Shown piece after piece: positions 1 through 64,000 of a DNA stretch of 64,000 bases (position 1 is its first letter; each line of letters begins with the position of its first letter). This DNA is from Octopus vulgaris (Eukaryota), in NCBI GenBank assembly GCA_951406725.2, contig OX597818.1, positions 144,398,001 through 144,462,000 on the forward strand. Direction: 5' to 3'. The position numbers were made by a program, and so were the translations under genes. Under the pieces are notes generated by a model. That model was not told the origin of the DNA and searched no databases. It saw only the letters and a program-made list of their open reading frames with translations.

Positions 1-664
1 AGATACTACAAATATATATATCTCAGACAGTACCTGAAAATGGGTATGTCTGAACATAGATATAGCTCTGAAAAGAAACACTGGTTTTTTGGATGCAGAC
101 CTAGGGGTCAGCTGAAAATTTTGTGGACGTACTGGGAGAGAGGGAGAGGAAAAAAAAAAGTAAATTTTATTTCATTCTATTTCTCTCTTGGCTATCACTG
201 CCTCCAAGTTTCCTTATTTCTTCACACCAATTTCTTCCAAATTTTGCTGCTACCCTCTGTCACCATTGCTTTGGTCAACTATTTTTAATTCCCCACCATT
301 CATTCTCCTGACCAAACATGGATCACTCTGGCCACTGACTTTCTTTCCTAGTTTAAGTTTCCATGCATTGAGAACTACAACAATTCAAGGTTGCTGCACC
401 TACATGTACAATGTGCTTGCAAGGTTCAGCATTAGTAATAGTGGCTTGTTGTGAAAATGCAGTTTCCTTGTCGAAGATTTCTTTGCTTTGTATACAAGTT
501 ACACTACTGACATATACACGAGTAAATAGAGTATCTTTCCTACTGGCCATAGAAAATCTTCCAGCTGTCATATCCATTTAATATAGATGCTTCTATACAA
601 ACACACACACCACAAAGAGAAATAATAGAGCTAGATTTGAAAGCAAACAAGAAAGGAAGCCTAC

Positions 665-794
665 CATCAAGTTCTCTGTTGTGGTATTTATTGACAGCAG
701 CTACAGCATCATTATATGATAAATAAACAACTTCTGCACAACCAGCTTTCAATAGATGGGCCTTTTTTAGGGCTCCAACTGCACCAAACAACTC
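665..794 (-). CDS. POLDIP3: POLDIP3-like exon 7 (130 nt, ELFGAVGALKKAHLLKAGCAEVVY...KYHNRELD; RRM core); further exons probably lie outside the window
   Basis: Acceptor ttttttcttttag, donor G/gtaggc. Continues the RRM in frame from exon 6 (ORF 540..791). Confidence 0.9.
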
Positions 795-916
795 CTAAAA
801 GAAAAAAAAAGAAACCCAGATCATTCAACAGATATTATTTCAAGTATATGAATAATGAAAAGAATTTATGATTTAGGCACAAAGCCAGTAATTTTACCTA
901 ATTCAGACTACTTTAA

Positions 917-1137
917 CCCTTTAGCATTTAAACCGGCCATATCCGGCCAAAAATATTCTACCTGTTTTATGTTCAAACTGGCCAATCTGGTCTCTCACAC
1001 CAACCCTACAATATCATTTTAAAAATTAACAGCTACCTCATCAAAATCTCATAACTACAAGATAATGCATGATTAGTTCAAAACAATGTGGATAAAAAAA
1101 GCATTAATTTCGGCAGAACATTGTGAACACTAAAGGG
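917..1137. mobile_element. piggyBac-type MITE (~220 bp)
   Basis: TTAA on both sides (913-916, 1138-1141); termini CCCTTTAG...CTAAAGGG; related copies at 28687 and 46184. Confidence 0.75.
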
Positions 1138-1202
1138 TTAAACCATAAACCAAGTTTTCTAATATAAAATGAGTTATTTTTTGCTGATGGAATATTGTAA
1201 AT

Positions 1203-1240
<38 letters not shown>

Positions 1241-2296
1241 CTCTGCAAAACAATATACAATGAGTAAAAGAAAGAGATGCTATATATCAGCTGATGTTTT
1301 TCTTTTACAGATTTCAAATACTAAAAGTCATTGTTCTGATGACAAAACAATGAAGAAATGCTAATACCACTATAAACGGATATGATTTGGAATGTTGTTA
1401 AGCCTTAATGTCTTACATACAAGCTGATATCTATGAACATAGGTAAGGTAGCAGGAGGCCATAAATGTCTAGTAGCAATAGGGAAGCGGGTTTTGCAAGG
1501 CATCCTTGACAAGTAAAGGAACAAACCCGATACTGGGTCAAACAATGTCTAACCCTACATGCCAAACAGCGACAGTTTTGGTAAAATAATAATATGACTT
1601 TTGGTGCAGTAGATGTACTGGAATACTTAGCAATATAAGTAGCCATGAAATGAAGGTTAGAGAGTGACCAGGTGGGTCACTGGAAAAACAAACAAGTTCT
1701 GATATCAATGTTTATTTAATTTGCATTAGAGAAAGGTTGAATGACAGTTTAAAAAATACATAAACTTGGTAATGTAGAAATATATAAAATACAAATTAAT
1801 AATAACAGGTTTTATGCAATAGAAAATACTGAATGGACTATATCTTTTTTTTTTTTTTTATTTGCCATTAATTACTGACTGGTAAAAAAAGAAGACAGTA
1901 ACACTAAAAAGACTTCTACTTCAGTGTTGTAAAATGTTAGTTGTGGCTAACAAAAAAAATCCCAAAATATAATTTCATAAAATAGAAAGACAATCTGGGG
2001 AAGTCAGTACTTTTTTTACTCTATTGCAATGGAATACTAAATTAGCAAAAGTGTAAAGCAAGACAGGCTATGCATGTGTACATGCATAGATGTGCATGAG
2101 TGATCAATTTTCATTCATTCTTTTTTTTAATACTTGCAGAGGTCAGACAGTTCTCCAATACAGTACCTTACTATTTGTTACCATCCTTGTCATATATTTA
2201 TAAGTTTCAGTTTTTACCACTTGCCTCCTCCTCCTCTTATATATTTTGTATATAGGTAGCAGGATTGCCAGTGAGGTGACTTTCCAAAACCCGGTC

Positions 2297-2450
2297 GAGT
2301 AGGAGGGCGCCATGGCGAGCATGGAAGCAGCTCTCGGTGGTAGTAGTAAATATTCATATGAGATCTTCAAAGACTGAAGTGGAGAAGGGTTCTGTGCCAA
2401 TGGCAGTCGAGCAGGGGTCAATCAGTCAGTCCTAAGAAGCTGGTGAAAGC
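2297..2450 (+). pseudogene. Degenerate 28S (LSU) rRNA fragment in a POLDIP3 intron
   Basis: Matches conserved eukaryotic LSU blocks: GAGTAGGAGGGC...CTCGGTGGTAGTAGTAAATATTCA...GAAGTGGAGAAGGGTTC...CAGTCAGTCCTAAGA. Confidence 0.8.
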
Positions 2451-2560
2451 TTCCATGAAAGCCCCCCTCCCCCCTCGCACTTCAAGGTAGTGCTCCAGCA
2501 TGGTTGCAGTCAGATGACTGAAACAAGTAAAAGAATGTACATACCCAATAAATTAAACCA

Positions 2561-2591
<31 letters not shown>

Positions 2592-3001
2592 GATATATCT
2601 GAATATGCACATATGAAGTGTCTGGTGAATATTGTGCGCATACAAACATACATGTGTATATGTCTATATCTTAAACGAGTACACATATAGGTGGATCTGA
2701 GTTGGTGTATTCATAGATGGCACGAAGCTCTTGCTTTTAAAAGTTAGTTGCAATTACATAACAAATTACAAACTCAATTCACAAATTCACTTCAGATCTT
2801 TGAGGATGTCATACAGGACTCCAGTTTCACTACTGATAAACCTGATAAAAGGAAGACTCAGCATCAACTGAGATGGGCTCACTTGCACAGTGATCCAGTA
2901 TTTCATCTTGCCATTTGTTTCCTAGTGATTCCATTTTCTCACTAAAATGAGCAAAACTAAATGGGGACAACATGCTTCTTCTCCAGCTCAAGTTGCGCAG
3001 A

Positions 3002-3410
3002 TACTCTTTTACTCGTTTCAGTCATTTGACTGCGGCCATGCTGGAGCACTGCCTTTAATTGAGCAACTCGACCCCGGGACTTATTCTTTTGTAAGCCCAG
3101 TACTTATTCTATCGGTCTCTTTTGCCGAACCGCTAAGTAACGGGGACATAAACACACCAGCATCGGTTGTCAGGCGATGTTGGAGGGACAAGCACAGACA
3201 CACAAACATACACACACATACATACATACATATATATATATATACATATATACGACGGGCTTCTTTCAGTTTCCGTCTACCAAATCCACTCACAAGGCTT
3301 TGGTCGGCCCGGGGCTATAGCAGAAGACACTTGCCCAAGGTGCCACGCAGTGGGACTGAATCCGGAACCATGTGGTTGGTAAGCAAGCTACTTACCACAC
3401 AGCCACTCCT
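3002..3410 (-). mobile_element. tRNA-derived SINE, family A (internal microsatellite; tail ...GACTGAAACGAGTAAAAGAGTA)
   Basis: tRNA-like head (GGAGTGGCTGTGTGGTAAG...GGATTCAGTCCC); near-identical copies at 39925, 47090 and 60657. Confidence 0.8.
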
Positions 3411-3449
3411 GATACTTTATTTTAGTTGAGAAATATGTTTATATATAAA

Positions 3450-3752
3450 TGGCACTCCATTGATTATGACCAGTGTTCCAGTTGATCTGATCAACAGAAC
3501 AACCTGCTCATGAAATTAACACACAAGTGGCTGAGCACTCCACAAATGTACATACCCTTAATGTAGTTCTCGGGGAGATTCAGTACGACACAGGTGACAA
3601 GGCTGACCCTTTGAATTAGAGGTACAACTCGTTTTTGCCAGCTGAGTGGACTGGAGCAATGTGAAGTAAAGAGTCTTGCTCAAGGACACAAATTGATACC
3701 AGGAATCAAACTCACAACCTCGTGAGCCAAATACCCTAACTACTAAGTCACG
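3450..3752 (-). mobile_element. tRNA-derived SINE, family B (older copy)
   Basis: Shares its 3' part with 49070-49450 and its head/centre (cagtccactcagctggc) with 45722-45960. Confidence 0.65.
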
Positions 3753-4952
3753 CATTTTCTCTCTCTCTCTCACACACGCATGTATGCACACACACACACA
3801 CACACACCTGCTTCTCGTTACTTGATTACAATGAGTTTACATTACCAGCAATTTAAGCGAGGAGGGTTAACGTAGCAAGTGACTAATGCCAAAGAGAACA
3901 CTACTTCTGGAAAACAAACAGTGGCCTAGATAAACCAGGGATGGCATTACAAAACCTACATAATTAACTATTTTGTCACAAACTATGCAGATTGTAATTT
4001 AGTTGTACCCCAATTTCTGAACGGTGAAAATAGGCATTAATTACCTACACCAGCCAATGACTATTTAGTAATCTATTTTATTTTCTCTCACATTCTTGAC
4101 TAGGAGACCTCACTGCCACTTCTCAACTGGGCTTCACAGGGAAAGCATTTATTAGATTTTCCTCACAACACACATTGTGTACTTTTCTTCTACCTAGAGT
4201 AAAGACTCTTGATTTATTAAGACTACACACCCACTCACATGTGTATGTATGTGAACACACAGAGAAACACTCTTTCTTTGCACTTTGTTTGACTAAAGGC
4301 GGTGCTCCAGCATGGCCGTAGTCAGATGACAAACAAGCAAAAGAATAAAAGAATAGCAATTGACTGCCTTCTTTAACCAACAGACAGGAGATTATACTGC
4401 ACAGTAATCAATAGAGTTATTGTTTACAAAACCTGCATGCTTGTTTGTATTATGTCAAATCATTTTAAAAGATGACCTTTATATATCTATTCAATACAGA
4501 ATACACCTATGTTTGAAGATAAGCTTAACTGAAAGTAAACAATATCATGATCAAGGCCACATCAAAACAACATTTAAAAACATTTGAACAATATCAAGCA
4601 GTTAGTAACAGATGGCATGCTAAGAGGATATATAAATATATTTATATATATATAATAATGTTTATAAATATATATATATATATATATATAATCAGTCCAA
4701 CCCATGCTAGCATGGAAAACGGACGCTAAATGATGATGATGATGAATAATGTTTAAAAGATAGAATTAAAGGCAGAGACTTTTTATTCTTAATCCTGCTC
4801 AACAGTCAAATATCCTAACCCAAATCAACAAGTACACAAAACAAAACTAATTATAAACAACAACCACGTGTATGCAAGCACTTGTAAACAGATCGGTCTA
4901 CAGGACAACTCTCAATTTAGGTATATTTCTTTCTGCTTCACTTCAATTTAAA

Positions 4953-5306
4953 GACAAGAGCACACAGAGAGTGCAAACCTCCAGCAAGGTAACACCAACA
5001 ATTAACCAGAGATGATTTTTAATGAGAATATTTGAAATAAACTAGACTGCTCTCAAAAATGAGAATACTAAAAATGAACCTGACCACCCCCCCAAAATTA
5101 AGCAAAAGTCCAGAAAAATTATACAGAATTCTTGTCTGGTAACAGATTGGTCCCAAAATCTAATCAGTTTGTGCCAGTCACGAGGCCAAACATGCCTGAA
5201 AGTCTCATCCGAATCCATCCATTGGTTCTTGAGATATCTTGTCCACGGACAAACAAACAAACGTGACTGAAAACAATACCTCCGCCTTTGCTAAGGCAGA
5301 GGTAGT
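4953..5306 (+). mobile_element. Non-autonomous Helitron/Helentron (HINE/DINE-like) element
   Basis: Subterminal hairpin ACCTCCGCCTT-tgct-AAGGCAGAGGT at about 5278-5304, a short (CAAA)n before it, 5' ACAAGAG start, no TSD seen. Confidence 0.5.
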
Positions 5307-5656
5307 CAATAGCCTAGTAGTAAGATTTTAGAATACGTATGACTATCATTCTATAACATAATTCTAAAGTATGGAAATGTATCATTTAAAGTAAGTTAAA
5401 CAGAAAATATAATTAAGGACATATATAGTAGAAAAATTTAATTTACTGTTGTGTAGCACCCACTGACTGTATCTGGGTCATTTTGTTCACATTTTACTGA
5501 CAAATAATGTCAACTAGTGTGAGATATGTCTGGGTGACATGTAGCTCTAATTCATCACCAAATATATGAGCCACACCCAAAAACAATATAATTATGAATG
5601 GAAACTTCAAGAATGTTGATATGCAAATCTAAACAAGTGAAACTGGATTCTTAATA

Positions 5657-6874
5657 TTGGGTCATCCCATAAATGTGGTTTTTTAGACTTCTATTTTCAA
5701 AAATTAAGATATCTTTTTTTAAATCTGAAATATACTCTCCTTCATTTTCTACAATGCTCTTCCCCTCTATCTTGTAGACTTGCAAGGGCCCTCTTCCAAA
5801 ATTCACTTGTCTGTGATGAAAAATACTCCACCAGTACTTTTCTGACCTAATCTACAGAATTCATATTTTTTCCATCCAAATGATTTTATGGGGCAATGTC
5901 CAGTAAATATGGTGGGTGGGGCATCATTTCCCATTCAAACTGCTTCAGCCTTTGGAATGTCATCCTCGTTGTAGGTGGCCAACCATTATCCCGAGGGAAG
6001 AACACCTTTCATCTTGAAACCAAAGATGGTGGTTTTTCTACTAGCACTGACTTAAGCCACTCAAGCTGCTCACAGTAAATCTCCTTTGTTATCGTTTGGT
6101 TTGGGTTTAAAAGTTCAAAGAGGACTAAAGCTTTCATATCGCACCAAACAGATAACATCTTACATGGGTGAAGGTCTTTAGCCTGGGGTGCCGGTGTTTC
6201 TCCTTTCCCTACCCACAATCTTCGGCCCATTACTCATCACCAGTCACTATTCGGTTGGAAAAAGGTTCATTTGTGACTGACAGCAAAGAAAAGCACACAT
6301 TCAATCTCTGCACGCAATTAGACTCAGAAAGTTTGTGAGGAACCTACTGGCCCAATTTGCAGACATTTCTAGTAGCATGCAGTTGTTGATGATGAATGGT
6401 TGAATGACCAAATCTAAGCTTCTCTGCTAGTTCCTCAACAGTTACGATGAGATTTTGTTCCACCAGGGTTTGCAGGACATCCTCATCAAGCTTTACAGCT
6501 CTTCCAGGACGAGGCTCATCCAGGCTGCAGTTTCCGGCTCGGAATTTCTGGAATCACCACTGACACTCGCTCACACTTATTGTTTGATCCCATATACTGC
6601 ATTAATAATCCTTGCACTTTCCGCTGCGTTGTTGCCTTTATTGAACTCATACAGCAAAATATGCTGAATATGCTCCTTTGTCACTTCTATTATAGCTTTG
6701 AAAAACTAACTTAAAATCAAACTGCACTCTTGAAAACTTGCTCAAAGAATAAGAACAATGTAAAATTACTACCTGCTTTTATAGCAAAGTTGATGCCTGT
6801 AGTTTATCCCGTCTCCCCTCCGACTTTTAGTTCATGCAACTGGGCAAAACTGTATTATTTATGGGATGACCCAA
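5657..6874 (-). mobile_element. Near full-length degenerate mariner transposon (1218 bp)
   Basis: TIRs TTGGGTCATCCCATAAAT / ATTTATGGGATGACCCAA with TA on both flanks. Broken transposase segments EHIQHILLYEFNKG, IVTGDE and HPCKMLSVWCD...ELLNPNQTITKEIYCEQL. Confidence 0.92.
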
Positions 6875-9612
6875 TACAAATACTTGTAGGAAACAGGTAT
6901 AAATATTAAGAATTCTGATTTGAAGATGGAGCAAGGTTCCAATCAGGTGTAGAATGATATTGTAGATAAAGTCATAAAGCTAAGAGATAAATAAAAAAAA
7001 AAGAAAGAAAATAAATGGATAGCAAGGAATACTATCAGACAACTTGGCTTGCTAATTTTCCATATAGAAGGGACCAAAAGCAGAGGTATTCTGAATTATG
7101 AAACTGTACCAGTGTGAATCAGAATATTGTTGTCAAAAACTTTGTATATTTTGTGTAATTACCCTTGCGAAGACTGGGGCATGAATGCTATTAATAGTTG
7201 TTGAAAAAAAGGGAATACAGAAGGCTCCTCTGAAAAGACTCAAAAGTGGGACCAGCTGTTGAGGCAGCCAACTATACAGTTGGAAGAGCCATTATGAATA
7301 TGATAACAGTGAAAGCAGAACTACCAGGGATAGTTGATGCTGAAAATACCTAGTGAAGTAAGGGATACACCAGTTATTCACATAGCTAAACAGGTAGTAT
7401 AGGGTGTCATTCCCAAAGACTGACATATTAGCAGCATGGTGAAGAGTTCAAAGGAGATTCTTTAGACAGGAGCAATTACAGGGATATGAAATTGATGAAC
7501 CAAGACATGAAAGTGGCAGAGAGAATTAGAGGAGGCAAAGTTTGGTTTTGTGCACTGCTCTATTTTTAGCAAGGAAGCTCGAGAGAAATCTTACCCAAGA
7601 GTGCACTACTGTACCTAGTATTCATTTATTTTATACATGTTAAATAAAAAGGAAACTAAGACATTTCTCCATGCTGCTGCACTCATCTGCTACTTAGTTT
7701 GTAACCCAAATATACAATCATAAGCAAATTCCCACGACAGAACAAAATCAGGCTAAACAAATAAGATACAACAATCTATTTCTGGATTGTACTAAATATC
7801 ACAGGACAGAATAATGGCATTATAATCTCAGACCCAGTTCTGTAGTCATTCTCAAGACACTGATTATGTCTACGCCGTTTTAAGATTGTACAAGTAGAGT
7901 TGATAGAGACTAAACAATAACTGCATCATGATAGCTTATAATAATTTATTAAGAAATAACTACATGAAGAAGTATTTAATAAGTATTTGACAACTCCTTA
8001 AACATATATTGACACTGCTTACTTAATAAAGAAACCAAGGTAAAATAAGTTTACAACTAACAATATTTTTTACTACTGTGCCACAATTTTTTATAGAATG
8101 AAGAACTGTTTTATCTACACCTATTTTCTTTCTAAAGAAGTTTCATGAAATTTGAATGGGTAATTTAATTCTATGTCTATGTGAAGAATTATCAACAGAA
8201 AAACTCCATAAGTTTCTAGCAGTCAAGTGTAGAGTTTTAAGATTTCCAGCAGCTCCCAAAATTTATGCAAATACTGAAATAAAATCGTCATCCATTCTAG
8301 CAAGACAACAGATGGTAGTAAAATACTCATTACAATTATTAATCAACCCTTATTAAATTGAAATGTATGAGCATTTGGAATCATTGCCCATCAAAGAGAA
8401 CAAGTAACTCCAAATAGGAACTCAGACCACGACAAATCATCCAATCTAAGCTGATATGAAAAGCAAACGTAAAATTATGACTGATGAAATAAAGTATATG
8501 AAATAAAATTGATATGGAATATGTTTCATCTTTTTTAGCGAGAACTCCTCATTCCAGAATATGAAGGAACAAGAGTACAACAAAAGCAGGTACACTGCAA
8601 TGGGTGCAGCATGATTGTATGGTTAAGCAGTTCACTTCACAATCACACAAGTCCAGGTTCACTCTCACTGCATAGCACATGGTGAAAATGATCTTCTACA
8701 ATAACCCCAGGATGAACAATAAACCTGTAAGTGGAATTTGGGAGTTAGAAACTATGTAGAAGCTCTATTTCAACTACTGTGAAACTATTTGAAAAAAGAA
8801 TGTTGCAGTAATGAAAAAGACAAATGACAAAGATGAAAACTTCACCACCATCAGCTTTGCTCTGCTCTTTCTATGATACACACCTTGTGCAGTCAAATGC
8901 TTCATGCAAATATTGAACTTCTTAGTCACCAGATGAAGCAACATAAGAAATATGTGAGAGAAGAAAGAATACTACTTGGAAATAAAAAAAATTGGTGATA
9001 TTATGTGTGTGAATGTGTGTGTATACATGTGTATATTCTACCAATGCATATCAGTAAAGTGGGTAAACATCACTGAGAAAGACAAAAGAATGATGCTCTT
9101 TGAATGAAATTTTTTGTGATATTTGTTCTGCCCTGAATTTAGAAACTTCCATGTGTCACTTTTACAGTCAAAAATGCAGTGAACTAGAGACTAGTTGAAC
9201 AGAAACTGAAAATGTGATATAAATACTGCAAAAGGTAAGCATGCTCAGGTCATTGCTACAGAAAGGGAGATAATAATGGTTAACCCCTTTAACTAGCGTT
9301 AAAAATTTATAAGACTCAATTTGTGGAATTTATCACCATTACATCACATATAAACTCTAATTTACGCTGGTATATACATACAATTAAAAGTACTTTTAAA
9401 ATAAGCTTTTGAGGTCCCACTCTCTTTCCAGAAGAAAATTAAAGACATTAGACACAATTCTCAGCAATATGAAAATATCACTATTCCCACATTCATCACA
9501 GCTAAAGTTACAACTATTAGAATTTGTTCATATTTATTCTTCTTTGAGCTATTAGGATTTTGTACTGTTGTAACATTTTTCATCTAGAGTGAAATAAAAT
9601 GCTTTGACTTAC

Positions 9613-9708
9613 AATTATATCATCTTGAGTGACAATTGGATGAAGATTAGTGACCAACACACGGTAGCCAGATGAAGATGAAGAATTGGAGAGAATGTCA
9701 GAAGAAAA
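9613..9708 (-). CDS. POLDIP3: POLDIP3-like exon 6 (96 nt, ...GYRVLVTNLHPIVTQDDII; start of RRM)
   Basis: Acceptor ttgtttcag, donor gtaagt. The peptide matches the POLDIP3 RRM start (V.NLHP.VT.EDI). Confidence 0.9.
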
Positions 9709-10344
9709 CTGAAACAAATCAAATCAAGAAATTTATGAACAAAAACATATTTAGATAAAGAAGAGTTCCTTTCTAAATGTATCTGAGACATTAAAGAGAT
9801 TTATCTATCAAAACCATTTACTGTGAAAAAAAACCCCATTACTATCTGGTTTAAATGGTTCCTGTATATTGTACATGACAGCTGTAGGAAATATGTAAAC
9901 AAAGGCTAGCAAAATGAGCATGCAGTGAAGAACACAGCACAACAGAATAATTGCTGAAAACAAGTAAACAAAAAATGTGGTACACACTAAAAAAAAAAAA
10001 AAAAAAAAGTTTGCTTCAAGCTTAATTTCCATGGTAATTAAATGGATGACATTACAAGACTTGCTGCCAAAGAGGACAGCAGCTTGTTGCAAGGCCAATC
10101 CCAATCCAGCTAACTATTGCTGGTATGTGTTTTCAGCTGCATAGATTGTAATGAAATGCTTTGCTCAAAAACACAACATCCTGCTCCATAAATATAAAAT
10201 TCAAAAGTTCTTGAGACTGTCAAAATGATGAATCTCTATGTATGTGAGTATTCACAAATACTTATGTATTTATATAAATTTGGTTGATAAAACAGGAGAA
10301 ATTTAAGTGAATATTTTAATGTCTACTATTCCAAGCTTGCATAG

Positions 10345-10512
10345 GTCAGACTTTCTCCAGTTTCCTGCCCTTCAAGTCACCAACCTGTCAGACTTTCTCC
10401 AGTTTCCTGCCCTTCAAGTCACCAACCTGTCAGACTTTCTCCAGTTTCCTGCCCTTCAAGTCACCAACCTGTCAGACTTTCTCCAGTTTCCTGCCCTTCA
10501 AGTCACCAACCT
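10345..10512. repeat. Perfect 42-bp minisatellite, 4 copies
   Basis: GTCAGACTTTCTCCAGTTTCCTGCCCTTCAAGTCACCAACCT repeated four times exactly. Confidence 0.95.
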
Positions 10513-12231
10513 GTTTGTTTCCAAACAAGCTAATATTTCTCCGTTACATGACATCTATGGATGACTAGAAAGAACATCATTTGGATGACAGAGGCATTTG
10601 TTTAACTATCGTGGGATGCCAAGACAATAACATACACAACTAGCAACTTTCTGTTTCCATCTACCAAAAGCACCTGCAAGATTTTGGTTGATCTGAGGCT
10701 GCTGTAGAAGACACTTGTCCAAGGTGCCATGTACCAGGACACAACCTAAAATCATATGGTTAAGAAGCAAACACCTCAACCACATAGTCATACCTGTATA
10801 CACACACACACACACACACTATATATATATACATTTCCTATCCATGCAAATATGGAAGATGGATGTTAATGATTTTAAAACAATGACTGGAAAATTTGGT
10901 AATTTTTCATTCCTCGTTGTTTCATTATAGGAAATACAGTATGAATAATAATAATCTTTTCTGCTATAGGCACAAGGCCTGGAATTTTGGGGGAGAGGAC
11001 CAGTCGTTACATCAACCCCAGTGCATAATTGGTACTTAATTTACTGACCTGAAAAGGATGAAAAGCAAAGTCAACCCCAGCGGCATTTGATAATGATAAT
11101 TTTACAATAGTTATTTATATACATGTAGAGGATCTATTGTAACTCTTCAGACAAAAATTATATTTCAATCTCACAGGAGACTTAGGGGTTGATAAAAAAA
11201 AAAAGGTGCATGGATAGTATCCAATCCAACCAAAAAGTGTAATGATGGTTACTTCTGATAATGACCCTATGAAGAAGGTGCCTGGGAACAATACCCCAAC
11301 AACCCTCCCAGGAATAATGGACAAAGAAAATGCATGGATGGACAATGGGTAGAAATCCTGTTACTGTTTTACAGAGTTTATTAACATGACAGGATATATT
11401 ATAGTCACGAGGAATACTTTTTAAAAATATGTCAAAAACTGTAGTTCCAAGAAAGTACAATTCATCTCAAATTACAATGCCAATCTATTTTGGTCCTAGA
11501 TAAGGAACTCAAATTTGAGAATGGATTTCAATGTTCCTGTGGAGAATTTGTGGGCAATAGATACCATATAACTTGGAGATGTTATCTGTAATAAATCAGT
11601 GTCTTAACTAGGAGATATTCAACTCACATCAGTTTAACCCGTAATAAAACTGGAGTTAACAACCATTGCTTAAAAATCATATGAGGCTTAATTTTTTTTC
11701 ATGGCTTAGTCAGGAGTCCATGATCTCTGAAGAGCTGTTGAGACTGGGCAGAATTGAAAAGAACTAGTTACAGATTGTTGCAGTAGGTAGCATTGCAAAT
11801 CAAGTTATCTATCCTCAGGACCAGGTGATGATGTTGAAATGGTGCATCAAATTAGGTCTAAGACTTACGTATGTATAAACAAAAGAACAATCCAAGCATG
11901 GAAAAGAAGTTTGGTTACTTGCCAACTAGAGTTCAAACTCTAACCTAGTAAACTACCATGACTTGTCTCTTTGTTAATTTAGGTGTAAATAGATTGTGAC
12001 TATAATTACTAATTTCTTGGTTCAATGGCTGGGGTTAGGAAGAGCAATGAACAGTGGAAAATGTGTTTCAATATTTACTTAATTTGGAAAAAAAGAACCC
12101 CAAAAAACTAACAAAGAAAACCTTTAAACCTTTCTAGCACTGACAAATTGTAAAATAAAATAGTGATCATTACTGTTTTGACATTAACTTGTACTCATGC
12201 AGATGTCGAATTCAAAAACCGAATTACTCAC

Positions 12232-12675
12232 CTGGTCATGTGAATCAACATTACTTGCAGGTTTCATACGTTTCGTAGCAGATGGAACAACCCCAAAATC
12301 TCTGGACTGACGAGGAAATTTGATAAGACTTTCCCGATCTAATGGTAAGGAAGATTTCGATGGATTGCTAGCAACTTCGTATTTGTCTCTACTACGAGTC
12401 ATTGATGAAGAAGAAAGTACAGAATTCTGGCTGAGCCGTAATGACCATGGAGATGAGGATGATGACTGTTGTGGAGGTGGTGGTGGTGGGGATGAGGGTG
12501 AAGTAAGGTGTCGAGCAGAAGAAGTGAGAGAAGAGTACCCAGAGGTACTCAAATGTTCGTAATCATAGTCTATGGATTTAGGAGTAGGGATTTTCTCCCG
12601 ATAATGATCATTCTTCAATTGTATAACAGGACCTCTGAGGGGCTCATAAGTTGCGATATTTGACCTTTCATCACT
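12232..12675 (-). CDS. POLDIP3: POLDIP3-like exon 5 (444 nt, Ser/Pro-rich low-complexity region, phase 0-0)
   Basis: Lies inside ORF 12184..12729. Acceptor ttcaattgtttcag, donor CAG/gtgagt; 148 open codons. Confidence 0.8.
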
Positions 12676-14895
12676 CTGAAACAATTGAAAAAAAGTTAAG
12701 TTAGAAACTGAAAAAATAAAATGATACAAATATGTATATTAAACTTCTCACAAATTGTATTTCAGCAGGCACCTAGCAGCATTTGACAAATCCATTAGAT
12801 TTAAACATATGTGAGAAATCAGTTGTAGAGTGTTAGAGAGAACTGTGTGGTGTGGTTATGTGATGTGCATGGAAAATGTTAGCTATGTAAAGCAGTTCAA
12901 AGTGGATGGAAACATAGGAATAAGAAGTAGTGATGACTGATCTCAAGAAGTTGAACCTCACAACAGAGGATGGTCAAAGGCTGCAACAAGTGGAGAAATG
13001 TTGTGCTTAAGAAAATCGAAGTCCATGAAAACAGAGAAAAATAAATGTAAAAGAAATGCTGGTGGTCAAAGAGGGTGGGATAATATCTACAATTCATGCT
13101 AATATTTCCATACACGACCCCCATCTTAATTACTTAATTACATCATTCTCTCATCATTCCTTCCTCTATCACTCCTTTGCTGCAGCTAGTACCTTCCTAC
13201 GGTCTCTTCTATCATATTCTCTTCCTCTGTCACCATCTCACTTGTCTCTTTTCAATCCAACCAACAACCTCCATGCAATGTCTATCTCTATCCCTTTCCA
13301 TTACCCTCTTCTCTATCATTCTGGTTCCCTTTTTAGACTCCCTCTTTCTGCCATCACACTGCCTATGTCATGGGAGATAGCAATGCATGCATACCTGCCA
13401 ATTCATCCCTTGTTACCTGGCTAATTTATCAGCACATCTCACCTCAACAACCTATTCCGACTACATGGGTCCAAAAGCTGATCCAAGTCTCCCCAACTCT
13501 CTTAGCATGAAGACCTTACCTGGTGCCATGGAGACAGCATCAGCTTGCCACTGACAACCAACTGCCTTTTTGCTATTAAAAATACAAAATGGACTGATGC
13601 AGAGGAGGCAGCAATGGGGACAATAACCTGTTCATTTGCTGTTACACTTCAAGAAGGGTCCTTGCCTGATGAACTGGGTACAATCAACACATAGTTTACA
13701 TCAACTTTCCCATGCCAGTAGGGGTTGGATAGATTTTCTGAAGCAGTGCTTTATGTCCAGATACTCTTCCTATTGTTAAGCTTTTACTTCATAAAACATG
13801 AAGAGATTTAGTGTATCCCACTCTAAAACCGACCTACATATAGTTAGATACTGTATTTAAGACATAATTCTGACTAATAACTTGAATTTTAATCAAGAAT
13901 ACTATTAAAGGAATGATACAACATGCATGCACACATATGCAGTGAGGGGACTTAGAGAATACCACATACAAACATTCTTTTTCTGGAAGTGTGTGAATAT
14001 GTAAATTAATATCTATCAAGGAAAAAAAGTATTCTTAATTACCAATTGCTATTCATTATTTTGTCTTTTACTAAGTTGAAACATATAGAGGTGCAAGTAT
14101 GGCTATGTTGCTACAGAGTCCAATTGGTTTCCATCCCACTGCATGGCACCTTGGGCAAATGTTTGCACCAAAGCTTTGGCATGACAAATGCATTATGGGT
14201 GAAACTGGTAGATAGGAACAATATGGAACTCTGCCATACACATATTTCATTCATTTAATCTGTTTTTTATGCTAGAATGGCTTAGATTGGGATTAATTCT
14301 GAGGCAGGATTTCATAGCCAAATACTCTTCACATCTTCAATCCTCCCTGTTTTCAGCAAGGGTTTTTAATATTCCACAAGTCTTCAAAACTAAGAGTAAC
14401 CAATCACAGAAAGTAAACATCATTCTTCTCAACCCGAACAAGTGAATAGTAATGCTCACACACAGGTATGTATGTATGTGGTTGCACTGACAAAGGTTGG
14501 GCGACAGTCATGTTATGCATACAACTCCTGTAGCTTGACAATTTCAGTTTCAACATGTGAAAACCAGTGGAATAGAAATACTTTACTTGAACAGAAATAG
14601 TTAGGAGTTGAGTGAGACTTCTTGAAATAGTATTCTAAAATTAATATGCCAGAAAGGGTATCTGCCTCAAGAAGTTTCACCAAAGTAGTGGCAGCACAAA
14701 AAGAAAAGCTGATGTGAAAAACTCAGAAAATTGATATTCTAATTTTTTTTAATCATAAATGAAAAAAAAAACAGAAAAGGTATTAACACAGAAGGCAGCA
14801 ATGGTAACAGTGGCAAAAGTATTGGAAAATATATTTGTTGTCATACAACACACACATGCAGCTGAAAATTTTACACTATAGTTTTGAACATTTAC

Positions 14896-15063
14896 CTTAT
14901 TTTGAACATTTAGTCTATTTGGAATATTTTTATTCGTTTGAAGCCTTTTGTTGGTGTCCGTTTGTGAATGAAGATATACTGTGCCCATATCAAATTGGGA
15001 TGCCATAGGACCACTGCCTGCTGAAAGGAGACCAGTGTCTGATGGTGCTAAATCATTGGTCAA
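14896..15063 (-). CDS. POLDIP3: POLDIP3-like exon 4 (168 nt, LTNDLAPSDT...NVQNK, phase 0-0)
   Basis: Lies inside ORF 14749..15129. Acceptor ctttatttttcag, donor gtaaat; frame preserving. No homology motif recognised. Confidence 0.7.
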
Positions 15064-16787
15064 CTGAAAAATAAAGACATTATTTACACCCATTGTAATG
15101 GATGAGAGGAGCAGTAAGAAGATGAGCAATTCATTACGCAGGTATGTTAAGCAAACTCCTCCCGTTATTTCGACATTGGTAGGCTCACGGAGCAGATGCA
15201 GCTGTTGGAGAACTCAACCAGCAGTCTGGCCACAGCCGTTTCGTCTTTATTAGGAGGTACAAACTGACCTTAGAATTAGCACTTAAAGCATGTGATTTCC
15301 TACATTTAAAGACCAAAGAGAGTTTGTTGAAGGAAATTTGACTGCAACAGAGAAGCAGATAGTACAGCCAGCCATCACTTGCAAGAAAATATGGTTTGGT
15401 GACATGAATCACACTTCTGCTCATTGTTTTAGGTACCTATGTAGTCATGAACAGCTACAGACATCCTCTTGGCTCTCTTACACCTGACCCAGTGGAACAG
15501 CTGCAGAGAGAGAGAGAGGAGTAGATTGGAACAAATGCACCACCTGATACAGAAACTGAACCCATGAACTTATGATCATGAGCCAAAGACTAACCCACTG
15601 GGCCATGCAGCTTCATTAAACAAGTAAAATGACTGTCAGGTTCCTTGCTTAACTTGTGTTATTATTTCTACAACTGGATCTTGCTCTGATAAAAGATGAC
15701 TTCAATACTTAAGTCAAAATAAAAAAGCAATATATAAAATTCCATGAGAAGTCAACCTGACAGAGTCTCTCAGTAATCAAGGTGTGCTCTGATTAGGAGA
15801 CTAAAGACATGCTCTCAGTTGCCAAAATTAATAACTCAAATAATGGTGAGAGATCTTACTTCTCTATTCCAGTTTGTATTTCAGTCGACAGACATGTAAT
15901 GGGGATGTTATATGTTAAGTATTCAATCATAGATGCAGACAGGAGTGTGTGGTTAAGAAGTTCAATTTGCAATCATGTGGTCCTAGGCTCAGCCTTAATA
16001 CATAGTACCTGGGTAAATTATTACTTCAGGCCAACCACTACAAGGAAATCCAACATGTATAAGCAGGTGAGAAAGTTGTCATTTCTGCTTCTCACTTGAA
16101 ATCACAAATTGTGTTTGTATTTCTGGTAGACATTAACATCTCTTAACTCTGCACTCTCAAAATAGTTGCATAAAAACTCCCTTACATGCAGAAACAGGAA
16201 AATGTGACAGGAAGAGCATGCAACAGTAAAAACACTGCCTCAAACAAGTACTAGTCTAACACATGCCAGCATAGGAAAACAAATGTAAAATGAACAAATT
16301 TAATTCCAACCAAATAGCAGTTTATCCTTCTAACCAAGAAGACCCTTTAAATACAAGGAGTAAGGTCTGAATTTGGGCATGCAATAGTTCACACTTGTTA
16401 AACTCTCACATTTATGAAGCATACATTTGCTTATGTCCATAACAATGCAACATAAATGGCAGTCATTTCAAAAATTTTAATACTTTTTATTGATTTGAAA
16501 TTCTATCATTTTTCCATGAACTTTCATCATAAATTTTCAGCATTTACCATTTGAGAATTCTTTCAAGGGCTTCTATAAGAATCATCCCTTTAACATCCAC
16601 TTTTCTAGATATGCAGGAGTGGGATGGAATTTATTGAGGCAGATATTTTCTATGGCCTGATGCCCTGCTTGTCACCAACCATTACTTGTTTCCAAGCAAG
16701 GTAATATTTTCCCATGGCTAGTCTTTGCAGAATAACAGAAATGAATGACATTCATTTACAATTAATTAATGTTAAGACAAAGACACA

Positions 16788-16972
16788 CATCATCATCATC
16801 GTTTAACGTCCGTTTTCCGCGCTAGCACAGGTTGGACGGTTCGACCGGGGTCTGGGAAGCCAGGGGCTGCTCAAGGCTCCAGTCTGATTTGGCAGAGTTT
16901 CTACGGCTGGATGCCCTTCCTAACGCCAACCACTCCGCGAGTGTAGTGGGTGCTTTTTACGTGCCACCTGCA
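16788..16972 (-). mobile_element. RTE-clade LINE 3' UTR fragment with (GAT)n tail
   Basis: Same tail sequence as 25376-25560 (catcatcgtttaacgtccgttttcc...). Confidence 0.75.
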
Positions 16973-17262
16973 CACACATACATATATACACAACACCACA
17001 CACACACACAGAATGGGCCAATCAAATCCACTAACAAGACTTTGGTTAGCCCAGGACTATAAAAGAAGTCCATGGTGCCAGACAGTGAGACTGAACCTGA
17101 AATTGTGTGGTTGGGAAGCCAAATTCTTAAGCACTCACACATGAAGAGAAATTAAATAATCAAACAGTATGATGATATAATGTAAGTTGCCTTTGCAAAC
17201 ATAGGTAGAGACTTCAACAATAACATACACCAACTATCATGTATCTTTCTGACCAATCCTAA

Positions 17263-17800
17263 ATACAGGGTATGCCAGGTATTTGTAAAGAAAATTTTTA
17301 GGTCATAAATGAAAGACAAACAAGTGTAAATGTTTTAGGACATACTCCAAATTTTAACTTTCTCATCTTTCAGATGTACTGACATATCGTATTCCAATTA
17401 GTCGGGAAATGAAAAGGTATGCTGTGCTTGTGTTCTTAGCAGCCAACCACAGCAACGTCAAGATTGATATAAACAGGTCCTTTGTGTTTAGGATCAGGAA
17501 ACAGCTGGAGAGGTATGTTACCTGTGGCTGGCCAAGAGACAAAAATGTTAACCAGACATTGTCAGGGCAACCAAGTTTGTCCAGCAGGTTCAGGACATCA
17601 TCAATGACAAACTCCAGCAAGATGACGAAGGCTATTGCAGAGAAGCCCGAGGTGGTAGAGCCCACTATCAGAAGCATGTTGCAAAAGAACATCAGGTAAA
17701 GTTCTACAAAAGAAGGAAGGGCCAGTTCATATCTTGCTAGACCCAGACAGATGTGTTCATGTGACCCTTTTCCTAGCTCTCTGTTGTAGAGGAGGTGGAT
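17263..17800 (+). mobile_element. IS630/Tc1/mariner-like transposase 5' remnant
   Basis: TA-CAGGGT start. ORF 17409..17699 has an HTH-like N-terminus (MKRYAVLVFLAANHSN...RSFVFRIRKQLE; IAEKPEVVEPTIRSML). Confidence 0.5.
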
Positions 17801-20800
17801 GGACAAAAACTATCCTGGCATGAAATCACTTCTATTGATACACTGAGGCTGTCAATAGAGCTGTGAGCACTTTTGTTGATTGACCTATTTCTTTGATGTA
17901 TCTGGCAGAAAGTGCAATGTTTCTCAGGATTTATTTTTGCCCCCAGTTTGATGAGTTTTTACCTGATGCATTGATTTGTTCTTGCTTGCCTGACACACCC
18001 TCAGTAGCTGTATTTTCCTACATCATATAACAGCATCTCTTCAGGCATGACACGTAATATCCCCAGGCCACATAACAGACTGACTTAGCAACGAATAGCC
18101 ACCACAATAGTATAAAGCTTCCATCCCATTCATTATTGTTTCTGATTTTAAAATAGACCTATAATATTTATATTATTACATGATATATTTTGCACCTCCA
18201 TTTGTTTTTCTTTTTACTTCTGCTTTGAGTGGATGGTAAACTTCCTGTGTCTAAATTCAAACCCTACCATAATTCAAACATCCAAAATAAAACTGACTAA
18301 CAATACAACTTAGAAACTAGAATAAACCAAAGCAGTACCAAGACACTGTAGTGTGTAGTAATACTCTCTCACAAAAATGACATTTAATTACACAAATGAC
18401 AGCTGCTGCAGATTGTGTGTAATCTTGAAATTATATGGTTTCAGATTCAATTTCCTTGAGTAGTTACTACTACAGATAAGTGTTTTCTACCTTAGTCTCA
18501 GGTCAACCAAAAGTCTTTTTGTAAAATTTGGTATACAAAATCTGTGGAAGTTATCAGAGAAACTGTTCCTGTTCTTGGACAGGATTAACTCTTGGGAATT
18601 AACTGGTCATCAGGTTTAACATCACCATCTGACCCATAAGTGTCCCTAATAGAGTCCAGTTTGTTTTGAGCATTCTGGCCAGGCCAATGATCTGAACATA
18701 ACTTCCATACCCTGAAAAGGATCATGGGCACTGGCCTTCTTTCTCAAACTAAGCATTTAAAAAAAATAAAAGGTTATTAATAAAAACAAGTGGATACAAT
18801 AATCCACTTTAGTAAAGGTGGAATCAACTAAAACTTAAAAGGTGGAGAAACTTAGGAATTGAAAATTCTTTTTATAAACTCCAATGTAAATGGCACCAGG
18901 ACATAAAATATATTTAGCACAGAAGGTAGTCAAGTAAATGAAATTTATGCAGGAGTTAACGATGATACTGAAAGATGTCAACTATTTCCAAATGAATAGA
19001 TTGTGATTATTCAGATGATGGAAAATAACAATGAAATAATATTTACATTGGATTCTACTGAGAAAAGAAACAATTTCGAAAGAAATAGTAAAATGCTAAG
19101 TCTTTACCAAATGAACAAAAATTAATGGCCATAACCATATCAATAGAGAGGACGAATCTGAGAAATGTGTAAGGATTCTTCACATAAGAAAGAAATGTTA
19201 AATGCAGATATTACTATATAGAGAGTATAATGCTAGTCATTACACTCATTCATGAAATTACACATGGATATATCCTTCTTAATTTCTGAATAACAGTGTT
19301 ATTCTAATTACAATAAAAGAGTTTACATGTTTAATCCCACAGAACAATTTGAGAAAACTTTCATTGTTATTTACATGAACTGAACCATTATTACTGTTGT
19401 ATAATAAACAGTTTGTTTATAATTTTTTTACAAAAAAAAATTCATTGAGGATTTTTCCTTTTAAAATTATTTATATGCCTGTTCCATTCAACAAGATATC
19501 ATTCACAAAAAGTTTTGCCAACTTCCAAATACTATTTTCTGATTAGGTAAGACTGATCAAACTCTAAACCTCTAGCATTTTCATAAAATTTTTCTGAAAC
19601 ACGTCAATAACAAAATTAGATAGTGTGAAAAATTACATCAATATACCAAATTCGAAAATTCTTGCTTAACTTTAAAATTTCAAAAACACTGACAGCAATA
19701 GAAAAGATCCAAATTTGCTAAGTAGAAACTGAATGGAAGCTGGTCATATGCAATCATCATTTTACATTTGCTTTCCATGTTGGAAAAGTAATCATGGTCT
19801 TCTCCTTCCAGATATGTTGGAGGATCATCTGCTGTCCATTCATTCTGACTTGGTTTCTATAGCAAGATGCCCTCCCTATGATCAACTGCAAGAGTGTAGT
19901 GGGTGCATTTTCTTATGACACTAGCACTAGAGAGGTTGTCACACCCTCAACAAGATAAAACTTAAGGGTTCTCTCAAACCTACACTTTCTCCAAGTTCTC
20001 TGACTACTTGTGCTTCATTATTGGCTTGAATTCTACAGCAAGATACCCTTCCTAACATTAAACACTTTACAGAATTTATGAGGTGCTTTTTCCACAACAC
20101 CAGGACTAAAAAATTACCACGATCTTGATGAAACCAAAGAGTCCTTCCATCTTTACACTTCACAGAGAGCAGTTGGTGTGTTTCGAAAGCGACCAACACT
20201 AGAGAAGTAACCATGTTCTAGAAAGGCCTAAAGGAATCGCATGACCACATGTGACTCCTTGCCCACTAACTGTTTTACAAAGTGGTGGGGCACAACTGAT
20301 AAAAGAGTAAGGAATACAGGTATTTAGTATTTTGATTATATATATATATAAGACATGGGACTTCACAACCCTATGTGTCAACTTAATTTGTTACAGAAAG
20401 ACTTAGGCATGAATGATAGTGATAAGTAATATGAAGAATGTGTGATAGAGAATGAAAGATAAGCAAGCTTAAAATTCAGAAATATGTATGTATAGTAAAG
20501 ATATTATGGCCAAGAAGATAGAACACTGATAGAAAGCAACATGACTAAGGGACAATGATACAGACCCAGGATATGTAAAAGGAAAAGGAGCAGGATATGT
20601 AAAAGGAAAAGGAGCAAGAGTATGAGGGTAGGTAGTAAATTGAAGTGGTCAAACAATGGGAGTGGGTAACAGTAGAATGTACAGGGTACAGTTAGTCCAA
20701 TGTAAACTCAGATGAACTGGGGTTCTAAGTATTCTGTGATCTACATATATAATTAAAGCAACATGGCCAAGAGAATAGCACAGTGGTAATAGGGAATATG

Positions 20801-21483
20801 ACCAAGGAGATAGAGCAATGACATGAGATTTAGGGTATATTGAAGGTCACCTTTGAAAAAAATTGTGTTTAGTGTATATTATAGATTTTTATTCAGAATG
20901 TGTTTTCATTACAAATTACTAGTGTTTAAATATAGCATGATGGAGGGTGAAGACAGAGTTACCGGAGATAAGTGATCCAGAAGAGCAAGAGTAGATAGCA
21001 GGCAATATATAAACACACACACACAATACAGTGATCCAACCATTGTGAGTGGATTTGGAAGATGGAAACTTGAAAAGGTAGTCTATTGTGTGTGTGTGTG
21101 TGTGTGTGTGTGTACACATACAAGTGTGTATCTATATTTGTATACATCTGTCACTTGTTTGAAAGTCATAGCATTTATGTGGTGTTCTGTTGCCATTTCT
21201 CATGATAATAAACCACCTGTTGACTTCCTACCATCAAAGCCATGTGGAATATAAAATCCCTCACTTGAAAAGCAGGTAGGAATTAACATCAGAAAGGGCT
21301 GTAAAACAATTCTTCAATAACACATTCAACTAAACCAGTGGTTCCCAACCTTTTATTTGTGCTTAGCCCCTGCTTGGAATCTTTAAAACACCCCACCCCC
21401 ACCAACAGTGAAGAAAATACTTAATAAAAATAAAATTTATAAAAATAAATTATAACTAACAATGAAATTTTAAATTAGTTTCA

Positions 21484-21709
21484 TTAGGTTGGTGCATAAT
21501 TATTGCAGCTTTTTTTCAATAAATTTTATTCAACAAAAACAATAACACTTAACAAAAACATCTTTAAATGATTATTCCAGAGCATATTCACCATCTACTT
21601 CAATTACTGCTTTCCATTTGCTTGGCAGCTGGTTGGCATAATCATTTAAAGATGCTTTTGTTAAATGTTTTTGTTGAAAAAAAGCCGCAATAATTATGCA
21701 CCAACCTAA
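21484..21709 (-). mobile_element. Internally deleted mariner (MITE-sized, Hsmar1/MADE1-like TIRs) nested in the hAT element
   Basis: TIR TTAGGTTGGTGCATAATTATTGC at both ends, TA at the right flank. Retains the transposase C-terminus NQLPSKWKAVIEVDGEYALE*. Confidence 0.88.
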
Positions 21710-22886
21710 TAAGGAATTTATTTCTATGAACAATTTCTGAACAAAAATTTATAATAAACCTTAAAAAATATTTTTCAAAGGTGATCTGTTTTTTTACCGC
21801 TAATGTAATAAAATCCATAAAAATATCAGTGTCAATTAATTGCACATTTATTCCCTATTCCTAGATTTAACAAAAGCTAAGATATTTTGAGGGTTTAATA
21901 AAACAACCATTTAATCATTCATTATTTTCCTGGTATAACAAACATAACAAAAAACTTGCACCGATATCCAGAAAATAATTTCTAAAAATATTACTTTTTT
22001 ACCATAAAAATAACATCCTTTAGCAAAAATCAGAAGAATGTGCCATATTTCTTTTTACTGTATATATTCAATAAAGTCTTTGTGACTGATGCAGTTTCAC
22101 AAGCTTTTCAATATCAGGGTCCAATGTTGTTAGACATGAACAAAAATCACCTCTACATACAATTTCTAAGAGATGTGAATTTTTTATAGCAAGAATGATA
22201 CTCACTTAAACTGGACACAACTAGGTAAAAAGTAGGAAAGGCAACAGAACAAAATCTTACTTTCTGCTAAAGCAATGGGAATTCCATAGCAATTCCACTG
22301 GGTGTCAATAAGTTATCAAGTCCATGATTAAATTTAACTTAAATAGATTGTTTACACTGCAACTCAATTATAGGGCTTTCTTGTTGCCCATATCAACAAC
22401 AAATGCATTTGTCTCAAATCAATCGACCACCCAACTTGGAATGCTCATTTCAAAGAAAACACTGAACCTAGACTCCATATCACTGAGCAATTTTTTCAAG
22501 TGTTCAATGTACACTCAAATATCAACCTCTTGCAGCAGCTCCTCAGTAGTGACAAGAGTTGGAAAATGCATCAACTCCTTGCGCACAAGATTTATCATGA
22601 ATAGATTAAGTTTTCTAAGGAAAGTATTCGTAGCCTCTGTTTGTTCTGCAAATTTAGCTTTTTCAATATATCTGAAAGGCAGACTATGTCCCATTCAATA
22701 GCTGAGATTTCTTCTCCAAGCTGCTTGCCATTCACAAATGTTACAACACTATCCCAAAGTTCACTGAAGTTATGCAGGCAATTAGCCTCAGTGATTGTCA
22801 CCAGTTGTACGAACTTCAAAGCAATAACAATACTGAATTTATACAAGATTTTCAAGTTCAATTTGATACTTGATCAATGATAAATT

Positions 22887-23590
22887 ATCATCGTTTAACA
22901 TCCATTTTCCATGCTGACATGGACTGGACAGCTTGACAGGAACTGGCAAGCCCAGGGGCCATACCAGTTCCCATAGTTTTGGCTTGGTGTCTATGGCTGG
23001 GTGCCCTTCCTAACACCAGCCACTTTATAGAGTGTGCTGGGTACTTCTTCCATGGCACCATCACTAGTGCTTCTTCCATGGCACCAGTGCTTTTTTCATG
23101 GCCCCTTGGTTTTAGAATATTAATCCTTTTGTAGTGGGTGGGTCTTCTTGAGTACAGCAATGTGCCGCATAACTCAGTCTTCAGTGATCTCCTTTGTAAG
23201 GCTCAGTGCTTTGAGATCAGTAATCACTATTTCCTCCCATGTCTTCCCGAGTCTCCCTCTTCCACAACTTCCCAGCACTTTTGTATGCAACTGTCTACAT
23301 CCATATGCATTACTTGACCAAACCAGCAGACTTCTCTCTTGCACACTGCATCTAATTCTTAAGCTTAACCTTTCTCTCAATATTAGTGCTCTGTAGCACA
23401 TGTACAATGATATTGCACATCCAGCAGAGTATACTAGCTTCATTCTTCACTAGTCTCCGTATGACTTCTGCATTCAGGGCCCATGTTTTTACAACCATGC
23501 ATCATATAATCTTCTTTTCATTCAGAGAGAGATTTTTGGTTGCCAACAGAGGTAAAAGATCTGAACATTCTCCATCTTATCCTTATTTGT
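22887..23590 (-). mobile_element. Old RTE LINE 3' fragment nested in the hAT element
   Basis: Remnants LRERLSLRIRCSVQERSL and GRGRLGKTWEE..ITDLKALSLTKE, plus an RTE-type tail. Confidence 0.75.
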
Positions 23591-24152
23591 CATAACAGAA
23601 GATATAGAAAATGCATTGTGCGTAAATTTCAAAGAACAAGAGACAGTAATAGAAACTTTTAGGAACAGAGTGGTAGTTGTGTGGCCCCCTTCACTAAACC
23701 TATGACCCCTCCATTCCCCAATTTTTCTGTGGCTCCATTTGAGGTTATATGGCACCAGTTGGGAAACAACAGTCTAATTCATGCCAGCATGGAAAGACAA
23801 ACATAAAATTAATAAGCATACACACATATACATGACAAAAAGGAAGGGACAAATGAAGACAGTGTAGGATCAAGGGGTCTTGTTTTCATTGGAGACAACC
23901 TCTCGAATGCTCTACACAGGTAAAATAGTATAAAAGTCAAGTACCTTCTTTCAACTAACTCAAAATTAACTAGTGTATAAACATAGTAACAATTCAAATA
24001 ATAGTAATACAAAATTACTATATCCTCACTATATAAACAATATAATCCCTAGATCTGCATAGGTGGTTGAACCTTGTGCAAAATGCAACAACAAAGTGAT
24101 GAAAACCTGAACAAGTGCTTAAGCTGGTTGCCCTTTCTGTCCCATAAAAAAC

Positions 24153-24520
24153 AGGTGCAGGTGTGGCTGAGTGATTAAGAAGCTTGCTTTCCAACCATGA
24201 AGTCTCAGTTTCACTTCCACTGAGCAACATCTTGAGTAAATGTTGCTCAAGGCAGACTAAAGCCTTGTGTGAGTGGATTTGGAAGACAGAAACTGAAAGA
24301 AGCTTGTCATGTATGTGTGTGTGTGTCTGTACCCTTGTTTCGACATCCTGATTGTAAACAAGCATTACTGTTGTTCATTTCCAGTCCTCTGTAAAAAGAA
24401 ATTGCTCAAAAACAAGTCAGGATTGGCAACAGGAAAGGCATCCAGCCATAGAAAATCTGCTTCAATGAATTCTCTCTGATCCATGCAAGCATGGAAATGT
24501 GGATATTAAATAATGATGAC
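24153..24520 (+). mobile_element. tRNA-headed SINE with RTE-derived 3' tail
   Basis: Head GGTGTGGCTGAGTGATTAAGAAGCTTGC like family A; tail ...ccatgcaagcatggaaa...atgatgac shared with the RTE 3' end. Confidence 0.6.
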
Positions 24521-25375
24521 ATACATATATACATACAAATCCACACATATATAAATATTCATGCACACACATGGCTTCTCTACAATGAGAATGCCAGCTA
24601 CATGTCAAGAGTATCCTAATTAAACTGTAGTTAGTCTGTGTGTTTGACAGGCAGAAGAATATGTGTCATATATGTGAGGTTATCTTTATTGTACCCCAAC
24701 CACTGCTCGTCAACTTCAATGTTTCTCAATTGGCTTTAACTTATAACTCTCTCTGTATCCCTCTTTTACTTGTTTTTCTCCCTCTATACAAAAAGGGTGA
24801 CTGGAGCAATCAACCAACATTTATAATGGCTATTATAATATGAGATGCATATTTCCTTTAATATAAGCTAGAGTAATTCAAGAGAGATTTGGTTGCTATA
24901 TCTAACTGGTCAAACAATCATGATAAAGCTCTGTTATTGGTTCCAAGGAGCTGTAATTTTGAGAAGTAAGGGTTAGTCAGACATAGGGGAGGTGAGAGTG
25001 CTTAGCATGGATTAAAGAAAGAAGAGAGGTAGCTGCATCAGTTAGCTTTGGATGGTACACAGTTGATTTAAGACAGCAAGGACTGTCATAGTAATCGAAG
25101 AAAGGGAGAGGATGCCCAACATATTGGTGAGGAGAAAGTTGTAGTGTAATGGTGGTATTAATAGTCAAGACTGATCTCAATACCATAGTTGATTTATCTA
25201 CTAGCTAATAAGAGGAGGATGGAGAGAATCAATAATGGGTGGCACGTAGGCTTCATCTAAGAACAAATGTAAGTAAAACAAGTGCTGACGATACCAAGGC
25301 TGTGGGGTCTAAGTTGTAAGTAATTATGGGGTTGCTGGAGCTGGAGTTGGTAAAAATGTACCAACTCCAACTAAA

Positions 25376-26373
25376 TCATCATCATCATCATCGTTTAGCG
25401 TCCGTTTTCCATGCTAGCATGGGTTGGACGGTTCAACTGGGGTCTGTGAAGCTGGAAGGCTTCATCAGGCCTAGTCAGATCTGGCAGTGTTTCTACGGCT
25501 GGATGCCCTTCCTAACGCCAACCACTCCATGAGTGTAGTGGGTGCTTTTTACATGCCACCTGCACAGGTGCCAGACAGAGCTGGCAAACGGCCACGAACG
25601 GATGGTGCTTTTTATGTGCCACTGGCACGGGGGCCAGACGAGGCTGGCAACGGACACGAACGGATGGTGCTTTTTACGTGCCACCGGCACGAGGCCAGTC
25701 GGGGTGCGCTGGCCACAGTCACGAACGGATGGTTCTCTTACATGCCACCGGCACTGGTAACACATCTGCAATTTCCATTGATCGATTTCGATTCTGATCC
25801 TCACTTGCCTCAACACGTCTTCACAAGTAGAGTTTTGTGTCCCAAGAAGGGAAGGTATGCATACGTAGGCTGGCTCCATCCCATGTAGAAGGCCACGGGT
25901 TATGGTCTCACTTGTCCTGCCGGGTCTTCTCGCGCACAGCACACTTCCAGAGGTCTCGGTCTCTAGTCATTTCCTCAGTGAGACCTAAAGTTCGAAGGTT
26001 GTGCTTCACCACCTTGTCCCAGGTTTTCCTGGGTCTGCCTCTTGCACAGGTTCCCTCAACCGCTAGGGTGTGGCACTTTTTCACAACTATCTTCATCCAT
26101 TCTCGCCACATGCCCATACCAGCGCAAATGTCTCTCTTGCACACCGCAACTGATGCTTCTTAGGTCCAGCTTTTCTCTCAAGGTACTTACACTCTGCCGA
26201 ATATGAGTACTGACATTACACATCCATCGGAGCATACTGGCTTCATTTCTTGCGAGCTTACACATATCCTCAGCAGTCACGGCCCATGTTTCACTGCCAT
26301 GTAGCATGGCTGTTCGTACACACGCATCATACAGTCTGCCTTTTACTCTGTGCGAGAGGCCTTTTGTCACCAG
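25376..26373 (-). mobile_element. 5'-truncated RTE-clade LINE (ORF2 C-terminus, 3' UTR, (GAT)n tail)
   Basis: ORFs 26056..26391 and 25908..26144 (MLHGSETWAV, LRWYGHVARM, RGRPRKTWD) separated by a frameshift; 3' UTR with ~55-bp subrepeats. Confidence 0.9.
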
Positions 26374-27292
26374 CAATACATTAAAATTCATAATTCCACA
26401 AACAATGCTTTCAAATTTTAATGTAAAGCCAGAAATTTCAAGGAAGGAGCTAAATCAGTTAGACTGGCCCCAGTGCTCAACTGGTACTTTTTTTATTGAT
26501 CCCAAAAGGATGAAAGGCAAAGTCAACCCTAGTGGAATTTGAACTCAAAACAAAGACAGACATGCTAACATTTCTGTCAGCTCAACAATCAAATCAGATT
26601 TAAGGGCTTCTATAAAATAGGTTCTGATAGAAGCAATACAGTTTCTAAAAGCAAGATGTCAACAAACGTTGAATTTGCATTTTTGATATAACCATAATTC
26701 TACAAACAAAATGTTTCTTTAATATATTTTGAAGGGATAAATTTTACAATATTTTCCTAGGAAAATCTAGGAAAGGAATGACTATGTATTGACTTCAGCT
26801 TATTTGTTAAAACAGTGATTTCTCAAGTTGCCTTAGGCGTTAAGTTATTTAGTTTTAGCTTTGGTGTACTTGAAACTGGTAAGCAAAAGATGCTCTGGAC
26901 TTTCTTTTATAGTATTTATTGTTGGTTTCTTTTATATCCCTTTATTTTGGTAAAAATATCTTTATTTTTCCAAATTAATGTCAGCTTTGTCTTATGCTTA
27001 AATGTTTGTAACTTCTTGAATACTATTTTTAAAAAGTCACAATGGCAGAGATAATGCCTTTATATGCAAACTAATAGGTGAGGGTGTTAAAAAGTAGTCT
27101 GATGACTACTTTTTAAGCCATGTATATTGTGTGCTTTGAATTTAAACACTTAATATATGATTAGTCTACAAATGGAGTTGTAACTGGTAGGACCATAAAT
27201 TGATGAGGTGGAGTTAAAGGTTTTGTCGACTTCACAGCCCTGGATGATAGTATGTAATAATAAGCACAAATTTAATTAAAACAAAAACTTAC

Positions 27293-27352
27293 AGTTCGCT
27301 TTAGACTAACTTCACTTGATGGGTGAATTCTAGATTGATGTCTGTTGTTTAC
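27293..27352 (-). CDS. POLDIP3: POLDIP3-like exon 3 (60 nt, VNNRHQSRIHPSSEVSLKRT, phase 0-0)
   Basis: Acceptor tttttctttaatttccag and donor gtaagt flank an open 20-codon frame compatible with its neighbours. Confidence 0.75.
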
Positions 27353-27867
27353 CTGGAAATTAAAGAAAAATATTAAACTACAATACAAATATGTACAACA
27401 TTCCTTCCCTGTTCACATTACCCCTAACAAATATCTACCCACATATTAGTATATGTCAAATTAGACATATACAGCATATTCCATTTTCATACTATCCCCT
27501 AGTCTAGCAATGGTACAGTCCTCTTTGAACTTTTCTAACACCACCACTAATAATGAAGTTGAGTTGGTTGCTTAAGCCAGCTACCCAGATTTTTAAAATC
27601 GTTTTATATCTCCCAACAAAGTGGCTGCTTGAGGACTGATTTATTACTGGTTACTTGCTGCCATATTGGGAGTGACTGCTCACCTCATAAAAAAATGAAT
27701 ACCTTGAGTCCTGTTACACGAGAGATGATGTTATTTCAACTAGACTGAATCTAGAATCATGTAGCTGTTAAACAAACTTAACACCTGCTTTATCAAATGC
27801 ATGTAATTAACTTAATAACTTAATGAACTGAAAAGAAAAATTGCCAGAAAAGTGAACAGATATTTAC

Positions 27868-28363
27868 CGTACGAATAATATTGGCCCCAGCTGTGGTCAT
27901 TTTCCCTGGTACAGAGTCCTTAAACGACTGCGGTTTCCCTAAACCCATTATTGTTACCTTTGGGTTGTTTTGACTATTTAGATTCAATTTATGATTCATG
28001 ATAATTTTCTTCCTGGCATCTTGAACATATTTCTTTGCTTGAGAGTTTTGGATTTTATGTCTTGCATCAACAACATTGCTTCCAATTTTTTCCCTGGCAT
28101 CTTTGAAGGATTTTGCAGACAATTTCAGGCGGGCATCAAACTGAAGTAATGCTGGCTTTCGTTGAGGAGCTTTGACATGTTGATTGTAAACTTGCTGCTT
28201 ATGACTTGAAGGATTCTGACTGCCACTGCTCAGCCGTTGCTTTGCTGGTGGCCTTTGATTAGAAAAGTAAGGGGGTTTCTTTGTCATAGGTTTCAAGTTA
28301 CGAGAAAGTGAATTGGTTTTCAACAATGGCTGCAAGCGTTTGTTTTTCCAAGATTTTCCTTGT
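27868..28363 (-). CDS. POLDIP3: POLDIP3-like exon 2 (496 nt) with four DAR repeats: FDARLKL, KDAREKI, VDARHKI, QDARKKI
   Basis: Lies inside ORF 27820..28437. Acceptor tttaatttcag, donor gtaaat. DAR motifs are characteristic of the POLDIP3 N-terminal half. Confidence 0.9.
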
Positions 28364-28686
28364 CTGAAATTAAACCAAATTGAAGAAAATAAATAAAATG
28401 AATATATCATTTGATAAGTGATAACTAGCAAAACCATTTGCTTACAATAATCAATCCTTGAACATTGATAATATTAATGGCATTAATATAATTAATATAT
28501 AATATGCTTTGATAAGCTACACCTGACATGTTACTAAAATAGGATGTAAACATGTCAAATGTAGCTTCTTATCAAAGCAGATAGTAATGCTGCTATGACT
28601 AATATTTAGATGTTTAAATACTAAAGATTTAAATGTGCAAGAAAAGAAAAGAATGATGAAAACTTGAAACTAGGATATAAACTTTA

Positions 28687-28903
28687 CCCTTTAGCATTTA
28701 AACTAGCCACATCTGGTGCAAACATTCTACCTGTTTTATGTTCAAAATCAGCCATATCTAGCCTCTCACACTTACCCTATACTGTCATTCTACAAATAAA
28801 CAATCAGGTAATCAAAATCTTAAAGCTACAAAATAATGCATGATTAATTCAATTCAATGTGAACAAACATAACATCTTACAGAATAATCTGAATGCTAAA
28901 GGA
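28687..28903. mobile_element. piggyBac-type MITE, second copy
   Basis: Similar to 917-1137 throughout; TTAA at 28904-28907. Confidence 0.7.
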
Positions 28904-30321
28904 TTAAAATCTCTTTCCTTCAGTCACAATCAAATGTGATCTCAGTATGAAGAATTTAATAATGACTGTAAAATTTGAATTTTTCCGAAATAGATACTTG
29001 GCATAAATTCCTTCATTGATTCATGCCAAGCTGCAGATTCTAACAAATGTTTTAAACAAGAGAACAATCTTCTTGTCCCTACAACTTTTTGATGTTATTT
29101 TACATAAAATGAAGACCAAGTGTGAAGTAAGAGAGAAGTGATACCATGTGATAAAAGTGCAATAATGAATGATATTGATTTTCAACACATGCACAAAGGT
29201 TACAAACTGATTTTGGAGATGAAACAATCAGTTACATCAACTCTCATACTTAAACCAAAAAGGATCAAAGCTAAACATCAATCATGGATGTTGATTTAAA
29301 CTGAGACAGTAAAGGAATGTAACCACATACCAGAAGATATTTTCTCCAACACACTACTGATTCTACTAGGTTGAATTTTCCATGGTCACACTAACTACAA
29401 TCTACTGGCAAATGTGTATTTATGAAACTATTTTCTTTGGTTTCTTGAAGTATCAAGCTCAAATCATCTAAAGTAATTAATTACTGACTGAGAAATGAAT
29501 TACTACCAAACTTTTGTCCAGTGATCTAAATAATCTATGTTACTGAATATGATTTGAGGAAGATTTGGCTGCTGTTTCAAGCAATTTATGTAAAGGCTCT
29601 CCTATTGGTTTGTTTGCACAAATTTGTTGCTGAGAGGATTTTTGTGGTCTCTACGACTAACAGCTTAACCATAAGAACATTAAGCCTGTTGACTTGAGCC
29701 TATTCACTGAGAAAGTAAAAAAAAATTCTTTTTTTAAATATTTGTACAATGGTTTCAAAATCAATAAAATTTATATTGCATATCATTATGCAATATATAG
29801 ATGCAGCAAGAGCCATATGGTTCATGTGGATCCAGATCTGACCCTTCACCTCCATGTAGCACCATGGGCAGGTGCCTTCTACTGTAGGTTGACCTATACA
29901 TTGTAAATGAAATTTAGTAATTGGCAACTATGGAAGCATGCAAATATGTGATCATCTAAACCTCTTGAATATGGTACTCCAACAAGACCACAATCTAATG
30001 ACTGAAATCAGTAGAAGAGCAAGATATTCTGTGAGCAGGGTGATACACTGCACAACAATTTTGTCAAGTGTTTGATGGGTGACCCAAGAGTATGCTGAAC
30101 TGAAATACGGAATAAAATCTTTCCAATAAAGCTTAGTTTACTTGTGATGCAATGTTCATGTTATTCACATTTTGCTTAATCAGCACATGAAATATATTAA
30201 TATATGTTGTAGTTATTTATTATGGCAAATTAGTACAATTTATTCCTTGGAAAGAAAGTTCTCATAATGCTGGCAGGATAAATTTGGTCACGCCAACAGA
30301 CTGTTCAAGTTGAAATATGTT

Positions 30322-30425
30322 CAGATCTGACTGGCCTGGTGCAGCCTTCTGGCTTCCCAGACCCCAGTTGAACCGTCCAACCCATGCTAGCATGGAAAGC
30401 AGACGTTAAACAATGATGATGATGA
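30322..30425 (+). mobile_element. RTE LINE 3' tail fragment
   Basis: Reverse complement of 25376-25483; ends in (GAT)n. Confidence 0.8.
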
Positions 30426-30429
30426 GCCT

Positions 30430-32030
30430 AGAGTTTGTCTGTAGATCAACTGCAAGACAGTCTGCTTGTAAGCTCTCTACTGTCAGCAATGAGACAAGTC
30501 TTCCCATAGTGCTCATCTTCCAAGACCAAATCTTAAGGCACATATCACTTTAAGTGTTGAGGAATCATATGAAGCTGGAACATATGAAGAAAAGGATAAA
30601 GACATTTCTAATCCTACATTTCAGGATATCTGTTCCTTCAATGGACCACATTTACTGTTATAAGGAGATCTGAACAACCTAGTTCATAATTTGAATCTAA
30701 GTGGCAGGCTGAAGTTTTAAATGTAAGCTCAAAGAGTGAGAATCTACATGATACTCTACCACAACCACCAAGATGACTTCAAAGAATGGGTCTTAATTGA
30801 AGATGGATTCGTGCTTTGTAAACATTCTGTGAAGGGAACTCTAGTCGAACTGAACATAGATTGTTGATTGGTTCTTCAAAAGGACCTTTCCATAACAGAA
30901 ATTCTCTAAACCTATTGTACATGCTACAAACATCAAAGGCTTGGACAACAAAACGGTCTTTATATGTTTCAGTAACAGGAATATGAGCGAGATATCTGAA
31001 GAGGTCTGAAGATCATTGCACTTTTACTAGGGCTGCACTGGGATCACATCAAGTCTTGTTTTTAAACTCCTGTGAATGAGACAGTAGGGACAAGTACACC
31101 TACCATGTTCAGAAGAAGTGACTAAAGCATACCTCACTTGTTCCACCCTCCATCAGACACCTACCATATTCTGAGCGCCTTGTTTCCCTGGGCATGGATT
31201 CACTGAAGCTCCGGCGTCTGGCAACGGACTTGGTAAACACCCACAAAGTTCTCAACCACCTCACCAATAACACTGAACAAAACTGCCTGCGTCAGTTGTT
31301 GACTGCCATGACACTGCATCCTTTAAGGCCCTCATGCTTTCCGAAATCCGCCGAAACTACACCTGATTATATATACACTTTAGATGAGTAATAGTGCACC
31401 TGAGCACTGTATACAATTATTATTATTATTATTATATAGATGGTTTGTCTGATCCTGATAAATTGTATCTTCCTCCTTTGCATATTTAGCTTGGACTTCT
31501 AAAAATCTTTATAAAAGTGATAGATAAAACAAACTGGATTCATCATTTTTGTAGGTCCTTATATCAGAGTATTCTTAAAGGAAGAGAGATTTGAAGGAAA
31601 CTGGAATGAAGTTGAGAAAGCTGCAAAACAAATTTTCAAAAGTATCTGTTTTGGAGAAATCAAAATACTGAGAACTATTCTGACACAGTAGGTAATCTTA
31701 AATCTTACCAAGTGATGGGCACAGTGTGACAAAGTGTTTTCTGTTTGGAATGACTTTCATTTTTTTTATTTATTAGAAAAACTGGGTCTGGTGAGCATTT
31801 CCTCTATGATATTTCTACCATAGAAAAAGCATTACACGGCAACTAGAGCCTGAATACATGCTTGCTGACCATTGCTGGACCCTGAGGCAAAATATAGTAG
31901 AAAATCAAACTAGGCTACTTTTTTTAACCAAGCATATCTTTTCCATTGTATTTTAAGATGTGTAATTATAAAAGCCGTTAAAAGTTAAATTGCACACCAC
32001 ACAAAAACCTGATCTGATAGAGAAACATCA
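30430..32030 (+). mobile_element. Degenerate Chapaev3-like (CMC) DNA transposon, interrupted by a CR1-like fragment
   Basis: Collinear remnants GDLNNLVHNLNLS; RLLIGSSK; LKIIALLLGL...CE*DSRD; LYLPPLHI*LGLLKIFIK; GEHFLYDISTIEK; MLADHCWTL. All recall Chapaev3 transposase motifs. Confidence 0.75.
31143..31436 (+). mobile_element. CR1-like LINE 3' fragment with (ATT)n tail
   Basis: LPYSERLVSLGMDSLKLRRLATDL; same family as 50780-51790. Confidence 0.8.
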
Positions 32031-34911
32031 ATTTATTTGGATTCAGTAAAGAAAAAAAAAAACTGAGAATCAGGTATTTTCATTCTCACTATTCATTGTT
32101 ACAAAATAAAAACAACAGAGCAAGTTATTTCAATTCCATGTGTCATCCTTAAAATCCATTTTCCTTAAAATTATATATTATGCATGACAATATAGAATGA
32201 TTTCAAATTTCAAAAATTATCCTCACAAAATTCCTTTCATAAAGACAAATCAATAAAAAGAGTAGTTTTGCTGATATTGGTACCAGCACTGGAGGAGTTA
32301 AGAGAGAGTTTGCTTATATTACTTTGAATACGAATTATGCAATTTGTAGAATTAACTTTTACCCACCAGAATTTGGCTTTGCCCAGTTCTACAAGGATTA
32401 TTGAAATTTGTATAATTTTTTTCCTTTTTGTTAGATTAATAATCATTAACCCTCATATACAGAATTTAGTACTCTTTTTCTAATATTTCTCCATGGGGTT
32501 GGTGTATGCAAGGTTCAAAATAGTCTTGAGATATGAGGGGGGGGGGGGTCAGAGATTTCTTCAACAGTTAAGCATTTTGACCACTTATTTCTAAACGTCG
32601 ATGTTTAAGACTATTAACGAAACAATATGTAGAGATGAGGGTAAGGCTAAATTATTTTGTAGTCAAGTATGTTGTTATCTACCAACTTACCAAGAATAAT
32701 AATTTCTTCTATGGATTTCAAACACTAACATAAAGTCTTTAATTTCGACATTAATACTTGAAAGGGGAGGTTGTTCTATCGACTACAAATGTTTAAGAAT
32801 ATAACAAAACACAAGACATTTTTGTCTGGGACTCTTTCTATTCTGTTATCATCCATCATTCACAGTAGATTCCAAATGTGTGTAGAGGCCATACATCTGT
32901 GAGGAAGAGTGTAACTGATTGTTATACCAACCTCAGTACTTAAGCTTATTTCACAGACAATGAAAGGATAAACAGTAAGGACAAAGAGAACGAATTTTGA
33001 AATTGGAATAGAAAAAGTTGCGAGGCAACGCCGCTCTGCCGATTCGGCAATTCCATCCATTCGTCTTCGAGAATAACAATCTAAGGGGAATAACCAAAAT
33101 TTGAACTGAGGAATCCTATTGTAGACTTAGAATATATTTCTTCTGCATGTTTTGTCCGTTTTATTGTAAAATGGTTTGAAGAGTAAAAGAAGCGAGAAGA
33201 AACAAAGAGGAACTGATAAATATATTTATGTGTGACTTTGTTAAACCAGGACAGCTTGGACGTTTACTTGAAAAGCACCTTTCTATTTATATGGAGCTAA
33301 TTTAAAATTAGTTGCGAACACATTTAAAAGAGAAACAATTGCCTTAATGAGAGAAGCGAACACAGATTGAAATGAAGAGTGAATTTAAATGGAAATCTAT
33401 TTTACACACCAAACCGAGTACGGTGGTTAAGATGTTACTTTGTTATCCATCGCAGGATCTATATTTAAGCAGAAAAAGATAATATTTACTCCGAATTCTT
33501 CTTAGTTTAACTTCAGAGAGAAATATCTTGTCAGGAATGTTAATCAGATGAACCCAAGGAACAAGTCTGTAGTGATGCGATAAGGATTACACGACTATTC
33601 CATACATTTATAGGTGAATGTATATTCAAAGTTTAATGGAATTTAGGAGCATTTTCAATATAATTTCTGTTTATTTATCGACCACAACGAGATGGAAAAT
33701 AAATTGAAGCCTACACAAGATTTCAACACATAATGGTAGCAGTACTCAGTAGTAGAACCAAACAACAGAGCTGAATATAAGATTTGGTTTCTTGGATGTC
33801 AAGTGTAACAAATAAGCAAATACAAAAATCAATAGAATGAAAAAAGAAATGAAGTAAAAGATATTCTGACAAAAATGGATAATTGAAATACATAAAGATG
33901 AAGAACGGGAATATTTTTAATGAAATTGTCAACTTCGGTTGCAACAAACAAATAAATTTTAAAATTACTGATTAAACTAAACGTGAAATACAAATACGTG
34001 GAACCATAAATAAATATTTATATAATAATTGAACATTAATACAAATATGTATATATATATATATATATATGGAAACAAGGCTACTATTCATTATTATTAT
34101 GGAATAAAACCAAAGTGAACCTGTTTAGATACTCTAAAAAAACAAAAGGTTAACTTGTTTCTTTGAGTTCCTGACAGAGCGACAGCTTTAAAAGAAAAAT
34201 ACAATTAAGGCAAAACTAAAATCGATTCACCCCAATAAAAGCTGACGTTTTCTCATTGGAAAAAACATTTTTGAATAGTAAACATAATCAAGAAATAATA
34301 TAAATCGCTCAAAATACACATATTTTTGGTTAAGTCAAAAGGAAAGTGAAATGTTTGGTAAAAAGTATTTTTGTAGAGAATTCATTTGGAAAGAAATTTG
34401 TCAAAAGAAAGAAGATTTCAATTGGAATTTTTATAGAGAATATGTTATAGAGAATGCCTAATCAGCGAATCTTAATCCTGTCAAGCTGTGCAGAATGAAG
34501 AAGTGGAACACAATTTGAAGTCAGAGAAGAGTTTAAAGAAAGAGGAAAAAAGAATATTTACAAATTGTTAAAGAACACCTGGGGAATATTTCGAATTTAA
34601 TAAAAGATACGCTTCTGGGGGGGATTTAAAGCAATATATTTTGGCGACTTTAATGAACTTAAAGGATATTTTGAAGACAGAATTCTTAGAGAGTAAATGG
34701 ATTCGGTGTTTATAGATTTCCTGATGTATTTTGGTGAAGAAAGGAGACATGTGTCGGCGGAAAGCGAAGAGATTCGCTGAGGAGAGCCAAGTAGAAGGAA
34801 GCAAATAAGAGGAATGGTGGCAACGTATGTTGGTAGAATGAAACGTGGCAGGAAAGAATAAAGGAAAGTGCACAAGAGTCAAAGTGAATGGAACAATAAA
34901 CGACTACTCAC

Positions 34912-34967
34912 GAATCACGCGAACGGAAATCTTTCTTGATGTAATCGTCGAGCGAGAGGTCCGCCAT
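34912..34967 (-). CDS. POLDIP3: POLDIP3/SKAR-like RRM protein, coding exon 1 (MADLSLDDYIKKDFRSRD, ends phase 2)
   Basis: ATG at 34967 in AATATGGCG context. The N-terminus resembles vertebrate POLDIP3 (MADISLDELIRK). GTGAGT donor at 34911-34906; the phase joins exon 2 in frame. Confidence 0.88.
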
Positions 34968-35020
34968 ATTTAACTGATTAATTGAAAACCAACTTCCGTC
35001 TTATAGCCTCAACTTCCGCT
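34961..35020 (-). promoter_or_regulatory. Probable POLDIP3 core promoter/5' region with a YY1-type CCGCCATNTT over the ATG and two ETS-type ACTTCCG motifs
   Basis: ccgccatatt at 34961-34970; aacttccg at 34991 and 35011; locally raised CpG. Motif matches only. Confidence 0.45.
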
Positions 35021-35800
35021 TATAACATTGACACCACCAATTCATTTAGGTTTTATGGAGAAGTAATGCAAGATATCACGTATATAATATATAGTAAGGT
35101 GAAAGTCGCCGTTCAGCAGAGATTATTCGAGCAATTAGTAGACAATAGCTCTCTCAAGAGGTTTCTGAAAATTAAAAATCACATATTTTATTAGAGCCAA
35201 CCAGGAATCCTTTTAGTATTACCTTGATCTCATGAAACTATCTTAAGAGAAATGGGATAGGGTCTCATATATGTATTTTATAGGGTTGGGGTGAAACACT
35301 TCTGTCAGTAGTTGACAAAAATCTCTCGTGTGTTTGAAAATTAAAGATCATGTATTTTATTACAGCCAATGAGGGGGGGGGGGCTTGGTGCAAATCTTGG
35401 AAAGACTGATTCTTGCTGGCAAGTCAAAAACTCAGAATCTTAAATCATATTTTCTAAACTGTTTTGAAGGCCTTATATTCGCTATCATTGACTGATTTAA
35501 AAGATTTTCTCAGAAAGCAAATAATAGCTGAAAATATCTATGATGTGTATGTATAAGTTATGTTAAGTCTAGAGGGCAATGTGTTCCATTGTGTTTATAG
35601 CATTTGAGAATAATCTCACATGGCATCATATTGCCAGTATATCTGTGCCGGAATGACCACCAGGCATAGATGTCAGCTGCTGTGATTTTTAAAAACATCC
35701 CTCTTACAAAAGTACTTATAGGCCGGTAGTGTGCACCTTGTCCAACACATTTCCTAGCAAAATGCGTAGATGCTCACTGGAAAAGAATTGGCTTCATTGG

Positions 35801-36111
35801 TGTGGAAATAAGATGAGTGGAAGAACAGGATTGTGGCGTTAACGGTCAAGGGACTTGATCAGAACAGGAAGGGTGAGAGAGGAAGTAAGATCAGAAACCT
35901 CCTAAGAAGAACAGAGGAGCGAGCGAGCTGAAAGAATTTGGTATTAGCAGCTGCTATCGTTAGGTGCACGAGCAGGGCGCGAGTTTTGGATTGAGTACAG
36001 CTGGACGGCAAAATGACGAAAAGATAGGCGAACGTTTTTTTATTTCCCCGCATAGAGTTACCTCGTACTAAAAGCTATTTTGGCACTCGTACTTTGTTAT
36101 CCCCTTCCACA
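35801..36111 (+). mobile_element. 5' LTR (311 bp) of a Gypsy-like element
   Basis: TG...CA ends with a 7-bp inverted repeat (TGTGGAA / TTCCACA), followed 3 nt later by PBS-like TGGCAGCG (36115). Confidence 0.7.
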
Positions 36112-36114
36112 TGA

Positions 36115-36567
36115 TGGCAGCGATTCCGTTAGACTTTTCTATGACGAAGGACGTGTGGTAACCTGGATTTGTAAGTTCAAAGTAGTGGCTCCTCGATGGA
36201 CAAGGAAGCCCAGCTGAGCGCGGCGAAGATCAAGCAGCGATTAAGGGGAGCTTATACGGAGGGGATGTACACCACGTTGGCTAAGCTGGGAACAAGTCGA
36301 TGTGTATGCTGCGAAGGTTGGGAGACTGACCATTCAAGGGCTGGTGCTTTAAGTGCCAGGGACTCCGCGGAGACGAAGCTTAGACCCATTTGCTACCGGT
36401 GCAGGCAGACTGGGCATATTGCTCGAAATTGCAGCCTGGAAAAAGGTGACGGGGAAGTTGCTGCCTCTCGAACTTCCTCCACGAGCGAGTAGAGACGCTC
36501 ATGCAGTTGCTGCCCGTAGTTGAAATCTTGGTAGGGGAAAAGGCGTCCGAAGCCCTGGTAGATACGG
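36115..36567 (+). mobile_element. Gypsy-like gag (CCHC knuckle) and protease start; internally deleted and 3'-truncated
   Basis: ORF 36196..36492 has CYRCRQTGHIARNC; downstream LPVVEILVGEKASEALVDT resembles an aspartic protease start. Confidence 0.8.
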
Positions 36568-37012
36568 TTAATATCTAGTTTAACACCTGGCCACCAAAAA
36601 GATTAAAAAAGTAAAAGAAATGTGTGGTAAACGAATCTGGAAACCACAATTTGCGCAAACGAACTGAGGAATGGGAAGAAGACTTTCGGAAAATTCCTGT
36701 GAGCTGATTTTTTCCCTCACAACTTTCAGGAAAATGGAAATTTTTAAAAATGAAATTTTATAAATACCTTTCAAACGGCATAGATTATGATTATAAAGAA
36801 ATTGGTATGGAAAATTTTGCCTGAAGGGCGGGGGAGGATTTTGGGAAAATTCACACGATCCAATTTTTTCCCTCATGACTTTCAGGAAAATGGGTATCTT
36901 TTAATGAAAGCTTATAAAAATACTTTTCAAACAGTATAGATAGATTACAATTATAAGGAAATTTGTGGGGAAAAATTTTTCCGAGGGTTGGGGTGAGGGA
37001 AGTTTCGGATCA

Positions 37013-38014
37013 TCATCATCATTCATCATTGTTCGACCGTGGTCGAGACAATGGAATTTACTATGCTACGCCAGACTTCATGGTCCATCATGGCATTACG
37101 GAGGTCCTGTTGCTGGATGCCTGTATCCCTGGAGATTACATCAGGGTAGGAGAGTGTGCTCCCTCTGGTATTGCTAGTATATGGCTTCCAGAGGAGAAGA
37201 GTAGAAATTACCTCTTTTTCAGCTCTACAACAATGTCCAGCAAACTGGACTCTCTTACCTTTCACAAGAGATGACACAGGTGGTAGTTTCCCATATATTT
37301 GCATTTTGGTTGGATGGCGCTTCCACAAGAGAGCTCTCATAAGGAGGCGAGTATAGGTTCCATCCAACCGCCTCTCAAGCTTCTTTGATAACGTCCAGGT
37401 TTCTGAGCCATATAGTAGAATTGGTTCGACTGTGGCTTTGAAGATTTCAAGTTTGAAGTCTCTACTTAGATTTGATGACCAGATCTTATGCATGTCATTA
37501 CAGGCTGACCAGGCCATACCCTTTCTAGTTAGAAAGTCTTTTCTAGATGATGATATGTATGACCCAAGATATTTGTAATCAGAAACCATATTTAAGGGTG
37601 CATTGTTGAGAGTATGGATGATGCAATCACTGTTGGACAGGCACTTGTTTATGTATTCAGTCTTGGCCTCATCGAGGTAAAAACCTACACAATTTGAGGC
37701 TTGTTCAAGAGATTGTAAAAGAGACTGGGCATTGGAGAGAGAATCACTGATAAGAGCGATGTCGTCAGCAAAGTCAGTGTCTGTCAAGTACTCAGCTGGG
37801 TGTCTGGAACTTCTTCTTGGTTTTATTTCAAAGCCCTTGCCAGAGATGGTATCAACTGACATACGTAGCACATAATCAACAACAATGATGAAAAGAAATG
37901 GGGCGAGTGTGTCTCCCTGCAGTATTCCAGCTTTGATTGAGAAAGATGATGTTTCTCCGTCAGGGGTTAAGATGGTTGAAGACGTATCTGTGTAGAGGAC
38001 CTTGATGGCAGAAA
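37013..38014 (-). mobile_element. 5'-truncated RTE-like LINE with an uninterrupted RT ORF (~330 aa) and an 8-bp TSD
   Basis: ORF 37026..38072: GILQGDTLAPFLF, DFADDIAL, YKYLGS, LLYGSETW. (GAT)n tail directly after the stop; TCGGATCA at 37005-37012 and 38015-38022. Confidence 0.93.
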
Positions 38015-38327
38015 TCGGATCAAGAAGACCACATAAGTTGGAATTTCTCCGTTTTGACGGGGATTTTCCCAACTGTTTTATTTTTTTATCACAGCCTTCG
38101 AAATGATGGAGAGCATATTTTTATGAAAAAATTGTTTGGAAAATTTATGATTTTTTTTACTCCCCTCTCCCCTTAATGACAATACCAATGCTAAATAACA
38201 GTAGTATGATTCCCTTCATGGGACTGTCACATTAAGTTGACAGTATACAACTACTTTATCATACCACTACTGCATATATCTCTCTGAGATATTTAGAAAT
38301 GTATTATTTCTCTCTCTCTCTCTCTCT

Positions 38328-38362
<35 letters not shown>

Positions 38363-38539
38363 CTTGGGCTCTCACTTTCCCCTTTATCTTCAACACTGGG
38401 TTTGTGTTTTTCCTCCATCTATTCTATCCCTCTATCTTTTCATCTATCTACTTTCCTGTAGAACATCATTTTCCACTGTGTTACTTTCACACATGTCTTG
38501 TCCTGATGCTGTCTCAGATCCATATGCCCTTTATTTCCT

Positions 38540-39232
38540 TTGTACATTTATATTCATACCAACTATCTGTGTAGCATTTGTTTTTGTCACTGTTCTCTAT
38601 GTTTGCCTCAAGACAGCTCTGAAACATGGCACAGGCATTTCTCAATGGGTTCCTGAGAAAATCTTTGAACACCTCCTTGATCTTGACCACTAGCTTGGCC
38701 TTGGTATCTTTCTCAACTATACCCTGGGATAACAATCAGAAGAATTAGGGGGCAGAAATTAGGGCTGATGAAGTCTTACTAATTCCCTGACAAACATTTC
38801 TTTCTTTTTCTAGAGGTATGGTAAGGAGATAAATCCTGTAGCTACACATATGGCTTTCCAGCAGCAACTCTCTCCAGCCATAGTTTGAACAGTCACCAGT
38901 CACTTCACAGAGTCATCTAAATTGAGCCTAAGGCTCTGTTAAAAGATGTGGGGATGAATGCCACTATGTAGATGCAGTCAGAACACCTGCTATGTCCCTT
39001 CCTGATGGACCCAGCTTTGTAGCTTCCATTACAGCTGTTCTTGTCACATCTTATAGCTTTTACAGTGTTCACAGAGCATTGAGCAGCGTTTTGACACTAG
39101 GTGCAAATCACCATGTTACAAGTAACTCTTTTCCAATATTCAGATAGCTCCCAGTGCTCCCTGTTAGCTAACTTTTTCTCAGCTACAACTTAAATCTTTA
39201 TGTTCTCCAGTACCATTAGCTGTGCACCAATA
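38540..39232 (-). mobile_element. Degenerate Tc1/mariner-superfamily transposase remnant
   Basis: PNFCPPNSSDCYP resembles WPPNSPDLNP; C-terminal KIKEVF...LRNACAMFQSCLEANIE. Confidence 0.55.
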
Positions 39233-39299
39233 CATTAAACTGTTGCTGAAAAAAGGAGATATTGAAAAACCCATCAGATTTAGCCCAAACACTAAATAT

Positions 39300-39692
39300 T
39301 TATGTATGCATGCATGCATGCATGCATGTATGTATGTATGTATGTATGTATGTATGTATGTATGTATGTATGTATGTATGTATGTATGTATGTATGTATG
39401 TATGTTCTCTTTCTCTTTTTAATTTGAAATGAACTTTGACCAGCCACCTACTTGACAGCAATGTTGTGAAGGTAAACATCTTGTTTTGTTCATCATCCTT
39501 TAAATCTTAAGAAGGTATAGTAGACGTTTATAGTCTCATATATCATGATCATTTGTAGTGTAAGAATTAAGGATTTGCTTTGTTTCCCCAAGAACCCAAG
39601 ATCTGCTATACTTTGCTCCAGATGGGTTGGTTTGTATCCTGTTGTTCTGATAATAATAGGTATGAAGCTGAAAATGTACCTTGGGTGCATGC

Positions 39693-39725
<33 letters not shown>

Positions 39726-39897
39726 TGTATGTATGTATGTATGCATGCATGCATGCATGCATGCATGCATGCATGTATGTATGTATGTATGTATGTATGT
39801 ATGCATGCATGCATGCATGCATGCATGCATGCATGTATGTATGTATGTATGTATGTATGTATGTATGTATGTATGTATGTATGTATGTATGTATGCA
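39300..39897. repeat. Two compound (TGTA)n/(TGCA)n microsatellites (39300-39403, 39687-39897)
   Basis: Direct reading of the sequence. Confidence 0.95.
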
Positions 39898-39924
39898 TTT
39901 TTTCTTTTATTCTTTTAATCTTTT

Positions 39925-40262
39925 CTTTTACTTGTTTCAGTCATTTGACTGTGGCCATGTTGGAGCAACATTTTAGTCGAACAAATCGGTCACGGGACTT
40001 ATTTTTTGTAAACCTAGTACTTATTCTACATTGGAACATTTTTGCCAAACCACTAAGTTGTAAACACACCAACATCGGTTGTCAAGTGATATACGAATAT
40101 ATAAGACAGGTTTTTTGCAGTTTCCCCCTACCAAATCCACTCACAAGGCTTTGGTCGGCCCAAGCCTATAGTAAAAGACACTTGCCCAAGGTGCCACACA
40201 GTGGGACTGAACCCAGAACCATGTGGTCGGTAAGCAAGCTACTTACCACATAGCCACTCCTG
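39925..40262 (-). mobile_element. tRNA-derived SINE, family A
   Basis: Collinear with 3002-3410. Confidence 0.8.
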
Positions 40263-42040
40263 TGTCGCCTTATTTTTTTTCCTCAGTTGATGGTCAGTTC
40301 TATTGATTTCAAACAGTGAAGGAATGAAAATTATAATGTTCCTTTTTTTTCACAAGTGAATTATTGAATTAGCTGAACAAGTGAAATAATTACTTCAACG
40401 AGAAATCCAAACAAAGTTGGACTCTTGGCTCCACTGGCACCTACTGTTCTACACTAATGAGAAGCATCTACAGGATCACTCAAACTGCTAGAAATAGCAG
40501 CCAAATCTCACTGCAATCTTAAGAAAAGGAAGAAAAACATTGTACATAATGTAGTTATCATTATCATAAGCATTTTACATCTACTTTTCAATGCTGGCAT
40601 GTGTTGGACAGTGTTTGTGAGGCAGTGCTTCAAGTCCCAATATCCAACTTCTTGTCAAACCTTTTAGTCTCTTTTTCTGGTATGCAAGGATATGTGTCGG
40701 CTCCGTATTAGACTTATTAGATGGAGCCAACATTAGACTTCAACGGAACCAAGGATATGGTGTGCCTATCCTAAAACATGGAGATATATAATAAACATTG
40801 GATAATACAGTCTTAGATTTATAAAAGGAGGCAATAGTCACAGCTGGAATGGCACTGATCATAGGTCTGCTTGCTTAGAGCTGATTTGCATGGGAAGACA
40901 TTGTCATGTTTATTTTGTAGCCCTGATCATTACTGCTTCAGTTGGCATAAAAAATAGGAGCAGATAAATGATCACTAAGACCAACCCCCAAGCTCGGCAT
41001 CCGGTATATGCTATATGTACAGAATGTCCACTATATAGGCTGAAATGAAGAAGATTGTTTCACTGGTGGTCCAGCTGAGATTTATTATGAAGAATCATAT
41101 TTTTACAGGGAAACTCAACAAATATAGTCCCAAATAGGGATATTGCTTAAAGAGAACTGGATCCTTCATAGAGCCTCAGATTAAGCATGCAATGGGCATG
41201 TGGTTATTGTTTCTCTCTCCAGATCAGACCTGATCAAACAGACTTATTGATCAAGTACATTGCAGCTGTGACTGTCTTGTCTGGTCATACTGGACAATTG
41301 ATCTCAGCCATCGCTCACAAGTGAGTATAACTTGATAGCATTTATCATATTTTTGTCAATTATTTTTGCTGCCTATGTAGTCATGAGCAGACATAGTTAC
41401 CCTTTCAGTCCCCGCCATTAATCCAGCTGGAAATTGACTATATAACAGCTGCTGGTGGGGAAGAAAGGTTCGCACAAGCTCTCAGCTGGTATTTGTTTCT
41501 CAATCAAGGGCACAATGCATCACCCAGTCCAGGAATCGAACCCTGTTTAACCAACAAACTTTGTGCCCTTGTCATAGGAACTACATTGACTAATAAAATT
41601 CTTTACATTTAAAAAGAATTTGGTTGCTGCTTCTAGCAACTAAGTTCTATTGATAGGTGCACTTACTGACGATAATCAAACCATATCACAAATGAAATAA
41701 CCTAAGTTACGCTCTGGGATAATCCATTCTGCTGAATTTCGCGCGCGCGAAGACATGTGAGTCGGGATATTCGTGCCTGTGGTTAAATGAGACACGACTT
41801 TGTTGGAGTAAGCAGAGTTACCTCCCCTCAAGCACTTGTCAGGTAGTAATGCTTATGTGACGTAACACCTCCACATCATCATCATCAACGTAAGAAATGA
41901 TGTATTAAAAATCAAATGTAAAATATTTACAATTACTTTATATACGGGAGAGGGAGTGCTTCTTTAGTTAGATTAAAGGATGGAAGAAATTTTCACTCAA
42001 AAACCAACAGCCAACCATATCTGTGTGTGCGTGTGTGTGT

Positions 42041-42083
<43 letters not shown>

Positions 42084-42137
42084 CGCGCGCATACATATAT
42101 TAATAGGCCAAAGTAAGCAGACAAATATTTATGACTT

Positions 42138-42376
42138 GCAAGTAAGGCGGCGAGCTAGCAGAAACGTTAGCACGCCGGGCGAAATGCTTTGCGGTATTTC
42201 GTCTGCCGCTACGTTCTGAGTTCAAATTCCGCCGAGGTCGACTTTGCCTTTCATCCTTTCGGGGTCGATAAATTAAGTACCAGATACGCACTGGGGTCGA
42301 TATAATCGACTTAATCCGTTTGTCTGTCCTTGTTTGTCCTCTCTGTGTTTAGCCTCTTGTGGGTTGTAAAGATAAG
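42138..42376 (+). mobile_element. MetaSINE-like element with 11-bp TSD
   Basis: Central GCCTTTCATCCTTTCGGGGTCGATAAA (Meta-domain-like); B-box-like GAGTTCAAATTCC; ATTTATGACTT at 42127-42137 and 42377-42387. Confidence 0.8.
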
Positions 42377-42385
42377 ATTTATGAC

Positions 42386-42926
42386 TTAGTTAGTTAGTTA
42401 ATTTGGCTCAAAAGCAAATAGCAAGGCCATGTAGGGGGACATGGAGTTAAGTACAGGGTGGTGTTCATGTAAAGAGTTCAGGCCACTTGAGATCCAGGGA
42501 GGCTTTGAACAAAGCGGTCGTCGGCATCTTCACCATCTCGTCTGGCAGCTTGTTCCACGGATCCGCAACCCGGACGGAGAAAGCTCCTCTCCTTCGATTG
42601 AGATGAAATCGTCACAGGTAGAGCTTTTCGGAATGACCCCGCAGCCGACGCTCTGGAGCAGGAGTGAAGAACAGCTCTTTCGAGAGGTTACACTTTCCGC
42701 TTATGATGTTGTGAGCGAGAATGAGATCACCACGGCGGCGGCGTTTTTCTAGAGAATAAAGGTCGAGCGTCCTCAGCCTTTCTTCGTAGGACAAATTTTT
42801 GAGACCATGAACCATGCAGGTAGCCAGCTTCTGGACTCTTTCGAGATGCTGTATGTCTTTGAGGAGATAAGGAGAAGAGGCTTGAATCCCATACTCCAAT
42901 ATGGATACTTGCAAGTATCTGACCAT
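42386..42926 (-). mobile_element. CR1-clade LINE 3' fragment with (TAAC)n tail
   Basis: ORF 42612..42926: SPYLLKDIQHLERVQKLAT...LSYEERLRTLDLYSLEKRRRRGDLI. Confidence 0.88.
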
Positions 42927-43424
42927 CTCGTTCTTCTATACACAACATTCTCACCTCTACCTATCTGTCTGTCTATTTGATTCCTTTTATGTATCTGTCT
43001 ATCAATCCCTCTACTTAGACTTTCGTTTAAAATCTTAACTTGTCACTTGAGTTTCTGACTAAACTTTTTGAAACCATATCGTTTCATTCATTGCCTTGGT
43101 TCTCAGTTGCAACAAATTCAACCCTATACATTCTATAATTGCTATAATTATTTTATCATTTTCATTTGATAAGTACAGTAGAAAGGATAAAACTGGCTAT
43201 ATGTAAATTTAAAAGAATTTAATAGATTGAAATGAAATATTACACATTTTATTTTGTTTTTGTCTTTCAAATCTGTCTAAAAAGATTACAACAGTTCTCT
43301 TAATGTTATTGTGCATCTTAATCCATTTTTTGTTTATATAGCACAACCTATGCAGGAACCCCTAACTACTCTTCACTGTCTGTCTGTCTGTCTGTCTGTA
43401 TGTCTGTATATCTCTTCTGTTTTT

Positions 43425-43645
43425 TAATTATTATAAATCTTCCACTGAGAAGGGAGCTGGTTTCTTACAAAGATACAAGACTCCATCTTTGGGATGTAGT
43501 TAACACAGATAAATTCACATTTGGAACTTGAGAAAAGTCTTGCATATTTTTACTGTTCCACTCATAGATTGTACTTGTAATGTACGAATCAGCCAGTCAA
43601 TTTCTCTTTCTGAAAATCCCAGTTTATCCAGATTTTCCTTTAAGC
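43425..43645 (-). mobile_element. 3' end of an RLE-type (R4/NeSL-like) non-LTR retrotransposon
   Basis: ENLDKLGFSEREIDWLIRTLQVQSMSGTVKICKTFLKFQM* plus 3' UTR; a longer copy lies at 53672-54060. Confidence 0.65.
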
Positions 43646-43825
43646 ATTTTGTATGCATGTATGTATGCATGTATGTATATGTGTACGTATGTATGTACGT
43701 ATGTACATACATATATTCTTTTATTCAGTTACTTGTTTCAGTCATTTGACTGCGGCCATGCTGGAGCACTGCCTTTAGTTGAACAAATTGACCCCCAGAA
43801 CTTATATATATATAAAATGGCTAAA

Positions 43826-44262
43826 GAGCTAGAAACATCTATGCCTGGGAATTCAACAGAGGGCAGCGCTGAACAGATATGGTGTTTCTATATCTTTTTT
43901 ACCATAAGAGAGAGTTTTTCCTCCACAGTAACTGCAGTGAATTTGCCTTCATATTTTAATTGACCTAAAGTCCATTTATACATAAACACTGCTTGACGCT
44001 GATATCACCGTCATTTTCACAACCTTGATGGTCTACTGTCCAAGTTGTCAATGTATTGTTGACTATATTTTAGTTAAAGTCATGGCTTCAAGTCTGTCCA
44101 GAGATACTTCTTTTCGGTATTTCCCATTGATAATAGTTGAAGAACTAGCACCATCAATGTCTGGGAAGCTGACAGAGGGCAGTACTGTACAGATATGGTA
44201 TTTTTACACCTTTTTACCATAAGAGAGAAGTTTTTCTCCATGGTAACTGCAATGAATTTGAC
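43826..44262. repeat. Diverged ~125-bp direct repeat (43826-43955 and 44141-44262)
   Basis: Shared ...CAGAGGGCAG...CAGATATGGT...TTTTACCATAAGAGAGA...GTAACTGCA.TGAATTTG. Confidence 0.8.
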
Positions 44263-44397
44263 ACTATTTATGCATTATAAGTAGTGTATAATATTACATG
44301 AAAACCTTTTTCTCCAATTTGGCAGAGGAAATGAGAAGAACAATTAAAAATTTTTGTTGGTGTCCTGTTGATGCTTCATGTTATTATCCCATGTACC

Positions 44398-44580
44398 TAT
44401 TTCTTTAATTAAGTCAATTACATCGACTCCAGTGCGTAACTGGTACTTAATTTATAGACCCCGAAAGGATGAAAGGCAAAGTCGACCTCGGCGGAATTTG
44501 AACTCACAGCGTAACGACAGACAAAATACAGCTATGCATTTCGCCCGGCGTGCTAATGTTTCTGCCAGCTCGCTGCCTTC
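44398..44580 (-). mobile_element. MetaSINE-like element with 17-bp TSD
   Basis: Reverse-complement copy of the 42138 family; TTATTATCCCATGTACC at 44381-44397 and 44581-44597. Confidence 0.85.
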
Positions 44581-44916
44581 TTATTATCCCATGTACCACC
44601 AGACCATGTGTGTGTGTGTGTGTACGGCTGGGTAAAAGCACAACAAACCCATTCATCCATTCTCCAGAAGTGTCCTGTTGGTGTTTCGCATTTCCAATCG
44701 TGCGCAATGCAGCATGGCGCAGCAGCACGTCTCCTTTCTATGTCATTCATTTCTCAACTATATAATGCAAAATGTTCATGCAAAAACACAAACTGCTGTT
44801 GTGACTCACAGCCATTTCAGGTTGACTGCGTGACCACTTCCAGAAGCTACGCTCGCCACCTGCAATTAGTCCACCTCTGTGTTCTTCCCTCCCCCATTTA
44901 GTTGGATGAGTAAATA

Positions 44917-45401
44917 CAGGCTGTCCCAGAATTAATGATGATTTGATTGAAATTGGATGCATTTTTTTTAAAAAACCTCATTTTTATTTATGTTTATCAT
45001 GTTTAATATGTGTTAAAAGTGTATAAATTTTGATTTTGTTTATAATTTTATTTTCATTCCTTTGGACTCCTCTTATTTTTTCATGACAGCTTTTTTCCAC
45101 TTTGACAGAAATCATTTTCATTACCTCCATGCCCAAGATGGAGCAATTGTTTAGCTGAGCTTAAAGAACACATTCAGTTAGCAGTGCAGGAGCTAACTCT
45201 TGAAATGCTTCAAAGTGTGTTTCACAATGCTAGGGAGAGACTTGAAGTATGCAGGGAGACAGACATGTTGAAAATTTTCAATAAAAGTTTGACGTATGAT
45301 TTATAAATCTATTTGTTTTGGTAATAAACATAAAACTCTGTCAGTTTTTAAAAAATTTGCTCAATTTCATTGAAACAGATGGTTAATTCTGAAACACCCT
45401 G
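44917..45401 (+). mobile_element. Internally deleted Tc1/mariner-superfamily element
   Basis: TA flanks; imperfect TIRs CAGGCTGTCCCAGAATTAA / TTAATTCTGAAACACCCTG; transposase C-terminus LAELKEHIQLAVQELTLEMLQSVFHNARERLEVCRE. Confidence 0.8.
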
Positions 45402-45721
45402 TAAAGTGTGGCATTGTTAGTTGTTGCATTGCTTCAGTAAATATTAAAATCAAAGGTCTTCTTACTGTAAACATCCCATCTTTTTGTTAGGCATAGTGTA
45501 TCAAGGAGTATTTATCAAAAATGTATCTCTTCTTTATAGGTGTGGCTGTGTGGTTGAGAAGCTTGCTTTCCAACCATGTCGCCTTGGGTTCAGTCCCACT
45601 GTGTGGCATGTGGGGCAATTCTCTTTCATTACAGCTCCATGCCGACCAAAGTCTCCTACACTACATGATTGCCATTACTGTATTGATATATAAAATAACA
45701 TAAAAAAATTAATGCGCCCTT

Positions 45722-45960
45722 TTAAAGCCTAGCCAGGCTCATGGGCCCGGTTTTCCGGTTTCTATGGCGTATGTGTTCACCAGCTGGACAAGTCACCAGT
45801 CCATTGCAGTGTCGCTCATTTTTGCCAGCTGAGTGGACTGGAGCAACGTGAAATGAAGTGTCTTGCTCAAGAACACAACACGTCGCCCGGTCCAGGAATT
45901 GAAACCACAATCTTACGATCATGATGCTGACACCCTAACCACTACGCCATGCGCCTCCAC
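45722..45960 (-). mobile_element. tRNA-derived SINE, family C
   Basis: Head with A box TGGCGTAGTGG and B-box-like GGTTTCAATTCC; an older copy lies at 57900-58170 (+). Confidence 0.75.
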
Positions 45961-46183
45961 AAAAAATAGCACATACAACTCACTTATTATTGTCAAATAA
46001 TAAACAATTAGAAGTTCGGGTATGAAATTGGTCTTTTTCTACTTGAATTATTACATTGTCTTTTTCTTATAAAATACTCACGGGCAAGAGGCGTATAACA
46101 CTTTGAATGTGGCTTCTGAGAAAGAGTAAAAGTAGTTACTCGATCAGGGATGGGTATTACTGTGAGTATATATTTATATTTAA

Positions 46184-46405
46184 CACTTTAACATTCAGAT
46201 TAATTTATCAAATGTAATGCTTATTTATCTACATTTAAAAAAAAATTAATCATGTAGTATCTTGTGGCTTCAAGATTTTGAAGATGTAATTGTTTATTTC
46301 TAGAATGACATTGTAGGGTAGGTGTGAGAGGCTGAATCTGGCCAGTTTCAAAATAAAACTGGTGGAATATTTGGGCTGGATATGGCTGGTTTAAATGCTA
46401 AAGGG
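46184..46405. mobile_element. piggyBac-type MITE, third copy (opposite orientation)
   Basis: Reverse complement of the 917-1137 family. Confidence 0.65.
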
Positions 46406-47089
46406 AGATGTGTGTGTGTGTGTGTGTGTAGTCAGTTCCTCATTTCTGACTATTTCTTTTTTTGAAGACATGCCAGTAGATCAGATTTTTTAGGGTGTAT
46501 CCTGACTTGCCAGGAAATGATTCATGCAATAAAGTCGCGAAGGCATCCTCTGTACCACATGTGAAATGTGACATGCAATGGCCTGCCATCAATCCAAGTC
46601 CTGTTTGAGTAGTGCCTTCATGACCAGTCTGTCTAGTATTGCCTTCTTCCATCAGTTCAGTTGTTGAGCTCCTCACAAGCCTTCAGCTGCTTGTTCTATC
46701 ATAGGAGACATCAGCTTTTTTTTCATTTTTTTTTTTTTTTAGTTATACCTCCCTTGATCTGCTTAAATCAGGGTGATGGTATCAATTTCAGGTGTTTCCC
46801 CAAACATGACAGATCACTTAGGAGTGTTAGGATCAGTATCAGAGGAGAGGCTATACATTGCATGTCACATAGTGAAGGGTACTACCAATAATCAACCTTT
46901 GAACCTATATATAGGTTTAAAAATCTATGTCAGGAAAACACAGGCACTGTATATTTGTCAATAGAGAAGGTATATTAATATTAATACTATACATATTAAT
47001 ATTGATATAGGCTAGGCTCAACCCACATAAAAGCTAGTGTATAATTTTATTTAATGAATTTAATAACTTAATATATATATATCTTTATA

Positions 47090-47460
47090 TATTCTTTTAT
47101 ATGTTTCAGTCATTTGAATGTGGCCATGCTGGAGCACTGCCTTTAGTTGAACAAATCAACCCCAGGGCTTATTCTTTGTAAGCTTGGTACTTTTTCTATT
47201 GGTCTCTTTTGCTGAACCGCTAAGTTATGGGGACATAAACACACCAACATCGGTTGTCAAACAATGGTGGAGGGACACACAAATACATACATTTATACTT
47301 AAATACTACGAGCTTCTTTCAATTTCCATCTACCAAATCCACTCACAAGGCTTTGGTTGGTCCAAGGCTATAGCAGAAAACACTTGTCCAAGGTCCATGC
47401 TGTGGGACTGAACCTGGAACCATGTGGTTGGGAAGCAAGCTACCACCTTACCACACAGCC
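47090..47460 (-). mobile_element. tRNA-derived SINE, family A
   Basis: Collinear with 3002-3410. Confidence 0.8.
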
Positions 47461-47485
47461 ATATATACATACACACATGGGAGCA

Positions 47486-47564
47486 GCTGTTTTATCGAAA
47501 GCATATATTGTTGTTAAATGCTCAAAATACGAGAGTAGAAAAACAGCCAACAACTGATGAAGGG
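47486..47564 (+). ncRNA. Candidate rearranged hammerhead ribozyme, degenerate copy
   Basis: CATAT-A-TTGTTG (47502-47513), CTC-AAAA-TACG (47521-47531), CAACAA-CTGATGA-AGGG (47548-47564); outer helix GCTGTTTT/AAAACAGC. Confidence 0.55.
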
Positions 47565-47699
47565 TCGTTCTTTATCTTGTTTTCCATTTGTGTCTTTTGT
47601 TGTTTGAAAAAATAGTTCCTCTTCCATGTACTCGTACTTCGTATTTCTTTGTTGTACACGTTTCGTGGCATCCTGTGCCCACATATGCATATATATATA

Positions 47700-48030
47700 T
47701 AATAATTTAATAAATAAAAATATATGCATACATACATACATATATGTACGTACCTACATCTACATGTATATATACATGCATATATATATATATATATGAG
47801 TACAGGACACCACAAACAGACGTAGAACTCAACGAGAAACAAAAACATAAAAACAAACATGGAAACGGACTTTTTTTTAACAACGAAAAAACAGAGTACA
47901 AGACAAACAATACAAGGAATATTCCCCTTCATCAGCTGTCCCTGGTTCGACTCCATGCGTGTTTCGAAGTTAAGGACAGAACACGACCCGTCGAACCAGT
48001 CCTTCCTGCAAAAGAATTAAATTAAATTCC
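47700..48030 (-). mobile_element. Dispersed repeat carrying the hammerhead-like motif (probably a Penelope-type pLTR/3' end)
   Basis: Near-identical copy at 53437-53671; a related divergent element sits tail-to-tail at 47478-47700 (+). The Penelope assignment is inferred from the hammerhead association. Confidence 0.55.
47924..47999 (-). ncRNA. Candidate rearranged (non-circularly permuted) hammerhead ribozyme, intact core
   Basis: Minus strand reads CTGGTTCGAC GGGT CGTGT-T-CTGTCC TTAA CTTC-GAAA-CACG CATGGA GTCGAACCAG GGACAG-CTGATGA-A-GGGG. Confidence 0.68.
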
Positions 48031-49069
48031 TTTGCAGAGGGGTAAAAAAAAAAATATTTTTTTCTTTCCTTGTTTTTATATCAGGACCTTTGACCTTTTG
48101 TCATATATAAATAATCGTTATTATCACTGTTTTTCACATCCACATTTCCATGGGTCAGATGGAATTCTGTCAAGGTGGATTTTGTACAACCAGATGTCCT
48201 TCATGTCATCAACACTCCACTTCCAAGTAAAGTTGATTTTTTCCTATAACCAGACATGTTCTCATAGAAGATTGGGGACACAGTCTATGCAAGCATAGAT
48301 TGGACAATTCGACAGAACCCAACTGAGTTGGCAGACCAAATCTTGCTCCAATATCTCAGCTTTAACATGTTTTCTATAGCTGGTTTCCCCTCCTAATGGG
48401 ACCCACTTTACAGAATGTACTGGGTAATTTTTTTATGACATCAGCACTGTTGTGGTCACTTTGTAACTCACAAGACTAACAAGACCCCATGACTGAGAGG
48501 GAAAATAGGAAAAAGAATATTGATTTTATGCACAGTTTTCAGAAAGTGAGCTAAAGTATAATAGGAGAAACAGGTTTAATGTTGTGAGAGGGTGGAGAAA
48601 CTGATCGAGGCTGTACTAAGAAATGGATTAGTAGAATATAAATAGAAATTAGTGTTATTAGGGTATGAGTTAATGAAAGAGTAGGGTGGATTGAATAGAG
48701 GGGTATACTTACATTTAGAAACACACACACATGCATGCAAGCATGCACGCATGCACATACGCACACACACACAGATATACAGACTCTACTTTCAAATATC
48801 TGATGAAATGGACGTGTCCAACAAGCTCACTAATTAAGTCATATGGAGCTGAATCAAACTGTAATTAAATACAAGTGGCTCCAACCAAAGTGTTGAGTGC
48901 TTCGTTGTTTCATTTACTCACTTATATACAAATAAATAATATATTTATCTATTCCTGTGCACAGTCTGTGTGTGCGTGCGTGAGCATTCAAGTGTGTCTC
49001 TAAACACTTGACTGCGAAGAATTAAGTATGGACAAGAAGACAAAACAGAATACTTCACATGAAAGGTTG

Positions 49070-49450
49070 AAGCACTCCGTCAGTTACGATGTCGAGGGTT
49101 CCGGTTGATCCGAATGAACGGAACAGCCTGCTCGTGAAATTAACGTGTAAGTGGCTGAGCACTCCACAGACACGTGTACCCTTAACGTAGTTCTCGGGGA
49201 TATTCAGCGTGACACAGAGAGTGACAAGGCCGGCCCTTTGAAATACAGGTACAACAGAAACAGGAAGAAAGAGTGAGAGAAAGTTGTGGTGAAAGAGTAC
49301 AGCAGGGATCACCACCATCCCCTGCCGGAGCCTCGTGGAGCTTTAGGTGTTTTCGCTCAATAAACACTCACAACGCCCGGTCTGGGAATCGAAACTGCGA
49401 TCCTACGACCGTGATTCCGCTGCCCTAACCACTGGGCCATTGCGCCTCCA
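49070..49450 (-). mobile_element. tRNA-derived SINE, family B (CpG-rich, young-looking)
   Basis: Head with A box TGGCCCAGTGG and B-box-like GTTTCGATTCC; 3' part shared with 3450-3620. Confidence 0.8.
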
Positions 49451-49825
49451 ATATGAAAGGAAGGGTGTCAAAATGTAACGTGTTTATTAAGCTGGAATTT
49501 CAAATTCCATAACTTTGAGTTTTACATCTCTGTTTCTCAACTGATGATTTCTAAGAGAATTTTACTAATCAGTTGTGGCAAAACCTTGAAGTCACTGTCA
49601 GCTTTAGAACTAAAACATTTTGTGTCTACCCTTTTTATAATGAACCCTTCTTGAGTACATTAAAGCTGTTTCTCTCATTATACTTGAGCTCATTTTCTGA
49701 AAACTGCAATAAATCAATACTCTCTTTCCTATTCTCCCTCTCAGTCATGGGGTCTTTTTAGTCTTGTGAGTTACAAAGTGACCGCAACAATGCTGATGTC
49801 ATAAAAAATTAGAACATTAATATAA

Positions 49826-50475
49826 TATACATACATACAATCATACATACATACATACTTACATACATACATACATACATACGTACATACATACATACAT
49901 ACATACATACATACAATCATACATACATACATTCATACATACATACATACACATACATGCATACATACATAAATACATACATACATACATACATACATAC
50001 ATACATTCATACATACATTCATACATACATACATACATACGTACATACATACATACATACATACATACATACATACATACATACATACATACATACATAC
50101 ATACATACATACATACATACATACATACATACATACATACATACATACATACATACATACATACATACATACATACATACATACATACATACATACATAC
50201 ATACATACATACATACACATACATACATACATACATTCATACATAAATACATACATACATACATACATACATTCATACATAAATACATAAATACATACAT
50301 ACATACATACATACATACATACATACATACATACATACATACATACATACATACATACATACATCATACATAAATACATACATACATACATACATACATA
50401 AATACATACATACATACATACATACATACATGCATGCATGCATACATACATACATTCATGCATGCATGCATGCAT
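49826..50475. repeat. Long (ACAT)n microsatellite (~650 bp)
   Basis: Direct reading of the sequence. Confidence 0.97.
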
Positions 50476-50541
50476 TGTGTGTGTATGTGTGAATAAATAG
50501 ATAAATGATAGGAAATGGAATGAACAACATTCTTTATTTTA

Positions 50542-50648
50542 AATCACTACAATTGTTTCAATATGTTTTCACACCTTACTACACTGTGGAGATGTTGTGT
50601 AATCTTTATCATGTATCAAAGGTCTAAAACACACCTCCTCAAGTGACT
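50542..50648 (-). ncRNA. Degenerate type I minimal hammerhead-like motif with palindromic helix III
   Basis: AGTCAC-TTGAGGA-GGTGTGTTTT...AAAACATATT-GAA-ACAATTGT-A-GTGATT; C3 is changed to T. Confidence 0.45.
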
Positions 50649-50779
50649 GTTTAAAAGTAAGTCCTTAATTAAACCCAACTGTCATTTAACTCAGTGTAAG
50701 AATGCACACCCAAAGAAGTGTTTCATTTTCAACAGTTTATCAACAAAACTAAATTAACAAACAAAATACAATGATAATC

Positions 50780-51790
50780 ACGATACAAAATGCCAACTTA
50801 AAGAATGCCACAGTGCTGAAATATGCAGATGACATCAAGCTGTACCTCGAAATAAAGAGGTCAGATCCTGTACACTATAGATCTCTATTGCAATCAGACC
50901 TGGACACAATGCAGCAGTGGATCATGGACTGGCAACTCAAGCTGGCTGTGGACAAATGTACCACCATGCATTTTGGGAGGAAAAACCCAGCTTCTACTTA
51001 CTCCCTCCACAACACTAATCTCAAAAAGTCTTCTTGTAATGTGACCTGGGCATTATTGTCGGCAGCGATTTGCGTTGGACAAAACCCATCACTAAAATTG
51101 CCAAGAAGGTTGAGGGTGCCTTGGCATCACTCACCAAATCCTTTGCGAGCCATTCTCCGGCTGTCTATCTGCAGCTTTATATAGCTATCGTACGACCTCA
51201 CCTGGAATTTGCATCACCGGTCTGGAACCCCTATCTTGCCCAGGATATTAATCGTTTGGAAGCCTTTCAGTGACGTGCAACCAAGAGAATACCCTACATC
51301 AGGCATTTGCCATATTCTGAACGCCTTACTTCCTTGGGCATGGATACATTGAAACTCCAACGTCTGGCAGCTGACTTGGCTGACACCCATAAAATTATTA
51401 ACCATCTTACAAACAATAACTCTGAGCACGTTTTCAAACTCCATCTGTCTAACACCCATGGGCATGTTTACAAAGTCAGAAAACAGCACAGCTCCCATGT
51501 CTTTCAGAAACATTTTTTCATGTGAAGAGTTGCTGAAGTATGGAACAAACTGCCGGCGTCAGTTGTTAGTTGTCGGAGCACTGCATCCTTCAAAACTTCC
51601 ATGCTTCCTGAGATTCTACAACACTACACCTGATTTTCTCCCCTCCATACACACACAAGCGTGTATCTGACTCATACACTGTTCGCTTTCCAGACATTTG
51701 TACATTACTGCATATACTTTATACGCACTTTTGACAAGTTGTGGTGCATCTGAGCACTGTATACAATAATTTCATTATTATTTTATTATT
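50780..51790 (+). mobile_element. 5'-truncated CR1-like LINE with frameshifted RT C-terminus and (ATT)n tail
   Basis: LKYADDIKLY, LQSDLDTMQQW, VRPHLEFASPVWNPY, LPYSERL. Confidence 0.9.
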
Positions 51791-51937
51791 TAAAGAGACA
51801 AAAAAGGTTAGGTTGACAATAAATTTCAATTCTATCTTCATGGTCAAATCATTTTACTTGTTTTACTTTAATTTTTTCTTACTATGTATTTTTCTCTGAT
51901 TTAAAAAATAGATTTACGTAAGAAACATATATGTGTG

Positions 51938-51989
<52 letters not shown>

Positions 51990-51995
51990 CGTATA

Positions 51996-53262
51996 TCATC
52001 ATCATCATCATCATCATCATTTAACGTCCGCTTTCCATGCTAGCATGGGTTGGACGGTTCAACTGGGGTCTGGGGAGCCCGAAAGCTGCACCAGTCCAGT
52101 CAGATCTGGCAGTGTTTCTACAGCTGGATGCCCTTCCTAACGCCAACCACTCCGAGAGTGTAGTGGGTGATTTTATGTGCCACCGACACAGGTGCCAGAC
52201 GAGGCTGGCAGACGGCCACGCTCGGATGGTGTTTTTATGTGCCACCGACACAGGTGCCAGATGAGGCTGGCAAACGGCCACGATCGGATGGTGTTTGTTA
52301 CGTGCCCACAGCACGGAGGCCAGTCGATGCGGTACTGGCTACGGCCACGTTCGGATGGTTTTCTTGTGTGCCACGTGCACCGGCACTGGTACCACAAAGA
52401 TACAAATTCCATTGATGTTCATCTATTTTGATTTGTTTTGATTTGATTTGATTTTCACTTGCCTCAACAGGTCTTCACAAGTGTCACAAGAAGGAAGGTA
52501 TGCACAGGTGGACTGACTACGTCCCAGGTAGGGGCCACAGGTTATGGCCTGACTAGTCTTGCCGGGTCTTCGGATGGTGTTTTTATGTGCCACCGACACA
52601 GGTGCCAGATGAGGCTGGCGAACGGCCACGATCGGATGGTGTTTGTTACGTGCCCACAGCACGGAGGCCAGTCGGTGCAGTACTGGCTACGGCCACGTTC
52701 GGATGGTTTTCTTGTGTGCCACTGGCACTGGTACCACAAGATACAATTCCATTAATGTTCATCTATTTTGATTTGTTTTGATTTGATTTGATTTGATTTG
52801 TTTTGATTTCATTTTGATTTTCACTTGCCTCAACAGGCCTTCACAAGTATCACAAGGAGGAAGGTATGCACAGGTGGACTGACTAGTCTTGCCGGGTCTT
52901 CGGAAGGTGTTTTTATGTGCCACCGACACAGGTGCCAGATGAGGCTGGCGAACGGCCATGATCGGATGGTGTTTGTTACGTGCCCACAGCACGGAGGCCG
53001 GTCGATGCGGAACTGGCTACGGCCACGTTCGGATGGTTCTCTTGTGTGCCACCGGCACTGGTACCACAAAGATACAGATTCCATTGATGTTCATCTATTT
53101 TGATTTGTTTTGATTTTGATTTTCACTTGCCTCAACAGGTCTTCACAAGTGTCACAAGAAGGAAGGTATGCACAGGTGGACTGACTACGTCCCAGGTAGG
53201 GGCCATGGGTTATGGCCTGACTAGTCTTGCCGGGTCTTCGGATGGTGTTTTTATGTGCCACG
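51996..53262 (-). mobile_element. RTE LINE 3' end with a tandemly triplicated ~330-350-bp 3' UTR block
   Basis: (CAT)n tail at 51996-52020; blocks at about 52223-52571, 52572-52901 and 52902-53240, each ending (+ strand) in ctagtcttgccgggtcttc. Confidence 0.88.
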
Positions 53263-53266
53263 TACG

Positions 53267-53299
<33 letters not shown>

Positions 53300-53352
53300 A
53301 TATATATATATGTATATGCATATATACATACCTATATGTACATACTTACATC

Positions 53353-53390
<38 letters not shown>

Positions 53391-53436
53391 TACTTGGAGA
53401 AAAGAAAGGAAATGAAACGACGCGAGGGCGCTCAGT

Positions 53437-53671
53437 CATACAATAATTTAATAAATAAAATATATGCATACATACATACATATATGTACGTACCTACATC
53501 TACATGTATATATATACATGCATATATATATATGAGTACAGGACACCACAAATAGACGTAGAACTCAACAAGAAACGAAAACATAAAAACAAACATGGAA
53601 ATGGACTTTTTTTTAACAATGAAAGAACAGAGTACAAGACAAACAATACAAGGAATATTCCCCTTCATCAG
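53437..53671 (-). mobile_element. Second copy of the 47700-48030 repeat, 5'-truncated at CTGATGA
   Basis: Collinear with 47700-47935. Confidence 0.8.
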
Positions 53672-54060
53672 ATATTTATATCTGTGCTACAGATATAAAT
53701 ATCTCTTTGAAAATCAAAGAAAAAGAGGATATCTATGGACATCTGTTTCAAAACCTCCAGCTTCTATATCCAGACTATGAATTCATATTCATAGCTATAA
53801 TAATTGGAGCACTAGGTTTTGTCAGTAAATGCTTAACGGAGAATCTAGATAAACTGGGGTTTTCAGAAAGAGAAATCGACTAGCAAATTCGTACATTACA
53901 AGTGCAATCCATAAGTGGAACAGTAAAAATATGCAAGATTTTTCTCAAGTTCCAAATGTGAATTTGTCTGTGTAAACTACATCCCAAAGATGGAGCCTTG
54001 TATCTTTGTTGGAAACTGGCTCCCTCCTCAGTGAAAGATTTATAATAATTAAAAAATAGA
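53672..54060 (+). mobile_element. RLE-type (R4/NeSL-like) retrotransposon 3' fragment
   Basis: KIKEKEDIYGHLFQNLQLLYPDYEFIFIAIIIGALGFVSKCLTENLDKLGF...SGTVKICK. Confidence 0.7.
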
Positions 54061-54094
54061 AGAGACATACACACATATACATATATAGTTGTGG

Positions 54095-54530
54095 CAGATA
54101 CCAGTGTCACACAAAGGCATTGGTGCTGGTGGCACATAAAAACACCTTTCAAGCATTGGACCTCATGGAGGCAAGGACCAAGACCATTTGGAATTATGTT
54201 GGGCTTCGAGCATTGGGCCTCATGGAGGCAAGGACCAAGTCCATTTGGCATTACGCCATACTTGAGGAGAAGACCCATCAAGCCAAGTAAAACCACAGTC
54301 GTAACAGATACCAGCGTCATGCAAATGGCACCCTCACTGGTGGAAAGTAAAAGCACCCATTACACTCTTAGAGTAGTTGGTGTAAGGAAGGGGCATCCAG
54401 TCGTAGAAACCATGCCAAAACAAACTGGAGTCTGGTGCAGCCTTCAAGCTTGCCAGCCCTGCTCAAACCATCCAACTCATGCCAGCATGGACAACAGATG
54501 TTGAATTATGATGATGATGATGATGATGAT
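54095..54530 (+). mobile_element. Older RTE-related 3' fragment with (GAT)n tail and an internal ~57-bp duplication
   Basis: Tail ...catgccagcatggacaacagatgttg...gatgatgat. Confidence 0.6.
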
Positions 54531-55289
54531 ATATATATATATATATATATGTATGAATGCATATGTATAACAAAAATCTGAGAATTTAACATTGATAAAC
54601 AGCAAAATTTTGAATAGAACACTTGAAAATCACTTTTCCATTTAACCCAGACAAACCCAAAATATTCTTGGAAATCATAGTAACTGCAACAGTTGCTATT
54701 CTAGGCTCAAGCTGTTTCAACCAAAATACATAATGTGATATTGAATTTTTACAAAGGGAGAAATTCAATACCACACTGTTTATTGTGTTTGGCCTTTGCT
54801 CTAGACATGAAACATTTCAGAAATAGAAACAGAGGTTAAATAGTGGATTTGATGTGCAATGCCAGGCCTGTCAGTCTGTCTGTTTGTTTGTCTATCTCTC
54901 TGTCTCTCTCTTTTCCTCTTTCACACATACACACACAAAACGAAGCAAACAAACAAATTTGTGATGGAGTGTTCAAAATAATTGCGATCCAGACTGAAAC
55001 GTGGCATCTCAAGTATTAGGTATTCATGTCACTATCAGCTATTTGATAAGTTACCCTGCATCAGATAGGTACATGTGTATTATGTGACTGTGGTGTAAGT
55101 GAAAGTATAATCTTCTGCTGGAGAAGAATTGCAAAAGAAATAAATGTGGGGAGCATATCTTTGTAACTGCTTGAAGTCCTTCATTCTCAGTTGAAAAGAG
55201 GTAGTAATGCAGTTAGGGCAATGTTCTGCATCTTATTCCATGACATCTGGTATCCTGAATTCATTTGCTCTCGACCTCCTGTCACTCGT

Positions 55290-56240
55290 TAACATACATT
55301 AACGAAATAGATGTCTACTTGAAGTATGCAGACAACATTAATCTGTACCTTGAGATAAGAAAGAATGGATCCTATACATTACAAATCTTGCCCACAATTT
55401 GTTCTGAACACAATGCAGCTATGGACTGCTAACTGGCAACTCAAGCTGGCTGTAGGCCATTACACCACTATACATTTTGAGAGGTTAAACTTGGAATTTA
55501 TCTACTTCCTACACAACATCAACCCAAAGAAGTCTGCTGGTGAATGTGACTTTGGATTTATTGTCAACAGTATTAGATTAGCCACATTTCTAAAGTCATC
55601 AAAATGGCCAAATGTGTCTTAGCATCACTCAGTAAGACCTTTGTCAGTTGCTATACATGGCTATGGTATGTTCACACTTAGAGTTTGAAACTCTGGAAGC
55701 CCCATCTTGTCTTGCAACAAGTCACTATATCTTGCATGTATTGTTTCTCTGAACATCTAGCATTTATCAGCTGATTTGGTAGAAGCCTAGAAAATTATCT
55801 ATCATCTTTCCAACAGCAATTTTGGCCACCTTTTTTAATTCAGTACTTCTATCGCTCAAGGACATGTTTATAAAATCAAAAAACAATGTAGCACTCATGA
55901 TTTTCATATACATTTTCTCACATTCAGAATTGTCAAAGCATAGAATAAACTACCTGCATCCGAAGGAAACAGTGCCCTGACAGCTAGTCAGAGCACTGCA
56001 TCATTAAAAAATGCCATGCTTCCCAAAATTTGCCAACATATACCTGATGTGTCTATACACCTCTTATGACTCTCTTCCTATTCAATTTTCTATCATTGTG
56101 TTTTATTCAGCAGACTGTGTATATATTCCAAGCCTTCTTTGCTGTCTTTCTTTATTTGACTATTTTCAGTTTCCTCTTTTCACATTTTCTGATGAGTAGT
56201 AGACACCTGAGCACTGTATGCAATAAGCTCATTATTATGT
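55290..56240 (+). mobile_element. Heavily degenerate CR1-like LINE (same family as 50780-51790)
   Basis: LKYADNINLYLEI, MQLWTANWQLKLAV; ends cctgagcactgtatgcaataa...attatt. Confidence 0.75.
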
Positions 56241-56548
56241 AAAAACTGCAAGGATTTTGTCATAAGCTCTCATTATTCTGCCGGTTCACATCCTAGTTAC
56301 CAAAAATAGTATGAAAGAGAAAACTTTATGGCATTCTGAGTGGCTAATTTGACAACCATAGATACTGTATCCTTGATAAATGTTTCCTTTGAAGTGCAAC
56401 TGAGAGCAAAGCTGTCAAAGACCATGCTCATACATTAAGCGATGCCATTAGATTTACAAAGAGGAGGAACTTCTGAGTTCCAGAAAGCTCAAGGGTGCAG
56501 TTAGGGGATGGCTATTACTAACATTTCCAATTAGAACAATATTTGTCC

Positions 56549-56588
<40 letters not shown>

Positions 56589-57050
56589 TGTCATTGTCAT
56601 AGTCACCAACATTACTGCCACCACCACCACTACCATGACTATGACGACAACCACCACCACCACCACCATGACATGATGACGACGACGACGAGGATGACGA
56701 CGACAACAACGATGAGGATGATGATGAGGATGATGATGAGGATGATGATGAGGATGATAACGACGACGATGAGGATGACGATGACAACAACGATGAGGAT
56801 GATGATGAGGATGATGATGAGGATGATAACGACGACGATGAGGATGACGATGACAACAACGATGAGGATGATGATGATGATGATGATGAGGATGATGATG
56901 ACGATGACGACAACAACGACCACCACCATTGGTAATAACCATGCCAACAACAGCAACAACAACATTTATGTTGAGATGGTAGTTTGAGAGGATATCCTCT
57001 GGCTTCTAAACTCATAACCATCAACAACAGCAGCAACAACAGCAGCAACA
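56549..57050. repeat. Compound trinucleotide array: (CAT)n, (CAC)n, (GAT/GAC/GAG)n with a higher-order ~66-bp unit, then (CAA/CAG)n
   Basis: Direct reading of the sequence. Confidence 0.9.
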
Positions 57051-57899
57051 ATGTGTTTTTCGATGTCCATTTTTGATGTAAAGCTTTGGTTTCTAATTTA
57101 AAATATCAGCTGATTGGAAGGTGAAATTGTCAGACTGTAGGAAACATGATTCAAGTAGGATTGCACTAATTATAAATGACACAACCCAGAGAATCATTTT
57201 AGATAAAATTATTTGTAAAAGAAGGATAGAATATTATAAATATAAAAACTAAATATTGATTAGATGTGTTAATTGAAGTTACATAAATAGAAATTCATTA
57301 ATAGTTAGATTAAATAAAACAATGTAACGATGGTACTTTACAGAAAGAGAAGGACATTTTTTTTGTTCATTTCCCATAGCTCTTTTACTATTTTATATTC
57401 AGTCTAATATGCTAGAAATAATGGGATAGGCTTGAAAACATGAGACGTTATTTTGTTAGTGCTATTTTGTTGTTGAATATCCCACCAACTAATACTGCTT
57501 AGACTATTACTGGAAGAATAGTGTAATCTGCTTCAGATATTTGCATGTATGTCTAGCATTTAGCATAATTTTCAGGGATGAGAAAACATACCATCAGGAG
57601 TTCTCAAAAGAACTTTGTAGCCAGTTATCTCAGTTTGAACACTGATAAACAAAAATAAGTGTTTTGTAGCCAGCCAGCCAGCCACCCTGGTTAATAAATC
57701 AGCATTCTAGCCATAGTGGGTGGCCACAAAATTCTTTTTTCCTTTTTTTTTTAGAGTATTCATAGAATGAAAAGAACAAAAACATTCAGTAATGTTATTA
57801 TAGTATTGGAGAATTATTGGCAAGTTTCGATTTAGAATGTATCTGAAAAGTCAGGTTCAGTCTCCAGTCATAGCAATTTTACTTACTCCACTAATGTAT

Positions 57900-58170
57900 T
57901 TGAAGGTGCACAGCCTAGTGATTGGGATGTAAGATTGTGGTTTCAATTCCCATACTGGGAAATGCATTGTGTTCTGGAGCAAAACACTTCTTTTCATGCT
58001 ACCCCAGTCCACTCAGATGTAAATGAGTCCCAGCAGTAACTGGAAAATAAACCCTGTGATGAATCAGCATCCTGTTCAGGGGGAAGTGTTATAATCTCAG
58101 TCACATAAACACCATGGAAACAGGGTTAAGCTCCAGTCTTATGAGTCCTAGGGCTCATGATTGACCTAAC
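57900..58170 (+). mobile_element. tRNA-derived SINE, family C (old copy)
   Basis: Similar to the reverse complement of 45722-45960. Confidence 0.6.
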
Positions 58171-58584
58171 TAATATGTTAAAAAAAAGGCATGATCGATT
58201 CAACTTCAAGCAAATTGGTATTGTTCCTAAAGCATAGGACAATATGTCTTCCAATATTTTTTCCATGCCTCTTAGTTCAAATCCCACAAAAGTCAGCTTT
58301 GCTTTTCATTCTTTTAAGGTCACTAAAATAAAGTACCATCCTTGATGGTGAATTGGCAGAAGTGTTTGGGCAAGATGTTGTGTTGTGTTTTGTTCAACTC
58401 TTTGCATTCTGAGTTGTTGTGGGTTAAAACTTTATTTGTTGTCCAGTCTAATACCACCACCTTGACCACATTGGTGCTTTTTGTAGAGTCTGCTGCAAAT
58501 ATTCAGAAGTAAGAAGAAAACAAATTATAATAATACGAAAAGAAAAAGATGTGATGTGTGTCTGCGTGTGCACACGTATGTATG

Positions 58585-59148
58585 TACTAGCTGAATAGCC
58601 TGTTGTTGCCAGGCAATTTTTGCAGTAGACTGTCTTATATAGATTTTGTTTATTCCATGTCAGACTATGTCTTCCATGACAGACGGGCCTCTTGAGCAGG
58701 ACAGATTTGTGCAATTTTTTGCAAAAAACTTCATTGAGGATTTTTTTTCCCCTTTGTAAATTATTTGTATGTCTGTTAAACCATTTCATATGCCTTTATT
58801 CATTTAAACTTCAGAAGTTCTTACAACGTTGGTTGTTGTAATGTTTTGCTTTCCTTTGTTTAATGAAAATTCCTCTCCCTAATGATTTTGCTTTCATTTG
58901 GGATGGGTGCCTATGAAGCAGAAAATGCCAGCTTCTAAATCCTGTTTCTGATTTGGTAAAATTGATTAAACTTTAAACCTCAGCAACATTTTTCTGCAAT
59001 TTTTTTCTGAAACAAATAAATAACAAAATCAAATTTAATCTGGAAAATTATTTCAATATGCCAAATTCGAAAATTTTGATGTAATTTTAAAATCTCACAA
59101 TATGTGACAGCAACAGGGGAGGACCCTACGCAAGTGGAGAGAGAAACG

Positions 59149-59188
<40 letters not shown>

Positions 59189-59740
59189 TTACAAACATAC
59201 ACAAAGGTAATCATGAATTTAACATGGTGTACAGTAGACACATGTATGTATGTATATATGTATGTATATATGTATGTATGTGTGTATGTATGTGTGTATG
59301 TATGTATGTACATATGTATGTACATATGTATGTGCATATATGTATGCATGTGTGTATGTCTGTGTGAGTGTTTCTTTGCAATGGTCATCGGAAAGCCACC
59401 TACCCCCTCTCTCCTTAAAGCTATGTATTCCTCACATCCACCTTTCTCTGTGTGTGTTGGGGTGGTATCTATGTATATTGCTTACGTAATGCTGTTCTTG
59501 CCTTCCCTGATATAAGTCCCCTCACTCTGCTACTGCATTTCCCTCAGACTTATATGTTTTGCACCCTTCTCATTTTATCATATAATTCGCCCAACCCCTT
59601 GGGGAGCACATTATAGATTTTTATTGAAATCCAATTTGTCTATTATTGAACTGGATGTAAGTCTCACATGTAAGCAAAGTTTCATGAATATTGGTTCACT
59701 GGTTTAGGCACTATGATGGTAACAGACAGACAGAAATTGC
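58585..59740 (+). mobile_element. Possible non-autonomous Helitron-like element with internal microsatellites
   Basis: 5' ACTAGC...cctgttgttgccagg start; 3' region aaagtttcatgaatattggttcactggtttagg...agacagacag resembles Helitron-type non-autonomous repeats. Boundaries uncertain. Confidence 0.35.
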
Positions 59741-60656
59741 CACTTTCTCTCTCTCTCTCTTTCTAATCATGTACCTCCTCTACAATAAGACACCTGTTTC
59801 TGCTCCTCTGTCACACTCTAACATCTCATCACCTGGCTCAAGGCCACCTCCTTCAATAACCTCCTCTCAAAGGGTCTTTGTCTTGTGAGTTAGTTGGTGA
59901 CGCCACCAGTGCTGGTGCCACGTAGTATCTAGTCCACTCTGTAAAGTGGTTGGCATTAGGAAGAGCATCCAGCTGTAAAAATCATGTCAAAACACTTCGC
60001 CATTGCTGATGCCAAATAAAAAGCACTCAGTCTACTCTGTAAGGTGGTTGGCATTAGGAAGGGCTTCCAGTCATAAAAACCATGTCAAAACAGAGAGTGA
60101 AGCCTGGTGGAGTCTCCTGGTTTGCCAGCTGCTGTCAGAACCATCCAACCCATGCCAGCATGGAAAATAGATGTTAAAAGATGATGATGAAAGAAAGAAG
60201 TAACAGTTGAAAAAGAAAGAAAAACAAGAAAGGCACAAAGTGAAAGGAAAGTGAAAATGGAGGAAGAATACAATGAGCAGAGAGTGGAGAGGAAGAAGGA
60301 GAAAAAGAAAAACCTGTAGGATGTTTATTTTACAAGTAGATACCAGTAAAGCTGCCCCTGCTGCACATTTTGGTAAACGCCTTTGATGCACAACTGCATT
60401 CTCAGCACCCACTCAGCCTCTCCTGTAACTAATAGGAGTAAGAAAGCAGTGGGACAGCATCAAAGATTTTGGCCAAAGAAAGCAACGATGTCTGGCATTA
60501 AGGAAGTCGTGTTACGTTGTTGCAAAACAAAATTAAAGTAAATAACTAAATGAAACAAGAAACTTTAGAATGTAATTTGAATTTCAACAAAAAAGAAGAA
60601 CATAAAAATGAAATAACAGAGAAAAATAAGAGAAAAGAGACAGAATGTATGTACAA

Positions 60657-61005
60657 GGTAAGAAGCTTGCTTCCCAACACTTACCCAAGGTGCTACTGTG
60701 TGGCACCTTCAGTAAGTGTCCACTATTATAGCCTCGGGCTGACTAAAGCCTTGTGAGTAGATTTGGTAGATGGAAACTGAAAGAAGCTCATTGTATATGT
60801 GTGTATATATGTGTCTGTATTTGTCCCTCCACCACCGCTTGACAACCATTGTTGATGTGTTTACGTCCCCATAACTTAGTGGTTTGGCAAAGAGACTGAT
60901 AGAATAAGTACTGGGCTTACAAAGAATAAGTCACAGTGTTGATTTGTTCAGCTAAAGATGGTGCTTCAGCATGGCCACAGTCAAATGACTGAAACAAGAA
61001 AAAGA
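60657..61005 (+). mobile_element. tRNA-derived SINE, family A
   Basis: Reverse complement of the 3002-3410 family. Confidence 0.75.
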
Positions 61006-61099
61006 AAGAATATATATATATATATTATCCCTCATGCACATATAGATAGATATAAACACACACACACATATATATGCTATATATATATATATATATATC

Positions 61100-61380
61100 A
61101 CAATTGCAGCGTGGAAGGTGTTTATAAGCCATTTAAGGAAACACACAAAAGCCGTTCGATTCACTTCAACATTTAAGTTTAATTTGTCAAAATATTTTCG
61201 TCGCTTTAAGACCGCGACCTCTTCACTGACAAAAATCCGTGCTGCATTTTTGTCAGTGAACAGGTCGCGGATTTTAGCGACAAAAATATTTTGACAAATT
61301 AAACTTAAATATTGAAGTGAATCGAACGGCTTTTGTGTGTTTCTTAAATGGCTTACAAACACCTTCCACGCTGCAATTGT
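61100..61380. repeat. Long palindrome (arms 61100-61236 and 61246-61380, 9-nt spacer); each arm carries a minimal hammerhead-like motif
   Basis: Arms are near-perfect reverse complements. Motif TTTGTCA-GTGAA(C/G)A-G-GTCGC..GCGAC-(G/A)AA-AATATT-T-TGACAAA. Confidence 0.9.
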
Positions 61381-61436
61381 TTTCGTTTCAGCACACGATC
61401 TCAGATTAAATCACTTGCTATGCGAGTACATCTCCG

Positions 61437-61477
<41 letters not shown>

Positions 61478-61605
61478 TATACAGATATGTATTAGCTGCC
61501 TTCATATTCCATCCTGAAGGCAGGCCTAATTTTTAAAATATTCATTACATTCGCTTTTGATTTTTAGCAAGCGGTATCTTTACCCTTCTTTTCTTCAAAT
61601 ATTTT

Positions 61606-62195
61606 ATATTATACCTGTGCACTACAGCTCATTAAAAAATGTAACCAAAACTGCAAGAACAATACATAGAATACAGACAGCAAGTGAACAGTGCAGAGGT
61701 CTTTAAAAAAAAAGAAAGAAGTAATGGGGTGGGGGACATCAGGTGTGCTGCTGGCAAATTTCAAGAAGCATGGAAGTTTTGAAGGACGTAGTGTCTCAAT
61801 AACTAACAACTGATGGAGGTAATTTATTCCACGCTTCAGCAATTCTGAGTGTTAAGAAATGTTTCCAAAATTCATGGGTGCTGTGTTGTTCTTTGCTTTT
61901 GTATGTCCATGAGTGTTAAACATATGTAATTCAAAAAGATGCCCAAGTTGGAAAGATGGTAGATAATCTTGTGGGTGTCTATCAAGTCAGTTGCCAGATG
62001 TTGGAACTTTAATGTGTCCATGTCCAAGGAAGCAAGACGTTCAGCATGTGGTAGATGCCTGATGGCAGGTATTTGTCTGGTTGCAGGTTTCTGAACAGTT
62101 TCCATCAGACTGGTGATGCCCAGCAAGATAGGGGTTCCAGACTGGTGATGCCCAGTAAGATAGGGGTTCCAGACTGGTGATGCAAACTCTAATAC
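61606..62195 (-). mobile_element. Degenerate CR1-like LINE 3' fragment with a ~33-bp tandem duplication at 62105-62185
   Basis: ETVQKPATRQIPAIRHLPHAERLASLDMDTLKFQHLATDL. Confidence 0.75.
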
Positions 62196-62494
62196 TTCAA
62201 TAATTACAAATATGCAGCTCCACCCAAGATGTATGTACGGCTGTATGGCTAAGATGTTTGATTGGTAACCACTTGGTTTCTGGTTCGATCCTACTGCATG
62301 GTATCTTTAGTAAGTGTCTTCTGCTACGGCCTTTGGTCATCTCACCAGTGTCTTCTGAGAGAAGTCTTGCTAGTCACCTCATTATTACTGTTTTAACAGT
62401 AATAATACTTCATATATTTATTTTTTTATAAACAGATATGTGTATACATATATAAATACATATGTATATACATACATATGTATGTATATGTTGT

Positions 62495-62540
<46 letters not shown>

Positions 62541-62659
62541 GAGAGAGAGAGAAAGAGATAGAGATAGATAGATACAGATAGACAAACAGATACACACATG
62601 TATACATCTATACATATATTTATATATGTATTTGTGTGTGTGTGTGCATGTTTGTATGC

Positions 62660-63045
62660 ATGCATATATGACTGTTCATCTATCAAGAACCATGTAGTTA
62701 TCTTTGGGTGGTCAGGTCATGTGAGTGCTCAGAGGACTAGTTCGTCCAATCGGTGCATGGAAGTGTGCATCAAACACAGTCTGCTTCCATTCTTCATGGT
62801 TGAGGTTAAAGCCTTCAGTGAAACTTTTAGACCATTTTGGTAGCACTTTTCTCGGCCAACTCAGAAGCTTTTACTTTGCTGCTTTTCATCATAGAACAGT
62901 TTCTTCGAGATCTGGTGATGTAAACTAGGTGACCTGGCCAGTGCAGCTGTAACTGCATCAGAATCATATAGATACTAGGCATTTCAGCATGAATCCTCTG
63001 TATCAGAAATCTTGCCCTATCATTTAATGTGCCAAGACTTTTTCC
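62660..63045 (-). mobile_element. RTE/BovB-like LINE 3' remnant
   Basis: MPSIYMILMQLQLHWPGHLV, followed by KQLF.DE / YKM.LKVSLK-like segments. Confidence 0.5.
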
Positions 63046-63088
63046 TATGTAGTTGATGTGTATGTGTGTGTGTGTGTGTGTGTGTATA

Positions 63089-63143
<55 letters not shown>

Positions 63144-63144
63144 T

Positions 63145-64000
63145 TTTGGTTGTAAATCCTTCTTTAATTTAGGATGCCTGAGTTCGTAGATGTTGAGTTG
63201 TAGGGCACGTTGAAAGCATATGTCAATTAGTGAAGGTGGGTAGTTCCTGGTGATGAGCGTATCCTTTAGTTCATGTAATCCTGGGTCCCTGGTGCTTGCA
63301 TTAGAAACTATAGTACATATCCTTTTTGCTAGGTTGAAGGGTATATTCATTCTGGTGTGTCTGGGGTGGCATGAGTTGAATGGCAGATATTGCTTGGAGT
63401 CCGTGGGTTTATAGTATATACCTGTTTCTATTACGTTGTTAGATTTCTTGATGAGGATGTCAAGGAAGGGAAGTTATTGATGGCTATATTCCATTGTGAA
63501 TTGAATGTTTACATCAAGTCCATTTATAAGCGCTTGAAATTCTTTAAGTCTCTATATTTTCATGCCAAAGAATAAAACAGTCATCCAGGTATCTCTTCCA
63601 GTTATTTTCTATGTAGAGGGAGAATGGGCTACCCTATTTTTCTGGAACCTTATGATAAAGACTAATTTCTAGATATCCCACGACTAGGTTAGCAAATGAG
63701 GGGGCCATTCTTGTACCCATTGCAGTCTCCGATTTTTGTCGGTAGAAGTTGTCTTTGAAGACAAAGTAGTTATTCTCCAAGATAAATTTTAACCCTTCTA
63801 TCACAAATTCTTTTTTGATGCGATGTGGGAGTTCATTGGTGTAATTCTTTAACCAGAATTGAATTGCCTCTATTCCTAGGTTGTAGGGGATATTGGAATA
63901 CAGGTTGACTACATCGAAGGGTACTAGTAGGGTGATTTTGTTTATTGTTTCAGGAAGGTGATTGAGCATATCCAGGTCATCCCTTATGTAGCTTTTGACA
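63145..64000 (-). mobile_element. Penelope-like retroelement reverse transcriptase (frameshifted; continues beyond the window)
   Basis: FDVVNLYSNIP, YRQKSETAMGTRMAPSFANL, WKRYLDDCF, LPFLDILI, YYKPTDSKQYLPFNSCHP, ITRNYP. Confidence 0.92.

Follow-up and report, generated by a model that had tools for sequence, protein, structure and literature searches.

A predicted SGC hammerhead ribozyme in a putative Penelope-like repeat of the Octopus vulgaris genome

A short segment of the window (the whole 64,000-nucleotide stretch of Octopus vulgaris DNA analysed here) is, with good probability, a mutated copy of a predicted hammerhead ribozyme of the SGC type, carried by a high-copy repeat that lacks open reading frames (ORFs) and is likely a non-autonomous Penelope-like element (PLE), and the RNA of this family probably cleaves itself in cells. 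As read from sequence, what is new is a predicted SGC hammerhead in an animal retroelement, its different fourth helix and a genomic trace of the predicted cleavage. Covarying non-circular permutations of the hammerhead have been known from environmental RNA of unknown hosts, and one can now be placed in a defined animal genome and element. Its thousands of copies and its subfamily tree offer a natural compensatory series for structural work, and make the origin of the motif testable. The odds lean slightly towards a fuller claim, in which a non-circularly permuted ribozyme is seen for the first time in a cellular genome. On this claim the SGC hammerhead is active, its architecture of five helices with a 5' splint is new, it evolved within a Penelope-type retroelement of an animal and diversified into more than a dozen subfamilies, and the 5' ends of the copies record its cleavage. 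If so, retroelements scored as hammerhead-free may carry scrambled ones that standard descriptors miss. The features of the window are collected in Table 1.

Table 1. Repeat copies, predicted ribozymes and their structural parts in the window
Feature	Position	Strand	Basis
Family-A copy, 5'-truncated, of the ~750-bp non-coding repeat; 3' end is the element's (AT)n tract	47479..47746	+	blastn against copy L016
Family-A SGC ribozyme	47487-47565	+	hammerhead blocks in the order cleavage site, GAAA, CUGAnGA
Outer helix P0, 5' strand CTGTTTT (partner 47540-47546)	47487..47493	+	segment check; family alignment
Block S: helix III 3' strand and helix I 3' strand, with predicted cut after A47507 between them	47502..47513	+	alignments
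Helix III, C(A)TAT / ATACG	47502-06 / 47527-31	+	letters verified
Helix I, TTGTTG / CAACAA	47508-13 / 47548-53	+	letters verified
Block G: helix II 3' strand GCUC, GAAA (broken by A47524), helix III 5' strand	47520..47531	+	
P0 3' strand AAAACAG, then unpaired C47547 ahead of helix I	47540..47546	+	
Block C: helix I 5' strand, CUGAUGA (47554-60), extra A47561, helix II 5' strand GGGU	47548..47565	+	
AGGG after CUGAUGA	47561-64	+	letters verified
Tentative fifth helix P5, with 5' flank GGGAGC (47479-47484)	47567..47572	+	predicted fold; weak covariation
Family-B copy, tail to tail with the family-A copy	47697..48051	-	sequence comparison
Family-B SGC ribozyme, looks intact; predicted cut after U47980 (GUU)	47924..47999	-	
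Third copy, family B; begins at CUGAUGA, has 3' tail repeat	53354..53671	-	

The window copies and their host repeat

The segments named in the first-pass annotation were found where it had placed them, and the partner motif lies at 47924-47999 on the minus strand. The family-A and family-B copies of the window are identical in 147 of 211 aligned columns, and on this comparison they are homologous subfamilies whose origins are not independent. The hammerhead core (CUGAnGA, GAAA, and NUH with H not G) is incomplete in the family-A copy of the window because of A47524, and without core G12 this copy is likely dead, as loss of G12 is expected from established hammerhead biochemistry to cause inactivity. 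A G had been predicted here and at 47503, and among 56 other family-A copies it is indeed present in 39 of the 45 that cover 47524 and in 35 of the 46 that cover 47503. The accompanying proposal of decay at CpG sites fits family A, with CpG transitions at 68/692 (9.8%) against 30/1516 (2.0%) elsewhere (29 copies), and 5 of the 10 differences of the window copy are, as aligned, CpG transitions; in family B the figures are 20/637 (3.1%) against 36/1968 (1.8%), which is not significant (p=0.058). Two finer details had been read into the pair of window copies. The outer helix was said to abut helix I directly, which fails, as the G47486-C47547 pair is a private mutation (47486 is A in 43/43 copies). 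A UUAA after helix I was said to be shared, and UUA is, while the second A is private, position 47970 being C in 29/29 family-B copies.

Long copies define a unit of ~750 bp with no ORF. From 5' to 3' it has a short 5' segment ending in a donor-like CAA/GTAAGT (in both family A and family B), a pyrimidine-rich stretch, an acceptor-like site and the ribozyme, followed by a 3' part of ~130 nt and an (AT)n tract, after which the 5' segment often recurs as a tail. Among 58 loci, this tail lies downstream in 9, upstream in 9 and on both sides in 3, and 8 have an inverted neighbour. Copies are mostly dispersed and 5'-truncated, and the repeat shows 5' truncation, partial tandems, repeated tails and inverted copies, the traits described for Penelope-like elements in the accessible text of bioRxiv 2021.04.23.441226. 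The repeat is thus likely a non-autonomous Penelope-like retroelement, a class assignment drawn from its anatomy, since no element fetched uses the unit as its pLTR. For the donor-like and acceptor-like sites, one guess at the junction gave 0 spliced copies, and no splice joint occurred in the contigs of four runs presumed to be RNA; these contigs cover the ribozyme region, with expression, ends and strand not readable from them and one run labelled as another organism.

The genome has RT-GIY-YIG elements with 781-aa frames. In a search for an autonomous partner (PF01541, and tblastn with four PLE ORFs across the fetched loci), 30 GIY-YIG loci and 10 longer stretches were examined, and no ORF among them had the unit as its pLTR; there were nearby RT/EN fragments in mixed orientation and one unit nested in an RT ORF (L404). 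Naiads have a preference for (TA)n and are described as devoid of hammerheads (bioRxiv 2021.04.23.441226, accessible text), and a possible link to them was considered for this reason; no Naiad ORF was identified.

Several further sequences are recorded here in their own right. A Penelope-type reverse transcriptase that is no longer intact, and shares 59-71% identity with the 781-aa family, occupies 63138-63999 (-) and runs past the window (L407). A young two-ORF RT-GIY-YIG family (L121-L125) has a CxxxxCxxC linker, an intron-like 5' region and many open copies of 781 aa, and a crude scan of its terminal repeat found no hammerhead. A junction seen once (L077:1127, also L408) brings an SGC unit, cut short at CAG-CUGAGGA, directly against an RT-endonuclease fragment in inverted orientation; a template switch between helper and passenger RNA may have produced it. 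In L351, a short segment from the acceptor to P0 is tandemly triplicated just upstream of the ribozyme, and the window holds related, GC-richer tandem arrays at 25541-25754 and 52166-53261, with units of 62 bp and 330 bp.

Covariation and architecture of the motif

The 2.8-Gb genome (about 30 large contigs) was searched with the core pattern YCGAAAYRCRN{14,26}CTGANGANGG, which matched 2245+2216 = 4,461 times, against 2+2 = 4 for the reversed pattern used as control, a difference that chance does not account for. A structure descriptor (helix I at least 4, helix III at least 4 and helix II at least 3 bp) was passed by 47 of the first 100 genomic matches, many of the failures being copies truncated within the motif, against 0 of 141 scorable microbial or viral matches to a similar pattern. 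The metagenome and viral pattern matches (121 + 22 loci) were accordingly treated as chance. First-look searches gave 2813 candidates for family A and 2913 for family B, and the matches listed for family A included 40 further places. The core was imposed by the pattern in the 4,461-match set, and was not imposed in the family-A and family-B first looks, the family-J search or the 3'-flank search. Families A, B and J and all 13 group majorities drawn from the tree have the complete core, with H17 being A, C or U and never G, and N7 being U or A, among the group majorities. On the sequences, the motif spans about 14 subfamilies of the repeat.

Two alignments were used to examine the pairing. The first (A1) held 45 of 51 copies flagged as full and the two window copies, six having been dropped for deletions, a false flag or duplication; 87.3% of its cells paired, against 77.5% when shuffled and at most 53.4% when slid. 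The second (A2) held 55 of 65 copies and the two window copies (57 rows), ten truncated, deleted, duplicate or very divergent copies having been dropped; in helices I-III, pairing reached 94.3% of cells, where shuffling gave 85.8% and sliding no more than 56.6%, and double changes occupied 96 cells compared with 27.7 after shuffling. Significance at the level of cells is not free of relatedness among the copies, and the relatedness-robust measures gave no excess in A2 (8 pairs with a double change against 6.9 shuffled, 127/500; 18 further pair types against 19.8, 490/500) and likewise none in A1. Among the majorities of the 13 groups, which were drawn by hand, some from 1-3 copies, with one gap shifted in the family-A rows, paired cells numbered 64/65 in helix III, 72/76 in helix I, 108/128 in P0 and 39/39 in helix II, and extra Watson-Crick types numbered 3, 6, 7 and 0, respectively. 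A fourteenth family (J, 25 loci), obtained from a DNA search and with its core intact, has helix III as CUCAU/AUGAG and P0 as CUGUCU/AGACAG, giving two new compensations in helix III and one in P0. Selection on the fold, suggested at first for at least two subfamilies, is supported by these comparisons across about 14. Compensation had been claimed for every helix, and it holds for I, III and the outer helix; for helix II, whose strands the first-pass annotation did not list, it was overstated. This helix is conserved, 3-4 bp long and GU-rich (G-C, G-U, G-U or G-C, and a variable fourth pair), and it shows a one-sided change and a wobble swap, with no clean compensation.

Along the RNA, block S (helix III 3' strand, UH, helix I 3' strand) is followed by block G (helix II 3' strand, GAAA, helix III 5' strand) and then by block C (helix I 5' strand, CUGAUGA, an extra A, helix II 5' strand), so that helices I, II and III flank the core. 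As predicted from sequence, this order is a non-circular permutation of the hammerhead, of the type SGC in the accessible text of PMC10085705, and corresponds to no circular permutation. The strand that precedes helix I has its partner in the 5' flank, and the resulting helix, P0, encloses helix III; the family-A form of P0 is CUGUUUU/AAAACAG, and a single unpaired C separates it from helix I. No interaction helix was found between this strand and the 3' flank of helix II, the strand covarying with the 5' flank, and a direct 3'-flank helix as in the published SGC was rejected, since only GU-rich runs with no consistent register were seen.

The fifth helix, P5, is kept as tentative because its covariation is weak: 84% of cells paired against 82.6% shuffled (30/500), and the covariation score was no higher than in the shuffle. 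Among the majorities of the 13 groups, 89 of 104 cells pair. P5 appears in the predicted folds of 3/3 intact family-A copies and of the family-J copy, and a competing UGCUC/GAGUA hairpin across block G is also predicted in intact family-A and family-J copies. Nested folding cannot show a pseudoknot, and gave z of -0.46 and -1.22 for the two window copies. In family B, the four helix-I-proximal bases of P0 (window 47996-47999, -) vary in 25/116 cells, about ten times the variability of the flanks (56/3277), while the span from S to G varies in 6/841; the variants at these bases are common to several copies, and the pattern fits competition with an extended helix I.

We propose that the loop of a hairpin built from P0 and helix III would present the 3' strands of helices I and II, and that block C would dock on this hairpin as a double pseudoknot. 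In the modelled fold, the 5' flank may splint helices I and II together, through P0 and the weak P5, in place of the direct interaction of the SGC. Cutting after NUH would leave an RNA beginning at helix I, which a borrowed Penelope-type reverse transcriptase would copy, dropping off in the last 30 nt.

5' ends of the copies and competing readings

Copies are 5'-truncated, and their 5' ends were placed relative to the predicted cut (+1 being the first base past it). Among the core-pattern matches, 27/100 begin at 0..+15, against 24/493 in upstream 16-nt windows; this sample is blind to 5' ends farther downstream, a bias that anchoring on the 3' flank removes. With such anchoring, family B gave 6/26 against 14/231 (p=0.009, one copy rescored by hand), and family A gave no significant cluster of 5' ends (2/24 against 11/261, p=0.30). 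A larger sample consisted of the first 100 of 2,717 matches to the 3'-flank motif of B-like families. Ends fall there at 0/93 for +32..+47, 12/93 for +16..+31, 19/81 for 0..+15 and 0/62 for -32..-1, so that 31 of 100 copies begin 1-31 nt past the predicted cut. Although 20 of these 100 copies overlap the core-pattern sample, the 78 newly fetched loci alone gave 11/61 against 0/50 (p=0.0009, hand tally). We regard a template ending at +1 as the best explanation of this edge, which suggests that RNA of the family likely cleaves itself in cells. Such mapping of 5' edges is reusable on other families as an indirect sign of cleavage of the transposing RNA. Because 62 of the 100 copies (~60%) read through the site, cleavage would be incomplete, or undone when the RNA is re-ligated or circularised, and uncleaved, re-ligated or circular templates would also serve.

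Three other readings have to be weighed. The strongest of them, though unlikely, accepts that the fold is real and selected and denies cleavage of the monomer, taking it as a structure that the reverse transcriptase binds or stops at, with the 5' ends clustered by stalling or by (TA)n microhomology. The weakness of helix II would suit it, as would the read-through copies, the low in vitro activity of metazoan PLE hammerheads (PMC4209133, accessible text) and the microsatellites that adjoin about 21 of the 31 clustered junctions (judged by eye). A polymerase moving from 3' to 5' would, however, meet the helices at +32..+47, where no ends lie, and should stall on entering them and not once they are unwound; yet the ends cease abruptly at +1. 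A TA-richer stretch near -50 attracts only 3/59 to 3/62 ends per window, and H17 being never G among the group majorities also speaks against this reading.

It is still less probable that transcription starts at the 5' edge, or that a protein nuclease produces it, with the hammerhead-like core a relic kept by descent. The tree shows that the copies share ancestry, and genomic copies alone do not separate a start site from a cleavage site, but the edge matches a site predicted from structure alone (an inverted junction in L485 begins at +1), and compensatory changes in helices I, III and P0 arose repeatedly between subfamilies. An equally improbable reading, in which blocks of different molecules or of successive tandem units would assemble into a hammerhead of ordinary circular order, with no pseudoknotted monomer, recalls the PLE minimal hammerheads, thought to act as dimers (PMC4209133, accessible text), and could draw on the 7/58 loci with a second core on the same strand, but P0 and helix III fold in cis in the predicted folds of several monomers, the span from H17 to G12 is 13-16 nt, near the 13 nt counted in the accessible alignments of validated monomeric SGC ribozymes, and a circular C-G-S order would take three units. 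A self-cleaving SGC monomer thus remains our preferred reading.

Relation to known hammerheads and retroelements

Published SGC ribozymes (HRIMA-1 and the SGC variants of PMC10085705) share with the octopus motif the S-G-C order and a length of about 80 nt; in both, few nucleotides (often UUA or UCA) link helix I to helix II, CUGAnGA is followed by an additional nucleotide, and a fourth helix begins just before helix I. They differ in pairing this fourth helix with the 3' flank, whereas in the octopus motif it pairs with the 5' flank and encloses helix III, in a helix II of 5 bp against 3-4 GU-rich pairs, and in an extra U against an extra A. The published rearranged hammerheads derive from assembled metatranscriptomes, bar one weak bacterial GCS candidate (PMC10085705). 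RefSeq 85 was searched in that work with descriptors that require CUGAUGAG or CUGAUGAUG and allow the III-to-I linker no more than 15 nt, and the octopus motif fails them because it has CUGAnGAAG and, in the window copies, a linker of 16 nt.

PLE minimal hammerheads in pLTRs (PMC4209133) resemble the octopus motif in an extra nucleotide between 9 and 10.1, a G10.1-C11.1 pair, many covarying families per genome, a host element with partial tandems, tails and inversions, and a ribozyme adjoining a putative intron end. They are of type I (C-G-S) with little or no helix III, whereas in the octopus motif helix III is a full 5 bp long and the blocks follow a non-circular order. Metazoan non-LTR retrozymes (PMC7229834; bioRxiv 10.64898/2026.07.22.740005) are likewise non-coding, hammerhead-bearing and likely mobilised by PLEs, with tandem units of ~170-400 nt, type I ribozymes and circular RNAs shown; the octopus unit differs from them in being ~750 bp long, mostly dispersed and 5'-truncated, with a ribozyme that is not of type I, and is not counted as a retrozyme. 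Circularisation after cleavage is reported for metazoan retrozyme RNAs (PMC7229834) and proposed for PLEs (PMC4209133). In an anole PLE, hammerhead cleavage was unnecessary for insertion in vitro, and the accessible text reports no RNA-seq reads ending at the hammerhead site (PMC11167929).

No match at the gathering score was returned by Rfam in the window, and no hammerhead family was among the 38 matches at E<=10 in 47300-48200. A report of a genomic SGC hammerhead was not found in the literature covered, which left most subscription papers and the repeat databases outside its scope, so that an earlier description is possible; the accessible texts of bioRxiv 10.64898/2026.07.22.740005, PMC13725137 and PMC8967140 do not mention one. 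A separate repeat (L405:5810-5850, -, and other loci; 7 occurrences in the fetched loci) carries an ordinary type I minimal hammerhead, CUGAnGA-A-GAGC..GCUC-GAAAC-GUU, whose extra A and GCUC-GAAA junction are common to family A, and which may hint at where the permuted form came from.
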